Origin: Candidatus Hermodarchaeota archaeon
Lineage (GTDB): Archaea > Asgardarchaeota > Lokiarchaeia > Sigyniarchaeales > SOKP01
DNA length: 56,120 bases
Direction: 5' to 3'
Assembly: GCA_048885525.1 (NCBI GenBank)
Contig: JBHLLP010000019.1
Span: 3,930 to 60,049, forward strand
Shown: in pieces, positions 1 through 56,120 of the stretch
Layout: each line of letters starts with the position of its first letter
How positions within the stretch are numbered: the first letter of the stretch is position 1
Notes under the pieces: generated by a model
Database searches by the model: none
Seen by the model: the letters and a program-made list of their open reading frames with translations, nothing else
Told to the model about the DNA's origin: nothing
Made by a program: the position numbers and the translations under genes

Positions 1-810
1 TCGGGATGAAGCTCCTTACGCTGTTCATCTAATTCTCTCCGTTTTTCTATCATGAATGCTTTTTCTCCAATAGATTTGCTAATAGCCTCAGCTGGTTTCT
101 CTAGGTCGGGATGAAGCTCCTTACGCTGTTCATCTAATTCTCTCCGTTTTTCTATCATGAATGCTTTTTCTCCAATAGATTTTTCAATTTTTTCACTTAC
201 TGTTTCGATATCTGGACGCATTTCAATGCGTTTTTCATTAATTTCTCGTTGCTTTTCAACTCGAAAGGCTTTCTCTCCAATAGATTTTTCTAGTTTCTCA
301 CTAACACTTTCAATATCCGGATGGATTCCAATGCGTTGCTCATCAAGTGCACGTTGCTTTTCAATTCTAAACGCTTTCTCTCCAATAGATTTTTCTATTT
401 TCCCACTAACACTTTCTATATCCGGATGGATTTTAATGCGTTGCTCATCAAGTTTACGTTGCTTTTCAATTCTAAACGCTTTCTCTCCAATAGATTTTTC
501 TATTTTCCCACTAACATTTTCTATATCTAGATGGATTCCAATTCGTTGCTCATCTAATTCTTTTCTTTTTGTTATATGAAAAGCTTTCTCTCCAATGGAT
601 TTTTCTATTTTTTGAGCTGTGACTTCCATATCTGGATGGATACCAATACGTTGTTGATCAAGTTCACGTTGCTTTTCAATTCTAAACGCTTTCTCTCCCA
701 CAGATTTTTCTATTTTTTCAGCTGTACCTTCCAAATCAGGATGTAATTCTTTTAAATAAGCAGAAGTTTTTTTGTGAAGTTCAATTCTAAATGCTTTCTC
801 ATCTATTAAA
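1..810 (-). repeat. 105-bp coding tandem repeat, about 8 units visible
   Basis: A TTCTC(T)CCAATAGATTT-like motif recurs near 61, 166, 271, 376, 481, 586 and 691, with a degenerate copy near 796. Positions 1-77 are identical to 106-182. Confidence 0.9.
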
Positions 811-974
811 TCTGAGATTTGCTCTTTTCCTTCTTCGAATGACTTTTTCCTTTCTAACTCAATACTCTTTAAATAAGTTTCTCTTTCTTCTTTTTCTTTC
901 TTATAAAGGTTATCTACAAGTTTTTTTTGTTTTTCTATTTCTTCAGGGGACAAAGGTTTTTCATTTTCACCCAA
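1..974 (-). CDS. 35-aa tandem-repeat helical protein (3'-truncated by window edge; absent from ORF track)
   Basis: Manual translation from TTG at 974 (GTGAG SD-like motif upstream) gives MGENEKPLSPEEIEKQKKLVDNLY... and then repeats of IEKSIGEKAFRIEKQRELDEQRIGIHPDIExVSxK, open to position 1. The + strand ORFs 157-579, 321-530 and 791-1036 are its shadows. Confidence 0.85.
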   Translation of the reverse strand, partial: MGENEKPLSPEEIEKQKKLVDNLYKKEKEERETYLKSIELERKKSFEEGKEQISDLIDEKAFRIELHKKTSAYLKELHPDLEGTAEKIEKSVGEKAFRIEKQRELDQQRIGIHPDMEVTAQKIEKSIGEKAFHITKRKELDEQRIGIHLDIENVSGKIEKSIGEKAFRIEKQRKLDEQRIKIHPDIESVSGKIEKSIGEKAFRIEKQRALDEQRIGIHPDIESVSEKLEKSIGEKAFRVEKQREINEKRIEMRPDIETVSEKIEKSIGEKAFMIEKRRELDEQRKELHPDLEKPAEAISKSIGEKAFMIEKRRELDEQRKELHP

Positions 975-1097
975 TATACTCACTTTTGAAAAAATTTTTG
1001 AGATTTTTTAAATATAATATCAAAATTTGTATTTAATAATTTTTATTTTTATGCTAAAAATAAGTTTTAAATTAAAGAAAATTGGGGTCTAATTATT

Positions 1098-1847
1098 CTA
1101 TTTTATTGGAATAGGCTCAAAGGAATCATCGGGAATAATTTCCATGAGACTTAACATCGTTAATTTCATTGTAAGCATTTCTATAACTTCCTTTTCTAAT
1201 TTCTTTGATTTCTCAGAGTCTAATGATAAGTTATGTTTTGTAATTATATTTCTAAATTCTTGTTTTAAAAGTTCATACAACTCATCTTGGTTCTCTAATT
1301 TAATCTCTTGAGTCTTTAACCAACTATCAATTTCATTTTTAATTTGGATATCTGCACCATTTGTCATGTTATAAGCTACTTCAACTTCTTTCAGATCTTC
1401 TAGATTATCGAGATATGCTTGATCATGATACAGAGGCTTAATTAGTAATCCAAGATTCATTATTAAAGGTTGAATTTGAAGTTTCTCTAATGATTCGACT
1501 AAAAACTCTAAAACTTGATCTTTTTGTGATATTTTAGAATAATTAAGATATTCTTGGACAAAATGCATTATAGAATTTTTTATTAATAATTCTTCGAAAT
1601 CAAAGATAGAATCAGGTTTAATTTCAAGAGTACTATTGATACAATTATATAATGATTTCATGAATGGTTTTATATCTTTAAACATGGAAAATTTGTTTAT
1701 AAAACTCAAAATGTCGCTAATAATTTCGAGTTTATTCTCATCTGACTCCGAGTTGAAAAAATAGTTAATATTGTGTTCCAAATCGAAATTCTCATCAGAA
1801 ATTGATAAAAGCTGCTTTAACTCAGAATAAACAGAACTTAGATCCAC
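1098..1847 (-). CDS. hypothetical protein
   Basis: 249-aa ORF, acidic and helical composition, no motif recognised. Confidence 0.6.
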   Translation of the reverse strand: MDLSSVYSELKQLLSISDENFDLEHNINYFFNSESDENKLEIISDILSFINKFSMFKDIKPFMKSLYNCINSTLEIKPDSIFDFEELLIKNSIMHFVQEYLNYSKISQKDQVLEFLVESLEKLQIQPLIMNLGLLIKPLYHDQAYLDNLEDLKEVEVAYNMTNGADIQIKNEIDSWLKTQEIKLENQDELYELLKQEFRNIITKHNLSLDSEKSKKLEKEVIEMLTMKLTMLSLMEIIPDDSFEPIPIK

Positions 1848-1922
1848 GATAATTTTATTTCGTTTTAATCTTTTTTAAAATTTTTTTATTTTAAAATTAT
1901 TTGAAAAAATAACAACAAAACA

Positions 1923-3263
1923 CTAGAATGCTGTGGTTATTAATGCTTTAGTACCTTGTTTTTGGGCTTCTTGTATGATTTCCATAACCTTTGCAGATGA
2001 CATATTTGGTACTAAATCCAAAGCACTCAGACCAGATAGTTTTAATTCAGCAGTAATTGTCTCTGCAAGGTTGTTACAAGCTCCCGAAAAAAATACTTTT
2101 CTTCTACCAAATTCTTTCCTTAATTTTTCACCAACTTCATCTATTGCACAATATCCTGCAACTAATCCTTTAGTATATCCTTCTGCTCTTAACTGATCGA
2201 TTAAATCCTCATCATGACCTTTCCCCATTATGAGAAACCAACCACCTTCAAATTTATCTGAATAATCAAAAGCTAAAGTTTGTAAAAATATTAATGGATT
2301 ATTCTGACACCCTTCTCTGCATAAGAGTTCTTTACCTTTAACAATTCTAATATTCTCAGGAAATTTTTGAACAATATCCCAATCATATTTTTCTTTATAT
2401 TCCTCTAAATCTTTTCCAATAACCTGAATTTTATTTAAGTCCCCTTCACCTAATCCATGTTCATAAGCGATTTTTAAGTGAGGAATTTCATCAATAGAAA
2501 ATCCAAATATTCTAGCTCCTATTACATCAACAGCTAAAGTATCCCTTCCACCTATTAAAATATTAAAGGGAATTATTAATTCATTTTCCCAAGCTGTGGG
2601 TGAATAATGCCCATGTATAGTACCCTCAACACCATCTATAATTGTAATATCTGGTCTAATCAAATCATACAGTTTTACTAATTTTGAATGTAAATTATAA
2701 TTATGATCCTTACCACGATCCGCATGTTGGGGGAATCCCCATTGATTCTTAATTCCTAAAGTTACAACTGTCATACTATGTGTTTTCAATTTTGGTAAAT
2801 TAATGTATGTTACAGAATTTCGATTATCAATAATACTTACTATTGTTTCAGGCAATCTAAAAGTCTTTAAATTATAACCCTTTGAATCTTCCTCTGATGA
2901 TGTTTTATATTTAAAATCAAAAGTCCGAGTATCTTCCTCATCCAAATATATAATTTTTGCTCCTTTTTTTTCACAAATTTCTTTGTACCCTGTAATTTCA
3001 AAAACAATCCTAGTTAAATTACCCTGTGATGAATTCTCCATAACATAAACTTCTGCACCTTTTTTTTTCAGATATTCTATAACACATTCTAAAACTTCCG
3101 GGGATGTATAGGTATGCTTCTTGAAGTCAATTCCATTAATTTTAATATATACTTTTTTTGATTTTTTGATTATTGGTTGTTTATTTTCCTCAATATGAGT
3201 AAAAAGTAGATTTACAGCAGATTTAATACCTTGATTTATATCTTCAATATATACTTTCACCAT
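1923..3263 (-). CDS. DUF362 family (Fe-S associated) protein
   Basis: Motifs IKIN, INLPKLKTH, TLGIKNQWG, IIDGVEG, DTLAVD; C-terminal Cys cluster (CREGC, GYCA, GACN). Confidence 0.75.
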   Translation of the reverse strand: MVKVYIEDINQGIKSAVNLLFTHIEENKQPIIKKSKKVYIKINGIDFKKHTYTSPEVLECVIEYLKKKGAEVYVMENSSQGNLTRIVFEITGYKEICEKKGAKIIYLDEEDTRTFDFKYKTSSEEDSKGYNLKTFRLPETIVSIIDNRNSVTYINLPKLKTHSMTVVTLGIKNQWGFPQHADRGKDHNYNLHSKLVKLYDLIRPDITIIDGVEGTIHGHYSPTAWENELIIPFNILIGGRDTLAVDVIGARIFGFSIDEIPHLKIAYEHGLGEGDLNKIQVIGKDLEEYKEKYDWDIVQKFPENIRIVKGKELLCREGCQNNPLIFLQTLAFDYSDKFEGGWFLIMGKGHDEDLIDQLRAEGYTKGLVAGYCAIDEVGEKLRKEFGRRKVFFSGACNNLAETITAELKLSGLSALDLVPNMSSAKVMEIIQEAQKQGTKALITTAF

Positions 3264-3310
3264 GAATACTCACTTTTTTTTGTAAATCCCCACTATTAAA
3301 ATAATTTTGC

Positions 3311-3370
3311 GAAATATTTAAATAAGAAAATTGATTTTTTGATCATATGTCATATTTGGACATATGACAT
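3311..3370 (+). promoter_or_regulatory. BRE/TATA (TTTAAATA 3317-3324) followed by inverted-repeat operator ATGTCATAT-N6-ATATGACAT (3347-3370)
   Basis: Perfect 9-bp inverted repeat just downstream of a TATA-like box and upstream of a PadR-family gene. Confidence 0.55.
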
Positions 3371-3389
3371 TTACTGTTCTAAGGTGTTA

Positions 3390-4124
3390 TTGACAGTGTT
3401 TAATAGAGATATAGATCATTTTAGGTTTGAGGATGAACCATATAAGATTATGGGACAAGGTCCACCTGAACATCATGGACCTCCACCTCCTTTTGGTGGT
3501 TTTCCTCCATTTGGAACATTTCGACCATTTACAAGAGGTCATTTCAAACCTCCTCTACCGATAGGACGTGAATCCTTTCAAGAAATTAGAGATTTTATCA
3601 TTTTATTAATAATTTCTGAGTATCCAGAGGGAATTACAGGGTATCAGTTACAAGAAAAATATAATTTTCCAAGAGGAACCTTGATAAGAACCCTACAAGA
3701 ATTGGAAGAAAAGAAATATTTAGAATCTAAAGAAGAAATTGTTGAAGGTCGAGCTAACAAATTCTTTATAATAACGGATCTTGGAAGGAAATTCTTAGAT
3801 GAATTAAAATTGAGATGGGCAAATTTATTTAGCATAATGGCAGAGATATCTCCCTCTAAGGGATTAAGATTGGTTTTATCAGAGAAAATAAATGAATTTG
3901 AGTCAAAAGATGATGCGATTGATTTTTTTAGAGGTATAAGATCCTGGATGAAAGGTATGCTCCAACATATAGAAAGAAGAATTGAAAACTTAAAAGGTAC
4001 AAGAGCTAACCTAGATAAGATAATTCAAGAAATTGAAAACATGGACTCCTTAAATAAAGATCAAATAATAGAAATGGTTAATAAGGCAATTGAAAAAAAT
4101 AAGGAACATGATAATGACGTTTAA
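3390..4124 (+). CDS. PadR-family winged-helix transcriptional regulator with Pro/Gly/His-rich N-terminus
   Basis: wHTH motifs ILLIISEYPEGITGYQL, GTLIRTLQELEEKKYL, RANKFFIITDLG. Start uncertain: TTG 3390 after AGGTG, GTG 3396 or ATG 3450. Confidence 0.8.
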   Translation: MTVFNRDIDHFRFEDEPYKIMGQGPPEHHGPPPPFGGFPPFGTFRPFTRGHFKPPLPIGRESFQEIRDFIILLIISEYPEGITGYQLQEKYNFPRGTLIRTLQELEEKKYLESKEEIVEGRANKFFIITDLGRKFLDELKLRWANLFSIMAEISPSKGLRLVLSEKINEFESKDDAIDFFRGIRSWMKGMLQHIERRIENLKGTRANLDKIIQEIENMDSLNKDQIIEMVNKAIEKNKEHDNDV

Positions 4125-5184
4125 AGAAGAAAAAATTGTCAAGTCTGAAATTGTTTTAAAATTGGAAAATTTAACTAAAAGATTTGGTGATTTAACGGCA
4201 GTTAACAATATTAATCTTGAAGTCCATAGAGGGGAAACCATAGGGTTAGTTGGTCCTAATGGGGCAGGTAAAACTACCACAATTAAGATGATAGCGAAGA
4301 TATTAAGACCAAATTCAGGGAGAATTCTTATCAGAACTAATGGCGTTGAATTACAAAATTTAGCAAAGATCTCACGAAATATCACTCAAATTGGATTTCT
4401 AATTGACATTCCTGCTTTTTACAATATGACTGCTAATCAACTATTAAGATATTTCGCAAACCTCCAAAATTACCCAAAGAATAAAATCGATCAAAGAATT
4501 GATGAACTTTTAGAACGTTTCAAACTCTCTGAATGGAAATATAAACCAGTTAAAACTTTTTCGAAAGGAATGATACAAAAAATAGGAATAATTCAAGCAC
4601 TTATACATGATCCAGAGATTATAATATTAGACGAACCACAAACAGGTTTGGATCCATTAGCACGTGTTGAAATAAGGAAATATATTCGAGAACTGCAATC
4701 ACTGGGAAAAACAATATTTGTAGCATCTCACATGCTATATGAAATTTCAGAGGTTTGTGACAAAATTGCGTTAATCAATTATGGCTCCATAATTGGATTT
4801 GATACTGTAGAGAATTTAGCACTCGTATTAAAAACTAGTGAATTAAATTGCATATTACTTGAGCCAATTAAACCAAGTGAATTAGAGTCCTTAATAAATC
4901 GTTTAACTGAAAGACTTGATCCTTATCTTGATAAAGATTTAGACCCAATGGTATCAAAAATTCCAGTGAAGTATTATCCTAAAGAACAAGGATTAAAAAT
5001 TTTTTATGATGGAAGAAATGAATCAAAAGGAGATATCTTAAAGATTTTGATCAAGGAATTCGAATCAGACTTTACTGTGATCTCCTTTACTCAGCCCAAA
5101 ACTTCTCAATTAGAAAGAGTTTATGCTGAAATGGTAAAAGATAATGATTCAATAGAAAAAAATGTATTAAATAGAGGGGTGTAA
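4090..5184 (+). CDS. ABC-2 type transporter ATP-binding protein
   Basis: Walker A GPNGAGKTT, signature FSKGM, Walker B IIILDEP, H-loop ASH; true start probably ~4108-4114. Confidence 0.9.
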   Translation: MKKIRNMIMTFKEEKIVKSEIVLKLENLTKRFGDLTAVNNINLEVHRGETIGLVGPNGAGKTTTIKMIAKILRPNSGRILIRTNGVELQNLAKISRNITQIGFLIDIPAFYNMTANQLLRYFANLQNYPKNKIDQRIDELLERFKLSEWKYKPVKTFSKGMIQKIGIIQALIHDPEIIILDEPQTGLDPLARVEIRKYIRELQSLGKTIFVASHMLYEISEVCDKIALINYGSIIGFDTVENLALVLKTSELNCILLEPIKPSELESLINRLTERLDPYLDKDLDPMVSKIPVKYYPKEQGLKIFYDGRNESKGDILKILIKEFESDFTVISFTQPKTSQLERVYAEMVKDNDSIEKNVLNRGV

Positions 5185-5189
5185 AAAAA

Positions 5190-6044
5190 ATGGAAAATAG
5201 AAAAAATAGATTTAATGGAATAAAACCAATGTTTTACACCATTGTTTTTGAAATTAAAAAACAAAGAAAAAAATTTTATTTCTTTTCTTTAATCGCGATA
5301 ATTGTAGCAATCTTATTAGGTTATGTTCTACAATTAATTCCCGGTTATCTTTTATCGGATACACAAGCAGAATTCTTTAATAATGGATTACAATTCATTT
5401 CATTCATAACTTTATTTTCTGCATGTTTATTTTTCTCGGGTATTATCTGTTCTGAATATGATAAAAAAACAGGTTTTATAGTTTTTCCCAAAATAAACAA
5501 ATACAAATTGATACTAGGTAAATATTTTGGCAATCTAATACTTGTTGTTTCGATTATAACAATTTACTATTTTATTTTAGGAATTCTTGGATTTTACTAT
5601 TATGGTGGACCAATTAACATTCGATTATTTTATTCATACGGCATTGCAATATTATATGTAATAGCATTAAGCAGTTTTGTGACATTTTTTAGTTCATTTA
5701 TGAGAAGTGTAAATCTAACAATTATATCTACTTTAATACTTCTTTTAATTGGATTTACTATTGCTGATCAGATTGTGACATTGGTGTTTAAGGAAAGTTT
5801 TGAACCTTTATATTCTCTAGCATATTTAGGGTCTCTCATAACTGGGATACTCGAATATCCTTTTCCAGATCCGAGATTTACTGAATTTTCATTTAGTGGC
5901 ATGGGTCCAGGTGGTATGGGAGGTGACTTTTCATTTGGTCAATGGGTAACACCAAGTATCGAGATGGGAATTACATTACTAATTGTTTTTATTGTGTTTT
6001 ATTTTCTATTAGCAGCATATCTATTCAAACGGAGGCAATTATAA
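5190..6044 (+). CDS. ABC-2 type transporter permease
   Basis: About 6 hydrophobic segments, SEYDKKTG and ILGKY motifs, directly follows the ATPase. Confidence 0.85.
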   Translation: MENRKNRFNGIKPMFYTIVFEIKKQRKKFYFFSLIAIIVAILLGYVLQLIPGYLLSDTQAEFFNNGLQFISFITLFSACLFFSGIICSEYDKKTGFIVFPKINKYKLILGKYFGNLILVVSIITIYYFILGILGFYYYGGPINIRLFYSYGIAILYVIALSSFVTFFSSFMRSVNLTIISTLILLLIGFTIADQIVTLVFKESFEPLYSLAYLGSLITGILEYPFPDPRFTEFSFSGMGPGGMGGDFSFGQWVTPSIEMGITLLIVFIVFYFLLAAYLFKRRQL

Positions 6045-6045
6045 A

Positions 6046-7026
6046 ATGAATAAAAATACAAGATTTAACTTAATTGGAGTATCATTACTCTGTATAATTT
6101 TCTTAGGAATTTTTTCAACAACTAGCATTGCTAATGGAAATTATAATATTGCTTTGACAAAGGGGACTGAAGTGCTTATAGTTTCACAATATGATGATGT
6201 TGCTTGGAAAAATACAGTAAATACAAGTACCACACCCTCCAATTGGTTCGAAGGAGATTCAAATCAAACTGGAGCTATGAGTAAAAATACTATCAAAGGC
6301 TGGAATTATGTTACATGGGAAACTTATGATGTTTTTGTTTCATTATTTTTACCTACATTGTTCGAACCAGAAGAACTTATCCAATTATTAGGTCTATTGA
6401 ATAATCAAGGATACAACGAAACCAATATAAATGCTAATTACACAAATACATACAATCTATGGGTTGGTTTACGTGCAACATGGAATTTTACGATTGGAAG
6501 TTTTGAGGAAGATCCTACAGATGCAAATGATGCGCTTTTAATATTCAAAAATCCTACAGACTTAGATGAAATTCTCAATGACTACAATAATTTATCAGCA
6601 GAACTAAACAATCTTCCTACGATCCAATTTTCAGGATACAGCTTTCCAATATTAGAACCAGATGAATTTCTATGGTTATTTATCTTTAATGGGCTCACCT
6701 TAGGCTTCCCATTTGCGTACTATTTAGCAGAGCTTATTACTACACTCGATTGTAAAAATGCAACAGTTAGCAATAAAGTCCTTACAATTAACCGCACTGG
6801 TAAAACAAATTATACTGTAGAAATTGGTTACGGTTCTGAAGGAACTATGTCATCATTTATTGTAAAAGATGAAGGTAATAATATTATATACCAAATTATC
6901 AGTAGAAATTCAGATTGGGTCTTTTATACGATAATGATCATAATTACATTTGGCATTGGAGGCTTATTTACTTATTTAATTTTCAGAAAACTGAGGATTA
7001 AAAAAATAAGGTATAGAAATAAATAA
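6046..7026 (+). CDS. secreted, C-terminally membrane-anchored protein
   Basis: N-terminal signal-like hydrophobic stretch, several N-x-T/S sequons, C-terminal TM helix with basic tail. Confidence 0.7.
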   Translation: MNKNTRFNLIGVSLLCIIFLGIFSTTSIANGNYNIALTKGTEVLIVSQYDDVAWKNTVNTSTTPSNWFEGDSNQTGAMSKNTIKGWNYVTWETYDVFVSLFLPTLFEPEELIQLLGLLNNQGYNETNINANYTNTYNLWVGLRATWNFTIGSFEEDPTDANDALLIFKNPTDLDEILNDYNNLSAELNNLPTIQFSGYSFPILEPDEFLWLFIFNGLTLGFPFAYYLAELITTLDCKNATVSNKVLTINRTGKTNYTVEIGYGSEGTMSSFIVKDEGNNIIYQIISRNSDWVFYTIMIIITFGIGGLFTYLIFRKLRIKKIRYRNK

Positions 7027-7254
7027 TTCATTTTATTTTTTATTATTTTTTTATATTGTAAAGGTGGAAAATTATGATTATCCAAAATGTAGCATTAGAA
7101 AATAATCATTTAATTATTTTAGGGATTATCTCTGAGTTTTATGAAATAAAATCAAAAAATATTTTTAAAATTAATATTTTAATAAGTTAAGTTAGACCTT
7201 TAAAAAAGATGAGAATAGATTTTTTACCTTAAAAAGTAATCAGGTGAATTAAAA

Positions 7255-8988
7255 ATTAACTCCGCAAGAATGATTTTAAAATATTGGTTAAAATCCCGAA
7301 AGGATTTTATATTTCAATTTACATTACTAGCGTTATCTACAATCTTTTCTACTACTACTCCAATATTTATTGGAAGATTAGTTGGTGGATTAACCGATGC
7401 TAGAAATTTAATATTAAATTTCTTGTTTATAATTCTATTTGCTGGTTTGGCATATTTTGCAGCCAGAGCAGCTAGACTTAGCGGTGCTGAAGTTTCTTCT
7501 AGGGCAATATATTATTTAAGAGATGATATTAGCAATGCTATTTATCGACAATCTTTTTCATACTTTGATAAGACTGAAACTGGTCAATTAATATCAAGAG
7601 CTACAAGTGATGTTGAAGAAACGCAACAAATATTTGGATTCGGTTTACAAATGGGTCTACAGTCGATACTTCAACTTATAGGAATTACTGTAGGATTTTT
7701 GATTTTTAGTCTAGAGTTATCGATACTTTTAGTTGTAGGATTTACAATATCAATAGGACTATCCGTTTTTATAGCCAAAAAGCTAAAACCAATATTTTTA
7801 GAGACAAGGGAAAGTTTTGGTAATTTAACAAATACTATTAGAGAAAACATAGTTGGAGCTGAAGTTGTACGGATGTTTAGTACTCAAGATAAAGAACGCC
7901 AAAAGTTTCTGAAAAACAATAAACGTTTTTATAAAGCAAGTGTAGAATCGGTTAAATTTAATTCACTTTATATGCCCTTGATCTATATTATTATCGGATT
8001 TATGATAATCATTACTTTTTTCTTAGGAGGCCTGTGGGTAATAGAGGGAAATATGGATCTACAGACTTTAGTGACTTTGGAATCATATATCGCTTCGCTA
8101 GGATTTCCATTGATGATGTTAGGGGGGATCATGCTTGTTTATATTCAAGCAGATGCTGCTTTGACCAGAGTAAGAGAAGTTATTGACTCAGCTCCTGAAA
8201 TAAATGACCTACCTGATGCGATCTCTATAGAATCTTTAGATGGTGAAGTTGAGTTTAATGATGTTACTTTTGGATATACTTCTGATAATAGAATTTTAAA
8301 AAATGTATCTTTTAAGGTTCCTGCAGGTAAAACAATGGCAATATTAGGTACAACTGGATCTGGTAAATCAACAATAATTAGCTTAATCCCTCGTTTCTAT
8401 GAAGTAAATGAAGGAAAAATCAATATTGATGGAAGAAATATTAAAAATTACGTACTAAAAGACTTACGCCGAAATATAGGAATAGTTTCACAGGAAACCT
8501 ATCTGTTTAATAAAAGCATTTCAGATAATATAGCATTTGGTAAAGAAGATGCAAGTAAAGAAGAAATAATAAGCGCTGCAAAAATTGCTAATTTGCATGA
8601 TTTCATAACTTCCTTACCTGATGGATATGGTTCAATTGTTGGTGAAAGAGGAACTAGACTCTCTGGTGGTCAAAAACAACGATTATCCATTGCAAGAGCC
8701 TTAATCATTAAACCAAAAATACTAATATTTGATGACTCTACGAGTTCTGTTGACGTGGAAACTGAATATAAAATTCAGGAAGCATTGACAAAAGTAATGA
8801 AGGATACAACTACAATAATAATCACACAACGCATATCTACAATTCGAAACGCTGATATCATCCTTATTCTCGATCGTGGACGTGTGGTTGGTTTGGGGAG
8901 TCATGATGAGTTAATAGAGTCAAATGTTCTTTATAAACAGATATATGAAACACTATTTCAAAAACAAAAAGCAAAGATTTCAACTTAG
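7255..8988 (+). CDS. ABC exporter, fused permease/ATPase (MdlA/MsbA-like half transporter)
   Basis: TM domain, then GTTGSGKST, LSGGQKQR, IFDDSTS (degenerate site). ATG at 7270; in-frame ATT at 7255 lies 7 nt after AGGTGA. Confidence 0.9.
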   Translation: MNSARMILKYWLKSRKDFIFQFTLLALSTIFSTTTPIFIGRLVGGLTDARNLILNFLFIILFAGLAYFAARAARLSGAEVSSRAIYYLRDDISNAIYRQSFSYFDKTETGQLISRATSDVEETQQIFGFGLQMGLQSILQLIGITVGFLIFSLELSILLVVGFTISIGLSVFIAKKLKPIFLETRESFGNLTNTIRENIVGAEVVRMFSTQDKERQKFLKNNKRFYKASVESVKFNSLYMPLIYIIIGFMIIITFFLGGLWVIEGNMDLQTLVTLESYIASLGFPLMMLGGIMLVYIQADAALTRVREVIDSAPEINDLPDAISIESLDGEVEFNDVTFGYTSDNRILKNVSFKVPAGKTMAILGTTGSGKSTIISLIPRFYEVNEGKINIDGRNIKNYVLKDLRRNIGIVSQETYLFNKSISDNIAFGKEDASKEEIISAAKIANLHDFITSLPDGYGSIVGERGTRLSGGQKQRLSIARALIIKPKILIFDDSTSSVDVETEYKIQEALTKVMKDTTTIIITQRISTIRNADIILILDRGRVVGLGSHDELIESNVLYKQIYETLFQKQKAKIST

Positions 8989-9000
8989 GAGGATTATAAA

Positions 9001-11562
9001 ATGACTAATAATCATAATAATAAGGAAAAGGAAGAGGTTGAAATAATACAACCAAGTGCCACCCATAAACCTCACTTTTTTATGGATTCAGAAAAAAAGA
9101 AGTTGGAACATCCTCGAAGGGAGCTTTGGAAATGGTTATTTTCATATATTAAACCATTTAAATGGAAATTTGTAACCTTTTTTATCTTGCTGTTGATTGG
9201 TACTTTGATAACTTCAATAACACCTTTAATCTCCGCTAATATTATCGACTTAGGAATCATAGCTGGGAATTCCCAATATATAATCGTTATGAGTTCTTTT
9301 TATTTTGGATTACTTTTAATCATGGCAATAATTACTTATTTTTCTCAGTTTGGCATGGGGAAAATTTCTCAAAAAATTACTTATGAAATACGAAATGATC
9401 TTTTTTTCAAATTACAAGATATGTCTTTAGGCTATTTTGATAAAAGAGCTTCTGGAGATATAATTTCTATTACAACAAATGATGTTACACTTCTTAATCA
9501 ATTAGTTGGGGGGCAATTTGTTCAAATTATCAATAGTATAGTTAGTTTAGGACTTACCATTCTGATTATGTATTTCTTGAATTTCTATTTGGCTTTAATC
9601 TCGATGATTATCTTCCCAATATTTTTTATCTTTACATATTTATTTAGAAAGGTTGCCATGAAATTGTTTAAAGAATCTCGGAAAACAATTGGGGGAGTTA
9701 CATCCACAATTCAAGAGAATGTTGCAGGAGCAAAAGTAGTCCAAGCATACGGTCAAGAAAAAAGGGCTTCAGTGGAGTTTGATAAAGCAAATATTGCTAA
9801 TTATAATGCTATGCTAAAAATAAGAAAGTTTATGGCAACAATTTTTCCTCTTATTGGTTTTGTAACAACACTTCTCACTGCAGGTATATTATTAGTAGGT
9901 GGATTTGTTTATCTAGGGAATGTTTCAGTTTTCGGAGTTACTGTGACCATAGGAATTCTTAGCGCCTATATAACTATTTTAGGACAATTTTTCAGACCAT
10001 TCATGATGCTAATGCAAATTCAAGAGATTATTGCCTCTTCACTGGCTGCGAGTGATAGGATTTATACTTTATTGGAAGAGAAAGTTGAAATTCCTGATGT
10101 TGATAATCCTATTAAGATTAGAAATGTTTTGGGAAAAATTGAATTTGATAATGTTAGTTTTGGATATAATATAGAGGACAATGAGTTAATTGAACTCGGT
10201 GGTGAGAGCGTAGTAAAATCAACTCCGACAATGAAGAAGCAAGGTCCACAGAATTTGCTAATGAGGGAACCACACATGGGAATGAATCCAAAGGATATGC
10301 AAAATAATCCGATGATGCAAAGAGCAATTCAATTTATTAAATCACTTCCTGAACCCTATTCTTCTTTTATGATAAAAAATGGTATGGCTATGCCCCAAAA
10401 TATAAGAATGAAACTATTCATGAATGTTATGGGTAAAAATCCATCAGAAATCCCTACCCTTATTGATACTACGTTATCAGAGTTTGGATATGCCGTACCT
10501 AGTACTAATTTTTCAAAAAGCCATCCAGAATACAAGACTTCTTTTAGTATTGCTAAAGGGGAAGAAATAACGAAAGGTTCCTTGCCTGGATTGCCTTCTG
10601 AAGCAATCTTACAAATGTCGAAATTTCTAGAAATGAATTTAAGAAATAAAGCAGCAATTCAGCAAACTTCTGGTGGAATGCAGACTGAAAGTCCGCAAAT
10701 GATGGGAGGAATGCCCCAAATGTCACCTAAATCAATGATTAGGATGCTAGCAAGTACCGAAATTCCTGAAGAAGTTTATAATCAACTTCCTAAAATTGTC
10801 CAAGATGCAATCGAAGAGGAAAAAGTCCTAATTAGACATGAACAGTCAAAAGGTTATGTATTAAAAAATGTGGATTTGGATGTAGAAGCGGGAAAAACTC
10901 TCGCTATTGTTGGAGAAACTGGAGCAGGGAAAACAACAATAGTAAAATTGATTTCCCGATTTTATGATGTAAATTATGGAGATATTAAGCTTGACGACAT
11001 TAGTATACGTGAGATATCTAAAAAAGATTTAAGAGATCTAATAGGTTTAGTCCCTCAAGATGCATTTCTCTTTACTGGCACGATTAGAGAAAATTTGCTT
11101 TATGCATTTGATGATCCAACACCCGAAATCGAGAAGAAAATGATTGAGGTTTCAAAATTTCTTGGATTACATAATTTTATTGAGGCTTTACATAAGAAAT
11201 ATGATACTAAACTAAAAGAAAATGCGTCCAATATATCTATTGGCCAACGCCAGTTAATAGCTTTTGCTAGAGCCTTGATTACCGATCCCAAAATTTTAAT
11301 ACTTGATGAGGCAACTTCCTCTGTTGATCCATATACTGAAACTCTAATTCAAGATGCTCTAAATAAAGCGAGAAAAGGAAGGACAACGATTATTATAGCA
11401 CATCGGCTTTCTACGATAAAAAACGCAGATTATATAATTGTATTAAGTGCAGAAAAAAAAGGAATAGTTGAGCAAGGCAATCACGATGATCTATTAACCA
11501 CCAATGGGAAATATAAGCGCCTCTTAGAAATGCAGCGTCGTGATATTGAGATTGGAAATTAA
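9001..11562 (+). CDS. ABC exporter, fused permease/ATPase (MdlB-like partner) with ~230-aa insertion in the NBD
   Basis: TM domain, GETGAGKTT, ISIGQRQ, ILDEATS, IAHRLST; SD GGAGG upstream. Confidence 0.9.
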   Translation: MTNNHNNKEKEEVEIIQPSATHKPHFFMDSEKKKLEHPRRELWKWLFSYIKPFKWKFVTFFILLLIGTLITSITPLISANIIDLGIIAGNSQYIIVMSSFYFGLLLIMAIITYFSQFGMGKISQKITYEIRNDLFFKLQDMSLGYFDKRASGDIISITTNDVTLLNQLVGGQFVQIINSIVSLGLTILIMYFLNFYLALISMIIFPIFFIFTYLFRKVAMKLFKESRKTIGGVTSTIQENVAGAKVVQAYGQEKRASVEFDKANIANYNAMLKIRKFMATIFPLIGFVTTLLTAGILLVGGFVYLGNVSVFGVTVTIGILSAYITILGQFFRPFMMLMQIQEIIASSLAASDRIYTLLEEKVEIPDVDNPIKIRNVLGKIEFDNVSFGYNIEDNELIELGGESVVKSTPTMKKQGPQNLLMREPHMGMNPKDMQNNPMMQRAIQFIKSLPEPYSSFMIKNGMAMPQNIRMKLFMNVMGKNPSEIPTLIDTTLSEFGYAVPSTNFSKSHPEYKTSFSIAKGEEITKGSLPGLPSEAILQMSKFLEMNLRNKAAIQQTSGGMQTESPQMMGGMPQMSPKSMIRMLASTEIPEEVYNQLPKIVQDAIEEEKVLIRHEQSKGYVLKNVDLDVEAGKTLAIVGETGAGKTTIVKLISRFYDVNYGDIKLDDISIREISKKDLRDLIGLVPQDAFLFTGTIRENLLYAFDDPTPEIEKKMIEVSKFLGLHNFIEALHKKYDTKLKENASNISIGQRQLIAFARALITDPKILILDEATSSVDPYTETLIQDALNKARKGRTTIIIAHRLSTIKNADYIIVLSAEKKGIVEQGNHDDLLTTNGKYKRLLEMQRRDIEIGN

Positions 11563-11664
11563 AAGGATTTTAACTTTTAATTTAAGTAGGTGAAGATCAA
11601 AAAAATCTAAATTTAAATTTATTTTAAGATTTATATATCTAATTTTTTTGACAGGTGTCTTATA

Positions 11665-12435
11665 ATTCCATACTTTGAATATTCTGGAAAGCAAATTTTT
11701 TACCAGATTAAAGACAACAATTCTGAAAAGATTCTAATTTTCATACATGGTGCTGGAGGTAATTCAAATATATGGGAGAGTCAATTTTACTTAAAAATTG
11801 ATTTTAATATAATTGCAATTGATTTACCTTCACATAATAAATCTAACATATTCTCAGAACTAAACTTAGGTTTATATGTTGATGTTGTTAGAAATCTAGC
11901 ACAATCCTTAAAGCCTGAAAAATTAATTTTGTGTGGACATTCAATGGGAGGAGTTATTGCACAAGAATACTATTTTAGGTATCCAAATGAAATTTCAGCT
12001 CTAATTTTATGTGCTACAGGAGCAAGAATGCGTGTGAGTCCATTCATCTTTAATTCAATAAAAACTGATTACCAAAAATATTTAGAATATTTACGAACTG
12101 CTGCATTTTATAGAAAAACCTCTAGAGAAATAATAGATAATTCTATATTAGAAACCTCTCAAATAGATCCAGAGGTAACTTTTACTGATTTTAAAATTTG
12201 TGATGCTTTTGATACAATGGATAAAACAAGTTCCATTAATACACCTTGTTTGATTGTCTGCGGAAAAGCTGATCAATTAACACCTGTAAAATATTCCCAA
12301 TTTTTTCATGAAAAAATAAAAAATTCAGTGCTTTGTATAATTAAAAAAGCTGGTCATAACTTAATGCTAGAAAAGCCTAAGTATGTAAACAGAGTATTAG
12401 AGGATTTTATTAATAATAAATTAGAACGCAATTAG
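11665..12435 (+). CDS. alpha/beta hydrolase
   Basis: GHSMGG nucleophile elbow, GKADQLTP, AGH. The frame is open upstream of the track start and contains FIHGAGG and IDLPSH; probable ATT start at 11665 after AGGTG. Confidence 0.85.
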   Translation: MPYFEYSGKQIFYQIKDNNSEKILIFIHGAGGNSNIWESQFYLKIDFNIIAIDLPSHNKSNIFSELNLGLYVDVVRNLAQSLKPEKLILCGHSMGGVIAQEYYFRYPNEISALILCATGARMRVSPFIFNSIKTDYQKYLEYLRTAAFYRKTSREIIDNSILETSQIDPEVTFTDFKICDAFDTMDKTSSINTPCLIVCGKADQLTPVKYSQFFHEKIKNSVLCIIKKAGHNLMLEKPKYVNRVLEDFINNKLERN

Positions 12436-12442
12436 TCTAAAT

Positions 12443-13240
12443 ATGCGGCAATATACTTACGGTCCATTTCAGTCAAGACGATTAGGACTTTCTTTAGGTG
12501 TTAATGTTTTAGCTAATTATAAATTATGCACATATAATTGTGTATACTGTGAAATTGGTTTAACAAAAAAAGATAATTTAGTTTCTCCCAATTATAGAAT
12601 TAATTTACCACCATCACCCAATTTCAGAAAAGAATTAAAGTCAATTTTATTATATTTTCCGCATTTGAATTCAATTACTTTTGGTTATAATGGAGAACCT
12701 ACTTTGAATGAAAATCTTTTAGATTTTCTTAAAATAGCTGCAGATGTAAGAAATGAATTAAATTGGACTAATAAAAAACCAATTCTTACTTTGTTTACAA
12801 ATTCTAGCACTTTACATATCGATAACATAAGAGAAAAAATTAAAGAATTTGAGTTCGTTTTAGCAAAATTAGATGCTGGAAATAAAGAGGATTTTATAAG
12901 AACAAATCGTCCGCATCATGAAACTCCGAATATTGAAGTAATAATTGACTCATTAACAAAATTAAGAAGGGAAATGCCAGTAGATCATAATTTAGCTATT
13001 CAATGTTTAATTTATAACTCTTATAAAGAGAATTTTCTTCCAAATAATAATTCTAAAAATATTTATGATCTAGCTCATGCTTTGAAAAAGATAAAACCAA
13101 ATATAGTACAAATTTATTCGACTGCGAGAATTCCAGCAGAATATTTTGTTTATGCAATAGATCATGAAAAGAAGAGAGAAATTGCTTCTATCTTTAAAGA
13201 GATAATCAATGATGAGAAAATTGAAATTAATATCTACTAA
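12443..13240 (+). CDS. radical SAM protein
   Basis: YGPFQSRRLGLSLGVN, CTYNCVYC, GEPTL, KLDAG. Confidence 0.9.
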   Translation: MRQYTYGPFQSRRLGLSLGVNVLANYKLCTYNCVYCEIGLTKKDNLVSPNYRINLPPSPNFRKELKSILLYFPHLNSITFGYNGEPTLNENLLDFLKIAADVRNELNWTNKKPILTLFTNSSTLHIDNIREKIKEFEFVLAKLDAGNKEDFIRTNRPHHETPNIEVIIDSLTKLRREMPVDHNLAIQCLIYNSYKENFLPNNNSKNIYDLAHALKKIKPNIVQIYSTARIPAEYFVYAIDHEKKREIASIFKEIINDEKIEINIY

Positions 13241-13345
13241 TTCATAGAAAAACTTTTATTTCTAAAATAATATTTTGAAGTATTTGAAATCTTAATATTA
13301 TTTAGAGGTTAAGGATAATACATAAGAATTACACGTGAGATAAAA

Positions 13346-14350
13346 GTGGATGAAAAATATATTGCTGGAGTAGATATTGGAGGTACTTGGGTTCGAGTTG
13401 CGATTTGTACAGCGGATTTAAATGAAAAAAAAATAAAAAAAAGAATTATTAAGACGTTAAAAGAGACTAAATATTCTATTAGTAATTCAGTATGTCAAAT
13501 TTTATCAGAGATATTATCTGAAAATAACATAAAGCAAGAACAAATTTTAGGAATAGGTATAGCTACAGCAGGTCCATTAAATATGGAAAAAGGTGAGGTA
13601 TTTAATAACGCTAATCTTGGATTTAGAGTAATTCCTCTGAAAGAACCAATTAAAAAAAAATTTCCGGGAATTCCAATCTATTTTATTAATGATTGTAATG
13701 GTAGTGTACTAGGGATACATTTTTTTGAAGCAGAGGATGATGAAAAAGACAATTTAGTATATATTACAATGTCTACTGGAATAGGAGGTGGAGTGATTTG
13801 CAGTGGACATCTTTTACTTGGAAAAGAGGGTAATGCGGGAGAAATAGGTCATGCAAAAGTTGAACCAAAAAGTAGATTTAAATGCAATTGTGGTGCATAT
13901 GGCTGTTGGGAGGCTTATAGTTCCGGGACAGGAGTAAAAAATAGAGCTTTGGATGCTTTAAATGAAAGGAAATTAAAGGCCGATATATTGATGCAAATTG
14001 TAGAGAATAATAAAAATAACATAACAGCAAAAGAAATTTTTCAAGCAGCAAAGAACGGAGATGAGTTATCAAAAAAGATCGTTGAAGATTGTGTATATTA
14101 TACAAAAATAGGCGTTGGTTTAGTTAATAACTATTATGATTGTAGTTCAATTTATTTTGGGGGTGCTATGATTAAAGATAAAGACCAGATAATTCCTCCA
14201 ATAATCGAACAATTTGAAAAAGATCCAATTAAATTTACTATAAATCACCCTCCAAAGATAAAATTAACAAAATTTCAAGAAGAGATAGGATTAAGAGGAG
14301 CTTTAGCCCTTGTTAAATACAAGGTGGAAAAAAATGAAATAATTCTTTAA
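13346..14350 (+). CDS. ROK family sugar kinase (glucokinase-like)
   Basis: GVDIGGT, INDCN, STGIGGG, GEIGH, Zn motif CNCGAYGCWEAYSSG. Confidence 0.9.
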   Translation: MDEKYIAGVDIGGTWVRVAICTADLNEKKIKKRIIKTLKETKYSISNSVCQILSEILSENNIKQEQILGIGIATAGPLNMEKGEVFNNANLGFRVIPLKEPIKKKFPGIPIYFINDCNGSVLGIHFFEAEDDEKDNLVYITMSTGIGGGVICSGHLLLGKEGNAGEIGHAKVEPKSRFKCNCGAYGCWEAYSSGTGVKNRALDALNERKLKADILMQIVENNKNNITAKEIFQAAKNGDELSKKIVEDCVYYTKIGVGLVNNYYDCSSIYFGGAMIKDKDQIIPPIIEQFEKDPIKFTINHPPKIKLTKFQEEIGLRGALALVKYKVEKNEIIL

Positions 14351-14367
14351 AAACACATTAATTAAAA

Positions 14368-15792
14368 ATGGAAGTTAATAATCTAATCTTTACTTTAAGT
14401 GGAATCAGAGGCCGTTTTGAGAAAGATCTAAATTTCAATACTGTTAAAAAAATCGCAATTGCGTTTGGATTATGGATTGATGGAAAAGATAAAGAAGTAA
14501 TTTTAGGCAGAGATACTAGACCTAGTAGCCATCTTATTGAACAAGCATTAATAGAAGGGTTAAGTTTTTCCGGTTTTAAAATATTAAGTATTGGAGTATG
14601 CCCTACACCCGTAATAATTCATGCTAAAAATAAATTAAAAATCCCTGCAGGTATTATCATAACAGGTTCTCATAATCCTCAACAATGGAATGGCTTAAAA
14701 TTATTATCTACAAAAACCTTTTTAAACGCTGATGATTTAAAAATAATTTCAATTTATTTAGAGAACATTGATTTAAATTCTTATAATATGGATCAATCTA
14801 GTAAAATCCATAATATCGAAACTTTAAATCCAATTAGAGGCTATATTCAAGATTTATTAAATTACATTGATCATTTAGAGATAAAAAGTAAAAATAATCT
14901 TAGAGTAGTTGTAGATTCGGGAGCAGGAGCGGGAAAACTTGTAACACCAAAAGTACTAAATGAATTGGGATGTCATACAAAATTGATTAATAATGATTTG
15001 CTTTTAAATAAAGATTTCCCTAGAGGGATTGAACCAATAAAGGAAAATCTCAAAGACTTAATTATGGAAGTGTGGCAAGGGAAATATGACGTTGGATTCG
15101 CTCATGATACTGATGCGGATAGATTAGCAATAGTCGGAGAAAATGGTATATGTTATCCTGAAGATGTAGGATTGGCAATAATTACAAAATATTACTTAGA
15201 AAATTACAGAAACTTAGATAAAAAGATATTTTTTGTAACAAATTTGGCCTCCTCTTTAAGGTTTGAAGCAATCGCAGAAAAATTTAATGCTCAAATTATA
15301 AGAACTCCTATAGGAGAGCGTTTTTTAATGGAAGAAATGGATGGATTAATATCAAATCAATCAGAGAATCGTTTAGTTTTTGGTGGAGAGGGATCATGTG
15401 GGGGTTTCATGTTTCCATATTTCAATAATACTAGAGATGGTATTTTCGCAGCTGCAAAAATAGTAGAAATTCTTGTAAAAACAGGAAAAAGTATATCAAC
15501 TCTAGTATCAGAACTGCCTAAATATTATTCTTATCGATTAAAAATCAACACAAAAAACATTGACATTACTTCACTTATTAAAAAGGTGAAAACCGAATTG
15601 ATAAATGAAGGAGAGAATGTCGAGCAAATAAACAATGATCTTAAATTTGGGAAGGGAAAAGATTGGTTTGTTCTAATCCATCCATCTAATACAGAACCAG
15701 TAATTAGAGTGATAAGTGAAGCAAAAAGAGAATCTCTAGCTAGAGTGTATTGTGAAGCAACAGCAGAACTTGTAAAATTAATCATTTCCTAA
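14368..15792 (+). CDS. phosphomannomutase/phosphoglucomutase family (alpha-D-phosphohexomutase)
   Basis: GRDTR, ITGSHNP, DTDADR, GGEGS, SNTEP. Confidence 0.9.
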   Translation: MEVNNLIFTLSGIRGRFEKDLNFNTVKKIAIAFGLWIDGKDKEVILGRDTRPSSHLIEQALIEGLSFSGFKILSIGVCPTPVIIHAKNKLKIPAGIIITGSHNPQQWNGLKLLSTKTFLNADDLKIISIYLENIDLNSYNMDQSSKIHNIETLNPIRGYIQDLLNYIDHLEIKSKNNLRVVVDSGAGAGKLVTPKVLNELGCHTKLINNDLLLNKDFPRGIEPIKENLKDLIMEVWQGKYDVGFAHDTDADRLAIVGENGICYPEDVGLAIITKYYLENYRNLDKKIFFVTNLASSLRFEAIAEKFNAQIIRTPIGERFLMEEMDGLISNQSENRLVFGGEGSCGGFMFPYFNNTRDGIFAAAKIVEILVKTGKSISTLVSELPKYYSYRLKINTKNIDITSLIKKVKTELINEGENVEQINNDLKFGKGKDWFVLIHPSNTEPVIRVISEAKRESLARVYCEATAELVKLIIS

Positions 15793-16271
15793 ACAAGTTT
15801 TTTTCAATAGATTTCCCATTATTTTCCCATTCTTTCTTGTTTATAGCAATAGATTAGAAATTGACCATTAATTTTATAAGTTTGGTTATGTTATAATTTT
15901 ATTAAACATATTTGTTGATTATATCATGGTAATTAAAGAAAATAATTGGATTGGAACTCACCAAGGAGATACGGTAGTTCAAGATCCATCTTGTAATAAA
16001 ACAATTATCATGGTAATGATGTTTTTAGGATTTGTAGCTTATAATCCTATTACATTATCATTATAAAAACTCTGAAATCAACATATCGCCAATACTTTTC
16101 CTCTGCGTTCTCGATTACCAATCTTTTTTTCTTTATCTATTTGATTCTATTCTAAGAATTCAGGAAATTTTCAACTCGGATAGACGAAAATCCTTTAAAA
16201 ACTGAAGATCTAAATATGTTTTTATTGCAAAAAAGTGAATAATCTTATAAATTTAATAAAAGGTAGAAAAA

Positions 16272-17528
16272 ATGTCAGAATTGAAGGAATATACTCAAGA
16301 AGAGTTAATGGAATCTTCTTTAGAGGTAGAAGGTAAGGATTCCAATATAAATTTAAAAAGTTGGAGATCTAATATATGGAAATCATATCTAATTCACTTT
16401 ATAGAAGGTTTTCATTTAATTTCAGGAATTTTAATACCATTTTTCTTAACATGGGGTAAATTAACATTTGTCGAAGTAATGTTTTTACAAAGTTACTTTA
16501 CTATTATGATATTGGTTTTTGAAATTCCTTGTGGTGCTATAGCGGATTACATAAGCAGAAAGTTTTCTTTAATATTAGGCGCATTAGCGACTGCATTTGC
16601 AGGATTAATCTATGGAAGTTATCCAAGTATATTCGTATTTGCTATAGGTGAGACTTTATGGGCTTTTGGGGCAGCATTGACTTCAGGTACTGATGCAGCT
16701 TTCATCTATGACACATTGAGAAAATTGGGACGAGAGAATGATGTTTCAAAAATATCTGCTAGGAATAGAAGTTTCAGTTTACTTGGTATCGCAATTTCTG
16801 CACCAATTGGATCGTTGATTGGTGCTTTATTTTCATTGAACCTGGTAATGAGTCTTATATTCATTCCCTTTTTCATGGCAACGTTGATATCATTATCCTT
16901 GAAAGAACCTAACCATGACTTAGAAAGAAAGGAAAAAGAAAATTATATCACTATAATAAAGTCTGGAGTTAGAGAATTAACGAAAAATAAAATTCTAAGG
17001 ATACTATCTGTTGAAATGGTAATAACAGAATCTCTGGTGTTCTTCTTAATATGGACTTATCAGGTTTACCTTGAAGCATTAAATTTTCAGTTAATTTTCT
17101 TTGGATTCGTAAGTACATCAATGACGGGGATGCAAATCATCTTTAACAATATAATTCCAACTCTAGAGAATAAGCTAAGTAACAAGAGAAGGTTTCTCCA
17201 ATTGTATACAATAATTCCAGGGATTGCTTTCATCTTAATGGCAATAATACACTTCATACCAGTGAGCATTCCTTTAATTCTCATTGTGATTGGATTTGGT
17301 TTTTCAAGGAGTTTGATTTTTGTTAAAGGAATAAATAAACAAATTGAAACCGACAATAGAGCAACAACGATAAGCACAATCAATATGATAGCAAGTCTTA
17401 TAAGAGCTACCCTTTACCCTCTTGTAGGGTATTTAGTGATGTGGAATTTAAATGCAACTTTTATTATATTAGGTACATTGATAATTGTATTTGCGTTGCT
17501 TTCAAGGATCAAGAGTGAAAATTTATAA
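16272..17528 (+). CDS. MFS transporter
   Basis: About 12 TM segments, EIPCGAIADYISRK motif A, SGTDAAFIYD. Confidence 0.85.
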   Translation: MSELKEYTQEELMESSLEVEGKDSNINLKSWRSNIWKSYLIHFIEGFHLISGILIPFFLTWGKLTFVEVMFLQSYFTIMILVFEIPCGAIADYISRKFSLILGALATAFAGLIYGSYPSIFVFAIGETLWAFGAALTSGTDAAFIYDTLRKLGRENDVSKISARNRSFSLLGIAISAPIGSLIGALFSLNLVMSLIFIPFFMATLISLSLKEPNHDLERKEKENYITIIKSGVRELTKNKILRILSVEMVITESLVFFLIWTYQVYLEALNFQLIFFGFVSTSMTGMQIIFNNIIPTLENKLSNKRRFLQLYTIIPGIAFILMAIIHFIPVSIPLILIVIGFGFSRSLIFVKGINKQIETDNRATTISTINMIASLIRATLYPLVGYLVMWNLNATFIILGTLIIVFALLSRIKSENL

Positions 17529-17540
17529 TAATTTTTTTTT

Positions 17541-19370
17541 TTAAAATTTTTTTAATTGTTCTATTATTTTTTTAGCTAATTTCTCTCCTACTATTTGAAT
17601 TATATCTTTTAAAGAGGCTTTTTTAATTTTTTCAACACTTCCAAAATGTTTAAGTAATTTATTTCTAGTAATTGGCCCTACTCCTTCGATATCGTCTAAA
17701 ACTGATCCAGTTATTCGTCTTTTTCTCTGCTTTTTTTGAAGTCTGACAGCAAATCGGTGAGCTTCATCTCTAACTCTTTGGAATAGCTTTAATGAAGAGG
17801 AATTTTTAGGTAAAACAACTGGATCTCTTTCAGAGGGTAAATATATTTCTTCATACTTTTTAGCTAGCCCAATAATAGGTATGTTAAGGTTTAATTCTTT
17901 TAAAACTGATAAACCCGCATTTAATTGTCCCTTCCCTCCATCTACTAAGATTAAATCGGGTAATTCTAAATTCCTTTCTAAAAGCATAGAATATCGTCTT
18001 CTTATGACTTCTTTCATCATAGCAACATCGTCTGGCGTTGTTTTAGAACGAATTTTGAAGTGTCTATAATATTTAGTATAAGGTTTTGCGTCAAGAAAAT
18101 AAACCATAGATCCTGTCGCATCTGTTCCATCAATATTGGAGATATCAAATCCTTCAATAATCCTTGGTAATTTCCTCAAATTTAGATTTTCTTTTATTTC
18201 TTGGAGTATTTTCTCCCGAAATTCAGCTTCATTCATCTTAATTTCCTCCATTTGCACTGCCTGTTCAACCATAACTTTAGCGTTCTTGTTCGCTATTCTC
18301 AGCAAACTAGTCTCATTTTCACTGATTGGAGTCCGTATTTCAATATCTTTTTTTGTATCTTTTAAAAATGCGGAAAGCAATCTAAATCTCTCATTCATTT
18401 TTGAGATGATTATATTATCAGGTAATTGTGATTTAAAATCCTGATAATACTGCTCTAAAATTGAATTTAACACCTCGCTTTTTTGAATCAATTTCTCTCG
18501 TAAGTCAAAACTAAATGAACTTTTATTTATAATCCTACTTTCTCTGATATGTATGATAACCATAGCCATGTAATTTTCATTATTGAAAAAGCCAACTATA
18601 TCCTTATTTTCTTCATTTGCCATTAAAACATGCTGTCGGTCAGTAGCATGGTCAATATCTTCCAATTTATCCCTCCAAAAAGCTGCGAGTTCAAATTCTT
18701 GTTTCTTTGAAGCCTTTAACATCCTTTCCTTAATCTGGCTTTTTAATTGATTTGTTTCTCCTTTTAGGAATAATTCAATTTTTTTAATATTTTCCCGATA
18801 TTCTTCTTTCGTAATATCACTAACACATGGACCTGGACAAAGTTTCAATTGAAAATACAAGCAAGGTCTCTTTTTTATTTTAACTGGCTTTTTACATGAA
18901 CAATATGGAAATACTTTTCTTAGATCTCTTAATATTCTAATTATTTCCTTTTTATCGGTATAAGGTCCTAAAAATAAGTTATCTTGGGAATATTTTTCTG
19001 GGTTTCTAAGCACACGGATTCTTGGAAAGTCCTCAGTGTAAAAAATTGCCACCCAAGGATATGTTTTTGAATCCCTCATAATTACATTGAAACGAGGAAG
19101 ATGCTTTTTAATTTGGATGTTTTCTAAAATTAAAGCCTCTTTTTCATTTTCAGTAACAATATATTCAATATTGTGTATGTTTTTTACAAGTTCCCTGATT
19201 TTTTCTTCATAATAAGGATCATTGAAGTGAGATTTTAAAAAATATTGGTTAACTCTTTTTTTCAGATTCAAAGCTTTTCCTATATAAATAACTGATCTCT
19301 TCTTATCAAGAAAAAGATAAACCCCAGGTTCATTTGGCAAACTTTTCCTTTGCAATTCTAAACTGGACAT
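17541..19370 (-). CDS. uvrC: excinuclease ABC subunit C
   Basis: GIY-YIG (PGVYLF...YIGKA), Cys cluster, UVR domain, IEGFDISN, PDLILVDGGKGQ, RDEAHRFA, C-terminal HhH. Confidence 0.95.
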   Translation of the reverse strand: MSSLELQRKSLPNEPGVYLFLDKKRSVIYIGKALNLKKRVNQYFLKSHFNDPYYEEKIRELVKNIHNIEYIVTENEKEALILENIQIKKHLPRFNVIMRDSKTYPWVAIFYTEDFPRIRVLRNPEKYSQDNLFLGPYTDKKEIIRILRDLRKVFPYCSCKKPVKIKKRPCLYFQLKLCPGPCVSDITKEEYRENIKKIELFLKGETNQLKSQIKERMLKASKKQEFELAAFWRDKLEDIDHATDRQHVLMANEENKDIVGFFNNENYMAMVIIHIRESRIINKSSFSFDLREKLIQKSEVLNSILEQYYQDFKSQLPDNIIISKMNERFRLLSAFLKDTKKDIEIRTPISENETSLLRIANKNAKVMVEQAVQMEEIKMNEAEFREKILQEIKENLNLRKLPRIIEGFDISNIDGTDATGSMVYFLDAKPYTKYYRHFKIRSKTTPDDVAMMKEVIRRRYSMLLERNLELPDLILVDGGKGQLNAGLSVLKELNLNIPIIGLAKKYEEIYLPSERDPVVLPKNSSSLKLFQRVRDEAHRFAVRLQKKQRKRRITGSVLDDIEGVGPITRNKLLKHFGSVEKIKKASLKDIIQIVGEKLAKKIIEQLKKF

Positions 19371-19536
19371 ATTTAATAGGATTTATTAAAGCTTTTTAAG
19401 AGTTAATTGAGAAATTAATCCTATGATCCATTTATAATATAAGAGATTAATATTTTATTGTTATACTGATATTCTTATAAATTTATTAGAAAATCATAAC
19501 GTATTAATATTAACTAAAGCATGTTGAATATTAGAT

Positions 19537-19719
19537 ATGGTAAATATTAGGATTTGTCCAAGATGTAAGGAGCCAAAATTAAAAAATGCAATTAATATTT
19601 CGGGATGGTTAGCACCTGATTTATATGAATGCACTGTCTGTGGTTATATTGGACGTTTTTATATTGAAATCGATTCTGAGGATTATAAATTAGATCAAGA
19701 AGAAATCTCAGAAGAATGA
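19537..19719 (+). CDS. small zinc-ribbon protein
   Basis: CPRC...YECTVCGY, acidic tail. Confidence 0.7.
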   Translation: MVNIRICPRCKEPKLKNAINISGWLAPDLYECTVCGYIGRFYIEIDSEDYKLDQEEISEE

Positions 19720-19797
19720 CTCAATTTGATAAATATCTAAGTTTTTAAATATATAAAATTATTAGCTAAGAATAAGAAAAGGTTTTGTGAATCTAAT

Positions 19798-20730
19798 ATG
19801 GAACAATTATTAAAAGATGCTGAAAGAATTAAGTCTTTAGAAATTCAAGGAGCTACTAATATTGCTATTAGTGCTATCGATTTCTTAAGTAATTATGCTA
19901 AAAGATTGAAATGTAAGATTTTTGAGAAATGCTTTGAAAAACTTTGCAAGGCACGAGATCTTTTAGTAGATACAAGACCAACTGAACCTGCGATGAAAAA
20001 TGGTTTGAAATTTATAATGAGTAGCTTAGAGCGAGAAAAAGAGAGCATTATACCTGAATTTATTTCTGATTTTATTGAAAAGTATAAAAATCTCTATTAT
20101 AATATGCTTCAAAATTCAAAAAAAAGAATAGCAGAAATTGGGGCTAGACGTTTTCCTCCTATAGATCAAAAATTTGTCGTGATGACTCATTGTCACTCAA
20201 GTTTAGTTACAGGCATTTTTTTAGAAGCTAAGAAACAAGGTAAAGATTTTAAAGTAATAAATACTGAAACACAACCTCGATTGCAAGGTAGAAAAACCTC
20301 ACAAGAATTATTGAAGGCGGGTATAAAAGTTATTCATGTTGTTGATAGTGCGATGAGATGGGCAGTGAAACATTATCAGGTGGATATAATCATAATTGGC
20401 GCCGATAGCATTACTTCAGAAGGAACAATTATTAATAAAATAGGATCACGACTATTAGCATTAGTTGCTCACGAAGAACATGTACCATTCTATGTTGCTT
20501 CTCCTTTATTAAAGTATAATCCTGAGACTAATCTAGGGATTTTGGAAACTATTGAAATGAGAAATCCCCTAGAAATATGGGAAAATCCTCCAGAAGGAAT
20601 TGAAATTTTGAATCCAGCATTTGAAACCGTAAGTAGAAGATATATCGACGGATTAATTACAGAAGTAGGTATATTTGCTTCGAGTCATGTACCAAACTAT
20701 TTTACAAAAACATATCCAGAAATGATTTAG
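19798..20730 (+). CDS. ribose-1,5-bisphosphate isomerase (eIF2B-like family)
   Basis: EIQGA, TRPTEP, MTHCHS, GADSI, NKIGS, NPAFE; adjacent to RuBisCO. Confidence 0.85.
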   Translation: MEQLLKDAERIKSLEIQGATNIAISAIDFLSNYAKRLKCKIFEKCFEKLCKARDLLVDTRPTEPAMKNGLKFIMSSLEREKESIIPEFISDFIEKYKNLYYNMLQNSKKRIAEIGARRFPPIDQKFVVMTHCHSSLVTGIFLEAKKQGKDFKVINTETQPRLQGRKTSQELLKAGIKVIHVVDSAMRWAVKHYQVDIIIIGADSITSEGTIINKIGSRLLALVAHEEHVPFYVASPLLKYNPETNLGILETIEMRNPLEIWENPPEGIEILNPAFETVSRRYIDGLITEVGIFASSHVPNYFTKTYPEMI

Positions 20731-20738
20731 GATTAGTG

Positions 20739-22019
20739 TTATTTCTTTTTCCACTTTTCAATCGCTTTTGCTAATTCAGAATGCTTTTTAGCATATTCAT
20801 TTAAAGTTGAACCACTTAAAACTGCGTCAACTGCTTGCCTAATAGCTTTTGCACCTTTTTTGGTTCCATCAGGATGACCATGACATCCTCCTCCAAACTG
20901 ATAAACCATATCTTTACCTAGTATTTTTATTAGATCAGGAATATGAAGTGGACTTAAACCACCAGAAGCTACAGGTAAAGTTGACTTAATATCTCCCCAA
21001 TCTTGATTAAGCATAGTTTCACTATTATCGGAAATTTTCTGAGCAGTAAGTACCTCATTACAATCTAATACTTCCCTTTTTCCACCTTCCATTTTTCCTA
21101 TAACTGTTCCAGTGTGCAGTTGATCCATACCAATTAATCTCATGATTTTAGATAGCGCTATCATTGTCATTCCATGCTTTTTATTTCTAGTTAATGCAGC
21201 ATGCATAGCTCTATGAGCATGAATAACTATGTTTTTATCTTCTAGGTAATCTCTTATGTCTTGCAAAGCCGAAAATCCGACTGTAAGAATATCTAGCATT
21301 ATGTATTCTCCACCATTTTCAATAACATAATCTGCGCGATGTTTCATAATACTAAGAGGTGCTGTTATATTTGGCATATAAAACTTCCTTTCTCCAGTTT
21401 CATTTTCCGCTTTATCCCGCATTTTTAAAGTTTGCGTAATTCTTTTGTCAAACTTGTTAAAACTCATACTTGTTAAATTTTCATCATCCTTAACGATATC
21501 TAATCCACCAATCCACGCTTCCCCACATATAGCTGCATGTTCAACTTCATTTAAACCCACCTTTGGTTTCACAATTGTACCTAGAATGGGTCTATCCTTC
21601 ACTTTAGTTAATTTTCGAATACCATTAATTCCAAATTTCGGTCCTTTATAGGTATGAATAATATCTTTAGGAAAGCTTATATCTAATAATCTTAATGACT
21701 TTAATACCTTCATTCCATATATATTTCCGGCAATAGCACTTAAAATCTGAGGTAAATTATTTGCCTCAAAAAGCTCTTTAGTGTAAGCAATCTTAATAAT
21801 TTTCTTTTTTGGATCAATATAGAAAGCTGATGGTTTAAGTCTTTCAGCTATTTCAACGGATAAAGTTGCTATTTCCGTCCATGTACCAATTGAACTTTCT
21901 TTCGCGATTTCTTCAGTAGCATGTTGTAAATTTTTGCATTCAGGAGAAATTTCTACATAATACATTGCAATCAAATCATTTTCATTTGGTTCATAATCCA
22001 AATTTACATAATCTACCAA
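20739..22019 (-). CDS. rbcL: form III ribulose-1,5-bisphosphate carboxylase/oxygenase
   Basis: ESSIGTWT, KPKVGL, GLDIVKDDEN, HAHRAMH, GKMEG, SGG, QFGGG; TTG start after AGGTGG. Confidence 0.95.
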   Translation of the reverse strand: MVDYVNLDYEPNENDLIAMYYVEISPECKNLQHATEEIAKESSIGTWTEIATLSVEIAERLKPSAFYIDPKKKIIKIAYTKELFEANNLPQILSAIAGNIYGMKVLKSLRLLDISFPKDIIHTYKGPKFGINGIRKLTKVKDRPILGTIVKPKVGLNEVEHAAICGEAWIGGLDIVKDDENLTSMSFNKFDKRITQTLKMRDKAENETGERKFYMPNITAPLSIMKHRADYVIENGGEYIMLDILTVGFSALQDIRDYLEDKNIVIHAHRAMHAALTRNKKHGMTMIALSKIMRLIGMDQLHTGTVIGKMEGGKREVLDCNEVLTAQKISDNSETMLNQDWGDIKSTLPVASGGLSPLHIPDLIKILGKDMVYQFGGGCHGHPDGTKKGAKAIRQAVDAVLSGSTLNEYAKKHSELAKAIEKWKKK

Positions 22020-22162
22020 TTTATGCCACCTTATATCACTTACAGTTTAAAATGAATGAATAATTAGCAAATTTCCCTAAAAGAATTTCAATTTATGATT
22101 TACTATATTAAAATCATAAAAAATTAATAATATTTTTAATTATCGTACAGAGTGATAATATT

Positions 22163-22471
22163 ATGAGTGAAAGTAATAAGTCTTTTATAGTTAATGTTAA
22201 AGACCTAAGTTTTAAAAGCGAGCAACATGTTCTTGATTTAATAAGGTTCTTATCCGAAGCATTACCTCAAATAATTCTTAACCGAAATGGAAATGATATT
22301 GAAGTAGAAATGCCAAATAAATTATCTAAAAGAGTATTAAAACTTAGAATAAAAAAGTTCCTTTATAAAAAAGGATTATATAATGATTTTAGACCGGTAT
22401 TTCATAAAACTACTGACGCTGAAGGTTATATTGTGAAAGAGAAGAAAACGATCGAGCTAAGTTATTATTAA
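22163..22471 (+). CDS. rpl22e: ribosomal protein eL22 (L22e)-like
   Basis: LSKRVLKLRIKKFLYKKGL...FRPV...GY...ELSYY resembles the eL22 C-terminal half (FSKRYLKYLTKKYLKK...LRVV...YELRYF). Confidence 0.7.
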   Translation: MSESNKSFIVNVKDLSFKSEQHVLDLIRFLSEALPQIILNRNGNDIEVEMPNKLSKRVLKLRIKKFLYKKGLYNDFRPVFHKTTDAEGYIVKEKKTIELSYY

Positions 22472-22522
22472 ATCTTATTCTCTTTCAAAATAATTAAATT
22501 ATTAAAAAAAATATTATTAAAT

Positions 22523-23497
22523 GTGTCTTTAGTGGGATTTAATTTTAATATTTCGATTAAGAATGTTGAAGATTTAATACGATGTCTTAGTTTGGCAAGT
22601 CTTCTTGAAGTAGCAGGTTGGCCTAAACCAGGGAATGTTCATCGCACAAAAGATTTTGAAGAAACGAAGTTTGAACACTTTTTAGCTGGAATTGTGGCAA
22701 TACAACCAAATTTGAGAAAATTTTGTGAACGAATTTATAGAATCCAGTTTAAAAGTAAAAGTGATTATAAAAAAATCGAATTAGGTTTATTTTTTAAAAA
22801 AGCTGCTCAAGAAATGATAAAATGGCAAAGTGGAGGCAATGTTTTATTAGGACATATATTAATTTTAGCACCTCTCGCTGCAGCATCAGTAATTTGTTTG
22901 AAAACTAAAAAATATCATTTTAATGATTTTAAAGCTAATTTAAATAAAGTAATTCAGAACTCTTCTAAATATGATACTGTAAATATGTATGAAGCAATAC
23001 GGATATGTAATCCTGGCGGTTTAGGAACAGTTGAAAAATATGATATTAATAATGAAAATTCTTTAAATGATATCATTTCTGATAATATAACTTTACAAAA
23101 AATATTTGAACTTTCAAAAGATAAGGATTTGATAAGTTTAGAGTATGCTACTGGTTTTACTAATATTCTAAATGAAGGGTTGCCATATTTTTTAGAAATT
23201 TTTAACCAAAGTAGTGATATAAATACTGCAACAGTTAATACTTATCTAAAATTTTTATCTTTACATCCAGACACTCTTGTTATTAGAAAATCGGGATTTG
23301 ATGTTGCTTTATATATCTCAAAGGCTGCGTCAAATATCTTAGAAAATGGAGGTATTTCTTCTAATGAGGGTTTAAGATTAACATTGGTTTTAGATAATGA
23401 ACTTCAACAAAAAAAAGGAAAGTTAAATCCAGGTACTACGGCTGATCTAATTTCTGGAGTTATATTCTGCGCATTACTTTTTGGTTTAAGATATTAA
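22523..23497 (+). CDS. citG: triphosphoribosyl-dephospho-CoA synthase (CitG family, archaeal type)
   Basis: LLEVAGWPKPGNVHR, PDTLVIRK, LNPGTTADL. Confidence 0.85.
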   Translation: MSLVGFNFNISIKNVEDLIRCLSLASLLEVAGWPKPGNVHRTKDFEETKFEHFLAGIVAIQPNLRKFCERIYRIQFKSKSDYKKIELGLFFKKAAQEMIKWQSGGNVLLGHILILAPLAAASVICLKTKKYHFNDFKANLNKVIQNSSKYDTVNMYEAIRICNPGGLGTVEKYDINNENSLNDIISDNITLQKIFELSKDKDLISLEYATGFTNILNEGLPYFLEIFNQSSDINTATVNTYLKFLSLHPDTLVIRKSGFDVALYISKAASNILENGGISSNEGLRLTLVLDNELQQKKGKLNPGTTADLISGVIFCALLFGLRY

Positions 23498-23579
23498 ATC
23501 CAAAAAAAATATTTGGGAGAATTAATTTAGTATTTTTAGGTGTTTTTTACTAATAGTATTATCTGGGGTTATAAAAGAG

Positions 23580-23930
23580 ATGGAGTTTTGCGATGAATGT
23601 GGCGGAATGATGCTACCATCAAATATAAATGGAGAAAAAGTGTTGAAATGTAAGTGCGGAGCAATCAAGCCATTTGTAGAAGAAAAATTTAAAGCCTATA
23701 CCGTAACCACTAAAATTGAGCATTCTATTAGAGATGAAGTGACGAATTTAGCTGAAGTTATGGATTGGAAGGAAGAGAATTTAAGAAGTACGATTAAAGA
23801 TTTTAAATGTCCTCGATGTGGTTATACCAAAGCTCACCTTGAAACCCGCCAAACAAGAAGAGCAGATGAGGGGATGACGCACTTTATTACATGCTTAAAA
23901 TGTGGAAAAATGAAAAAAATTGGAAGCTAA
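23580..23930 (+). CDS. tfs: transcription factor S / RpoM-like zinc-ribbon protein
   Basis: MEFCDECG...CKC; CPRCG...QTRRADEGMT.F..CLKCG. Confidence 0.85.
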   Translation: MEFCDECGGMMLPSNINGEKVLKCKCGAIKPFVEEKFKAYTVTTKIEHSIRDEVTNLAEVMDWKEENLRSTIKDFKCPRCGYTKAHLETRQTRRADEGMTHFITCLKCGKMKKIGS

Positions 23931-23941
23931 GTTTATGATTT

Positions 23942-24238
23942 TTAATTAACAAGCTTTCTAAATAGTTCTTGTTCTTCGGTTTTTTCTAAAAAGGTAATTT
24001 TAATTAATTTATTTTGAGCTTTCAGACCAGATATTATTTGAATTTGATGTGATGATATTTTTAATTTCCATTTTATAAGATTTATTAGCTCTTTATTAGC
24101 TTTATTTTGTATAGGTTTCGAGTGAAGATATATTGTTAGAGAATCACCATTATAAATGATTTTTTGATTTTTTGAGTTTGTTTTTACATTCAATCTAATA
24201 GTATATATAGTATCTGAATGTTTTTCTAAAAAAATCAT
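23942..24238 (-). CDS. DUF167 (YggU/UPF0235) family protein
   Basis: LNVKTNS...SKPIQNKANKELI...IQIISGLKAQNKLI. Confidence 0.8.
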   Translation of the reverse strand: MIFLEKHSDTIYTIRLNVKTNSKNQKIIYNGDSLTIYLHSKPIQNKANKELINLIKWKLKISSHQIQIISGLKAQNKLIKITFLEKTEEQELFRKLVN

Positions 24239-24266
24239 TTTTCAATATTAATTAATATATGATAAA

Positions 24267-25646
24267 TCAAATAAATTCATCAACTCTCTTTTTTAAGAGA
24301 TTATAAGATGGTTTTGATAATCTAATACCGCCAGCTAATTTATGACCCCCACCTACGCCTCCTAATTCTTTCTTTATGTTTGCAATTATTTTATTTACTC
24401 CATGAGCTTTATTATTTTCAAGATAATTTCTTGAACATCGAATACTCAATTTTATAGTACCTGATTTCTTTTCAGGTCCACCTAAAAACAAGACCTTATT
24501 TGGATCAAATAATTCATTGACTGTAAAAAAACTAGCGGTATCCGACCAGTTGCTTGGTGGAATTTTTTCCTTTACTTCCATGAATAAGGCTTTTTTAGTC
24601 TTATAATTAGGAACTTCATTTGAAAGGGTTCTTAAATTTCTAGCAAGAGTTTCAATATACTCAAAATAAATTCCTTTAGCATAACGAGTTATTGAGTTTA
24701 GCTGAATTATAGAGAGAGCAGCGCTAATATTTTTGAAACATAAAATATTTAATAGAAGAGCATGTTCGAAAGCAAATTTTAATAATCCTGATTTGTGAGG
24801 TAATATTGCATAGTGACCAAAACTATTAATTTTGGCTTCTTTTTGAATTAGATTAACCTCTGATTCATTCAATTCAATTACTTTGGTTCTTGGATTGACT
24901 TCTATTGAATTTAAGAAAGATGTGATTTTATAATCTGATTCACCTCCAAACTGACCAAGAAAGGGTAATATGCTATATTTTAAACCATTCTTAATTGAAT
25001 CATACATACCACCAAACAGGATTAAACCTTCTTTATCTTCAATTAGATCTTCATCAACCAATTCCTCATAAACTTCTTGATTAAATGATTGTAATTTATC
25101 CATAGGTTTCAATGAATCTCCAGCAATTCCTATAACTGTTAACCATCCTTTTTTGATTATCGAATGTTTTATTTGTTTTGCAAACATATATGTTAAAGTT
25201 GCCCCAGCAATATGCTCAAGTCCATCATATCCATAAATGGTAGGATTTACAAAAAATAGATTTTCGGGTAATTCATCTGTAATAAGGTTATCTTCTACCT
25301 CATGATGATCAAGGATAAAAAAAATTTCTTTTCGATTCTTTATAATTGGAATTAATTCTTTTAAGTTGGAACCCACATCCGTAAAAATAAATGCATTTTT
25401 ATTAGTTTGTCTGTTTGAGAGAATACCTCTTAAATAGTTTTCCCAAGAAACAGATCTGTTATAAATAAAGTAATCATAATCTAATTGCATCTTATGTAAT
25501 AAATTTTGGATTATATGAAGGCAACTTATTCCATCAGCATCGTTATGGGAAATGGTAATGACATGGGTAAAAGCACGATCAATGAATTGGTCCACAGCAT
25601 TTTTCAAATCACCTATAAATTTAGTTTTATTTGGTGTATCGGTCAT
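24267..25646 (-). CDS. DHH/DHHA1 phosphoesterase, RecJ/Cdc45 (GAN)-like
   Basis: SHNDADG, FTDVGS, ILDHH, GIAGD, GGGHKLAGG. Confidence 0.85.
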   Translation of the reverse strand: MTDTPNKTKFIGDLKNAVDQFIDRAFTHVITISHNDADGISCLHIIQNLLHKMQLDYDYFIYNRSVSWENYLRGILSNRQTNKNAFIFTDVGSNLKELIPIIKNRKEIFFILDHHEVEDNLITDELPENLFFVNPTIYGYDGLEHIAGATLTYMFAKQIKHSIIKKGWLTVIGIAGDSLKPMDKLQSFNQEVYEELVDEDLIEDKEGLILFGGMYDSIKNGLKYSILPFLGQFGGESDYKITSFLNSIEVNPRTKVIELNESEVNLIQKEAKINSFGHYAILPHKSGLLKFAFEHALLLNILCFKNISAALSIIQLNSITRYAKGIYFEYIETLARNLRTLSNEVPNYKTKKALFMEVKEKIPPSNWSDTASFFTVNELFDPNKVLFLGGPEKKSGTIKLSIRCSRNYLENNKAHGVNKIIANIKKELGGVGGGHKLAGGIRLSKPSYNLLKKRVDEFI

Positions 25647-25921
25647 TTATATCATATATTTAAAATAAATAGATTGTATCTTATCAAAATCTTGAACGAT
25701 AAATAATTCTCTATACTATACTTTGAAGAGAGTGAATTCTTAAAACTATTTTTTATTAGTGTTACTATCTAATTTTGAAACCTAATAAATCCCAAATAAA
25801 TTCTATAATTATAAATATTCCTATTTCATTTAATTCTTATTTGAAACTTAAGATCTATAGAAAAATTATTTAATTTGTTTTAATTTTCTGTTCTAAATAT
25901 GTTAATGTTAAGAATTTTAAA

Positions 25922-27604
25922 ATGAAATATAGAAAACGGAATTATATTCATATCTATACTAAGATATTGTTAATTGTTTTAACTATCTCTCTTATATATA
26001 TTCCGTTAGTTTTTGAAAATAGTACATTTAATTCCACAAATACAGGTTATAATTCCAATCTTAAACAAAGTAGTTTTTCTAAGGATGATTATACTCCTAT
26101 TCTAAATGAAGAAAAACAAGCGCTTGGGAATGTTACTATAAATAATATTGACTTTACCGAATTAGAAATGGGTTTTTATATCTATAATACAACATACCCA
26201 CTTCTTTGGAACGATTACTATACAAATTCGTTGAATTTAACACAAATTAATATACACTTCATAGAAACAATAGAAACCGCAATTGTAGATAATTTGGATG
26301 ATAATATAGAAGATAGGAGTATTATAACTGTGAAATTAAATGAAAGTTTGTATGTTGAATATAATAATTTAACTTTAGGGTATTTAATATATCATTCTCG
26401 TTTAGTTCCGTGCGATTTGGTAGAATTCTTTATAGATAATGGGACCAATATCACAGAATTGACAATTGATACTGATTATAGTATTGATAATGATAACTTT
26501 ATTGTATTTAATTATGAAACCTATTTTCAAGAATGGTCAAGTTCCAACTTCTCCATGTATCTTATCTGGGAATATGATTTAACATTAAATGATTGGAGAT
26601 TAAGTCAAAATAGTAAAAAAAATTTAATAATTAATGAAAAGATACAAAATTTCACTGTTGATTTTAATTATAATTTTATTTTAAATGGTAGACAATATGA
26701 TCAATCAATTTCAGAATCAACAATATTCGCTAATGATATAATTATTGCATTAACGGTTAATCTTCCAGACAAAAATTCATTAAATGACCATGTTCTTGAA
26801 TTAAATAATGTATCAGTGAATATTAACGATCATTTAATAAACAAAACTATTAAAATATTTTTAACAGATGATTTTAATGCCAATCAAAGTTTAGTTTCTC
26901 TCAATTTCACCTCTTCTTATATTTTAGAGTTTATTGAACCGCTTGGAGAGACATGGGCTATAGATAGACTTGTAGAAGGGAGAAATACACGAGAGCGTAT
27001 TTATTTCGCATCCTTAATCAATGGTCCTCAACATATATATCTTAAATTTGTATCATTTTATGAACCTACTATTTATTTTGACCAAGTAATAAAGAATTAT
27101 TCATTATTTGAAAGGGATTTTGCTTATTTTTATGTAAATGTTTCTGAAACAGGGAAAGAAGGAATAAAAATAAGTGTTCCCTATTTAATTGCTGGAGAGA
27201 CCTGTCCTTTCATAATTAAGTATGCATCAACACAGCCTTTACGAATTGTTGTTACTGATAACATAAAAATGCCATTAGTAGGTGCAGATTTAGAAATATA
27301 TTATTTTGGTCAAAAATACGGAACATTTATTTCTTCTGATCATGTTCAACCAATATCACCAGGGAAGTCTAATGAAAATGGAGAAATTAAATTGAATGAT
27401 GTACCTAATGGAAATTATACAATTAGAGTCTATTATAATGGAATATTTCTAAAAGAGTCAGTGGTAAATACTAAGAATGAAATAAATTATGTCTACACTA
27501 ATTATCCGCATTTCCCTTTTTGGATAATTATTTTTGGAAGTATAAATGGATTAATCCTCCTCTTTGGAGTAATATTTTATTTAAAAAATAAAAAAACACG
27601 ATAA
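25922..27604 (+). CDS. membrane-anchored extracellular glycoprotein with C-terminal carboxypeptidase-regulatory-like beta-sandwich
   Basis: N- and C-terminal TM helices, many N-x-S/T sequons, PLVGA...SNENGEIKLNDVPNGNYTIRV. Confidence 0.65.
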   Translation: MKYRKRNYIHIYTKILLIVLTISLIYIPLVFENSTFNSTNTGYNSNLKQSSFSKDDYTPILNEEKQALGNVTINNIDFTELEMGFYIYNTTYPLLWNDYYTNSLNLTQINIHFIETIETAIVDNLDDNIEDRSIITVKLNESLYVEYNNLTLGYLIYHSRLVPCDLVEFFIDNGTNITELTIDTDYSIDNDNFIVFNYETYFQEWSSSNFSMYLIWEYDLTLNDWRLSQNSKKNLIINEKIQNFTVDFNYNFILNGRQYDQSISESTIFANDIIIALTVNLPDKNSLNDHVLELNNVSVNINDHLINKTIKIFLTDDFNANQSLVSLNFTSSYILEFIEPLGETWAIDRLVEGRNTRERIYFASLINGPQHIYLKFVSFYEPTIYFDQVIKNYSLFERDFAYFYVNVSETGKEGIKISVPYLIAGETCPFIIKYASTQPLRIVVTDNIKMPLVGADLEIYYFGQKYGTFISSDHVQPISPGKSNENGEIKLNDVPNGNYTIRVYYNGIFLKESVVNTKNEINYVYTNYPHFPFWIIIFGSINGLILLFGVIFYLKNKKTR

Positions 27605-27609
27605 GTACT

Positions 27610-27939
27610 TTGATTGTTATCTTTTGTGATAATATTGATGATTTTTGCGCTTTTCTTCAAAGAAGAATTATGAATGAGATATTTTTTGAAATAAAAGAAG
27701 TGAAAAACCAATCAGATTTATCGAGTAATGTCATTGCAGAGATAATTATTCACTTCCTTGCTAAAGTGTCTGATACATTGATATTATATGAAACTAAACA
27801 AAATTTAACCAGATCGCGTGATATGAATAATGAAAAAGAAGTAATTCATACATTAAATAAAGTATTTCATGGTGTAGATCAATCACTTACTCTGATTAAG
27901 GGTAAAATTCGTGAGGTTTTTATCTCTTATTCTTCATAA
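27610..27939 (+). CDS. hypothetical protein
   Basis: 109-aa ORF immediately downstream of the previous gene. Confidence 0.55.
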   Translation: MIVIFCDNIDDFCAFLQRRIMNEIFFEIKEVKNQSDLSSNVIAEIIIHFLAKVSDTLILYETKQNLTRSRDMNNEKEVIHTLNKVFHGVDQSLTLIKGKIREVFISYSS

Positions 27940-27971
27940 TATTTTGTAGTAGAAGGTTTTAATATAAGTTT

Positions 27972-29561
27972 TTATGTTTGATTTATAGTTTCTCCGTAGC
28001 CAATTAGCCGATAACGTCTATTTATTATTCTCGAAATAGCGTAGATAAAGTTTTCTGGAGGACATATTGGAGGATTTAGTTTGAGGATAACACTATTCTT
28101 CAATATTTTTATAACAGTTCCTCCTGTTTTTTCAGTACCTACAACTAATAATAATTTTTCATTATGTTTAAGTGAATATACTCTGAGCATTTGCTCAGAA
28201 CCAATCACTCTATCTAAAAGATTTATTTTTAGTTCTATTTCATCAAGAACATCGGGTAAAGTTCCAGGTTTTCCAACCAAATGGCCGATTAGGTGATCAC
28301 CCTTAGTTAAAGCAGGATCTAGTTTAGTTCCCAAACCTATGAGACCTCCAGGTTTTGCATTATCCAATAGATTATTTCCCTGACTAATACTTACAACAGT
28401 GGATTTTAGAGGAGTGTAATTATCTTTTATTCTTAAGCCAGGACGAATTTCAATTTGGTCACCAACATTAATTTTTCCTTTTAAAACAGATCCACCTATT
28501 ACACCTCCTTTAAGATCTTTGATTTCTTTTCCAGGACGATTAATATCAAAAGATCTTGCAATTAAAAATTGGAAATCTCCTTCACTAAATTCAGGAGATG
28601 GAATTATTTCTTCAAATGCTCTTAAAATTAGATCAATATTTGCTCCAAATACCGCTGAAACCGGTATAATTGGAGCTTTTTCTGCAATAGTCCCTTTAAT
28701 AAATTTTTTTATTTGTTGATGATTTTCCATAGCTTGCTCTCTTGAAACCGCATCAATTTTATTTTGTATTATGATAATATTTTCTATACCAGCAATATGC
28801 AATGCTTCTAAATGTTCTCTTGTTTGTGGTTGAGGACATATCTCATCTGCTGCGATTAATAAACATGCACCATCCATCAAAGATGCACCACTTAACATTG
28901 TAGCCATTAAGATTTCATGACCAGGAGCATCAACAAATGAAATATTTCTTCTAAATTCCAACAGTTCTTTACATTGTGGACATAAAAAGTGGGTTTCCCC
29001 TTTTTTTCTTGCTTTTTCAGCTAGGTAATATGTTAGATACTTATCACAATTTGGACAATACAGAATGGTGGCATTTGAATAACCTAGCTTTATTGAAATT
29101 CCTCTTTCTTGCTCTTCTGAGTGCCGATCTGTCCAATCTCCTGTTAGGGCTTTTACTAGGGTTGTCTGTATGTTTAATGAAGAATCCCTTCATAAAATTC
29201 CATGATCTACATGCCCTACAAGCCCTATATTGCATTCTGCTTGTTTCTTTATCAATTCTTTTAGTATATTAGCTTTCTCTTTTGATATTGGTTTTGCTTT
29301 AGGTTTTGATATCTGTTTTTCCTCTATTATTTCTTTCAGTTCATCAGAGGGTTGTTCTGTTATTTCATTTTCTTTTAACATTTTTATAGCATTTGTAATG
29401 TATTTTTCTGCGGTTGCTTTTCCGACACCCTTAATTTTTAGCTTCAATAAATCTTTTGGGCTAGCATTAGCAAGTTTTTCAACGGAATCAATATTAGCTG
29501 CCTTTAATCTTTCTGCTGTTGCTTTTCCAATTCCACTTACATCTTCCAATTTATATGACAT
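27972..29561 (-). CDS. eif2g: translation initiation factor aIF2 gamma with N-terminal HhH domain; two exons join(29561..29198, 29167..27972), 519 aa if spliced
   Basis: Exon 1 ends QAECNIGLVGHVDHG+A. Exon 2 reads AG ACA ACC CTA... giving KTTLVKALTGDWTDRHSEEQERGISIKLGY, a Zn knuckle, SFVDAPGHEILMATMLSGA, QNKID, RSFDINRPG, RLIGYG. The ORF track splits it into 29190-29561 and 27972-28961. Confidence 0.9.
29168..29197 (-). other. putative 30-nt BHB-type intron in aIF2-gamma mRNA
   Basis: TTTTATGAAGGGATTCTTCATTAAACATAC interrupts the AAG (Lys) codon of GHVDHGKTT, contains an in-frame TGA and an internal hairpin ATGAAG/CTTCAT; both junctions fall after nt 2 of 3-nt bulges. Confidence 0.8.
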
Positions 29562-29690
29562 ATTAGTTTAATTTTATTTTATTTAACTCCTAAATATTTA
29601 ATTTCCTAAGAACAATTAAGGTACTATTTTTTATTAAATTAATCAATATATAGAATGTTTTAAAAAAACATAAGGCTAAAATCCGTTATC

Positions 29691-29909
29691 TTATGTTGTT
29701 TCAATTGTTTTGATGCCACCAGGTTTTTTTTCAAGCTCTATATAAGAAACTCTTAAAAGGCTATCAACGTAGAAGGTCGATAATTTCTTACATGCTTTAC
29801 AAATTATATACACTGGAGCGGGGTATTGAGTAAAATCAATATGTTCCATTTCAATTCTAAATGCAATTTTTTCATTACAATGAGGACAAAAATTAAATCT
29901 CAATGGCAT
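29691..29909 (-). CDS. small zinc-finger protein
   Basis: CPHC...YPAPVYIICKAC...YVDS. Confidence 0.65.
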   Translation of the reverse strand: MPLRFNFCPHCNEKIAFRIEMEHIDFTQYPAPVYIICKACKKLSTFYVDSLLRVSYIELEKKPGGIKTIETT

Positions 29910-30015
29910 CCATAAAAACTCGATAATTTTCTATTATAATAATTAGATTCTTATTTTTAAATTCTTATTTCTAATAATAAATATAGAATTAATAATTTGT
30001 AACCATTGATAATAT

Positions 30016-32166
30016 ATGTTTAGGTTTTCTCTTAAAAAGTTTATCTACTTGACAATCTTTCTGTTGGTTTTTTCTCCCTTAATCTCTATGTTTTTATCAT
30101 ATAATTTAGTAGATACAACAGACTATTCCTGGTCAGAAGATCCAAAAATCTCTAATGGAACCCTAGATATTGATATATCTATTATACCGGATATCGATTA
30201 TAGTTCATTAAATGATCTATGGTACAGACCTAAAATTGAAATGTTAATTATAACTCCAAATAGAACTGATTTTATCAATGCTGTCAATCCTTTGATGAAA
30301 TGGAAAAATGAAAAAGGTGTTAAAACAATTATCTTAAGTAATTTCAGTTTATATGAAGGTGTTGATGATGCAGAAAAAATTCGAAATATGATAAAATCAT
30401 ACTATGAAACTGAAAATATAAGATGGGTTCTTTTAGTTGGAGATATTCAAAATGCTCAAGGGGATATAATTCCAATAAGGAATGTTTATAATCCAGATGT
30501 AGCAAGGTGGGGGGATGGGAGAACTGAAACCATTGGTAGTGAATTATATAAACCAACAGATTATTATTATGCTGATCTTAATGGCACTTGGAATAGTGAT
30601 GGTGATGGGAATTGGGGAGAAAGCCCCACCAATCCGGATAATCCGAATAATCCGGATAATGCTTATGGATTAGATGAAATTTCATGGGACCCAGAAGTTT
30701 ATGTAGGGAGATTTCCAGCGGATAATGCCAATGAACTCGAGATTATGGTAAATAAGACATTGAAATATGAGAAAAATCCAAATATTGGTGATTGGATGAA
30801 TAGTATGTTGTTAGCAGGAGGAATATCTGATTATCCTAGTGGTTCTGATCCTGATGGCGAATTTGAAAGCCGCTTAACAAGTTATATAATTGAAAATTAT
30901 GCTATAAATGAATTGAATTATACTCATCTAGTGGAGGAAGGAGGCAATCTTACCCAATCAAGTCTCGATAATTATTTTAATAATGGGTTTTCTACAGTAT
31001 TAATGGCAGGTCATGGACTTCCAGCAGCATACTATAGAAATCCTAATGCAGTTGGATATCGTTCATCGGATGCTAGTAGTAGCACAAATGATTATATGCC
31101 TTCTCTTGTGTATTTGGATGCTTGTTCAACGTCGAGTTATGATTTTAGTGATGACAGTATTGGTGAAACATTAATAAAAAAAGAAAATGGTGGTGCGATC
31201 GGGGTTATTGGAGGATTAAGAGTTACTTGGTATTTTGAAAATGATTATAATCTCCAGATGTTAAATCGTGGAAATGCAAAATTATTCTGGAAAGAATTTT
31301 TTATTAACAAAAAGTTTCAACAAGGAAGGGCTCTTTATGATTCAAAAGTTGCATATATGAATAGCGATCATTATACCAAGAGTTTTGGCTCAACAGCATT
31401 AGATTTTGAACGTAAACAGCTTTTAACTTATTGTCTTTTAGGCGATCCTGAGTTAGATATCTATACTAATAAACCAAAAATAGCATTAAATCCATTTACC
31501 GAAGATATATATGAAGGTCAGTTAGTTTCTATAACGATAAAAGATGTTAATAATAACGTGGTTCCTTATGCAAGAGTTCATTTAAGAAGTTTTGATGGAA
31601 AATATCATACTGCTTATGCGGATGTCAATGGTTTAGTGAAATTTCGTGTTCCTGCTCAAGCAAATGAGTTATATAATGTGACAATTACAGGACATAATTT
31701 AATCCCATCTTATTTCAATTTTACAACACTTTCTGATAATGTATTACCTCAGTTGCTTGGAATAGGATGGAGCCCGAAGAGTCCGACGATCTCAGACATA
31801 ACAACTTTTAATATTGAAACTGATGATAACAAATCCGGGATAGAATGTGTATATGTATATTTATCTAAAAATAATTTTATTGACTATAAATACTATGGAA
31901 TAGCTAATAGTATTGAAGAAAATAACGAATTATTGTCCATTATTACTGAAAGATTAACTCCAGGTGAATACTCTTATTTTATTGTCTCGAGGGATTATGC
32001 TAATAATACAGCTCTTTTTTATAATTCTGACTTCTACTTTTCAATACCTAAACCTATAATTTATTATATAATTCCTGTCTCATTAGTTATAGTTATCGCT
32101 ATAGTGGGAATATCTTTTTTAATACTTTATAATGGTTTAAAAATGTATTCACACATTTTCAAATAA
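30016..32166 (+). CDS. peptidase C25 (gingipain) family, membrane-anchored
   Basis: WKNEKG, WVLLVGD, TDYYYADL, VYVGRFP, catalytic GHG and AC, GGAIGVIG, LLGDP; terminal TM helices. Confidence 0.9.
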   Translation: MFRFSLKKFIYLTIFLLVFSPLISMFLSYNLVDTTDYSWSEDPKISNGTLDIDISIIPDIDYSSLNDLWYRPKIEMLIITPNRTDFINAVNPLMKWKNEKGVKTIILSNFSLYEGVDDAEKIRNMIKSYYETENIRWVLLVGDIQNAQGDIIPIRNVYNPDVARWGDGRTETIGSELYKPTDYYYADLNGTWNSDGDGNWGESPTNPDNPNNPDNAYGLDEISWDPEVYVGRFPADNANELEIMVNKTLKYEKNPNIGDWMNSMLLAGGISDYPSGSDPDGEFESRLTSYIIENYAINELNYTHLVEEGGNLTQSSLDNYFNNGFSTVLMAGHGLPAAYYRNPNAVGYRSSDASSSTNDYMPSLVYLDACSTSSYDFSDDSIGETLIKKENGGAIGVIGGLRVTWYFENDYNLQMLNRGNAKLFWKEFFINKKFQQGRALYDSKVAYMNSDHYTKSFGSTALDFERKQLLTYCLLGDPELDIYTNKPKIALNPFTEDIYEGQLVSITIKDVNNNVVPYARVHLRSFDGKYHTAYADVNGLVKFRVPAQANELYNVTITGHNLIPSYFNFTTLSDNVLPQLLGIGWSPKSPTISDITTFNIETDDNKSGIECVYVYLSKNNFIDYKYYGIANSIEENNELLSIITERLTPGEYSYFIVSRDYANNTALFYNSDFYFSIPKPIIYYIIPVSLVIVIAIVGISFLILYNGLKMYSHIFK

Positions 32167-32198
32167 AATTTACATTACTTTCAAAACGACTAGAACAT

Positions 32199-32750
32199 TT
32201 AATCTTCTCTAGATTTATCTCTTTTTAGCTCTAAAAGGTATGAAATTGAATTAACAGTGCCTAAAATCCCTTGGATAATTAGAGCTAAAGCTATCAAAAA
32301 TACAGCTAAATAATCATTAAATACAAATAAAAAAATTATAATGAAAGTGCCTGCTAAAGTAAAATTCAATATAGAAGCGAATTCACTGACAATTATTTTC
32401 CATTTTTTGGATTTTTTTAATCTAACTTTAATTTCTTTTTGATACTGCTCTTCACCAGATTCCTTAACATACCAACTCCCCTCAATATTATTAGCAAATA
32501 GAAAAAGACTCCACCAAAATATGAAAAAACCAAAATAAAAATCCAAAGATCCTAACACTACAATTGGAATCTGCATTAAAATCATGCCTTTCCAACCAAT
32601 ACGTTTTGCGATTCTGTTAGTTTCAAGTTTTAATTCTTTTGTAACATATCTTGTACTCAGCATATCAAGAGTTCTAGCTATTATTGTAATAAATGCATTC
32701 AACAGAAATTGATACCAATGAGAATCCTGATGGATTAATTGAAAGAACAT
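32199..32750 (-). CDS. hypothetical membrane protein
   Basis: 4-5 hydrophobic segments, DMLST...ETN motif. Confidence 0.6.
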   Translation of the reverse strand: MFFQLIHQDSHWYQFLLNAFITIIARTLDMLSTRYVTKELKLETNRIAKRIGWKGMILMQIPIVVLGSLDFYFGFFIFWWSLFLFANNIEGSWYVKESGEEQYQKEIKVRLKKSKKWKIIVSEFASILNFTLAGTFIIIFLFVFNDYLAVFLIALALIIQGILGTVNSISYLLELKRDKSRED

Positions 32751-32782
32751 TATGACATATTCCCTCCTTGTTTAATCCTTTT

Positions 32783-32809
32783 AAACTTGACGGTCCGTCC
32801 AAAAAGTTT
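32783..32809. promoter_or_regulatory. palindromic candidate operator AAACTT-GACGG-T-CCGTC-N4-AAGTTT
   Basis: GC-rich palindrome in an AT-rich intergenic region upstream of the 32750 gene. Confidence 0.35.
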
Positions 32810-32874
32810 AATTATTATCTTTTATTATTCCTATTTACTTATAACCATATATAAGTAAGTATTTTCTTATAAAA

Positions 32875-32897
32875 TAACCGACCTTATATAACGGTTA
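32875..32897 (+). promoter_or_regulatory. TATA box (TTATATAA 32884-32891) of the 5S precursor, bracketed by inverted repeat TAACCG/CGGTTA
   Basis: About 20-25 nt upstream of the precursor stem that starts at 32909. Confidence 0.5.
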
Positions 32898-32908
32898 AAA
32901 ACAACGAT

Positions 32909-33122
32909 TATAACCACATAAATTAGTAGCAGTTCGCTACGGCGCCGGAACCATCCGAACCCGGAAGTTAAACTTGTATTATGTTGTAGATAGTACTGTA
33001 GTTGCGAATTACAGACCATAACGGTCTGAAAGTAGAGTCTATGGGAAACTACAAACTGTAAGTTAGCTTACGGTCATGGTATACAAGGAAAATACCCGGT
33101 CACGCTTTTTTATGTGGTTATA
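32909..33122 (+). repeat. 14-bp perfect inverted repeat (processing stem) enclosing the permuted 5S gene
   Basis: TATAACCACATAAA (32909-32922) / TTTATGTGGTTATA (33109-33122); leader hairpin GTAGC-AGTTC-GCTAC at 32926-32940. Confidence 0.85.
32951..33101 (+). rRNA. rrf: 5S rRNA, circularly permuted gene (3' segment 32951-33064 precedes 5' segment ~33065-33101)
   Basis: Conserved CCATCCGAACCCGGAAGTTAA, loop-E AGTA/GGGAAA, helix I ACTGTAAG/CTTACGGT, helix II ATACAAG/CTTGTAT, helix III CCGG/CCGG, stems TTGTAG/CTACAA and CTGTAG/CTATGG. Confidence 0.92.
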
Positions 33123-33215
33123 CATGCTTATCTTTTTATAATTTTACCTAAAATTAAGTTTTTAAACTATTAATTATATCTTTATTTAATATTTAATGAT
33201 TCTTAATCTAAAACC

Positions 33216-33758
33216 TTGCCAAAAAAATACATAGTAATTATAAAGACTATTGGTCGAAGTTGGTTTATTATTCTGGTAGCTATTATAATTATTGTAGCTA
33301 TTTATAATCCAATTGCAGCAATTTGGATGTCCGGAATTACTTTAGTCTTGTTTCTATTATCTTATGTCCCGAGATTGTTTTTTAAAAATAAAATTCATAA
33401 ATTCATGAAAAAATTTTATAAAATTGAGGATGAATTAATCGCAAGAAAATTTAATAAGCCAATAAAAAAAATTCAAGAAGAATTGTTTGAATTATCTCAA
33501 AATCAAGAAAAAAAACCATGGCTAGTCGCCTTCTTAAATAAACAGTACGTTTTTTATCATCAGAAAACAATTGAAAAATTTATCGAACTCTATAATAAAG
33601 GCTATAGTGAAAAAGAAATCCTTGATAATTTAAAAAATTTTAAAGTTGTTACTAAAGCCGAAATTAAGACCATTAAGGAAAGTTTAATTAAACTTAATAG
33701 ACTTAGTGAAAGAGAAATCTCAGTAAAAGAACGTAGAGATCAACAAAGATTTGCCTAA
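33216..33758 (+). CDS. hypothetical membrane protein (2 TM + basic cytoplasmic domain)
   Basis: 180-aa ORF with an N-terminal TM hairpin. Confidence 0.6.
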   Translation: MPKKYIVIIKTIGRSWFIILVAIIIIVAIYNPIAAIWMSGITLVLFLLSYVPRLFFKNKIHKFMKKFYKIEDELIARKFNKPIKKIQEELFELSQNQEKKPWLVAFLNKQYVFYHQKTIEKFIELYNKGYSEKEILDNLKNFKVVTKAEIKTIKESLIKLNRLSEREISVKERRDQQRFA

Positions 33759-33773
33759 ATAAATTTAAAAGAT

Positions 33774-34247
33774 TTATCGTCTTTTTCTTCCCTCTTTAAC
33801 AGCAGAAAATTCAATAAGTATTCCCATAAAGGATTGTGTATCCACATATGCATATTTTAGACCAATTATTCTGCCACTTTGTAATACTCCAATGCCTTCT
33901 TCCTTAAATTTTTCTATAACAGCTTCTAAATCATCAACGTCATAGCGTATATGATGTATACCTTCTCTCCCTTGATCTAAAAACTCTTGATGAATAGATT
34001 CTCCACTTTCGGGTTGTACTAATTCAATTTCGACTCCATTAAATATTGTACTAAAAGCGGCAGTAACTGTCCATTTCGTCTCCTTTCCTCGAAGCACAAT
34101 TTTCATTTCTAGTGGACCTAATACAGTGAATTTGGGGATGCCAAAAAATTGCTCCATTAAACTTGCTTGTTTCTTAATATCTTTATATACATAACCTAAT
34201 TGACTGATTTTTAGAGCATCAAAATTAAAACTAATAACGTTCTGCAT
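33774..34247 (-). CDS. VOC/glyoxalase family (methylmalonyl-CoA epimerase-like)
   Basis: SQLGYVYKD, EIELVQP, FLDQGREGIHHI, YAYVDT, LIEF. Confidence 0.85.
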   Translation of the reverse strand: MQNVISFNFDALKISQLGYVYKDIKKQASLMEQFFGIPKFTVLGPLEMKIVLRGKETKWTVTAAFSTIFNGVEIELVQPESGESIHQEFLDQGREGIHHIRYDVDDLEAVIEKFKEEGIGVLQSGRIIGLKYAYVDTQSFMGILIEFSAVKEGRKRR

Positions 34248-34356
34248 TTTAATTGTCCTTATTTCTAATTTTAATTGATTATAATTGTTTGAATTTGTAT
34301 AAATAGATTTATATCAAATTAAAAGAAGAATAAAAAATGAAATTTAAAAACTTAAG

Positions 34357-34650
34357 TTAATCAATCTCTCCAAAATCTAAATCGAAACTAAAGTATTTTC
34401 TTATTGGTTTTTTTACATTCCAAACACACTTCAATCCTTTTTCAAATTGGACGATGTCACCCTTCTTGAATTCGATTTTTTCGCCAGTATCGGAATCTGT
34501 AACTTCCACTTCTCCATCTAAGATATAACAAGTTTCAGTATCACCATAAGACCAATCGAATTCACTAACTTCCTTGCTCCATGTTCCCCATGATTTTACA
34601 TTTAATCTATCCAAATCTCCTTCAGTAGGAATTTTTTTTTTCATTTTCAT
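34357..34650 (-). CDS. cupin (DUF861/EutQ-like) protein
   Basis: WGTWSKEVSEFDWSY..TETCYILDGEV...FKKGDIVQF.KGLKCVW. Confidence 0.85.
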   Translation of the reverse strand: MKMKKKIPTEGDLDRLNVKSWGTWSKEVSEFDWSYGDTETCYILDGEVEVTDSDTGEKIEFKKGDIVQFEKGLKCVWNVKKPIRKYFSFDLDFGEID

Positions 34651-34958
34651 AATAAATCACACTAGAATTATATCTATTAATTTTATTAGAAAAAGACTGG
34701 GAAATATTATTGTACGGACATTAATAAAATTTATTTTCAAAATCTTTTTTTATAATTTAAATTTGAAAAAAACAATAAAACACTAAAATAAAAAATTATT
34801 ATTCAATTAAACTAATTTCAAATTATCGTTTCAAAAAAGAATATTAAATCGTATAAAGATTATAATTATAATATATAAAATTAATAATCTTATAAAAGAA
34901 GCTCCAGAAGATCAATAATTTAATCTAACTGCCCAAAACTAATTACGAGAATATTGAA

Positions 34959-35480
34959 ATGCCTCAGAAGTTCATCTTAAAGATCTTGACAGCAGGGGAG
35001 GGAGGAGTAGGTAAAACCACGCTCCTCCATCGTTATGTGGAGGGAAAGTTCTCAGCCGATACGAAAATGACTATAGGAGTTGAGTTTTTCTTGAAAGAGA
35101 CTATAATTGATTCCAAACAATGCACTCTGCAACTCTGGGATTTTGGTGGCCAAGAAAGATTTCGCTTTTTACTTGAAAGTTATGTATTAGGAGCAAAGGG
35201 CGCACTTCTTATGTTTGACCTTACCCGTTTAACCACATTAGAGAATTTGCAACAATGGATCAATATTGTGCGTAAAGGTGATCCTCATCTCCCTGTTCTC
35301 TTTTTAGGGACAAAATTGGATTTAGCAGAAGAGATTATGGTTGATGATGATTATGCAATGTCATTTTTAAATGAATTCAATTTAATTGACTTCATGAAAA
35401 TCTCTTCAAAGACGGGCGAAAATGTTTCGGAAGCTTTTGATATTTTAACAAGAAAAATATTAGAGCGTCAAGCCTATTGA
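34959..35480 (+). CDS. Rab/Ras-like small GTPase
   Basis: GEGGVGKT, TIGVEF, WDFGGQERF, TKLD, SSK; no C-terminal prenylation Cys. Confidence 0.92.
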   Translation: MPQKFILKILTAGEGGVGKTTLLHRYVEGKFSADTKMTIGVEFFLKETIIDSKQCTLQLWDFGGQERFRFLLESYVLGAKGALLMFDLTRLTTLENLQQWINIVRKGDPHLPVLFLGTKLDLAEEIMVDDDYAMSFLNEFNLIDFMKISSKTGENVSEAFDILTRKILERQAY

Positions 35481-35920
35481 AATATAATACAAATTTAATC
35501 ATTCTTGATTCTAATTTCATTTTACTTCCTATTCAGTTTAAAATTGATTATTTTAGTGAGATTAGAAGTATTTTAGAAGGACAACTCAGATTTATTGTAT
35601 TTCAACAAATTTTAGATGAATTAAATTCAAAAAGGAAAAGAGAACCAAAAGGGAATAAATTTATAAGATTACTTGAAAGCGGTTTAGAATTCCTAAAAAA
35701 AAGTAAAGAAAAATACAACATTGAAATAATGGAAGAAGTTAAAAAAGACATTGAAAAAACTGATGAATTTTTAATAAGGATGTCAGTGAAACTTCAAAAT
35801 CTAGGTCATAATGTATATTTAGCAACAAATGATTCAGAATTGCGTAGAAAAGCGAAACAATTAAATATTGGTGTGATATTTCTAAGACAAAAGAAATACT
35901 TATCTGTAGAAAGAGCATAA
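35477..35920 (+). CDS. PIN-domain nuclease, Fcf1/Utp24-like
   Basis: ILDSNF, ILDEL, TDEFL, LATNDSELRRKA...IFLRQK; TTGA overlap with the GTPase stop. Confidence 0.8.
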   Translation: MKYNTNLIILDSNFILLPIQFKIDYFSEIRSILEGQLRFIVFQQILDELNSKRKREPKGNKFIRLLESGLEFLKKSKEKYNIEIMEEVKKDIEKTDEFLIRMSVKLQNLGHNVYLATNDSELRRKAKQLNIGVIFLRQKKYLSVERA

Positions 35921-36046
35921 AATATTAATAATAATACTATAAAATTATTAATATCTTTTAGAATATAATCTTAATTTGAAAATCTTCATTTATAATTCAC
36001 AACTATAAATAGAGATTAACTCTAAATATTATCTAAAAAAATAACT

Positions 36047-36577
36047 ATGTTAAAAAGAAAGAACCCCAAACCAATTTTGCTTAAAATAATCACATGTGGA
36101 GAAGGAGGGGTTGGAAAGACCACACTCCTACACAGATACATTGAAGGTGTTTTTCTCCCAAACTCTTTAATGACAATAGGAGTCGAATTTCACATCAAAG
36201 AACTTGAAATTGAAGGCAATAAGATTCTTCTTCAAATATGGGATTTTGGAGGTCAAGAAAGGTTTAGGTTCTTGCTTAAAAATTATGCAGCTGGAGCAAG
36301 AGGGGCAATTATGTTATTTGACCTCACCAGACTATCAACCTTACAGCGAATTGAACAATGGGTTGATATTTGTAGAGAAAAAAATCCAGACATTCCAATT
36401 ATATTTTTAGGCACAAAATTGGATTTGATCAAAACAGAAACGATTGATGATATATTTGCCGAAAAAATTATGGAGGAATATAATTTTTTTAATTATTTAA
36501 AAATATCATCCAAAACAGGAGAGAACGTGAATTTAGCTTTTGAATCATTAGCAAAAGAACTTGTAAAAGACTTGTAA
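36047..36577 (+). CDS. Rab/Ras-like small GTPase
   Basis: GEGGVGKT, TIGVEF, WDFGGQERF, TKLD, SSK; paralogue of 34959. Confidence 0.92.
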   Translation: MLKRKNPKPILLKIITCGEGGVGKTTLLHRYIEGVFLPNSLMTIGVEFHIKELEIEGNKILLQIWDFGGQERFRFLLKNYAAGARGAIMLFDLTRLSTLQRIEQWVDICREKNPDIPIIFLGTKLDLIKTETIDDIFAEKIMEEYNFFNYLKISSKTGENVNLAFESLAKELVKDL

Positions 36578-36604
36578 TTGCTTAATATCTAATATTTTTA
36601 TTCC

Positions 36605-37792
36605 TTATATTCTATTTAGAACTATATTTTTTATATTTTCATTATTTAACTTAACTGGATTATTTTTTAATCCCACATTTTCTACTATTTTATTAACATC
36701 TTTAATCTCAATATCATATTTTCCTAAGCGATCAATTTTTAATTCATCGGTCCATTTTTCAAGTGTGTTGATTAATTTTGCGCAATATTCACCTATTCTA
36801 TCCTCTTCAACTTGACATTTACCAGCTAGCAGGGCTCCTATCTGTGCATATTTCCTTAAGGTTGGCTTACTTTCAATTCCCTGCTTTTGTAATATTTCAA
36901 TATTCATCTTCGTTGCTTCAAAAAGAAGCGTGCCACATACTACTCCGTGTGGAATTTTGAAAAATCCTCCAATTGGAGAAGCTAAGCCATGGATTATTCC
37001 CAAGCCCGCATTAGCAAGAGCTATTCCCGACATTAGTGATCCATATGCCACTGCTGTGCGAATATTCACGTCTGATGCTCCATTTGAACATGCTAATAAC
37101 AAATTTTCACTTATAAATTTAATACCACTATATGCTAAAGCATCTGTCATTGGACTTGCTTTTGAAGAAACATATGCTTCAAGGAGTTGTGTAAAAGCAT
37201 CCATTCCACATGCAGCAGAAATAGAAGGTGGACAGGAAATCATAAGTTTGGGGTCAATAATCGCTATATTTGGTATTAAATTATCGTGACGAAGTGATTT
37301 TTTAAAACCATCGGGACCAATTTCACTAATCACTGCGTTTTTTGTAGCTTCACTTCCAGTACCTGAAGTTGTAGGGATAGCGATATATGGCACTTTCTTA
37401 CCATCATGAACTTTATTTCCCACTCCTTCAAGATAATTTTTAATAGAATCATCTTTTGTTAACATAGCCGAAATTGCTTTTCCTGCGTCAGTAACACTTC
37501 CTCCACCAATACCAACAATCAAGTCAAGATTTTTATTCCTGAATTTAAATGTTATTTCATCAATAAGAGACGGTGATGGTTCCCCTGAAATCGATATAGA
37601 TGCAAAATTAATTGATTTACTCGCTAGCTTGGAAAAAATTTCATTCCATTTGCCTGATTGATTAAGTGAACTTCCTCCAATAACGAATAATACATTATTT
37701 CCAAATTTTGGAATAATATCATAAAGATCATCTAATTTACCAGCTCCAAAAATAATGTGTGGGATATTAGCAAAACTAAAAGGAGAAATCAT
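36605..37792 (-). CDS. iron-containing alcohol dehydrogenase
   Basis: GGGSVTDAGK, PTTSGTGSEAT, GMDAFTQLLE, GIIHG, IPHG. Confidence 0.92.
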   Translation of the reverse strand: MISPFSFANIPHIIFGAGKLDDLYDIIPKFGNNVLFVIGGSSLNQSGKWNEIFSKLASKSINFASISISGEPSPSLIDEITFKFRNKNLDLIVGIGGGSVTDAGKAISAMLTKDDSIKNYLEGVGNKVHDGKKVPYIAIPTTSGTGSEATKNAVISEIGPDGFKKSLRHDNLIPNIAIIDPKLMISCPPSISAACGMDAFTQLLEAYVSSKASPMTDALAYSGIKFISENLLLACSNGASDVNIRTAVAYGSLMSGIALANAGLGIIHGLASPIGGFFKIPHGVVCGTLLFEATKMNIEILQKQGIESKPTLRKYAQIGALLAGKCQVEEDRIGEYCAKLINTLEKWTDELKIDRLGKYDIEIKDVNKIVENVGLKNNPVKLNNENIKNIVLNRI

Positions 37793-37974
37793 TTACTCTA
37801 CACTTCCATTTCTATTTATCCGCCATTCTGATAGTATTTATTTCGATTTATTATACAAAAAAATGCATAATAATTAAGTTTATCAAACTTTATATCTTTT
37901 TATAATGAGTAAGATTTATAATTTAATTTAGATAATTTGTTTTATAATAAAATTCAACGTGTTGGTGATTTACT

Positions 37975-38310
37975 ATCAAAAAAGTTCATGAAAATGATTT
38001 TGAGTACAGAGGTGGAAGCTCTGGAGTTAAATACTTAATGAGAGGTCCTTCTATAGATTGGGGTGTTATATCACTTAAACCTGGTGAATTAATGGGTGAA
38101 AAAGCACATGGACATAACTTTATTGATGAAACATTTTTTTTTATTGAAGGTGACGGGATTATGATTATTGATGATAAAGAATATGAGGCAAAAGAAGGGA
38201 CTGTTTTTCTTTGTGAACCAAAAGAAATGCATAATATAAGAAATGATTCTCATAAACCAATAAAGGTTGTTTTTATTAAAGGAGAATATAAACCTGAAGA
38301 TAAAATTTAG
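37975..38310 (+). CDS. cupin domain protein
   Basis: HGHNFIDETFFFIEG...EPKEMH; the frame extends upstream to ATC 37975 after GGTGA (KKVHENDFEYRGGSSGVKYLMRGP). Confidence 0.8.
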   Translation: MKKVHENDFEYRGGSSGVKYLMRGPSIDWGVISLKPGELMGEKAHGHNFIDETFFFIEGDGIMIIDDKEYEAKEGTVFLCEPKEMHNIRNDSHKPIKVVFIKGEYKPEDKI

Positions 38311-38343
38311 ATTAGAAATTTGTTTTAAAAGAGAGAAAAAAAG

Positions 38344-38718
38344 ATGGCAAAAAAAATGGGAAAACAAAAAAGAAAAGGCGCTGGAGAAGAGCCAGTAGTC
38401 ACTCGAGTAAAATTCCCAAATAAAAAGTTAGGAGAAATGTTTGGACGTGTCGTTGGAATTTTTGGTAATGATCGAATGGAAGTTTTTTGTGAAGATGGAA
38501 AACATAGAATAGGAAGAATAAGGGGAAAAATAAAGAAAAGAGTATGGATAAGGTTAGCTGATCTTGTTATTGTGAATCCATGGGATTGGGAGACTGAAAC
38601 TTCAGATAAAATGGGAAAATGTGAAATTACTTGGAGATATATGAAACATGAAATTTCTTGGCTTGAGCGAAAAAATAGGATTCCAGAGATTTTAAAAATA
38701 AATAATATACCTCTTTAA
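38344..38718 (+). CDS. eif1a: translation initiation factor aIF1A
   Basis: GEMFGRV...GNDRMEVFCEDGKHRIGRIRGKIKKRVWI..DLVIVNPWD...WRY. Confidence 0.92.
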   Translation: MAKKMGKQKRKGAGEEPVVTRVKFPNKKLGEMFGRVVGIFGNDRMEVFCEDGKHRIGRIRGKIKKRVWIRLADLVIVNPWDWETETSDKMGKCEITWRYMKHEISWLERKNRIPEILKINNIPL

Positions 38719-38883
38719 TTTGTAGGTATTAAAAAATTGTTAGATATAATTATAAAAACAGTCATAAGAAGGTTAAAATACAAAATCCTAGTAAAAAGCA
38801 AAATTTTTTAATTTTGTAAAATATTACTTATATATACTTATTTTCTAAAATTAATTTTAAAAAACCCAAATTCAATAAGATTC

Positions 38884-39648
38884 ATGAAAAAATTAACTGA
38901 AAAAGAAAAAAATATGAAAAATGCTGATAATAAAGAAGAGGATTCGGTAGAGACTATCATAAAGGAGGATATTGAAGATTTAGAGGATTTAACTACATTA
39001 TTCGCTGTAAGGACGACTATAAATCAAGAAAGCAATATTTTAAAGCAAATTTTTTATAGATTTAAGATTTTAGATGTAATCCCTGATATTAGAGCTATGC
39101 TCGTTTCTCCTTTGCTTCCAGGCTATCTTTTCTTTGAGGCTCCCCAGAAGAGAGATGTACAAATAGCAGTTCAAGGTATTCCCCATATTAAGGGAAGAAT
39201 TGTACAGAACATCAAATTAACTGAACTTAAGCATGTTTTATTACCAAGAAGTGTAACAGAATATCTAGAGGAAGGTGATACAGTTGAAATAATAAGTGGA
39301 GTGTTCGAAGGTTCGAGAGCCATAGTGATGCGTTTGCCCCATGACACTTCAAGTAGTGAAGAAGTTGTTGTGAGATTATTACAAGAAGAAACACCTATAA
39401 CAATAAAAATTCATGGAGATTATTTAAAATTAGTTGAAAAGAAGAAACCAATAGAAGAACCTATTCCAGAAATAAAGGTTTCTGCTGATACTATAACAGA
39501 TATTGAAAAAGCGATATCTTTTGAAGATGAACTTGAAGAATTTGAAGAGGAGATTTCAGAAGGTATTAAGAGTGAGTCTATTGAAGAATTTCTTGATGAG
39601 GAAGAGGAAGAGGAAGAAGACGAATGGGCAAAATTTGACGGCTTTTAA
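38884..39648 (+). CDS. spt5: transcription elongation factor Spt5 (NusG) with acidic extensions
   Basis: NGN domain (FAVRTTINQE, LPGYLFFEA) plus KOW (GDTVEIISGVFEG). Confidence 0.88.
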   Translation: MKKLTEKEKNMKNADNKEEDSVETIIKEDIEDLEDLTTLFAVRTTINQESNILKQIFYRFKILDVIPDIRAMLVSPLLPGYLFFEAPQKRDVQIAVQGIPHIKGRIVQNIKLTELKHVLLPRSVTEYLEEGDTVEIISGVFEGSRAIVMRLPHDTSSSEEVVVRLLQEETPITIKIHGDYLKLVEKKKPIEEPIPEIKVSADTITDIEKAISFEDELEEFEEEISEGIKSESIEEFLDEEEEEEEDEWAKFDGF

Positions 39649-39862
39649 ATTAAACCTATAGCTCTCAAAATAAAATCCTTTTAGATATATTAACTTATAT
39701 TTTTATTCTTAGAATTTGGTTATAGTGTAATTTAAGGAAATTTTTTCAAATTTTCGTAGCTTTTACATAAAGAAGCATTTTAATAAAAGAATTTTTATAG
39801 ATGGAATATTATTTATGAAATTAAAGAAGATCTTTTTCATTGAAAAAATTTCTCTGATTTAA

Positions 39863-40615
39863 ATGATAAAAAACATTTTCATAATGAAAGGAAATACTGG
39901 TGAATTAATATTCTATAAAACTTATGAAGATATTTTTAATGTTAAATTGACAAGCAGCTTTCTAAGTGCAATTTTTTCTTTTGTAAAACAAACATTAAAG
40001 ACTGAAGAATTATCTGAAATTGAAGTTGGACTTTTTAGGTTTATATTTGAAATTGAAAAAATAGGAAATGATGAATTATTATTTGCAATATTTAGTGATC
40101 GAACTGATAACCTAGTTGAACTTAGAAATCAATTGAGAGAAATTAAGAATCAATTTATTAATAAGTATGATCCTACATTACTCACTGATAATTTTAATGG
40201 AGAAATTTCAAAATTTTTCGAGTTTGAAAGAAATATAGATGAAGTAATTGAAAATCATGGACAATTAGTCTCAGATGAAATTAAAAAAGATTTATTAAAT
40301 GTTTTCAATGAATTACATACTTTTTCTTCATTTGTGGTATCCTCAGCTTTATTAACTCAAACAGGTAGAGTCATCGTTTCATCTTTAGAACCGAAAATAT
40401 TATCGGAAATTGTTAGACTTTTAGAAGGACGATTCATATCAGGAAATTTTAGGGTTAATGAACTTATCTCTCTAGAAAATTTTGGTGTACTTTCTTTAGT
40501 AGGAATCGATGAACATTTCATTTCTGTGATCCAATTTAAGAGTAATTGTCCCTTCGAAACAGGATTAATTATCTCCAAAAAGTTATCGAATAGGATACAG
40601 AAATTGATTTTTTGA
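39863..40615 (+). CDS. longin-like + roadblock-like domain protein
   Basis: N-terminal IKNIFIM..TGELIF...LTSSFLSAIFSF (longin-like); C-terminal SSALLTQTGRVIVSSL...GLI (roadblock-like). Confidence 0.65.
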   Translation: MIKNIFIMKGNTGELIFYKTYEDIFNVKLTSSFLSAIFSFVKQTLKTEELSEIEVGLFRFIFEIEKIGNDELLFAIFSDRTDNLVELRNQLREIKNQFINKYDPTLLTDNFNGEISKFFEFERNIDEVIENHGQLVSDEIKKDLLNVFNELHTFSSFVVSSALLTQTGRVIVSSLEPKILSEIVRLLEGRFISGNFRVNELISLENFGVLSLVGIDEHFISVIQFKSNCPFETGLIISKKLSNRIQKLIF

Positions 40616-40802
40616 AATTTGTAAGATTGAGTTTACAAAAATCGATCATTATTACTTATTTCATAAAAAGACTTTTTAAAAAAAATTGTAATATTTTTAA
40701 TATCGTAAATTCGTTTTCCAAAAATTAAAAAGTTAATGCACTTTTTCCCTAGTATAATTAATTATTATAAAAATTTTAATTATTAAAAGGGGGGTATAAA
40801 TA

Positions 40803-42086
40803 ATGTCTAAGTTTTTGAATCAAGCTATTAATGATGAAATTCTCTCTAAACTGAGTTTAAAGAACCGATATTCGTTTGTAAACAATAATTTAATGGCTAT
40901 ATTGTCTCCTGACCAATTTAATTATCTGAAAAAAGTTCAAAAATTCTGTATGAGATTTGAAAAGAAAAATAATATCACTCATGGTCCAGGAGAAGATGTA
41001 TATGATTGGATTCCCGCATTTGGAGCTGAAGGTTATATCACAAGAGCTCATAATTTTGATATGATCGATGTTGTTTATGAAGAATTTGGTGCTACAGCAG
41101 ATTTCCTTAGATATCTTGCTGTAGATAATTTCGATCCTCAGTTTGCAATGGGAAGTGGAGCCACAGTGTTAGCGATTAACCCGATATATGAACATCATGA
41201 AAATATTCCTGCAAGACTTGAAGCGTTAAAGGATTTAGTTACAGGTCAAGCAGCTGGATGTATATGTATTACTGAGCCAGAAAGAGGTTCTGATGCTGTA
41301 CATCAATTAACTATCTGCGATGAACAGGAAGATGGCTCATTCATATTAAATGGTGAAAAAATCTATAATACAAATGCTCCCAAATCGAAATGGGCTGTTG
41401 TATATGCCACAGCTGAAAAAAACAATGGAAACTTAATGGCACAATTTCTTGTTAATACTTCATGGGAAGGATGGAAGTGTGATCGAGTGTATATCCCATA
41501 CGTTGAAAAATTATATCTTGGTCATGAACATTTAGAAAACCTAAGAGTTCCAGAAGAATATATACTTGGACCAGTAGGTAAGGGAAGAGAACACCTTTTT
41601 GAGGGACTTGTGCTTGAACGAATTGGTATTGCGTGTGGTGCCATTGCTCAATGCTGGGGAGCTGTTTCTCATGCTGCCATTTATGCTAACATGAGAAAAC
41701 AATTTAATCAAGAGATTTTGAAGTTTCAAGGAGTTGGATTTCTTCTAACAGATCTCTGGGCAAAAACTACTAATTTAACTTTAGGTTTACTTAAGTTCTG
41801 CGAGGAATATGATAAGAAAATGGAAAAGTTCGAAGGTCATATCCCAGCCAATATTTCCAGAGCATTAGTTGCTTCAGCAAGTCAATTCAAATATCATTGT
41901 ACAAATCTCTCTAAACAAATTTGCTATGAAGCAGCTAATTTAATGGGTGGTGCAGGGCTATCAGATAACACTTTAATGCAAGATTATGTAAATATTTCGA
42001 GAATCCAGGAAATTGTTGGAGGAAGTAGGCAAATTCAACAATATATTATGAGCATGGCTCTAAGACAATTGTTTAAAATGCTCTAA
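40803..42086 (+). CDS. acyl-CoA dehydrogenase family (paralogue 1)
   Basis: ITEPERGSDA, LNGEKIYNTN, RKQF, FQGV, MGGAG, EIVGG. Confidence 0.92.
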   Translation: MSKFLNQAINDEILSKLSLKNRYSFVNNNLMAILSPDQFNYLKKVQKFCMRFEKKNNITHGPGEDVYDWIPAFGAEGYITRAHNFDMIDVVYEEFGATADFLRYLAVDNFDPQFAMGSGATVLAINPIYEHHENIPARLEALKDLVTGQAAGCICITEPERGSDAVHQLTICDEQEDGSFILNGEKIYNTNAPKSKWAVVYATAEKNNGNLMAQFLVNTSWEGWKCDRVYIPYVEKLYLGHEHLENLRVPEEYILGPVGKGREHLFEGLVLERIGIACGAIAQCWGAVSHAAIYANMRKQFNQEILKFQGVGFLLTDLWAKTTNLTLGLLKFCEEYDKKMEKFEGHIPANISRALVASASQFKYHCTNLSKQICYEAANLMGGAGLSDNTLMQDYVNISRIQEIVGGSRQIQQYIMSMALRQLFKML

Positions 42087-44679
42087 ATCTAATTTTTTTT
42101 CTTTACTTTTTCATTTATATCAATTTGGAATTAAAGTATAAAACTCTTTTAATTCTTATATTATTATTATAATTTAACTTAAGTACAACTAATTATAAAT
42201 ATTTAAAAAATAAAAGTCTTTAAAAATGGAAGATTTACTTAAAATTGCTAAAAATGCATTTCCACCCGTATCGGGATCGGAAAAATTAAAGGGAATAAAA
42301 GAAGAGGTTGAAATCCTCTGGGATAATTGGGGAATCCCTCATGTTTATGCAAAATCATTGACTGATGTATATTTTACTCAAGGTTATCTCCACTCAAGAC
42401 ATAGATTATGGCAAATGGAAACGTTTAGGCGTTTAATATCTGGTGAATTGTCAGAACTCACAGGAGAAGCAACACTTTTGAGTGATAAATATTATAGAAC
42501 ACTTGGACTACATCGGTTAGCAAAAAAATGTACAGCGAATTTAGAAAAAATTAAAGATTCTGAAGAATATTATTGGATAAATGCTTATATAAACGGTGTA
42601 AATGTTGGTATAAAGGAAGCTCAAAAAATCCCTCCAATTGAATTTTCAATCTTAAATATTAAACCCCGCGAATGGTTAATCGAAGATTCTTTTAAAATAA
42701 TTAGTATGATGGAATGGGGTTTAAGTAGTTGGAACTTTCCTTTAGAAGTAATACGTGAGCATTTAATAATAAAACTAGGACTTGAAAAGGCTAAACAGTT
42801 CATTCCATTTTTTCCAGAGACATTTGTTAAAGAATCTAAGGGAAGTAATGCATGGGCAGTTAGTCCTAATAAATCTAAATCAGGAGCAGTTTTATTAGCA
42901 AATGATCCTCATCTTGCTTTAATGAATCCAGCTATATGGTTTTTAGTACACTTAAACTGTCCAGAAATGAATGTAATTGGTACATCTCTAGCTGGTTTAC
43001 CTATGGTTGTTATAGGGCATAATGAAAATATAGCATGGGGTTTAACTAATGTGACTGCTGATACAATAGATCTATTTGAATTGGAGTTAAATCCAGAAAA
43101 TCAGAATCAATATAAATATAATGGAGAATGGATAGACTTTGAGGTAATTACAGAGCAAATCTCTGTTCAAGATAAATCTGAACCAATTATGCATAAAGTC
43201 TTAATATCAAAATTTGGTCCAGTTGTGGATTATTTTGATAAGAATCAAAGATATTACAAGTTTAATCTCCCAGGTAAATATGCTTTGCGTTGGTCAAGTT
43301 TTGAACCAGATCTCCAGAAAAATATTACGGGTTTTATTTACATTAATAAAGCTTCAAATTGGCAAGAATTTAGAGATGGAATCAAACATATAACAATTAA
43401 CCCTCAAAACTTTATTTACGGTGATTTAAATGGGAATATTGGACATCAACATGGTGGAAGAATTCCTGTAAGAAACTATGGAGATGGTGCTACAATAACT
43501 CCCGGTATAGATGAAAAATGTAATTGGAAGAGTCTATCCACGTTTGATCAGTTTTTCTCCCGATATAATCCCAAGGAAGGTTTTGTTTATACCGCTAATT
43601 TTAACGAAGATAAGGCTCCAAATGGACTATTGATAGCACAAGATAGGATAGAACCATATAGACAAATTAGATTAAAAAAGTTAATGCAATCAAAAGACAA
43701 ATTTTCAATAGAGGATTTTAAGAATTTTCAACTTGATAGGTATACTGAAGAAGCTGCCGAATTATTGCCTATTATGTTAAAACATCTAAAATCTACTAAA
43801 AAATCGGATGAATACTCAAATTTTATATCAATTTTGGAAGAATGGGATTACTTTTTAACCAAAAATAGTATTGCCGGCACTATTTTTAAAATATGGCACC
43901 AAGAAACACTTGAATTGATTTTAGCTTCTATACTAGGGGAAGAATTACTAAAGCTTTTTTGTGGAAGTCGCCCATTTAATTTAAAGAGAATTATCGACTC
44001 ATATCAAGAAAATTTAAATGAATTAGAAGATATCTTGCTTAAATCATTTAAAAATACAATTAGTTTTCTAATAGATAAATTATCATCAGATTATAAAAAG
44101 TGGCAGTGGGGAAATCTACATAAACTTACACTTACTCATCCATTTTCACTCGTTAATAAAGAAGCCAAGGTGTTAAATGCAGGTCCTTTTAAACTTGGCG
44201 GTGATGAAAATACACTTAATAATGGATCTTATGATCGTTTAAGTAATTATGATGTTATTGTTGGACCCTCCTATCGTCAAATACATGACCTGTCCGATTG
44301 GGATAAATCTATTGGTGCTTTACCAGGGGGACAATCAGGTTTGCCGTTTCATAAACACTACAAAGACTTAATAAAACTATGGGTAAAAGGTACTTATATT
44401 CCCTACCTATTTAGCCGAGAAGCGATTTCAGATAATTTGGAAGGATTTTTCAAATTAATACCAGAATAAAAAGAAAAATAAAAAATTTAATTATTTTTAC
44501 ATATTTTTTTATGAAACAGACATTTTATACAAAGTTCTAAGTGATAAACTCATAATATATTGTTGAATTTGCCTACTTCCTCCAACAATTTCCTGGATTC
44601 TCGAAATATTTACATAATCTTGCATTAAAGTGTTATCTGATAGCCCTGCACCACCCATTAAATTAGCTGCTTCATAGCA
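41922..44679. repeat. 131-bp perfect inverted repeat (41922-42052 / 44549-44679)
   Basis: Base-for-base reverse-complement identity within the 3' ends of two convergent ACAD paralogues. Confidence 0.9.
42226..44469 (+). CDS. penicillin acylase family Ntn-hydrolase (S45)
   Basis: DNWGIPHVYA, RLWQME, GSNAW autoprocessing site, LANDPHL, QNFIYGD, PGGQSG. Confidence 0.92.
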   Translation: MEDLLKIAKNAFPPVSGSEKLKGIKEEVEILWDNWGIPHVYAKSLTDVYFTQGYLHSRHRLWQMETFRRLISGELSELTGEATLLSDKYYRTLGLHRLAKKCTANLEKIKDSEEYYWINAYINGVNVGIKEAQKIPPIEFSILNIKPREWLIEDSFKIISMMEWGLSSWNFPLEVIREHLIIKLGLEKAKQFIPFFPETFVKESKGSNAWAVSPNKSKSGAVLLANDPHLALMNPAIWFLVHLNCPEMNVIGTSLAGLPMVVIGHNENIAWGLTNVTADTIDLFELELNPENQNQYKYNGEWIDFEVITEQISVQDKSEPIMHKVLISKFGPVVDYFDKNQRYYKFNLPGKYALRWSSFEPDLQKNITGFIYINKASNWQEFRDGIKHITINPQNFIYGDLNGNIGHQHGGRIPVRNYGDGATITPGIDEKCNWKSLSTFDQFFSRYNPKEGFVYTANFNEDKAPNGLLIAQDRIEPYRQIRLKKLMQSKDKFSIEDFKNFQLDRYTEEAAELLPIMLKHLKSTKKSDEYSNFISILEEWDYFLTKNSIAGTIFKIWHQETLELILASILGEELLKLFCGSRPFNLKRIIDSYQENLNELEDILLKSFKNTISFLIDKLSSDYKKWQWGNLHKLTLTHPFSLVNKEAKVLNAGPFKLGGDENTLNNGSYDRLSNYDVIVGPSYRQIHDLSDWDKSIGALPGGQSGLPFHKHYKDLIKLWVKGTYIPYLFSREAISDNLEGFFKLIPE

Positions 44680-45816
44680 TACTTCTTTTGAAAGTGCGGT
44701 AGCTTGATATTTAAATTGACTTGCAGAGGCGACCATTGCTTGAGAAATGTTTCTTGGAATGTTACCTTCAAATTTCTTAAATTTCTCATCGAATCCTTCA
44801 CAGAATTTTAGAAGTCCAAATGTGAGATTTGTGGTTTTAGCCCAGATATCTGCCAGCAAGAATCCCACTCCCTGAAACTTCAAAATCTCTTGGTCAAATT
44901 GCTTTCTCAGGTTAGCATAAATTACTGCATGTGAAATCGCACCCCAACATTGACCAATAGCACCATACGCAATCGCGATTCTTTCTGGTACCAAGCCTTC
45001 AAATAAATGTTCTCTTCCTTTTCCTACGGGGCCTAATATGTATTCCTTTGGTACCTTTAAATTGGTGAATTTCTCTTTTCCTAACCAAACTTTAGGAGTC
45101 CAAGGTATTCCAACCCGCTCGCAACTCCATCCTTCCCAATTTGTATTTATTAAGAATTGTGCCATCATGTTTCCATTATTTTTTTCTGCGGTGGCATAAG
45201 CAACCACCCATTTTGATTTGGGAGCATTTGTATTAAAAACTTTTTCTCCATTCAAAATAAATGAGCCATCCTCCTGCTCATCGCAAGTAGTTAGTTGATG
45301 AACCGCATCGGAGCCTCTTTCAGGTTCTGTAATAAGAATTGCTCCAGGGGTCTTTCCAGTAACTAATTCTTTTAAAGCGTCTAGCCGTACCGTAACATTT
45401 TCATGATGCTCATATATAGGATTAATTGCTAAAACTGTTGCACCACCTGCCATAGAAAATTGAGGGTCAAAGTTATCAATTGCAATCGTGCGTAACATAT
45501 CTGCTGCTAACCCCCATTCTGGATAATTTAAATCAATCATTTCAAACGCATGTTGTCGAGTGATATATCCCTCTTCTCCAAATGCAGGAATCCAACTATA
45601 TACATCTTCTTCAGGTCCGTGAGTGATCTCATTTTTTTTCTCAAATCTTAGACAAAATCGCTGAACTTTACGAAAAAAGTTAAATTCTTCTTGAGATAAC
45701 AATGGTGTTAAATTATTATTAACAAAAGCATATCGGTTTTTAAGGTTTAACTTCTCAAGAATCTCATCATTTATTACTTGTGTATCAAATCTTCGTTTTT
45801 CAGACATTTTATTCAT
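44509..45816 (-). CDS. acyl-CoA dehydrogenase family (paralogue 2)
   Basis: Same motifs as 40803. Confidence 0.92.
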   Translation of the reverse strand: MNKMSEKRRFDTQVINDEILEKLNLKNRYAFVNNNLTPLLSQEEFNFFRKVQRFCLRFEKKNEITHGPEEDVYSWIPAFGEEGYITRQHAFEMIDLNYPEWGLAADMLRTIAIDNFDPQFSMAGGATVLAINPIYEHHENVTVRLDALKELVTGKTPGAILITEPERGSDAVHQLTTCDEQEDGSFILNGEKVFNTNAPKSKWVVAYATAEKNNGNMMAQFLINTNWEGWSCERVGIPWTPKVWLGKEKFTNLKVPKEYILGPVGKGREHLFEGLVPERIAIAYGAIGQCWGAISHAVIYANLRKQFDQEILKFQGVGFLLADIWAKTTNLTFGLLKFCEGFDEKFKKFEGNIPRNISQAMVASASQFKYQATALSKEVCYEAANLMGGAGLSDNTLMQDYVNISRIQEIVGGSRQIQQYIMSLSLRTLYKMSVS

Positions 45817-45977
45817 CTCTTAATCAAATTATTTTAATTTGAATTTTTAGAATGGAATTTGATTTTAATAATTACTTTATATTCCATAATAAGGTTCGTT
45901 CAAAATCCTTAAATAATTTTATTTTCGAAAAATAGAAAAAAAACAAACAAAATAGAATATTATACAAATAAAAATAA

Positions 45978-47279
45978 TTGAAGTATATGAAAATGAAAAA
46001 ACGATTTAAAACCCAAGTTATAAATGATGAGATTTTAGAAAAATTAAATCTAAAGAATAGATATAAATTTGTAAATGACAACCTAAGTGTAATCCTTAAT
46101 GATAAGCAATTTTCTTTTCTTACACAAGTTCAAGAGTTCTGTGTAAATTATGAAATTAAGAATAATATAACGCATGGACCAGATGAGGACATTTATGATT
46201 GGTATTCTGATTTTGGAAAAGAAGGTTATATCACCCGTCAAACTCCTTATGAATGCATTGACTTAAATTACGAAAATTATGGTATGGCTATTGAATTTAT
46301 GAGAATTCTTGCACTTGATAATTTTGATCCTCAATTTGCTATGGGGAGTGGAGCAACTGTAATATGTATCAATCCAATTTATGCTCATCATGAAAATATT
46401 CCTTGTAGGTTAGAAGCGTTAAAGGAACTTGTTACAGGTAAAGAAGTAGGTTGTTTATTGATAACAGAACCTGAAAGAGGCTCCGATGCGGTTCACCAAC
46501 TAACTACTTGCGATGAGCAGGAAGATGGCTCATTTATATTAAATGGTACTAAAATATTTAACACAAATGCACCAAAATCAAAGTGGGCTGTTGCCTATGC
46601 AACCGCAGAAAAGAATCAGGGAAATTTAATGGGTCAATTCTTGATTAATACAAATTGGGAAGGGTGGAATTGTGAACGTGTAGGAATACCGTGGACTCCA
46701 AAGTTGTATATAGGGAAAGAGCTCATTGAAAATCTAAGAGTTCCAGAAGATTACATATTAGGAGGAATAGGGAAGGGAAGAGAGCATTTATTTGAAGGTT
46801 TGATTCCTGAAAGAATTGCTATTGCCGTAAGATGTATAAGCTCATGTTGGGGTGCTTTAGCGCATGCAGTAATCTATGCTAATATGAGAAAACAATTCGA
46901 AAAAGAAATTTTGCTGTTTCAGGGAGTAGGATTTTCATTAGCTGACTTATGGGCTAAAATAACAGCATTAACTCATGGAGTTTTAAAGTTCGCAGAAATA
47001 TATGATGAAAAACATAAAAAATATAACGGTAAACTTCCTGATCCAATCAATCAATCGATGGTCTCCTCAGCAAGTCAGTATAAATATAACTGTGCAAATT
47101 TAGCTAAAAAAGCATGTTTTGAAACCGCTAATCTGATGGCTGGAGCGGGTGTATGTGACAATACATTGATGAATGATTACATTAATATCTCACGGATATT
47201 GGAAGTTGTGGGGGGTACGAAACAGGTGCAACAGCTTATTATGAGTAGAGGATTGCGTAGACTTTTTAAAGGTTTATAG
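45978..47279 (+). CDS. acyl-CoA dehydrogenase family (paralogue 3)
   Basis: Same motifs; start probably ATG at 45987 or 45993. Confidence 0.92.
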   Translation: MKYMKMKKRFKTQVINDEILEKLNLKNRYKFVNDNLSVILNDKQFSFLTQVQEFCVNYEIKNNITHGPDEDIYDWYSDFGKEGYITRQTPYECIDLNYENYGMAIEFMRILALDNFDPQFAMGSGATVICINPIYAHHENIPCRLEALKELVTGKEVGCLLITEPERGSDAVHQLTTCDEQEDGSFILNGTKIFNTNAPKSKWAVAYATAEKNQGNLMGQFLINTNWEGWNCERVGIPWTPKLYIGKELIENLRVPEDYILGGIGKGREHLFEGLIPERIAIAVRCISSCWGALAHAVIYANMRKQFEKEILLFQGVGFSLADLWAKITALTHGVLKFAEIYDEKHKKYNGKLPDPINQSMVSSASQYKYNCANLAKKACFETANLMAGAGVCDNTLMNDYINISRILEVVGGTKQVQQLIMSRGLRRLFKGL

Positions 47280-47442
47280 AGATTATAAACGTTATTGAAT
47301 TATTGAAGATCTAGGCTGATTTAGAATTTCATCGCTTTATGAACTGTAAGATCCAGCTTTAAAAACCTATAAAGAAAAAGTAAAAATGTATAAGATATAT
47401 AAGAAAGAAAAGAAAGTTTTTTAATCATCTAAAGGGGAGATC

Positions 47443-47655
47443 TTATTCATCATCTTCTTCTTCTCCCAACAAAACCTCTATTTTATTTTCGAGATCTTCA
47501 ATTTTCTGTTCAAGCGCTTCAATTTTTTTATTAGTTTCACATGTTGCGCATCCATCATCTTCGTCACATTGTGGAAGCGTATCACAGACCTCTTGAAGTT
47601 CATCCATTTCTTCTAATAATTTATCAACTTCATCTTGTAATTCATCAATACTCAA
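47443..47655 (-). CDS. small acidic coiled-coil protein with central 4-Cys knot
   Basis: Heptad helix - CDTLPQCDEDDGCATC - heptad helix; TTG 47655 follows AGGTG. Confidence 0.65.
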   Translation of the reverse strand: MSIDELQDEVDKLLEEMDELQEVCDTLPQCDEDDGCATCETNKKIEALEQKIEDLENKIEVLLGEEEDDE

Positions 47656-47776
47656 ATTTAACACCTTAATTTTTTTAAGATAATAAGGATACGATTATTT
47701 AATTTTTTTTTGGTTTAAATACTTAAATTAATAAGGGACTAATGTTTTAAATAATTTTTAACTTATTCTAGAAATA

Positions 47777-48772
47777 ATGGTAGTGCAAAAAGATTTTGTA
47801 GAATTAATCAAAAATTTAACCGACAAATCTACTTTAGAACGAGCAGAATCAATTTCAAATAAGTGTATAAGGATTTTAAAGATAGATAAAGAAATTGGTT
47901 TGATTGAAGCAGAAGTACAAGGTAATAAATTATTTCCATACAAATTTAATTTTAACATTTCTCAAAAAAATCTATATGATGTTATATATCATAATTGTCC
48001 AGATTATTTAGCACGAAAGAAGCCAAATAACAAATTTTGTAAGCATATTATAAAAGTCTTTAATCTTTTAAACAATCAAGATTCAGAGTTTATACATGGT
48101 TTATTGCAAGAATTTGATTCTAAAATATCTAAAAATAATCAAGATAAAAAAATTGATTTACATGATTTTAATCATTTTGTTAACAAGGATCTTAAAAACC
48201 AACTAGATTTTGATTATAAAGGATTTAATTTCTTTTTTGACATTACTAAATTAAAGAATTCTGCGAAAAATTGTTTAAAAGAAATTTTAATTGAAGCAAA
48301 GAGATTACCTGCAGCTTTAAAAGGATTTCATGGAGGTTATGAAGGAGGATTATTTGATCATATTTTATTGGTGACAAATTATGCGTATAAATTAAGTAAA
48401 TCTATAGAATACAACGTTGACGTTAAAAAAGCAGTCTTAACTGCTATCTATCATGATTTTGGCAAGATCTCATATTATTCTATTAAAAGAAACAATATTG
48501 CTTCAAAAATAGCGGTAGATCGGGAAGAATTAGATATAATAAATGAAGACATTGTAAGAAAGTTTAATTATGAGGGAAGAGATTATCACGTTGAAGAGGC
48601 ACTAGCAATCATTAAAAGAAACAGTCATATCTTATTTTTTGATGATGAGATGTATCAAGCAATAATATTCCATCATGGTCAATGGAGCAAATACTATCCA
48701 GTAGAAATGAACGAATTAGCAACATTAATACATAAAGCAGATATGATTGCAAGTCAAACTCATTTTGTATAA
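47777..48772 (+). CDS. SWIM-like Zn finger + HD-domain phosphohydrolase (YhaM-like HD)
   Basis: HNCPDY...FCKH; FHGGYEGGLFDH, YHDFGK, HHGQW, HKADMIAS. Confidence 0.75.
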   Translation: MVVQKDFVELIKNLTDKSTLERAESISNKCIRILKIDKEIGLIEAEVQGNKLFPYKFNFNISQKNLYDVIYHNCPDYLARKKPNNKFCKHIIKVFNLLNNQDSEFIHGLLQEFDSKISKNNQDKKIDLHDFNHFVNKDLKNQLDFDYKGFNFFFDITKLKNSAKNCLKEILIEAKRLPAALKGFHGGYEGGLFDHILLVTNYAYKLSKSIEYNVDVKKAVLTAIYHDFGKISYYSIKRNNIASKIAVDREELDIINEDIVRKFNYEGRDYHVEEALAIIKRNSHILFFDDEMYQAIIFHHGQWSKYYPVEMNELATLIHKADMIASQTHFV

Positions 48773-48812
48773 TCTAGATATTTTAAAATAGAAATAATAT
48801 GTAAGAGTTCAA

Positions 48813-49490
48813 TCAATGTTCTTGTACTTCTTTTAAGGTATCTAGTATTTCAGTAATTTCTTCTTTTTTACGATATCTTTTAAATATTCTTTTATAACTT
48901 TTAACTGATTTTTTAATTAATTCTATTGTTTCTTTTGGAATATCATCTTCAGAAATTTCAATATTCTGGGTCATTAAATCTAACCCTACAGTCAATTTAT
49001 ATGGCTCTGAAAAGCTCTTTTTAGTAAAAGTTCTTATGAGTGAAGATTTGCCAACTGCAGCTGCTCCAGCGAGTAAGATTTTAAATCTAAAATGATTTGA
49101 ATCTACAATTTCTCCAAGACGTGGTTTTAAATCCAATAATGCTGTAATAGCGAATCGGTAAAATAATTTCTCAACATTTTCATTCTCTAAAGCGGAAGTT
49201 TCGATATATTCGAATAAGTAATATTGATTTACTTTTTCTATGATTTTTTCTTTAGGTATCATTTCTCCTATATCTTTTTTTAAATCAATCTTATTACCAA
49301 TTAAAAAAATCGGAATATTACCAGATATATCTCGGATTTCATTAAAATATTCATCTATTTGACTAAAAGTATCGGAACGACTTAGATCAAAAACTAATCC
49401 TAAAACTGCAACACCTTTGAAAAAATCAGTCTTAAAAAAATCAAATCGTTCTTGTCCTCCCGTATCCCATAGTGATAATGTGACTTTCAA
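48813..49490 (-). CDS. circularly permuted Rab-like small GTPase (G3-G4-G5-G1-G2)
   Basis: Motif order WDTGGQERF, GNKID, ETSA, then GAAAVGKS, TVGLD. Confidence 0.85.
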   Translation of the reverse strand: MKVTLSLWDTGGQERFDFFKTDFFKGVAVLGLVFDLSRSDTFSQIDEYFNEIRDISGNIPIFLIGNKIDLKKDIGEMIPKEKIIEKVNQYYLFEYIETSALENENVEKLFYRFAITALLDLKPRLGEIVDSNHFRFKILLAGAAAVGKSSLIRTFTKKSFSEPYKLTVGLDLMTQNIEISEDDIPKETIELIKKSVKSYKRIFKRYRKKEEITEILDTLKEVQEH

Positions 49491-49509
49491 TTAATTATCA
49501 TCCCTCTAT

Positions 49510-50220
49510 TCATTTTATTGGTTCCCAGATACCGATGTATTCATCAAAAATATTGTAGATTTTATTAAATCCCATAGCTTTATAAAAATCTTTAAGACTT
49601 TTTTTGTTATGATTCCATTGTGATCTTTTTTTAAATGTATTAATACCATCGTTATCTAAGAAGAAGAAATCAGCAATTTTGAATAAAGTTTTTGGTAAAT
49701 ATTTTCCTAAGTAGATAACGATCTTTAAAATCTTATCTCGAGCAGAAATCTCTTTAGGATTAACTGTATAAGGTTCACAAATTATTATTTTATTCGCAAT
49801 ATTTTTAGCGATGTTAATTAAATCAATATGTTTTGGATATATATGATGTAAAGTATCACTAATAACAATTACATCCTTTTTTTTGCCTTGATAATGTCGA
49901 AAGTCAAAAATGTTTTTTTGATGTAAGATAATTTTTTCTAATTTAATATTTCTTTTTTTTAATTCCTTGCCTTTAATTCGCTTTAGAAATCGATGATTTA
50001 GATCTACACCCTCATATTCTATCGCAGGATGCAAAAAACGCATCAAATATCCAGTACCACATGGCAAATCCAAAACTCTTTTTGGACCTTTTCCAATTAG
50101 TAACGCAATTGTAAGAAATTTTGTGTCTTGGTTATACAATCTCCTAGTAATTGCGTTATAGAGCCACCCACTCCGGTATAATATACTTCTAAAACGGGTT
50201 AATGCGTTTTTTGATTGCAT
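49510..50220 (-). CDS. class I SAM-dependent methyltransferase
   Basis: VLDLPCGTG, GVDLN, DTLHH. Confidence 0.8.
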   Translation of the reverse strand: MQSKNALTRFRSILYRSGWLYNAITRRLYNQDTKFLTIALLIGKGPKRVLDLPCGTGYLMRFLHPAIEYEGVDLNHRFLKRIKGKELKKRNIKLEKIILHQKNIFDFRHYQGKKKDVIVISDTLHHIYPKHIDLINIAKNIANKIIICEPYTVNPKEISARDKILKIVIYLGKYLPKTLFKIADFFFLDNDGINTFKKRSQWNHNKKSLKDFYKAMGFNKIYNIFDEYIGIWEPIK

Positions 50221-50248
50221 AGTGAAAAAAAATAAATTTGATTTAGGA

Positions 50249-52300
50249 TTAAGGGCGTGGAAGGGAATTCATTTTTTCTTCAACTTTTTTATTCAAATCA
50301 TTTATTTTTTTTTCTAATAATTTAAGCTCTTTATTAATTTCCTCAAATCTACTCTCTTGATCGCTAAGTTTTTTTACATATCTTTCTTTTAAAGCAATTG
50401 ATTGACTATCCTCACCTAAAACAGAAATATTCTCTCTTAGACGAGATTGTTCGTCAGTCATTGTCTCTCTTTCTTCAATTAATTTTTCCTGTGTAACTCT
50501 AAGATCATTTAATGTTTGAATTTGTTCTGCGATCTCTTTCAATTGATTCTCTAAATTAGATTCGATAAACTTCTTTTTGACATAAAAACTAACTCGTTTT
50601 AGTAAATCTTCTTTACTGTAATTCCATAAATATATGCTTGTATAGTTTTCTCTTTGTTCTTTTAATTTAAAGTTTATTGCATCCTTTGGTTTTAAAGATA
50701 TTTTAAATCTCCAATAATTTGTAGTTTCTTCAGGTTCAATAGGTTTCTCTATTATTTTAAAATCGAATGTCTTGGGATGATCAAGATAAAGTTCCTTTTC
50801 TTCATCGGTTTTATTTTTTATTTTATAAGTAGTTGTTGCATTAGTATAATAATATTCGTAAGAATAGCCACTTTCAAAAGTAACTTTATGCACACTTAAA
50901 TTTTCAGATTCCTGGTTATGATTTATTATTACAGCTTGTTCTATAGCAAAATTCAATAACCTTATATCACCTTTGTTTAGGAAAGGGATAATAGCTTCAC
51001 CGGCAAGAGTATCATCATATATAATTGTTGCTGGACCTCTTTCCAGTGTTAGATTAGTGTTATTTGTAATTTCTAGGCAAGCATTTGGATTTTTATCATG
51101 CTCATTTTTATTATAAAGTAAAATTCTTTTTGCCTTAATCGATTCAGTAAGTATTGGAACTAGAGCAGATTGCTTTCTTTTAATTGTTACTGGATTAGAA
51201 ATATTATATTCAAATAATTCTCCTAAATCTTTTGTTTGAGTTTTAACTTGAGATTTTACCTTATCAAAAATTTCATCATCAGACATAATACTTTGATAAG
51301 CACCATAACCAGCTGAAGAAGCGGGTGCAGAAGGAGCTCGACCTCCAACCATAGCAGCTTTAGCTTTTGTCTTCATCGCCATTGGTTTTGCTTCCATTTC
51401 TGCCATGGCATAATCTTCAAATTTCTCAATCTCCAATCCCTCTTCAATTTCTGATGGTCTGGCACTTAAAACTTTGGGTGGTTGGATAACTGGTCTTTGG
51501 ATGAAAATGGGTCTATAAAATTCATAAATAAACGAGACGGGCATACCAGCGACTAAAGATAATTCAATATCTTCCCAATCTTGGTTTGTAGTATTTTCAA
51601 TAAGACTCCAACCAGAAATTAGACACTTTTCCTCTAAAGCTTGCTGCTTACTCATTATTAATCGATAGGATGTTTTCCAGATAGGACTTTCACGAATATA
51701 TGATACAAAAATGTTTCTTTCAATCTCATTATCTCCACCAGATTCACAATTTATTATAATCTTTTTAGCATCTTTCTTTTTTCCTGCAATAACAGTATCC
51801 AAGAAAAATTTTAAATCTTTTTTGATTTCCTCATTCATAATTTCTAAAGAGCGAATTTCTGAGAAGTTATATTTAGTTATCAATCCATCATCTTGATGTA
51901 GAGTTAATGATTTTTCAGTGATTTTTTCTTCTTTACTCAATTTTTCATCGTATTCTATTCCCATTATCTTTCCTGTGATTTTCTTGGCACCACCAATCGT
52001 TAATATTACATCAGCTCCTTTAATTTGTGTCACAAGAGAAGAAAAAGAATCTCGATCTGGAATATTTAACATTATAGATTTTAGTAATTGATTAGTTTCT
52101 AATGCCGCATCATAAGATATCGAGGATATATACCCTTTTTTACTTGTATCGAGTACAAATAGTGATTTTAATACATCATTCATCTCATCAATCTTAAATT
52201 CAATTTCAAATTTACCAGAACCCTTCAAGATCCCTTCGAGAATATAATAAGATACTCCGTGTTTAAATATAATAACTCTTTTTACTTTTAACTTTGACAT
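50249..52300 (-). CDS. DUF4139-like protein with C-terminal coiled coil
   Basis: IFKHGVSY, MNDVLKSL, PIWKTSYRL, ENTTNQDW...LSLVAGMP, GELFEY, QSRLRENI. Confidence 0.75.
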   Translation of the reverse strand: MSKLKVKRVIIFKHGVSYYILEGILKGSGKFEIEFKIDEMNDVLKSLFVLDTSKKGYISSISYDAALETNQLLKSIMLNIPDRDSFSSLVTQIKGADVILTIGGAKKITGKIMGIEYDEKLSKEEKITEKSLTLHQDDGLITKYNFSEIRSLEIMNEEIKKDLKFFLDTVIAGKKKDAKKIIINCESGGDNEIERNIFVSYIRESPIWKTSYRLIMSKQQALEEKCLISGWSLIENTTNQDWEDIELSLVAGMPVSFIYEFYRPIFIQRPVIQPPKVLSARPSEIEEGLEIEKFEDYAMAEMEAKPMAMKTKAKAAMVGGRAPSAPASSAGYGAYQSIMSDDEIFDKVKSQVKTQTKDLGELFEYNISNPVTIKRKQSALVPILTESIKAKRILLYNKNEHDKNPNACLEITNNTNLTLERGPATIIYDDTLAGEAIIPFLNKGDIRLLNFAIEQAVIINHNQESENLSVHKVTFESGYSYEYYYTNATTTYKIKNKTDEEKELYLDHPKTFDFKIIEKPIEPEETTNYWRFKISLKPKDAINFKLKEQRENYTSIYLWNYSKEDLLKRVSFYVKKKFIESNLENQLKEIAEQIQTLNDLRVTQEKLIEERETMTDEQSRLRENISVLGEDSQSIALKERYVKKLSDQESRFEEINKELKLLEKKINDLNKKVEEKMNSLPRP

Positions 52301-52422
52301 AAAATTATTATAGCTTAATAGAAATTTAAATTTTAACGATTTTTTAATAAAATTCTATTTAACCATATTTAAGAAGAAAATAAAATATAAGAACAAAAAG
52401 TAAGTAATTTTTTGTTAAATAA

Positions 52423-52929
52423 TTACAGATTTTTTTCTAGTATCTCCATTATATCCTCTTCTAAAGTGGAAAAATGTTTAGGATTTTCTACTATGACTCC
52501 AATATGTTTACCAGCATTGTTAAAGAAGTAAAAAGTGGGAATTGCTTTTAAATCAAACTTTGGATCAGTTGCTTCTGGTGGTGAGCGTTTTTCGTGCCAA
52601 ATAGTTTCTCCAGGTTTATGCAATGCATTTTTCATTATCCCATATAAAATTTTAAGGGTAATATCTTTTGAATTAATGAGTTTTACTAACTTTATCATTC
52701 TAGGTATATTTCTTGAACAATCGGGACACCAATCAGCGCCTAAAGCAAGAATTTTTAATTTTTCTTTCTTACTTTTTAGAAATTTTCCAATTTTTTCAAG
52801 TACTTCTGGTAGAGGTTCATAGCTTTCATAGACTTTATTAAGTTTATCTCCATAAATTTCTAAGTATTCATTGGAGGTAATAGTTGGAGATATTAGTTCA
52901 TTCCACTGTAAATCACTTATCAGGTTCAT
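52423..52929 (-). CDS. thioredoxin-fold protein
   Basis: GADWCPDC, cis-Pro motif AIPTF. Confidence 0.85.
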   Translation of the reverse strand: MNLISDLQWNELISPTITSNEYLEIYGDKLNKVYESYEPLPEVLEKIGKFLKSKKEKLKILALGADWCPDCSRNIPRMIKLVKLINSKDITLKILYGIMKNALHKPGETIWHEKRSPPEATDPKFDLKAIPTFYFFNNAGKHIGVIVENPKHFSTLEEDIMEILEKNL

Positions 52930-53092
52930 ATTTATTATTTAAATTACTTGTTTTATAAAAATTATTTTAATGAATCATAAAATTTTATAATTTAAACTTT
53001 CATTAACTTAAATAGATTATAAGAAAAACAAAAATAATGAACTTTTACTTACTTTATAGTATCTTTATTAAAACATAGTTTGGTGTTCTCAA

Positions 53093-54922
53093 ATTTTATA
53101 TTCCTTTAGAGGAAATATATTAAGAATTGATCTTACAAATAATGATATTTCTATTGAGTCTTTAGATGAAGGAATCGCAAAACATTTCTTAGGAGGAGCT
53201 GGATATGCTTGTCGTTATCTATATGATAAATTAGAACGAAATACAGATCCTCTTTCTCCAGAGAATATTTTGATGATAATGACAGGTCCACTTAATGGAA
53301 CTTTTGCCCCAAATACAGGAAGATGGGTAATCTGTTCTAAATCACCATTAACTGGAATTTGGGGGGAATCAAATTGTGGCAGTTGGTTTGGGGCCGAAGT
53401 GAAGAAAGCAGGATACGATGGTATAGAAATAATTGGTGCTGCAGAAAAACCTATTTATGTTGAAATAAAAGATGATGACATTCAAATTAAAAATGCTGAG
53501 TTAATATGGGGAAAGGGCACATTTGAAACCACCATAAAGCTTAAAAAAAGTTTTGGAAATGATAAAGCAAAGGTTACTTGTATAGGATTAGCTGGAGAAA
53601 ATTTAGTAAAGTATGCAAATGTAATATCAGAGCAAAGAGCTGCAGGAAGAACTGGTATGGGTGCCATTTTTGGTTCAAAAAAACTAAAAGCTATCATTGC
53701 AAAGGGTTCTAACATAGAACTCACAGTTGCAAACAAAGAAAAATTGGATAATGCAATAAAAATCGCAAGAGATTACATTAAATCCTCATTTGCGACTCAA
53801 ATGTTAGGTAAGTACGGAACTGCTGCCGCTCTTGATATGTATAATGTTACAGGTGAATTATCTACGAAATATCATACTACATCTAAATGGGTAAATTCAG
53901 GGAATATTTCAGGAGTAACTATGGCAGAAACTATATTAGTACGACAAGCATTTTGCCATTCTTGTGTAATAGGTTGTGGTAGGATTATCGAAATTAAAGA
54001 AGGGAAATATAAAACAGATCAAATAAAAGGTCCTGAATATGAAACAATTTGCGGATTTGGCAGTCTTATTTTAAATGATAATCTAAAATCAATAGCTCAC
54101 TTTAATAAAATATGTAATGATTTTGGAATTGATACAGTTAGTACGAGTGGAGTGATTGCTAGTTTATTTTATCATTATAAGATGGATAATTTAAAATCAA
54201 AAGATTTAGATGGAATAGAACTTGAATGGGGAAAAATTGATAAAGTTAAACCATTATTAAAAAAAATTGCTAATAGAGAAGGAGTAGGGAATATCCTTGC
54301 TGAAGGTTCTAATTCCCTAGCTAAGAAATTTAATATTAATTTGGAAGAAATTGCATCAGTCAATAATTTGGAAGTAACTTATCATGATTGTCGTTCTAAC
54401 TATGGAATGTCAATTGCGTATGGAATAGGGCCCCGTGGTCCTTCTCATAATGCCTGTGATACGTATTATATATTAATGGGTATTCCCTTAGAAGAACTAG
54501 GTATTAAACAAATTGACACCTATAAAGATGATATGGAAATGGCAGAATGCTGCTCTTTACTCATGGATTATAGAGCATTATATAGCTCAATGATAATGTG
54601 TTCTTTTTGTAATCCTTTACCATCCCAAAATGCTGAAATGATTAAGTATGCAACAGGATTAGATTTTAGGCTAAAGGAAGTCAAGTTATATGGAGAAAGA
54701 ATTGCAAACATGAAAAGAATTTTTAATATTAAAATGGGGTTGACTCCTTTAGATGAAAAAATTCCCCAAATCTTGTTGAAACCATTCGAAACTGGTGGGT
54801 CTGTAGGAAGATTTCCTAATTTTAATAGGTTAAAAAATCTTTTTTATGAACATCGAATGTGGGATGCTAATACAGGGTTGCCTGAATCAAAGAAACTTAG
54901 CTCGCTAAATTTAAAATTATAA
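53093..54922 (+). CDS. aor: tungsten-dependent aldehyde:ferredoxin oxidoreductase family
   Basis: KSPLTG, ESNCG, AGYDG, GRTGMGA..GSKKLKA, CHSCVIGC, GPEYET, GIDT. The conserved N-terminus (GNILRIDLT, FLGGAG, DPLSPEN) lies upstream of the track start, from ATT 53093. Confidence 0.9.
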   Translation: MLYSFRGNILRIDLTNNDISIESLDEGIAKHFLGGAGYACRYLYDKLERNTDPLSPENILMIMTGPLNGTFAPNTGRWVICSKSPLTGIWGESNCGSWFGAEVKKAGYDGIEIIGAAEKPIYVEIKDDDIQIKNAELIWGKGTFETTIKLKKSFGNDKAKVTCIGLAGENLVKYANVISEQRAAGRTGMGAIFGSKKLKAIIAKGSNIELTVANKEKLDNAIKIARDYIKSSFATQMLGKYGTAAALDMYNVTGELSTKYHTTSKWVNSGNISGVTMAETILVRQAFCHSCVIGCGRIIEIKEGKYKTDQIKGPEYETICGFGSLILNDNLKSIAHFNKICNDFGIDTVSTSGVIASLFYHYKMDNLKSKDLDGIELEWGKIDKVKPLLKKIANREGVGNILAEGSNSLAKKFNINLEEIASVNNLEVTYHDCRSNYGMSIAYGIGPRGPSHNACDTYYILMGIPLEELGIKQIDTYKDDMEMAECCSLLMDYRALYSSMIMCSFCNPLPSQNAEMIKYATGLDFRLKEVKLYGERIANMKRIFNIKMGLTPLDEKIPQILLKPFETGGSVGRFPNFNRLKNLFYEHRMWDANTGLPESKKLSSLNLKL

Positions 54923-54934
54923 ATAGAAATAGGA

Positions 54935-55462
54935 TTAGTGCGAATCCCTATTTTTAAGTATTAATTTTGTTAGAAGACTAAAGATTTTATGAATATTCTC
55001 ACCAGTTTTGGAACTACACTCGAAAAATCCATCTGCTCCCTTAATCATTGCTAAATCCATTGCCTTTTTTGTAGAAACTTCCTTTAAATGCATTAAATCA
55101 GTCTTTCCACCAACAAAGACGATTGGTATTTTATAGTTAATTTCTTTCTCAACAATTTCAAACCAATCATCTACATGGGCAAGTGAACCATAATTTGTAA
55201 TATCATACATAAAGACAGCTCCATTGGCTCCTCTAATGTAAGAGGGAAATAGAAATCTAAATCGTTCTTCTCCCGCAAAATCCCATATCTGCAATTTCAC
55301 CATCTCTCCATCTGATTCAATAGCTTTAAGGTGAAAATCTACACCAATAGTCATAGTAATATCTTCTTTAAATAAATTCGTTAAAAATCTATGAGTTAAC
55401 GTTGTTTTGCCAGTCTGACTTTCTCCAAATATTACAATCTTAAACGTGGAAGTGTAGGACAA
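54935..55462 (-). CDS. Rab/Ras-like small GTPase
   Basis: GESQTGKT, TIGVDF, WDFAGEERF, GKTD, ECSSK. Confidence 0.9.
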   Translation of the reverse strand: MSYTSTFKIVIFGESQTGKTTLTHRFLTNLFKEDITMTIGVDFHLKAIESDGEMVKLQIWDFAGEERFRFLFPSYIRGANGAVFMYDITNYGSLAHVDDWFEIVEKEINYKIPIVFVGGKTDLMHLKEVSTKKAMDLAMIKGADGFFECSSKTGENIHKIFSLLTKLILKNRDSH

Positions 55463-55619
55463 CCCAAATACCCAATGATTTTGATTATTATACCCAATTC
55501 TATAGGTTTATATCTGGTGTTATATATAAATATAATTTTAGACTTTAAATATTTTACATTAAATTCAAATTTCTAAGAATTTCTAATGATTTTAATTTTC
55601 TACTATAACTTATTGCGTT

Positions 55620-56120
55620 TTACTCAATGTGTTTAATGAGTTTTCTAAGTAGAAAGACTGCTCCTTCTTTATCTAAAGGTGAATTATTATTTCCGCATTT
55701 AGGACTAAGACAGCAGCAAGGACAACCATCAAGACTTTCACATTTACAAGAATCAACCAAGTTATAAGTTAATTCTAATAATTCACTTAAATTGTGATAG
55801 AGTGCTTCTGATATACCAATACCTCCTCTATAAGCATCATAAATATAGATTATAGGTTCCTGTTTGACGGGATCAAAATCGATTGAAACACCACCTAAAT
55901 CCCATCGAGAAATTTGAGCTAATGCAGGAGCTATCGCAATCATTGCATGTTCTATAGCATGAATTGTTCCTCCAAGGTCATATCCAGCTAATTCCAATTC
56001 TTTTTGATATTCAAATGGAATGAAAAACCAAACGGCTTGGGTTTCGAATTCTATAATAGGTATATCATCCAAAGTGTGCCTTGAGCGTGTTTCTTGAGTT
56101 AATGTATCAATAACTTTATA
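55620..56120 (-). CDS. Hrq1/MrfA-like DEAD/DEAH helicase, C-terminal DUF1998 region (5'-truncated by window)
   Basis: HAIEHA, DLGG, IYD...GGIG, C.C..GCP.C..SPKCGN.N.PLDK; frame open to 56120. Confidence 0.85.
   Translation of the reverse strand, partial: YKVIDTLTQETRSRHTLDDIPIIEFETQAVWFFIPFEYQKELELAGYDLGGTIHAIEHAMIAIAPALAQISRWDLGGVSIDFDPVKQEPIIYIYDAYRGGIGISEALYHNLSELLELTYNLVDSCKCESLDGCPCCCLSPKCGNNNSPLDKEGAVFLLRKLIKHIE

What the first reader, a model, noticed from the sequence alone, without database searches (positions are those of the whole stretch)
29168..29197. Probable BHB-type mRNA intron splitting the P-loop lysine codon of aIF2-gamma
Seen (minus strand): GTA GAT CAT GGA A|TTTTATGAAGGGATTCTTCATTAAACATAC|AG ACA ACC CTA. 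Only removal of exactly these 30 nt restores GHVDHGKTTL, giving a 1560-nt, 519-aa CDS; unspliced, an in-frame TGA truncates it at 123 aa. The fold fits BHB geometry: exon helix UC/GA, central helix AUGG/ACAU (3 Watson-Crick pairs + G.A), bulges AA^U and AC^A, and intron stem UUUAUGAAG/CUUCAUUAA. The flanking exons also pair (UAGGG/CCCUA, GGGCUU/AAGCCC). The cut sites predicted from structure coincide with the boundaries required by the protein. Established: EndA-spliced protein-coding introns in archaea are very rare, with crenarchaeal cbf5 the classic case; aIF2-gamma is a core initiation factor, so a dead gene is unlikely unless a second copy exists. Inference: aIF2-gamma expression depends on tRNA-type splicing, loosely analogous to non-spliceosomal HAC1/XBP1 splicing, and may be a regulatory switch.
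Basis: partly seen in the sequence, partly recalled or inferred. Interest (0 to 1): 0.93.

Follow-up and report, generated by a model that had tools for sequence, protein, structure and literature searches.

The report
tRNA-type intron in Asgard aIF2-gamma
The only gene for translation initiation factor aIF2-gamma in this Loki-type Asgard archaeon is split by a 30-base insert shaped like a tRNA intron, so the factor can almost certainly be made only after the mRNA is cut and rejoined, something published for only one other archaeal protein gene (cbf5).

Summary
Observation confirmed. On the minus strand, 29197..29168 is a 30-nt insert inside the P-loop Lys codon of the genome's only aIF2-gamma gene. 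Removing exactly these bases gives a 519-aa protein with GHVDHGKTTL.

It fits bulge-helix-bulge (BHB) geometry: exon AUGG pairs with intron ACAU, the bulges are AA|U and AC|A, and the intron forms a 9-bp hairpin. Cutting after the second bulge base gives the boundaries the protein needs.

Comparative evidence is strong.
- The same codon is interrupted in 31 of 400 Asgard genomes. That is 29 of 135 in this family and 2 in a distant family, where the intron sits 1 nt further on. Inserts are 29, 30 or 32 nt.
- Hairpin and central helix covary, including exon His CAU to CAC matched by intron A to G.
- Both exons are under purifying selection (dN/dS 0.02-0.36).
- Close sister species have clean intron-less genes.
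- Exon wobble bases that pair in the motif are constrained only in intron-bearing genes.
- The genome has two EndA paralogues and RtcB, 30-nt tRNA introns of the same format, and a covarying 30-nt intron in AMP phosphorylase.

The regulatory-switch idea is untested. This scan has reported similar Asgard mRNA introns on other DNA. None appeared in the papers I searched.

The parts
29198..29561 (-). Exon 1 of aIF2-gamma. It starts at the ATG at 29561, encodes an N-terminal helix-hairpin-helix domain and the first half of the P-loop (GHVDHG), and ends with the first base of the Lys codon.
   Evidence: Pfam HHH_5 matches residues 5-53. dN/dS is 0.16-0.36 between intron-bearing species.
29168..29197 (-). 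The 30-nt BHB-type intron. It carries an in-frame TGA.
   Evidence: Same-site inserts of 29, 30 or 32 nt occur in 31 of 400 Asgard genomes. Covariation is shown.
27972..29167 (-). Exon 2 of aIF2-gamma. It holds the last two bases of the Lys codon, the rest of the G domain, domain II, the eIF2_C domain and the stop codon.
   Evidence: NCBIfam NF003077 scores 514.6 bits (cut-off 315) over profile positions 23-409 of 412. Pfam GTP_EFTU matches positions 43-188 of 188, plus eIF2_C. dN/dS is 0.02-0.15.
29200..29203 (-). Exon strand of the central 4-bp helix, AUGG. These are the last two bases of the His codon and the first two of the Gly codon.
   Evidence: It pairs with 29170-29173. Across 27 variants 93.5% of cells are paired. 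One lineage has ACGG paired with CCGU, a change on both sides.
29197..29199 (-). 5' bulge AA|U. The predicted cut is between 29198 and 29197.
   Evidence: Read from the sequence. The first bulge base is only A or U in intron-bearing genes (Gly codon GGA 23, GGT 4), while intron-less genes use all four Gly codons.
29174..29196 (-). Intron hairpin (inner helix h'). The arms are 29196..29188 and 29182..29174, the loop is 29187..29183, and there is one U.U mismatch.
   Evidence: the hairpin core, 6 of its 9 positions, is part of the minimum-energy fold. Nine of 10 aligned pairs show changes on both sides.
29170..29173 (-). Intron strand of the central helix, ACAU.
29167..29169 (-). 3' bulge AC|A. 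The predicted cut is between 29168 and 29167.
   Evidence: Read from the sequence. The second bulge base varies freely among relatives: C, A, U or G.
29145..29166 (-). 3'-exon strand of the outer, exon-exon pairing: GA, CCCUA and AAGCCCUA.
   Evidence: The minimum-energy fold of 111 nt contains the two longer helices (CCCUA and AAGCCCUA); next to the 3' bulge it pairs UGU/ACA instead of UC/GA. Exon-exon duplex energy averages -15.9 kcal/mol in intron-bearing genes and -9.0 in intron-less ones. In sister pairs 7 of 10 go the same way, which is not significant.
29204..29227 (-). 5'-exon strand of the outer pairing: UAGGGCUU, UAGGG and UC.

Best explanation
The 30 nt at 29197..29168 (minus strand) are a bulge-helix-bulge intron in the pre-mRNA of the only aIF2-gamma gene.

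Proposed mechanism:
1. The transcript folds so that exon bases AUGG pair with intron bases ACAU. The rest of the intron forms a 9-bp hairpin, and the flanking exons pair with each other.
2. This leaves two 3-nt bulges on opposite strands.
3. The heteromeric splicing endonuclease EndA, encoded by two paralogues, cuts after the second base of each bulge.
4. RtcB joins the exons, creating the AAG Lys codon and an mRNA for a 519-aa protein with an intact P-loop.

Shown here:
- the geometry
- its conservation and covariation across 28 distinct sequence contexts from 31 genomes
- selection on both exons
- presence of the enzyme genes.

Inferred: the cleavage and ligation themselves.

The intron is probably old in this family and has been lost precisely many times, most simply by recombination with a copy of the spliced message.
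For: 1. Single copy. Only one aIF2-gamma gene and one eIF2_C domain are found in a genome that is 99.3% complete. The two relatives first checked also have one copy each, with the insert.

2. Same site in many genomes. The insert is in 6 of 54 genomes of the genus, 29 of 154 of the order (all in one family, in 8 of its 13 genera), and 31 of 400 of the phylum. The reversed-pattern control gave 0 hits. Three more intron-bearing metagenome contigs were found.

3. Lengths of 29 nt (34 loci), 30 nt (12) and 32 nt (1) mean most inserts shift the frame, so they cannot be translated through.

4. Covariation.
- 82.4% of cells are paired, against 69.2% in shuffles (0 of 500 shuffles reach it) and 34-54% when partners are slid.
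- Nine of 10 hairpin pairs change on both sides.
- The central helix is 93.5% paired, with U-A changed to C-G through a synonymous His CAU to CAC in the exon.
- The same compensation appears in the distant family (UGGC/GCCA versus CGGC/GCCG).

5. dN/dS is 0.02-0.15 for exon 2 and 0.16-0.36 for exon 1 (one low-divergence pair 0.75) between intron-bearing species. Intron-less pairs give the same values.

6. Exon wobble bases that lie in the motif are constrained only when the intron is present.
- His CAT: 26 of 27 against 31 of 76 (Fisher p = 2e-7, not corrected for phylogeny).
- Lys AAG: 21 of 27 against 18 of 76.
- Gly: only GGA or GGT.
Sister pairs show the same pattern.

7. Very close sister species have clean intron-less genes that read GGN-AAR-ACN exactly at the predicted junction.

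8. The machinery is present. There are two EndA paralogues, both above the TIGR00324 cut-off, and one lacks the catalytic His (my reading of the motif). RtcB is also present. Asgard EndA is described as the (alpha-beta)2 type with the L1 loop that gives broad specificity (PMC5829648).

9. The same format occurs elsewhere in this genome. tRNA-Ala has a 30-nt intron at a non-canonical site. AMP phosphorylase carries a 30-nt insert in its DKHSTGG motif. That insert is present in 36 of 135 family genomes and shows the same kind of exon-intron compensation.
Against: - No spliced RNA was seen. The metagenome scan found only intron-bearing DNA. The protein database holds no full-length product closer than 92% identity.
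- In this genome the central helix has a G.A mismatch, and the outer helix next to the 3' bulge has only 2 bp. The motif is therefore of the relaxed kind.
- ACAU could also pair with a nearby AUGU in the exon.
- Single-sequence folding z-scores are weak.
- The L1 loop and the activity of this EndA were not tested.
- The codon-use and duplex-energy contrasts are not corrected for shared ancestry. The sister-pair test of exon-exon pairing was not significant.
Confidence: 0.85

Rival explanations
1. The insert is removed from the RNA, but not by EndA and RtcB. Some other endonuclease and ligase, or an unknown small self-cleaving element, does the job, and the BHB-like fold is incidental.
For: The motif is relaxed in this genome, with a G.A in the central helix and a 2-bp outer helix. 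No cleavage assay or RNA data exist. Several variants have 4-nt or larger 5' bulges (L088, L130).
Against: The covarying elements are exactly those of a BHB: the 4-bp exon-intron helix and the adjacent hairpin. The cut rule 'after bulge base 2' gives the protein-required junction in independent intron types and in a second family with a 1-nt offset. tRNA introns of the same size and format occur in the same genome. Thirty nt is too small for any known ribozyme intron, and Rfam found nothing.
Confidence: 0.08
2. The gene is a pseudogene or the insert is an assembly artefact, and no functional aIF2-gamma comes from this locus.
For: Unspliced, the frame ends after 123 aa. Annotation pipelines call only exon 2 or a partial protein in such genomes.
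Against: The insert appears in 31 independently assembled species genomes and 3 metagenome contigs. There is no second copy. Both exons are under strong purifying selection with no other defects. aIF2-gamma is a core initiation factor.
Confidence: 0.02
3. The ribosome deals with the insert during translation, by stop-codon read-through or by hopping as in phage T4 gene 60.
For: The 30-nt length keeps the frame in this genome, and a hairpin follows the Gly codon.
Against: Most orthologous inserts are 29 nt and shift the frame. No AAG or AAA Lys codon exists in the unspliced sequence of this genome, since the codon is made only by joining A to AG. There is no matching landing codon. Read-through would put 10 foreign residues into the P-loop.
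Confidence: 0.02

Closest known systems
cbf5 (pseudouridine synthase) pre-mRNA intron of Crenarchaeota (Watanabe 2002; Yoshinari 2006; Yokobori 2009, PMC2738675)
   Same: Both are short BHB-type introns in a protein-coding gene that often use a relaxed motif. Both interrupt the codon of an essential catalytic residue. Both occur in lineages with a hetero-oligomeric EndA. Both have a patchy distribution explained by secondary precise loss.
   Different: The host gene here is a translation initiation factor and the phylum is Asgard. The site is shared by 8 genera of one family plus a second family with a 1-nt offset. This genome carries further mRNA introns of the same format. Splicing has been shown experimentally for cbf5 but not here.
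Non-canonical archaeal tRNA introns (Marck and Grosjean 2003; Asgard tRNA introns in PMC11291895 and bioRxiv 10.64898/2026.10.13.758758)
   Same: The architecture and size are the same: 1 nt, then a hairpin, then 4 nt that pair with the upstream exon, then 2 nt. tRNA-Ala and tRNA-Thr of this genome have 30-nt introns. The enzymes required are the same.
   Different: The exon context is a coding sequence with no tRNA body to help recognition. Exon pairing has to be built from synonymous codon choices.
HAC1 / XBP1 unconventional mRNA splicing in eukaryotes
   Same: Both are spliceosome-independent. Endonuclease cuts in stem-loop structures are followed by a tRNA-type ligase (RtcB in metazoa).
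   Different: That system uses a dedicated stress-activated nuclease (Ire1), and splicing is a regulated switch that changes the C-terminus. Here the general tRNA endonuclease is the likely enzyme, and nothing indicates regulation. The resemblance is in how it works, not in membership.

Membership tests
Archaeal BHB (EndA-dependent) intron | [quoted passage not shown] | tested here: met
   In the window AUGG pairs with ACAU (3 Watson-Crick pairs plus G.A) with bulges AA|U and AC|A. Four standard pairs form in 20 of 27 variants and at least 3 in all. 93.5% of cells are paired.
Archaeal BHB (EndA-dependent) intron | Inner helix h' directly following the 5' bulge and directly preceding the intron strand of the central helix | tested here: met
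   The stem has 9 positions with one U.U mismatch in the window. Nine of 10 aligned pairs change on both sides across relatives.
Archaeal BHB (EndA-dependent) intron | Outer helix h closing the 3' bulge | tested here: inconclusive
   Only 2 bp (UC/GA) lie next to the bulge. Longer exon-exon helices follow after an internal loop. Pairing is stronger in intron-bearing genes, but the sister-pair test gave 7 of 10, which is not significant. This is best described as a relaxed motif.
Archaeal BHB (EndA-dependent) intron | Cutting after the second base of each bulge yields the functional product | tested here: met
   It restores the AAG codon and GHVDHGKTTL. The same rule works in all intron types and in the offset family.
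Archaeal BHB (EndA-dependent) intron | The host encodes a splicing endonuclease able to cut relaxed motifs, and an RNA ligase | tested here: met
   Two EndA paralogues and RtcB are present. The broad-specificity L1 loop was not examined here. It is reported for Asgard EndA in PMC5829648.
Archaeal BHB (EndA-dependent) intron | Spliced RNA, and usually a circular intron, observed | not testable with these tools
No spliced form was found in metagenome contigs or in the protein collection.
aIF2-gamma (NCBIfam NF003077 / TIGR03680) | Full-length match above the curated cut-off, with an eIF2_C domain | tested here: met
   Exon 2 alone scores 514.6 bits (cut-off 315) over profile positions 23-409 of 412, and Pfam eIF2_C matches. 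The missing first 22 positions, which include the P-loop, lie at the end of exon 1.
Translational bypass (T4 gene 60 type) | Matching take-off and landing codons, and a product that does not need the skipped bases | tested here: not met
   There is no landing GGA next to a Lys codon. The Lys codon does not exist without joining the exons. Most orthologous inserts are 29 nt.
Self-splicing group I / group II intron | Catalytic RNA core of hundreds of nucleotides | tested here: not met
   The insert is 30 nt. Rfam gave no match in the window at gathering thresholds.
HAC1/XBP1-type regulated splicing | A dedicated stress-activated nuclease and condition-dependent splicing | not tested
   No expression data were available. 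No Ire1-like gene was searched for.

The most novel reading that the evidence does not exclude
The P-loop intron may be an ancient, selectively kept gate rather than a passenger. It couples production of the initiator-tRNA carrier aIF2-gamma to the capacity of the tRNA-splicing machinery. In this genome that machinery also has to repair many tRNAs, probably the 5S rRNA, and several metabolic mRNAs.

Its presence at the same Lys codon in two distant Asgard families, offset by 1 nt, would then reflect one of two things: an intron older than those lineages, or repeated capture at a favoured site. Either would make Asgard archaea a prokaryotic lineage with a real population of mRNA introns.
Probability: 0.15. 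Interest if true: 0.88.

Novelty: new member of a known kind. Interest (0 to 1): 0.8.

Why it matters
Endonuclease-spliced introns in archaeal protein-coding genes are documented in the papers I could search for one gene only, cbf5 in Crenarchaeota. In Asgard archaea those papers report only tRNA introns.

[quoted passage not shown] The dependence holds in dozens of species, and the exon sequence shows selection to keep the splice motif.

Together with a second confirmed intron-bearing gene in the same genome, and similar reports from this scan, this suggests that mRNA splicing by the tRNA machinery is a regular feature of Asgard gene expression. That bears on three things:
- debates about intron origins
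- genome annotation, since these genes are now called truncated, partial or pseudogenes
- marker-gene phylogenies that use aIF2-gamma.

Tried and rejected
- **Metagenome scan.** A pattern that allowed a 0-30 nt gap returned three contigs, all with the 30-nt insert and none spliced.
- **Protein search.** The best full-length relative has 92% identity. No product is close to any in-silico spliced protein. This is absence of data, not evidence against splicing.
- **Genome-wide structural scan plus ORF-fusion test.** It is not specific. There is no excess at 29-31 nt, and most hits are ordinary gene junctions.
  - Pfam shows that the TatD, LivH/LivM, GNAT and beta-lactamase-fold cases are separate genes.
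  - One hit is an in-frame TGA in an HdrA-like gene that reads as selenocysteine, not an intron.
  - The scan cannot be used to count mRNA introns.
- **Single-sequence folding.** The z-scores are weak.
- **Alternative partner for the intron strand.** The 81-nt fold pairs ACAU with an upstream AUGU. I rejected this as the conserved partner. Most relatives have CCAU or CUAU, which pair fully with AUGG but not with AUGU, and the compensatory ACGG/CCGU pair points to the same partner.
- **Exon-exon pairing.** It is clearly stronger across all intron-bearing genes but not significantly so in 10 sister pairs.
- **ARAGORN and Rfam.** Neither finds tRNAs or rRNAs in the window at default thresholds.

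Full report
**Observation.** The ATG at 29561 opens a frame that encodes 121 residues ending in GHVDHG. One further base, A at 29198, is followed by 30 nt (29197..29168) that contain an in-frame TGA, so the unspliced ORF ends after 123 aa. From 29167 the sequence continues with AG and then 397 codons starting TTLVKAL, up to the stop at 27972. Joining 29198 to 29167 makes an AAG codon and a 519-aa protein with GHVDHGKTTL. The last intron base here is C, so no other pair of boundaries gives Lys.

**The gene.**
- Exon 2 alone matches the NCBIfam aIF2-gamma equivalog at 514.6 bits (cut-off 315) over profile positions 23-409 of 412. It also carries Pfam GTP_EFTU (positions 43-188 of 188), domain 2 and eIF2_C.
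- The missing profile start, which includes the P-loop, is at the end of exon 1.
- Exon 1 also carries a helix-hairpin-helix domain. Intron-less relatives have the same domain in one ORF of about 515-525 aa.
- The genome is 99.3% complete in 87 contigs. It has no second aIF2-gamma and only one eIF2_C domain. The two weak hits are other GTPases.

**Geometry.** I use the canonical rule, which is established knowledge and follows from the position 37/38 tRNA case. Four exon bases pair with the four intron bases that precede the last two intron bases. Each bulge has 3 nt, and the cut falls after the second.

| Element | Window reading |
|---|---|
| Central helix | AUGG / ACAU (A-U, U-A, G-C, G.A) |
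| 5' bulge | AA\|U |
| Inner stem | intron bases 2-10 with 16-24, one U.U mismatch |
| 3' bulge | AC\|A |
| Outer helix | UC/GA, 2 bp, followed by longer exon-exon helices |

- The unconstrained fold of 111 nt contains the exon-exon helices, the central helix and the hairpin.
- Forcing the full motif costs 1.8 kcal/mol.
- Energies of the single sequence are not significant against shuffles.
- A loose version of the geometry fits 0.34% of genome positions at a fixed length, so a fit at the protein-defined boundaries is unlikely by chance.

**Distribution.** A pattern for the flanking codons with a 24-42-nt gap found the insert at these rates. The reversed pattern found nothing.

| Group searched | Genomes with the insert |
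|---|---|
| Genus | 6 of 54 |
| Order | 29 of 154, all in one family (29 of 135, in 8 of its 13 genera) |
| Phylum | 31 of 400 |

- Named relatives are MAGs labelled Promethearchaeota or Promethearchaeia, that is Loki-type Asgard archaea.
- Fifteen of those 80 named loci are interrupted, and three metagenome contigs as well.
- Lengths are 29 nt (34 loci), 30 nt (12) and 32 nt (1), so most inserts break the frame.
- There are at least three sequence types. All keep the pairing with AYGG and two free bases before exon 2.
- Two genomes of a distant family have a G+C-rich 29- or 30-nt insert in the same codon. There the best motif sits 1 nt further on, with UGGC/GCCA in one and CGGC/GCCG in the other. 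It gives the same protein junction.

**Covariation.** I aligned 27 distinct contexts (A1).
- 82.4% of cells form standard pairs. Shuffles give 69.2% (0 of 500 reach the observed value), and slid partners give 34-54%.
- Nine of 10 hairpin pairs change on both sides.
- The central helix is 93.5% paired. One lineage changes U-A to C-G through a synonymous His CAU to CAC in the exon and A to G in the intron.

**Selection on the exons.**
- Between intron-bearing species, dN/dS is 0.02-0.15 for exon 2. For exon 1 it is 0.16-0.36 in ten pairs; one low-divergence pair (L122/L123, dS 0.06) gives 0.75. Synonymous divergence (dS) is 0.16-4.3. Intron-less pairs give the same dN/dS values.
- Exon wobble bases inside the motif are constrained only when the intron is present. 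His is CAT in 26 of 27 intron-bearing contexts (the one CAC is compensated) against 31 of 76 intron-less ones. Lys is AAG in 21 of 27 against 18 of 76. Gly is only GGA or GGT.
- Close sister pairs show the same contrast.
- Exon-exon duplex energy averages -15.9 against -9.0 kcal/mol. Seven of 10 sister pairs agree, which is not significant.
- None of these contrasts is corrected for shared ancestry.

**History.** On a tree of exon-2 proteins rooted with a sister family, all early-branching lineages of the family carry the intron. Crown clades are patchy, with intron-less genes next to nearly identical intron-bearing ones. The intron-less genes read GGN-AAR-ACN exactly at the predicted junction. 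The simplest reading is one old intron with many precise losses, as proposed for cbf5 (PMC2738675). Repeated gains are not excluded, and the single-gene tree is weakly resolved.

**Machinery and context.**
- The genome has two EndA paralogues, both above the TIGR00324 cut-off, and RtcB. One paralogue keeps the Tyr, His and Lys motif positions and the other lacks the His. That is my reading of the sequences.
- Asgard EndA is reported as the (alpha-beta)2 type with the L1 loop that confers broad specificity (PMC5829648).
- ARAGORN finds only 34 tRNAs, 21 of them with introns. tRNA-Ala and tRNA-Thr have 30-nt introns, and the tRNA-Ala intron follows the same format.
- A 5S rRNA candidate 3.7 kb away has about 28 extra bases and falls below the Rfam threshold.
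- AMP phosphorylase is split in its DKHSTGG motif by a 30-nt insert with a perfect 9-bp stem. Pfam shows the a/b domain starting at profile position 11 in the second piece. The insert is present in 36 of 135 family genomes, again with His-codon and intron compensation.
- Mevalonate kinase has a 31-nt insert in its GKxxLFGEHxVVYG motif.
- Different genomes carry different subsets of these introns.

**Literature and earlier notes.** Six searches found mRNA BHB introns only for cbf5, and only tRNA introns for Asgard archaea. Notes from this scan report similar Asgard mRNA introns on other DNA, some with spliced RNA. I did not test those claims and they are not used as evidence.

**Missing evidence.** No RNA evidence could be obtained. 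The activity and substrate range of this EndA are untested, and so is any regulatory role.

**Verdict.** This is a new member of the cbf5 kind of intron, in a core translation factor of Asgard archaea.

Noticed in passing
window 32922-33064 (+): A 5S rRNA candidate scores 21.9 bits, below the Rfam gathering score of 38. It has 37 nt where the model expects 9, so it carries an insert of about 28 nt. It may be another small intron in a structural RNA.
   Followed up: partly
L148:1545-1574 (G000 C6:109044-109073, +): A 30-nt BHB-format insert splits the DKHSTGG motif of AMP phosphorylase. It is present in 36 of 135 family genomes. The exon His codon (CAU or CAC) and the intron base opposite it (A or G) change together.
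   Followed up: yes
L150:889-919 (G000 C10:11482-11512, -): A 31-nt insert splits the GKxxLFGE|HxVVYG motif of mevalonate kinase. It causes a frameshift, and its central helix is GGCG/CGCA.
   Followed up: partly
L153:451-453 (G000 C6:105146-105148, +): An HdrA-like FAD/Fe-S protein has an in-frame TGA in the motif FPTDDCSI-x-ILGP. It reads as selenocysteine. My intron scan picked it up as a false positive.
   Followed up: partly
window 29403-29549 (-), exon 1 residues 5-53: aIF2-gamma carries an N-terminal helix-hairpin-helix domain of about 100 aa (Pfam HHH_5). It is conserved across the order in ORFs of 490-600 aa. I know of no such domain in other archaeal aIF2-gamma proteins.
   Followed up: partly
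L158 and L159 (a distant family of the same phylum): The same Lys codon of aIF2-gamma is interrupted by G+C-rich inserts of 29 and 30 nt, with the motif shifted by 1 nt. In L158 the frame upstream of the P-loop is closed after only 10 codons, and the P-loop reads GDVDHG. That gene may hold a second interruption.
   Followed up: partly
G000 C14:34403-34506 (-) and C18:15840-15942 (+): tRNA-Ala(CGC) and tRNA-Thr(UGU) carry 30-nt introns. ARAGORN finds only 34 tRNAs genome-wide, 21 of them with introns, so many tRNA genes are probably hidden by non-canonical introns.
   Followed up: partly
L152:337-367 (G000 C7:62562-62592, +): A 31-nt hairpin insert lies at the end of a JAB/MPN domain that stops at profile position 97 of 117. 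It may be another mRNA intron. The downstream piece has no Pfam match.
   Followed up: partly
L013 (G024 C28:197948-199138): The aIF2-gamma match in this congener was reported with one internal TAA. I did not look at it.
   Followed up: no

What the first reader, a model, noticed from the sequence alone, without database searches (positions are those of the whole stretch)
32909..33122. Circularly permuted 5S rRNA gene with a BHB-type processing stem: predicted circular 5S rRNA
Seen: the 3' part of a 5S rRNA (CCATCCGAACCCGGAAGTTAA...GGGAAACTACAAACTGTAAG, 32951-33062) comes before its 5' part (CTTACGGTCATGGTATACAAGGAAAATACCCGGTC, 33067-33101). The normal 5'/3' ends of helix I are fused by a TTAG loop. 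The unit sits in a 14-bp perfect inverted repeat. Its ends form outer helix GGCG(32941-44)/CGCT(33103-06), a 4-bp central helix CCGG(32945-48)/CCGG(33096-99), and 3-nt bulges AA^C and TC^A; the inner helix is weak, so this is a relaxed BHB/BHL. Established: archaeal splicing endonuclease EndA cuts after nt 2 of each bulge and RtcB ligates; permuted SRP RNA in Thermoproteus and permuted tRNAs in Thermofilum are matured this way. Applying that rule joins 33101 to 32951 and gives ACCCGGUC^CCAUCCGAACCCGG, the canonical helix III/loop C. CCGG 33096-99 must switch partner from the leader copy (precursor) to 32961-64 (mature). Inference: the mature 5S is made by EndA/RtcB circularisation and may stay covalently closed. 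I know of no described archaeal permuted 5S gene, but cannot check the literature here.
Basis: partly seen in the sequence, partly recalled or inferred. Interest (0 to 1): 0.96.

Follow-up and report, generated by a model that had tools for sequence, protein, structure and literature searches.

The report
Permuted 5S rRNA gene in Asgard archaea
The only 5S ribosomal RNA gene of this Asgard archaeon is encoded back to front, and must be cut and rejoined, probably into a closed ring, by the tRNA-splicing enzymes; the same layout occurs in over half of the Asgard genomes sampled and explains why their 5S genes have been reported as undetectable.

Summary
Window 32951-33101 holds a complete 5S rRNA in circularly permuted order. 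Loop C to the helix I 3' strand comes first, a UUAG loop caps helix I, and the helix I 5' strand to the helix III 5' strand follows. [quoted passage not shown]

It is the only 5S-like locus in a 99%-complete genome. A profile of canonical sister-family 5S matches full length only after re-ordering and removal of a 30-nt insert (33008-33037). That insert is itself a BHB mini-intron.

Relatives break the gene at three different points. Each break obeys the rule "cut after bulge nucleotide 2", and the joined sequence across each junction is the same. In genes broken elsewhere, the window's predicted junction is encoded contiguously.

A covariance model of the permutation hallmark hits 86 of 151 genomes across the phylum, in 18 of 27 families. 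These are almost exactly the complement of the 49 genomes with a canonical 5S.

The genome has two EndA paralogues (alpha/beta type) and one RtcB. I found no publication describing this.

The parts
32884..32891 (+). TATA-like box (TTATATAA) of the probable 5S promoter
   Evidence: Read from the sequence. The block AAAATAACCGACCTTATATAA is conserved upstream of the gene across the genus. Its function is inferred.
32909..32922 (+). 5' arm of the 14-bp outer processing stem
   Evidence: Perfect complement of 33109-33122. Present in the minimum free energy fold. 94% paired in 16 relatives with 2 compensatory pairs.
32926..32940 (+). Small leader hairpin (GUAGC-AGUUC-GCUAC) between the outer stem and the BHB
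   Evidence: 100% paired in 16 relatives, with a G-C to A-U compensatory change. Its role is unknown.
32941..32944 (+). BHB outer helix, 5' strand (GGCG)
   Evidence: Pairs with 33103-33106. The core GCG/CGC is 100% paired in relatives.
32945..32948 (+). BHB central 4-bp helix, 5' strand: leader copy of CCGG (CUGG in most relatives)
   Evidence: Pairs with 33096-33099. 100% paired in 16 relatives. Ensemble probability 0.30.
32949..32951 (+). 5' bulge AA|C; predicted EndA cut between 32950 and 32951
   Evidence: BHB rule of cutting after bulge nucleotide 2. The junction is confirmed by type B genes that encode it contiguously.
32951..33101 (+). Excised unit of 151 nt: the whole 5S rRNA in permuted order
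   Evidence: Units in relatives are 120-121 nt, or 150-151 nt with the insert. Rotated units align end to end with canonical 5S.
32951..33062 (+). 5S 3' part: loop C, helix III 3' strand, helix II 3' strand, helices IV/V, helix I 3' strand
   Evidence: Rfam RF00001 scores 28.4 bits, matching model positions 35-120.
33008..33037 (+). 30-nt BHB mini-intron in loop D. Central helix UUGC 33002-05 / GUAG 33032-35; bulges GA|A 33006-08 and AG|U 33036-38; outer helix 32996-33001 / 33039-44.
   Evidence: Equals the alignment gap in 11 of 16 relatives exactly (A1 columns 106-135). Three unrelated 30-nt inserts occupy the same site. Its helices are 92-100% paired with compensatory changes.
33063..33066 (+). 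UUAG tetraloop capping helix I, where a normal 5S has its two ends
   Evidence: The loop is variable in relatives and is often UUCG, UACG or GUAA. The helix I hairpin is 99.5% paired with 6 of 8 pairs covarying.
33067..33101 (+). 5S 5' part: helix I 5' strand, loop A, helix II 5' strand, loop B, helix III 5' strand
   Evidence: Helices I, II and III are completed only by pairing with the upstream part. The HMM matches positions 3-35 only after re-ordering.
33096..33099 (+). CCGG that pairs with the leader copy in the precursor (BHB central helix) and with 32961-64 in the mature RNA (helix III)
33100..33102 (+). 3' bulge UC|A; predicted EndA cut between 33101 and 33102
   Evidence: BHB rule. 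These three bases are unpaired in the minimum free energy fold.
33103..33106 (+). BHB outer helix, 3' strand (CGCU)
33109..33122 (+). 3' arm of the 14-bp outer processing stem
33133..33137 (+). T5 run, probable transcription terminator
   Evidence: Read from the sequence. T-runs stand at this place in relatives. Inferred.

Best explanation
This is the organism's single, functional 5S rRNA gene, encoded in circularly permuted order.

Proposed pathway:
1. Transcription from its own promoter gives a precursor of about 220 nt.
2. A 14-bp stem plus a short helix bring leader and trailer together. A leader copy of CCGG pairs with the helix III 5' strand at the end of the unit. [quoted passage not shown]
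3. The alpha/beta-type splicing endonuclease EndA cuts after the second bulge nucleotide on each strand, at 32950/51 and 33101/02.
4. RtcB joins C33101 to C32951, which recreates helix III and loop C.
5. A second BHB removes a 30-nt intron (33008-33037) from loop D.
6. The product is a 121-nt covalently closed circular 5S rRNA. Helix I is capped by a tetraloop, and this circle is what enters the ribosome.

Shown here by comparison: the permuted order, the fold, the BHB, the junction and the presence of the enzymes. Inferred: cleavage, ligation and persistence of the circle.
For: **Sole 5S locus.** It is the only 5S-like locus in a 99.3%-complete genome.

**Re-ordering restores the gene.** Only the re-ordered, intron-less sequence gives a full-length match to a canonical 5S profile: 35.8 bits against 13.3 bits native. 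The Rfam 3' part alone (28.4 bits) outscores the colinear reading (21.9 bits).

**The permuted fold is conserved.**
- 95.9% paired in 16 relatives.
- 96.5% paired with 250 doubly changed cells across ten or more families.

**Three break points, one rule.** Type A breaks at loop C, type B after helix III and type C at loop B. Each sits in a BHB with 3-nt bulges and a 4-bp central helix, and the joined sequence across each junction is the same. 75 of 77 loci have a strict BHB whose junction is spanned by the canonical profile. Other families have outer helices of 10-14 bp.

**The junction is a genuine 5S sequence.** The 30-mer across it is found contiguous in colinear 5S genes of other archaea.

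**Precursor folding.** The precursor folds with a z-score of -5.0, and the BHB conformer lies within 0.9 kcal/mol of the minimum.

**Enzymes.** There are two EndA paralogues at 33% identity. From the alignment, one lacks a His at the position of the catalytic one. There is one RtcB.

**Helix I cap.** The cap is often a UNCG or GNRA tetraloop, with no spacer between the old ends.

**Precedents.**
- The permuted SRP RNA of Thermoproteus is cut by EndA and stays circular (PMC4731332).
- E. coli lives with a 5S whose native ends are closed (PMC7283268).
Against: - No RNA evidence of any kind.
- The window's BHB has no inner helix, and its outer helix is only 4 bp.
- In most type A relatives the central helix has a G-U pair.
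- The minimum free energy fold prefers helix III over the BHB central helix.
- A second BHB register, shifted by one base on each strand, would give a circle 2 nt longer. It is disfavoured only because type B genes encode the shorter junction.
- Circular 16S, and in some archaea 23S, rRNAs are re-opened before use (PMC12918454), so persistence of the circle cannot be assumed.
Confidence: 0.7

Rival explanations
1. The gene and the EndA/RtcB circularisation are as above, but the circle is only an intermediate. It is re-opened in the helix I loop, or elsewhere, to give a linear 5S with conventional ends, as happens with permuted tRNA genes and circular pre-16S rRNA.
For: Permuted tRNAs mature through a circular intermediate that is then opened (PMC3978253). 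Circular pre-16S and pre-23S rRNAs are re-linearised in several archaea (PMC10515664, PMC12918454).
Against: - The old ends are joined by only 4 nt, with no spacer or conserved cleavage motif.
- The loop varies freely and is often a stable UUCG, UACG or GUAA cap.
- Helix I is extended rather than loosened in some families.
- I know of no enzyme that opens such a loop in 5S.
Confidence: 0.15
2. EndA, or another nuclease, trims leader and trailer, but the ends are not ligated. The ribosome carries a linear, permuted 5S with a nick at helix III/loop C, as in brown-algal mitochondria.
For: Brown-algal mitochondrial 5S is permuted in the final product and is linear (PMC4267664).
Against: - The nick would fall in the most conserved protein-binding part of 5S.
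- The break point differs between close relatives while the sequence across it is invariant.
- A BHB is conserved at every break, and RtcB is present.
Confidence: 0.08
3. The locus is not a working permuted gene. It is an assembly artefact, a pseudogene, or a divergent colinear 5S (32922-33064) with an unrelated downstream hairpin.
For: Rfam aligns 32922-33064 colinearly over model positions 1-120.
Against: - That alignment scores 21.9 bits, below the 38-bit gathering score, with unpaired helix I and II positions, and scores less than its own 3' part.
- The same order occurs in 118 of 131 genomes of the family, including single-contig genomes.
- The downstream 35 nt are as conserved as the rest and covary with the upstream part.
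- No other 5S is found in the genome.
Confidence: 0.02

Closest known systems
Permuted SRP RNA gene of Thermoproteus tenax (Plagens et al. 2015, PMC4731332)
   Same: An essential non-coding RNA gene with the 3' part before the 5' part. The termini lie next to a functionally important loop. It is processed at a BHB by the tRNA splicing endonuclease, and the ends are ligated into a stable, functional circle.
   Different: - The RNA here is a ribosomal RNA, not SRP RNA.
- The Thermoproteus case is described for some Thermoproteus species; this one is found in 18 of 27 sampled families of a phylum.
- The break point has moved at least twice.
- The gene also carries BHB mini-introns.
- The Thermoproteus case has RNA-seq, northern and in vitro cleavage evidence; this one has none yet.
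Circularly permuted tRNA genes (Cyanidioschyzon merolae; reviewed in PMC3978253)
   Same: Permuted gene order, a BHB at the junction of leader and trailer, and circularisation that restores the functional sequence.
   Different: In tRNAs the circle is an intermediate. A spacer between the old 3' and 5' ends is removed to give a linear product. Here the old ends are joined by a 4-nt cap with no spacer.
Circular or permuted 23S rRNA of archaea (PMC7758197; PMC12918454; bioRxiv 10.64898/2026.03.23.713588)
   Same: A ribosomal RNA excised at a BHB in a processing stem, ligated by the tRNA-splicing machinery, and incorporated into ribosomes in circular or re-opened form.
   Different: The 23S gene itself is colinear, and circularisation joins its natural ends. 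Here the gene is permuted in the DNA, so ligation is needed to create an internal, conserved part of the molecule. PMC12918454 states that the excise-and-circularise pathway applies to archaeal 16S and 23S 'but not 5S rRNAs'.
Permuted mitochondrial 5S rRNA of brown algae (Valach et al. 2014, PMC4267664; Rfam mtPerm-5S)
   Same: A natural 5S rRNA in which helix I is a closed hairpin and the ends lie elsewhere.
   Different: It is organellar. The ends are at the alpha/gamma junction. There is no BHB, and the final RNA is linear and stays permuted. No such Rfam hit was listed for the window.
Low-level circular 5S reads in Sulfolobus and Halobacterium (Danan et al. 2012, PMC3326292)
   Same: A circular form of 5S rRNA seen in archaea.
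   Different: Those genes are colinear. The circles are minor, were not validated by RT-PCR, and were proposed to be intermediates or degradation products.

Membership tests
5S rRNA (Rfam RF00001) | Colinear match to the covariance model at or above the 38-bit gathering score | tested here: not met
   No match at gathering level. 21.9 bits in E-value mode. This is the expected failure for a permuted gene.
5S rRNA (Rfam RF00001) | Full set of domains (helices I-V, loop C CCAUCC-GAAC, loop E AGUA/GAA) at about 120 nt once the order is restored | tested here: met
   The re-ordered, intron-less 121-nt sequence matches positions 3-115 of a canonical 5S HMM at 35.8 bits. It aligns end to end with canonical 5S. 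All five helices are 87-100% paired and covary.
5S rRNA (Rfam RF00001) | It is the genome's 5S: no other copy | tested here: met
   One locus only in a 99.3%-complete genome, with RF00001 at E<=10 and with R1 and R2.
BHB-processed circularly permuted non-coding RNA genes | 3' part encoded upstream of 5' part, with the natural ends fused | tested here: met
   The helix I hairpin is 99.5% paired with 6 of 8 pairs covarying.
BHB-processed circularly permuted non-coding RNA genes | A BHB (two 3-nt bulges, 4-bp central helix, flanking helices) formed by leader and trailer, whose cuts give exactly one unit | tested here: met
   In the window, the central 4 bp, both bulges and a 4-bp outer helix are present, and the inner helix is absent, so it is the relaxed type. 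75 of 77 related loci have a strict BHB at the restoring position. Other families have outer helices of 10-14 bp.
BHB-processed circularly permuted non-coding RNA genes | Splicing endonuclease able to cut relaxed motifs, and an RtcB ligase, encoded in the genome | tested here: met
   Two EndA paralogues of 198 and 205 aa, each with both Pfam domains, 33% identical. From the alignment, the second has no His ten residues after the conserved Tyr. One RtcB at 571 bits. That the alpha/beta type has broad specificity is from the literature, not tested here.
BHB-processed circularly permuted non-coding RNA genes | Junction-spanning RNA molecules and exonuclease resistance | not testable with these tools
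The metagenome scan gave only DNA of other archaea.
Archaeal BHB intron (for 33008-33037) | hBHBh' motif whose cuts remove exactly the sequence missing from intron-less homologues | tested here: met
   The predicted intron equals the alignment gap in 11 of 16 relatives. Three unrelated 30-nt inserts occupy the same site. Central and inner helices are 92-100% paired with compensatory changes. Splicing of the RNA was not observed.
Brown-algal mitochondrial permuted 5S (mtPerm-5S) | Ends at the alpha/gamma junction; linear final product; match to the Rfam model | tested here: not met
   The break is in the beta domain (helix III/loop C), not at loop A. No such family is listed in the E-value scan.

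The most novel reading that the evidence does not exclude
Most Asgard lineages build their ribosomes with a covalently closed circular 5S rRNA made from a permuted gene by the tRNA-splicing machinery. The permutation is ancient: the type B break is shared by many families. The break point has since migrated, and the gene has collected mini-introns. 5S maturation in the closest archaeal relatives of eukaryotes would then depend wholly on EndA and RtcB. The cultured, canonical-5S lineages would be the exception.
Probability: 0.6. Interest if true: 0.93.

Novelty: new variant of a known kind. Interest (0 to 1): 0.9.

Why it matters
[quoted passage not shown] Archaeal 5S is stated not to go through the excise-and-circularise pathway (PMC12918454). 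Here a whole section of the archaeal tree encodes it scrambled.

[quoted passage not shown] In my sample, genomes without a canonical 5S are almost exactly those that carry the permuted form. Many Asgard genomes assembled from metagenomes are probably scored as lacking a 5S for this reason. A permuted covariance model would fix their annotation and quality grading.

**Biology.**
- It would be, to my knowledge, the first cellular (non-organellar) rRNA gene that cannot work without RNA ligation.
- It predicts a circular rRNA in the ribosome.
- It makes EndA and RtcB essential for ribosome biogenesis.
- It fits a wider expansion of BHB splicing in these organisms, with introns in most tRNA genes (bioRxiv 10.64898/2026.10.13.758758) and, according to earlier notes of this scan, in mRNAs.
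- The migrating break points offer a natural experiment on how permuted genes evolve.

Tried and rejected
- **Rfam on the 5' part alone** (33065-33101) gave nothing, because the piece is too short.
I replaced it with split Rfam runs and a profile HMM of canonical sister-family 5S.
- **Metagenome scan for the junction 30-mer**. I hoped for RNA-derived contigs. All 7 hits are colinear 5S genes of other, GC-richer archaea. That validates the junction sequence but says nothing about expression.
- **Genome contigs pattern scan**. The pattern was too loose. Only one of the 80 listed loci, a Jordarchaeia genome, was a true permuted 5S by the covariance model. I could therefore not obtain organism names for the window's own family.
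- **RNAalifold on the mixed alignment** missed helix II because of alignment slippage. I specified the structure by hand instead.
- **An alternative BHB register** shifted by one base, giving a unit 2 nt longer (153 nt in the window), exists. I rejected it because type B genes encode GGUCCCAUCC.
- **Colinear divergent gene, pseudogene and assembly artefact** were rejected (see rival explanations).
- **Family f4 locus L022** has a canonical-looking gamma domain and helix I hairpin upstream of a colinear-looking copy. I could not draw a BHB there and did not pursue it.

Full report
**1. The observation.** The sequence at 32909-33122 is as described.
- A stretch with the hallmarks of the 3' two-thirds of a 5S rRNA runs from 32951 to 33062. 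It has loop C CCAUCC-GAAC, the loop E motifs AGUAC and GGGAA, and the helix I 3' strand ACUGUAAG.
- It is followed by UUAG (33063-66).
- Then comes the 5' third, 33067-33101: helix I 5' strand CUUACGGU, loop A, helix II 5' strand, and ACCCGGUC.
- A perfect 14-bp inverted repeat (32909-22 / 33109-22) encloses everything.

**2. Scores against 5S models.**
- Rfam finds nothing in the whole window at gathering level.
- In E-value mode it forces a colinear alignment of 32922-33064 at 21.9 bits, with mispaired helices I and II.
- The 3' part alone scores higher, 28.4 bits over model positions 35-120. The native upstream sequence therefore costs score.
- A profile HMM built only from canonical 5S genes of the sister family gives 13.3 bits for the native order (partial match), 24.9 bits re-ordered, and 35.8 bits when re-ordered with a 30-nt insert removed. 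The last match covers positions 3-115 of 118.

**3. It is the genome's only 5S.** The window's genome is 3.58 Mb in 87 contigs and 99.3% complete. It has no other RF00001 match at E<=10 and one match to each permuted model. The 5S is unlinked from other rRNA genes and sits between two ORFs without Pfam hits. Arf/Ras-family GTPase genes, typical of Asgard archaea, lie nearby. A near-identical contig is in NCBI assembly GCA_048938225.1.

**4. Relatives settle the junction.**
- All 24 sampled genomes of the genus have only sub-threshold 5S hits, while sister family f2 has canonical genes at 53-69 bits.
- Reading the loci shows the same permuted gene throughout. The excised units are 120-121 nt, or 150-151 nt with an insert.
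- There are two break points within the genus.
  - Type A (the window; about 24 genomes): leader GCG-C(C/U)GG-AA|C, trailer CCGG-UC|A-CGC.
  - Type B (about 9 genomes): leader GCG-CCGG-AA|G-UUAAAC, trailer ...GGUCCCAUCCGAACCCGG-AA|(G/A)-CGC.
- Type B genes therefore encode the exact junction predicted for the window, GGUC-CCAUCC, as contiguous DNA. Type A genes encode the type B junction contiguously.
- Family f3 has a third break in loop B: CCGA-AA|A / UCGG-AA|A.
- Every break has a 4-bp central helix, two 3-nt bulges and an outer helix. Cutting after bulge nucleotide 2 gives one complete 5S each time.
- A blind scan found a strict BHB, at the position where the canonical HMM spans the junction, in 75 of 77 loci. 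About 0.16% of position pairs form such a motif by chance.
- The 30-mer across the junction also occurs in colinear 5S genes of unrelated archaea.

**5. Structure.**
- On a native-order alignment of 16 type A loci (A1), the 5S fold written in permuted order is 95.9% paired against 34-44% for slid controls.
- The precursor structure is 97.1% paired against 33-42%. It comprises the outer stem, the leader hairpin, the BHB outer and central helices, and the intron BHB.
- Across 26 sequences from ten or more families, 96.5% of cells pair (63.5% when shuffled). 22 of 28 pairs have compensatory changes, and the helix I hairpin is 99.5% paired. That alignment was fitted to the model, which inflates it somewhat.
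- The window's precursor folds at -67.9 kcal/mol, with a z-score of -5.0. The minimum free energy structure forms helix III.
- The BHB conformer is 0.9 kcal/mol higher and holds about 30% of the ensemble.
- The window's BHB lacks an inner helix, so it is the relaxed type.

**6. A second BHB: an intron.** The 30 nt at 33008-33037 are absent from 11 of 16 type A relatives, exactly at the boundaries given by a well-formed hBHBh' motif:
- outer helix CUGUAG / CUAUGG;
- central helix UUGC / GUAG;
- bulges GA|A and AG|U;
- an inner hairpin.

Three unrelated 30-nt sequences occupy this site in different species. Other relatives carry 30-nt inserts in loop C and in the helix I 3' strand. The mature window RNA is therefore predicted to be 121 nt.

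**7. Enzymes.** The genome has two EndA paralogues of 198 and 205 aa, each with both Pfam domains, 33% identical. From the alignment, the second lacks a His ten residues after the conserved Tyr, as expected of a structural beta subunit. There is one RtcB. According to the literature, the alpha/beta architecture is the broad-specificity type. It was reported in 44 of 60 Asgard genomes (bioRxiv 10.64898/2026.10.13.758758).

**8. Distribution.**
- A covariance model of the permutation hallmark (R1) covers helix II 3' strand, gamma domain, helix I hairpin and helix II 5' strand. It hits 118 of 131 genomes of the family (12 genera) and the one f3 genome. It hits 0 of 14 in f2.
- Hand inspection then showed type B genes with outer helices of 10-14 bp in many more families. 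These include small (1.3-1.4 Mb) and single-contig genomes and a named Jordarchaeia genome.
- A broader model (R2) hits 86 of 151 genomes sampled across the phylum, in 18 of 27 families.
- RF00001 passes its threshold in 49 of the same 151 genomes. All but one of those lie in families where R2 finds nothing: f2, f9, f12, f14, f18 and f28. The exception is a single f27 genome (G246) that matches both models, possibly tandem copies on short contigs.

**9. Literature.** I found no description of a permuted archaeal 5S gene in ten searches, nine of which ran.
- PMC12918454 says 16S and 23S "but not 5S" are excised and circularised.
- PMC8813620 reports that 5S genes could not be predicted in closed Heimdallarchaeum genomes.
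- The closest precedent is the permuted, circular SRP RNA of Thermoproteus (PMC4731332).
- Brown-algal mitochondrial 5S is permuted but linear (PMC4267664).
- Sulfolobus shows unvalidated low-level 5S circles (PMC3326292).
- E. coli tolerates a 5S with closed native ends (PMC7283268).

**10. Verdict.** The permuted gene and its BHB-dependent repair are about as certain as comparison alone can make them. That the product stays a closed circle is the most economical reading, at about 0.7. Helix I carries a 4-nt cap that is often a UNCG or GNRA tetraloop. There is no spacer, and no known enzyme would open it. This still needs RNA evidence, which these tools could not supply.

Noticed in passing
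L056, L060, L042, L054, L061, L072, L076 (type B loci of relatives); L095: Inserts of roughly 30 nt interrupt loop C / helix III of the 5S gene (between CCGAA and CCCGGAA) in several species. In L095 (G079) another insert of about 30 nt sits in the helix I 3' strand. The 5S gene therefore has at least three mini-intron sites in this family.
   Followed up: partly
L022 (G031, family f4, same order): A canonical-looking gamma domain plus a helix I hairpin lies directly upstream of a colinear-looking 5S whose own gamma domain is degenerate. This could be a duplication intermediate on the way to, or from, a permuted gene. I could not draw a BHB.
   Followed up: partly
G246 (family f27), contigs C77, C90, C106, C132: This genome matches both the permuted model (four hits at the ends of short contigs) and RF00001 (38.4 bits) at overlapping places. 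This may mean tandem 5S copies with very short spacers rather than a permuted gene.
   Followed up: no
L224 (G263, family f9): A colinear 5S gene of 152 nt has an insert of about 30 nt after GUUAAA, so mini-introns may also occur in canonical 5S genes of the phylum.
   Followed up: no
window 32926-32940: A conserved 5-bp hairpin (GUAGC-AGUUC-GCUAC) sits in the leader between the outer stem and the BHB, with a compensatory change in relatives. Family f7 has a larger hairpin at the same place. Its role is unknown; it might be a protein-binding or folding aid.
   Followed up: partly
window 32835-32858: An inverted repeat, TTACTTATA / TATAAGTAA, lies upstream of the 5S promoter. It is conserved across the genus, in the divergent intergenic region shared with the minus-strand ORF 32199-32750.
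   Followed up: no
window 33106-33111: A T6 run lies inside the trailer, between the BHB and the 3' arm of the outer stem. It could terminate some transcripts before the stem is complete. In most relatives the run is interrupted (TTGTTT).
   Followed up: no
G000 contig 9, 105848-106096 (L032:1426-2040, minus strand): From the pairwise alignment, the second EndA paralogue has no His at the position of the catalytic one in the first paralogue, as expected for a structural beta subunit.
   Followed up: partly
window 29168-29197: Earlier notes of this scan report a 30-nt BHB-type insert in the aIF2-gamma gene about 4 kb upstream, and many such inserts in mRNAs of this genome. I did not re-examine them.
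   Followed up: no

What the first reader, a model, noticed from the sequence alone, without database searches (positions are those of the whole stretch)
48813..49490. Circularly permuted Rab-like small GTPase with G3-G4-G5-G1-G2 order
Seen: the protein starts at strand beta3 (KVTLSLWDTGGQERF), continues through NKID, ETSA and the last helix, then a short linker, beta1/P-loop (FKILLAGAAAVGKSSL), switch I (TVGLD), beta2 (LMTQNIEI) and a charged helical tail. All motifs are intact and the break lies in the beta2-beta3 hairpin, a structurally tolerable site. The upstream gene is an unrelated methyltransferase, so G1/G2 are not simply lost to a frameshift. Established: well-known permuted GTPases (YlqF/RsgA family, cpRAS) have G4-G5-G1-G2-G3 order. 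Inference: an independent permutation, perhaps from a trimmed tandem duplication, that puts switch I and switch II at opposite ends of the chain.
Basis: partly seen in the sequence, partly recalled or inferred. Interest (0 to 1): 0.75.

Follow-up and report, generated by a model that had tools for sequence, protein, structure and literature searches.

The report
Circularly permuted Asgard Rab-like GTPase
This Loki-type Asgard archaeon carries a real, strongly conserved Rab-like GTP switch whose two sequence halves are swapped (it starts at strand 3 and ends at strand 2); the same swap has been known since 2008 from the eukaryotic cpRAS domain, so this is an apparently undescribed and probably independent archaeal case, not a new topology.

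Summary
ORF 48813-49490 (-) encodes a 225-aa protein with motif order G3-G4-G5-G1-G2. Residues 2-118 align to Rab30 74-188 and residues 130-182 to Rab30 21-73, so the break lies exactly in the beta2-beta3 hairpin.

It is not an artefact. It is single-copy and present in 49 of 53 genomes of the genus, and median dN/dS is 0.12. All five G motifs are invariant in 80 homologues. An AlphaFold model (pLDDT 83.8, pTM 0.80) forms one G domain.

cpRAS (Elias & Novotny 2008) already has this order, so the topology is known. This family differs from cpRAS in four ways: it is Rab-like, archaeal and stand-alone, and its ancestral form had a C-terminal transmembrane tail. The window's copy has lost that tail and keeps a basic helix.

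A fused two-domain Lokiarchaeota GTPase aligns across its domain junction, which fits an origin by fusion and trimming. The flanking genes form a variable slot and point to no partner. The likely role, a membrane-proximal GTP switch, is inferred.

This scan has already noted the family in at least 23 other genomes. The papers I searched do not describe it.

The parts
48813..49490 (-). Gene for the circularly permuted Rab-like small GTPase (225 aa, TTG start; stop codon at 48813-48815)
   Evidence: ORF and translation. Pfam Ras 121 bits in two out-of-order stretches. Rab30 alignment in two swapped pieces. Orthologues at 70-86% identity. dN/dS about 0.12.
49137..49487 (-). N-terminal part, residues 2-118: beta3, switch II/G3 (DTGGQ, 9-13), beta4-beta6, G4 (NKID, 66-69), G5 (TSA, 98-100) and helix alpha5
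   Evidence: Aligns to Rab30 74-188. Rab and Rho structures align to model residues 1 to 119-124 at Z 12-13 and rmsd 1.5-2.2 A. D9, G12, K67, D69, S99 and A100 are invariant in 80 sequences.
49101..49130 (-). Conserved linker joining alpha5 to beta1, residues 121-130 (LKPRLGEIVD)
   Evidence: R124, G126 and E127 are nearly invariant across the family. The next residues (nhFrFK) align with the N-terminal lead-in of canonical Rabs.
48945..49100 (-). C-terminal part of the G domain, residues 131-182: beta1, P-loop/G1 (GAAAVGKS, 142-149), alpha1, switch I/G2 (T167) and beta2
   Evidence: Aligns to Rab30 21-73. G142, G147, K148, Y164, T167 and D171 are invariant. YlqF-type permuted GTPases align structurally over model residues 13-178.
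48816..48935 (-). C-terminal conserved helix, residues 186-225, with a polybasic stretch (KKSVKSYKRIFKRYRKK). This copy has no transmembrane segment.
   Evidence: Modelled as one long helix, with pLDDT 88-92 for residues 171-200. P185 and E187 are nearly invariant. Many homologues continue into a C-terminal hydrophobic helix.
49510..50220 (-). Upstream class-I SAM methyltransferase gene, 19 nt from the GTPase start. It is a frequent but not obligate neighbour.
   Evidence: Pfam Methyltransf_12/31/25. Synteny. Present without the GTPase in some genomes and absent from others that have it.
50249..52300 (-). 683-aa gene with a weak DUF4139 match and a C-terminal coiled coil. It is the upstream border of the variable slot that holds the GTPase.
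   Evidence: Pfam DUF4139 E 0.033, below the cut-off. Synteny. Present in 38 of 42 genomes of a sister genus that lacks the GTPase.
47443..47664 (-). 73-aa acidic coiled-coil protein with four Cys. It is the downstream border of the variable slot.
   Evidence: Conserved next to the 683-aa gene whether or not the GTPase lies between them. It gives only sub-threshold coiled-coil Pfam hits.

Best explanation
The gene encodes a functional small GTPase of the Ras superfamily, closest to Rab, whose single G domain is circularly permuted. The chain begins at strand beta3 and switch II, runs through G4, G5 and helix alpha5, crosses a conserved linker (PRLGE) into beta1/P-loop, alpha1, switch I and beta2, and ends in a conserved helix.

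The old N- and C-termini and the beta2-beta3 turn all lie on the face away from the nucleotide. The rewiring therefore keeps the nucleotide pocket intact and still lets a tail leave from the distal face.

The family belongs to one order of Loki-type Asgard archaea. It most likely arose once, when two adjacent Rab-like G domains fused and both outer ends were then trimmed. This was independent of the eukaryotic cpRAS domain, which has the same order.

The ancestral protein was anchored by its own C-terminal transmembrane helix. The window's copy has lost that anchor and keeps only the conserved basic helix.

It most likely works as a GTP/GDP switch at or near the membrane.
- Shown here: the permutation, conservation, purifying selection, motif integrity, the one-domain model, and monophyly of the main family.
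- Inferred: GTP binding and hydrolysis, membrane association of this tail-less copy, the route of origin, and independence from cpRAS.
For: Permutation:
- Two out-of-order alignments to Rab30 abut exactly at the beta2/beta3 boundary.
- Pfam Ras matches in two stretches.

A real gene under selection:
- More than 120 homologues show 70-86% identity over the full length.
- It is single-copy in its own genome, which is 99% complete.
- It is present in 49 of 53 genomes of the genus, 63 of 134 of the family, and 2 of 14 of a second family of the order. It was found in none of the other Asgard families sampled at E<=1e-40.
- Median dN/dS is 0.116 over 42 pairs.

Intact active site: D9, G12, K67, D69, S99, A100, G142, G147, K148 and T167 are invariant, and Q13 and N66 are at least 90% conserved, in 80 sequences.

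One domain:
- The AlphaFold model has pLDDT 83.8 and pTM 0.80. Only the two switch loops are uncertain.
- Rab and Rho structures align to residues 1 to 119-124 at Z 12-13.
- YlqF, Lsg1, YqeH and RsgA (G4-G5-G1-G2-G3 GTPases) align over 13-178 with 137-146 residues at Z 11.4-13.0. The relocated P-loop segment therefore sits in its normal place.

Single origin: 32 Asgard permuted sequences form one clade (SH-aLRT 98) among canonical relatives.

Route of origin:
- The fused two-domain Lokiarchaeota protein P0155 (MBN2150267.1) aligns contiguously, query 3-171 to 59-229, across its domain junction.
- The window's genome has three adjacent canonical GTPase genes.

Rab-like rather than Ras-like: the 60 best PDB sequence hits shown are Rab/Ypt-type, including a Thorarchaeota Rab. 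G2 reads YKLTVGLDF and G3 reads WDTGGQERF.

Tail: every outgroup genus and the second subfamily carry a C-terminal hydrophobic helix, and the window's clade lacks it.
Against: - No biochemical data exist.
- The P-loop has Ala at the positions equivalent to Ras G12 and G13 (GAAAVGKS). This could mean slow hydrolysis.
- Independence from cpRAS was not tested in a joint tree, because no cpRAS sequence could be retrieved here.
- Two further permuted sequences fall outside the main clade: P0252 from another Asgard MAG and P0260 from a foraminiferal transcript. The number of origins among all permuted forms is therefore open.
- Gene context gives no partner. The neighbours occur with or without the GTPase.
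- Membrane association of this tail-less copy rests only on its basic helix.
Confidence: 0.82

Rival explanations
1. The Asgard family and eukaryotic cpRAS share one origin. Either the eukaryotic domain descends from an Asgard permuted GTPase, or the gene was transferred between the two.
For: Both have the same motif order and the same break point in the beta2-beta3 turn. [quoted passage not shown]
Against: - The authors place cpRAS in the RAS family, with the TIE G2 motif, and find it only inside large VWA or macroglobulin-like eukaryotic proteins.
- This family is Rab-like and stand-alone.
- It is confined to one order of Loki-type genomes: 66 of 400 sampled Asgard genomes, all in two families.
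Confidence: 0.06
2. The protein binds nucleotide but is not a cycling switch. It would be a constitutively GTP-bound or structural pseudo-GTPase.
For: Ala occupies both positions equivalent to Ras G12 and G13 in this subfamily (GAAAVGKS). In Ras, changes at these positions impair GAP-stimulated hydrolysis (established knowledge of Ras).
Against: The catalytic Gln (Q13) and the switch I Thr (T167) are conserved across the family. The second subfamily has GAGGVGKT or GDSGVGKT. Many active GTPases carry non-Gly residues at these positions.
Confidence: 0.1
3. The GTPase works specifically with its operon neighbours: the 683-aa DUF4139-like protein, the methyltransferase or the 73-aa coiled-coil protein.
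For: In the window the three genes are 28 and 19 nt apart on one strand. The order is repeated in most of 55 related loci.
Against: - Sister genera have 683-aa gene -> 73-aa gene, or 683-aa gene -> methyltransferase -> 73-aa gene, with no GTPase.
- The 683-aa gene is present in 38 of 42 genomes of a genus where the GTPase was found in 1 of 42.
- It was not found in several near-complete genomes that have the GTPase.
- The methyltransferase is likewise uncoupled.
- The pattern is that of a variable slot, not a fixed module.
Confidence: 0.12
4. The ORF is an artefact: a chimeric assembly, a mis-called gene, or a decaying remnant of a tandem fusion.
For: The non-ATG (TTG) start and the unusual order would fit a mis-call in a single genome.
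Against: The same architecture occurs in more than 60 independent genomes and many metagenome contigs. dN/dS is about 0.12. All G motifs are invariant. The one-domain model is confident. A stop codon lies directly before the start, with a ribosome-binding motif upstream.
Confidence: 0.01

Closest known systems
cpRAS domain of eukaryotic CPRas proteins (Elias & Novotny 2008, Biol Direct 3:21, PMC2430557)
   Same: Both are Ras-superfamily G domains with order G3-G4-G5-G1-G2. In both, the chain is broken in the beta2-beta3 turn and alpha5 is joined to beta1.
   Different: cpRAS is RAS-family (TIE G2 motif) and described as eukaryote-specific. It is embedded in 840-3900-aa proteins with VWA or macroglobulin-like domains. 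This family is Rab-like, archaeal and stand-alone (207-280 aa in the window's subfamily, up to 755 aa in a second subfamily with no Pfam domain). Its ancestral form had a C-terminal transmembrane helix.
YlqF/YawG/RsgA (YRG) circularly permuted GTPases
   Same: Both are natural circular permutations of a P-loop GTPase domain. Their structures align with the model over residues 13-178 at Z 11.4-13.0.
   Different: The order there is G4-G5-G1-G2-G3, cut after beta3/G3, not before it. They are ribosome-assembly factors of the TRAFAC class, universal in distribution, with extra RNA-binding domains. Pfam RsgA_GTPase and MMR_HSR1 score below their cut-offs here.
Canonical Asgard Rab-like GTPases (for example the Thorarchaeota Rab, PDB 7ezb) and eukaryotic Rab30, Rab11 and Rab7
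   Same: These are the best sequence matches for both halves, with Rab-type G2 and G3 motifs. The window's genome has dozens of such canonical-order genes.
   Different: They have canonical order G1 to G5. Eukaryotic Rabs use C-terminal prenylated Cys, whereas this protein has no C-terminal Cys and uses a helix, with or without a transmembrane tail.
Fused two-domain Ras-like GTPase of Lokiarchaeota (P0155, MBN2150267.1)
   Same: It is 31% identical over a contiguous alignment that runs from beta3 of its domain 1, through alpha5 and the linker, into the P-loop and switch I of its domain 2. It shares the YKLTVG.D and WDLG.Q..F motifs.
   Different: It keeps both complete domains (355 aa, two Pfam Ras stretches). 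It is a model for the intermediate and is not shown to be the ancestor.

Membership tests
Ras superfamily small GTPase (Pfam PF00071 Ras) | Significant match to the family profile | tested here: met
   121 bits against a cut-off of 21.6, E 4.8e-35.
Ras superfamily small GTPase (Pfam PF00071 Ras) | All five nucleotide-binding motifs G1-G5 are present | tested here: met
   GAAAVGKS, T167, DTGGQ, NKID and TSA are all present. The key residues are invariant in 80 homologues.
Ras superfamily small GTPase (Pfam PF00071 Ras) | Single alpha/beta G-domain fold | tested here: met
   This rests on a predicted model only: pLDDT 83.8, pTM 0.80. Rab and Rho structures align at Z 12-13 over residues 1-124, and YlqF-type structures at Z 11.4-13.0 over residues 13-178.
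Ras superfamily small GTPase (Pfam PF00071 Ras) | Canonical linear order G1-G2-G3-G4-G5 | tested here: not met
   The order is G3-G4-G5-G1-G2.
cpRAS domain (Elias & Novotny 2008) | Order G3-G4-G5-G1-G2 with the break between beta2 and beta3 | tested here: met
   Query 130-182 aligns to Rab30 21-73, and query 2-118 to Rab30 74-188. The definition is taken from the paper.
cpRAS domain (Elias & Novotny 2008) | RAS-family affinity, including the TIE G2 motif | tested here: not met
   G2 reads YKLTVGLD. The 60 best solved-structure sequence hits shown are Rab/Ypt-type.
cpRAS domain (Elias & Novotny 2008) | Embedded in large eukaryotic proteins with a VWA (Sec23/24 trunk) or macroglobulin-like region | tested here: not met
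   The protein is a 225-aa stand-alone archaeal protein with no other Pfam domain. The longer relatives also lack any Pfam domain beyond the G-domain families.
cpRAS domain (Elias & Novotny 2008) | Falls in the monophyletic cpRAS clade in a phylogeny | not testable with these tools
   No cpRAS sequence could be retrieved. The search for longer proteins listed none with a VWA domain among its best 120.
YlqF/YawG/RsgA (YRG) circularly permuted GTPases | Order G4-G5-G1-G2-G3 | tested here: not met
   G3 (DTGGQ, residues 9-13) precedes G4 at the N-terminus.
YlqF/YawG/RsgA (YRG) circularly permuted GTPases | Match to the family profiles (RsgA_GTPase, MMR_HSR1) | tested here: not met
   RsgA_GTPase scores 14.2 bits against a cut-off of 30. 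MMR_HSR1 scores 19.6 against 21.9, on the P-loop only.
Rab family (eukaryotic sense) | C-terminal Cys prenylation motif | tested here: not met
   The sequence ends ...LKEVQEH, and the protein has no Cys.
Rab family (eukaryotic sense) | Closest similarity to Rab sequences and Rab-type switch motifs | tested here: met
   Rab30, Rab11, Ypt31, a Thorarchaeota Rab and Rab7 are the top hits. The protein has WDTGGQERF and TVGLDF-type motifs.

The most novel reading that the evidence does not exclude
The permutation may be more than a neutral rewiring. It could create a new coupling between nucleotide state and the membrane. Strand beta2, the strand that shifts in the Arf 'interswitch toggle', now runs directly from switch I into the conserved C-terminal helix and the ancestral transmembrane anchor. 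GTP-dependent movement of switch I and beta2 could then reposition the G domain on the membrane, or expose the basic helix in tail-less copies. That would give an Arf-like membrane switch built on a Rab-like scaffold.
Probability: 0.12. Interest if true: 0.75.

Novelty: new variant of a known kind. Interest (0 to 1): 0.5.

Why it matters
Anand and colleagues argued that breaking the beta2-beta3 turn of a GTPase should prevent folding. cpRAS was the single counter-example, and it has never been studied biochemically.

A second family with the same cut is therefore useful. It is probably independent, abundant, small and stand-alone, and it is under strong purifying selection. It shows that this site is repeatedly permissive in nature. 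It also offers an easily expressed protein on which the structural and kinetic effects of this rewiring could be measured.

The family also adds to the known repertoire of small GTPases in Asgard archaea, which is central to ideas about the origin of eukaryotic membrane trafficking. Its ancestral form is anchored by its own transmembrane tail, not by a lipid.

It does not change the general picture, and its cellular role remains unknown.

Tried and rejected
- **First AlphaFold run.** With only 16 close homologues the model was weak (pLDDT 60.7, pTM 0.60). Foldseek with that model aligned only about 116-123 residues to Rab and Rho structures. I replaced it with the 80-sequence run.
- **Search for fused forms and for cpRAS itself.** A profile search among 495-2000-aa proteins returned mostly eukaryotic multi-GTPase gene models and canonical Rab fusions. 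None of the best 120 had a VWA domain. cpRAS sequences were therefore not obtained, and no joint tree could be built.
- **Operon-partner idea.**
  - I tested synteny and phyletic patterns for the 683-aa protein and the methyltransferase.
  - I also inspected the same locus in genomes without the GTPase.
  - The neighbours are independent of the GTPase, so I rejected a fixed functional module. I ran no further search on a neighbour.
- **Tandem intermediate in the window's own genome.** The '420-aa open frame' turned out to be three separate adjacent GTPase genes of 176, 204 and 176 aa, not a fusion. The fused example comes from another Lokiarchaeota MAG.
- **Literature.** Seven full-text searches combined circular permutation, cpRAS, Asgard, Lokiarchaeota, small GTPase, Rab-like and transmembrane. 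I also ran word searches inside two Asgard GTPase papers. None described a permuted Asgard GTPase. The library lacks most subscription journals, so this is not proof that none exists.
- **Model coordinates.** These were not available to scripts. I could not do a direct permutation-aware superposition on Rab and used the YlqF-type alignments instead.

Full report
**1. What is in the sequence**

- The ORF at 48813-49490 on the minus strand encodes 225 residues.
- It begins with TTG. An in-frame TAA lies directly before the TTG, and a GAGGG motif lies a few bases upstream.
- The next possible in-frame start is at residue 77. The protein therefore starts one residue before strand beta3.
- The preceding gene (49510-50220, minus strand) ends 19 nt upstream. 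It is a class-I SAM methyltransferase by Pfam.
- The window has about 29-31% G+C. Its relatives are labelled Promethearchaeota or Lokiarchaeota MAGs.

**2. Is it a circular permutation?** Yes.

- Pfam Ras matches at 121 bits in two stretches. The larger covers residues 2-114 on profile positions 47-157 of 162.
- Against PDB sequences, residues 130-182 align to Rab30 21-73 (beta1, P-loop, alpha1, switch I, beta2). Residues 2-118 align to Rab30 74-188 (beta3 to alpha5). The two pieces abut exactly at the beta2/beta3 boundary.
- The motif order is G3 (DTGGQ), G4 (NKID), G5 (TSA), G1 (GAAAVGKS), G2 (T167).
- The 60 best hits shown are Rab/Ypt-type: Rab30, Rab11, Ypt31/32, a Thorarchaeota Rab and Rab7.

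**3. Is it a real, working gene?**

- It has more than 120 homologues at 70-86% identity over the full length, all starting at the same point.
- It is the only permuted copy in its 99%-complete genome, among dozens of canonical-order small GTPase genes.
- At E<=1e-40 among 400 Asgard genomes:
  - It is found once per genome in 49 of 53 genomes of the genus.
  - It is found in 63 of 134 genomes of the family.
  - It is found in 2 of 14 genomes of a second family of the same order.
  - It is found in no other family.
- Pairwise dN/dS against 42 orthologues has a median of 0.116.
- In an 80-sequence alignment that reaches 30% identity:
  - D9, G12, K67, D69, S99, A100, G142, G147, K148 and T167 are invariant.
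  - Q13 and N66 are at least 90% conserved.
  - The linker motif PRLGE is also conserved.

**4. Does it fold as one domain?**

- With 16 close sequences AlphaFold was unsure (pLDDT 60.7).
- With 80 sequences it gave pLDDT 83.8 and pTM 0.80. Low confidence remained only at residues 13-16 and 159-169, which are the two switch loops.
- Canonical Rab and Rho structures align to model residues 1 to 119-124 (Z 12-13, rmsd 1.5-2.2 A).
- The YlqF/Lsg1/YqeH/RsgA group has the order G4-G5-G1-G2-G3. It aligns continuously over residues 13-178 (137-146 residues, Z 11.4-13.0).
- That second set of matches shows that the relocated beta1/P-loop/alpha1/beta2 segment sits in its normal position relative to beta4-beta6.
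- This evidence rests on a model, not a solved structure.

**5. What is already known**

It does not.
- Elias & Novotny (2008, PMC2430557) describe cpRAS as G3-G4-G5-G1-G2, with the bond between strands 2 and 3 missing. They presented it as a correction of the claim that this permutation cannot fold.
- The topology is therefore known.
- cpRAS is, however, a RAS-family domain with the TIE G2 motif. It is described as eukaryote-specific and sits inside large VWA or macroglobulin-like proteins.
- The present family is Rab-like, archaeal and stand-alone.
- Seven literature searches and two in-paper searches found no description of a permuted Asgard GTPase.
- This scan has already noted the same family in at least 23 other genomes, with the same conclusion.

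**6. Family structure and origin**

- I un-permuted the sequences in silico and built a tree with 46 canonical relatives. The 32 Asgard permuted sequences form one clade (SH-aLRT 98) with two subfamilies:
  - The first is the window's short form.
  - The second has C-terminal extensions, reaching 755 aa in total, that match no Pfam family.
- Two other permuted sequences fall outside this clade:
  - One is a 520-aa protein from another Asgard MAG.
  - The other is a Rab7-like foraminiferal transcript.
  - Their status is open.
- A 355-aa Lokiarchaeota protein with two complete Ras-like domains aligns contiguously with the window protein.
  - The alignment runs from beta3 of its first domain into the P-loop and switch I of its second (query 3-171 to 59-229, 31% identity).
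- The window's own genome holds three adjacent canonical GTPase genes.
- This fits the classic route of fusing neighbouring copies and then trimming both ends. It does not prove that route.

**7. The tail**

- All orthologues from the more distant genera, and most of the second subfamily, end in a strongly hydrophobic 18-22-residue helix.
- On a tree of the core domain rooted on the most distant genus, the tail-bearing state is basal. The window lies in a clade without it.
- The window's protein keeps the conserved helix that follows beta2. This includes the stretch KKSVKSYKRIFKRYRKK.
- Membrane association of this copy is an inference from that basic helix.

**8. Gene context**

- In the window the 683-aa gene, the methyltransferase and the GTPase lie 28 and 19 nt apart on one strand. 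Most of 55 related loci repeat this order.
- Genomes without the GTPase have either 683-aa gene -> 73-aa gene, or 683-aa gene -> methyltransferase -> 73-aa gene, at the same place.
- The presence patterns of the neighbours across 135 genomes do not track the GTPase.
- An HD-domain gene is inserted in the opposite direction in part of the genus, including the window.
- The GTPase therefore sits in a variable slot. No partner can be inferred from position.

**9. Verdict**

- The claim of a new motif order is wrong, because cpRAS already has it.
- The finding remains a probably independent and apparently undescribed archaeal variant of a rare rearrangement.
- Its biochemical activity and cellular role are untested.

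Noticed in passing
window 47443-52300, compared with L071-L079: The stretch between the 683-aa DUF4139-like gene and the 73-aa acidic four-Cys coiled-coil gene is a variable slot. Related genomes hold nothing there, or the methyltransferase, or the methyltransferase plus the GTPase, or the GTPase alone, with or without a reversed HD-domain gene. The 683-aa and 73-aa genes look like the real conserved pair. Neither has a known function.
   Followed up: partly
P0128, P0129, P0132 and P0143 (metagenomic and MAG proteins): A second subfamily of the permuted GTPase carries C-terminal extensions, giving proteins of 543-755 aa. These extensions match no Pfam family. Several have a hydrophobic segment in the last 60 residues.
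   Followed up: partly
P0260 (EukProt, Bolivina argentea transcript): A 243-aa Rab7-like foraminiferal sequence has the same G3-G4-G5-G1-G2 order and groups with a canonical sequence in the tree. It could be another independent permutation or a transcript-assembly artefact.
   Followed up: no
L081 4001-5563 (GCA_016840025.1, JAEOTF010000371.1): A 520-aa permuted GTPase (P0252) from another Asgard MAG falls outside the main permuted clade, at an unsupported position. It has a hydrophobic segment about 40 residues before its C-terminus.
   Followed up: partly
window about 35121-35441 (+), 36221-36574 (+) and 54974-55300 (-): Three canonical-order Ras-like small GTPase genes lie in the same window. 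The coordinates are converted from the own-genome matches.
   Followed up: no
L003 1330-3195 (own genome, contig C5): Three canonical small GTPase genes (176, 204 and 176 aa) lie head to tail with gaps of 75-115 nt. An array of this kind could give rise to fused tandem domains.
   Followed up: partly
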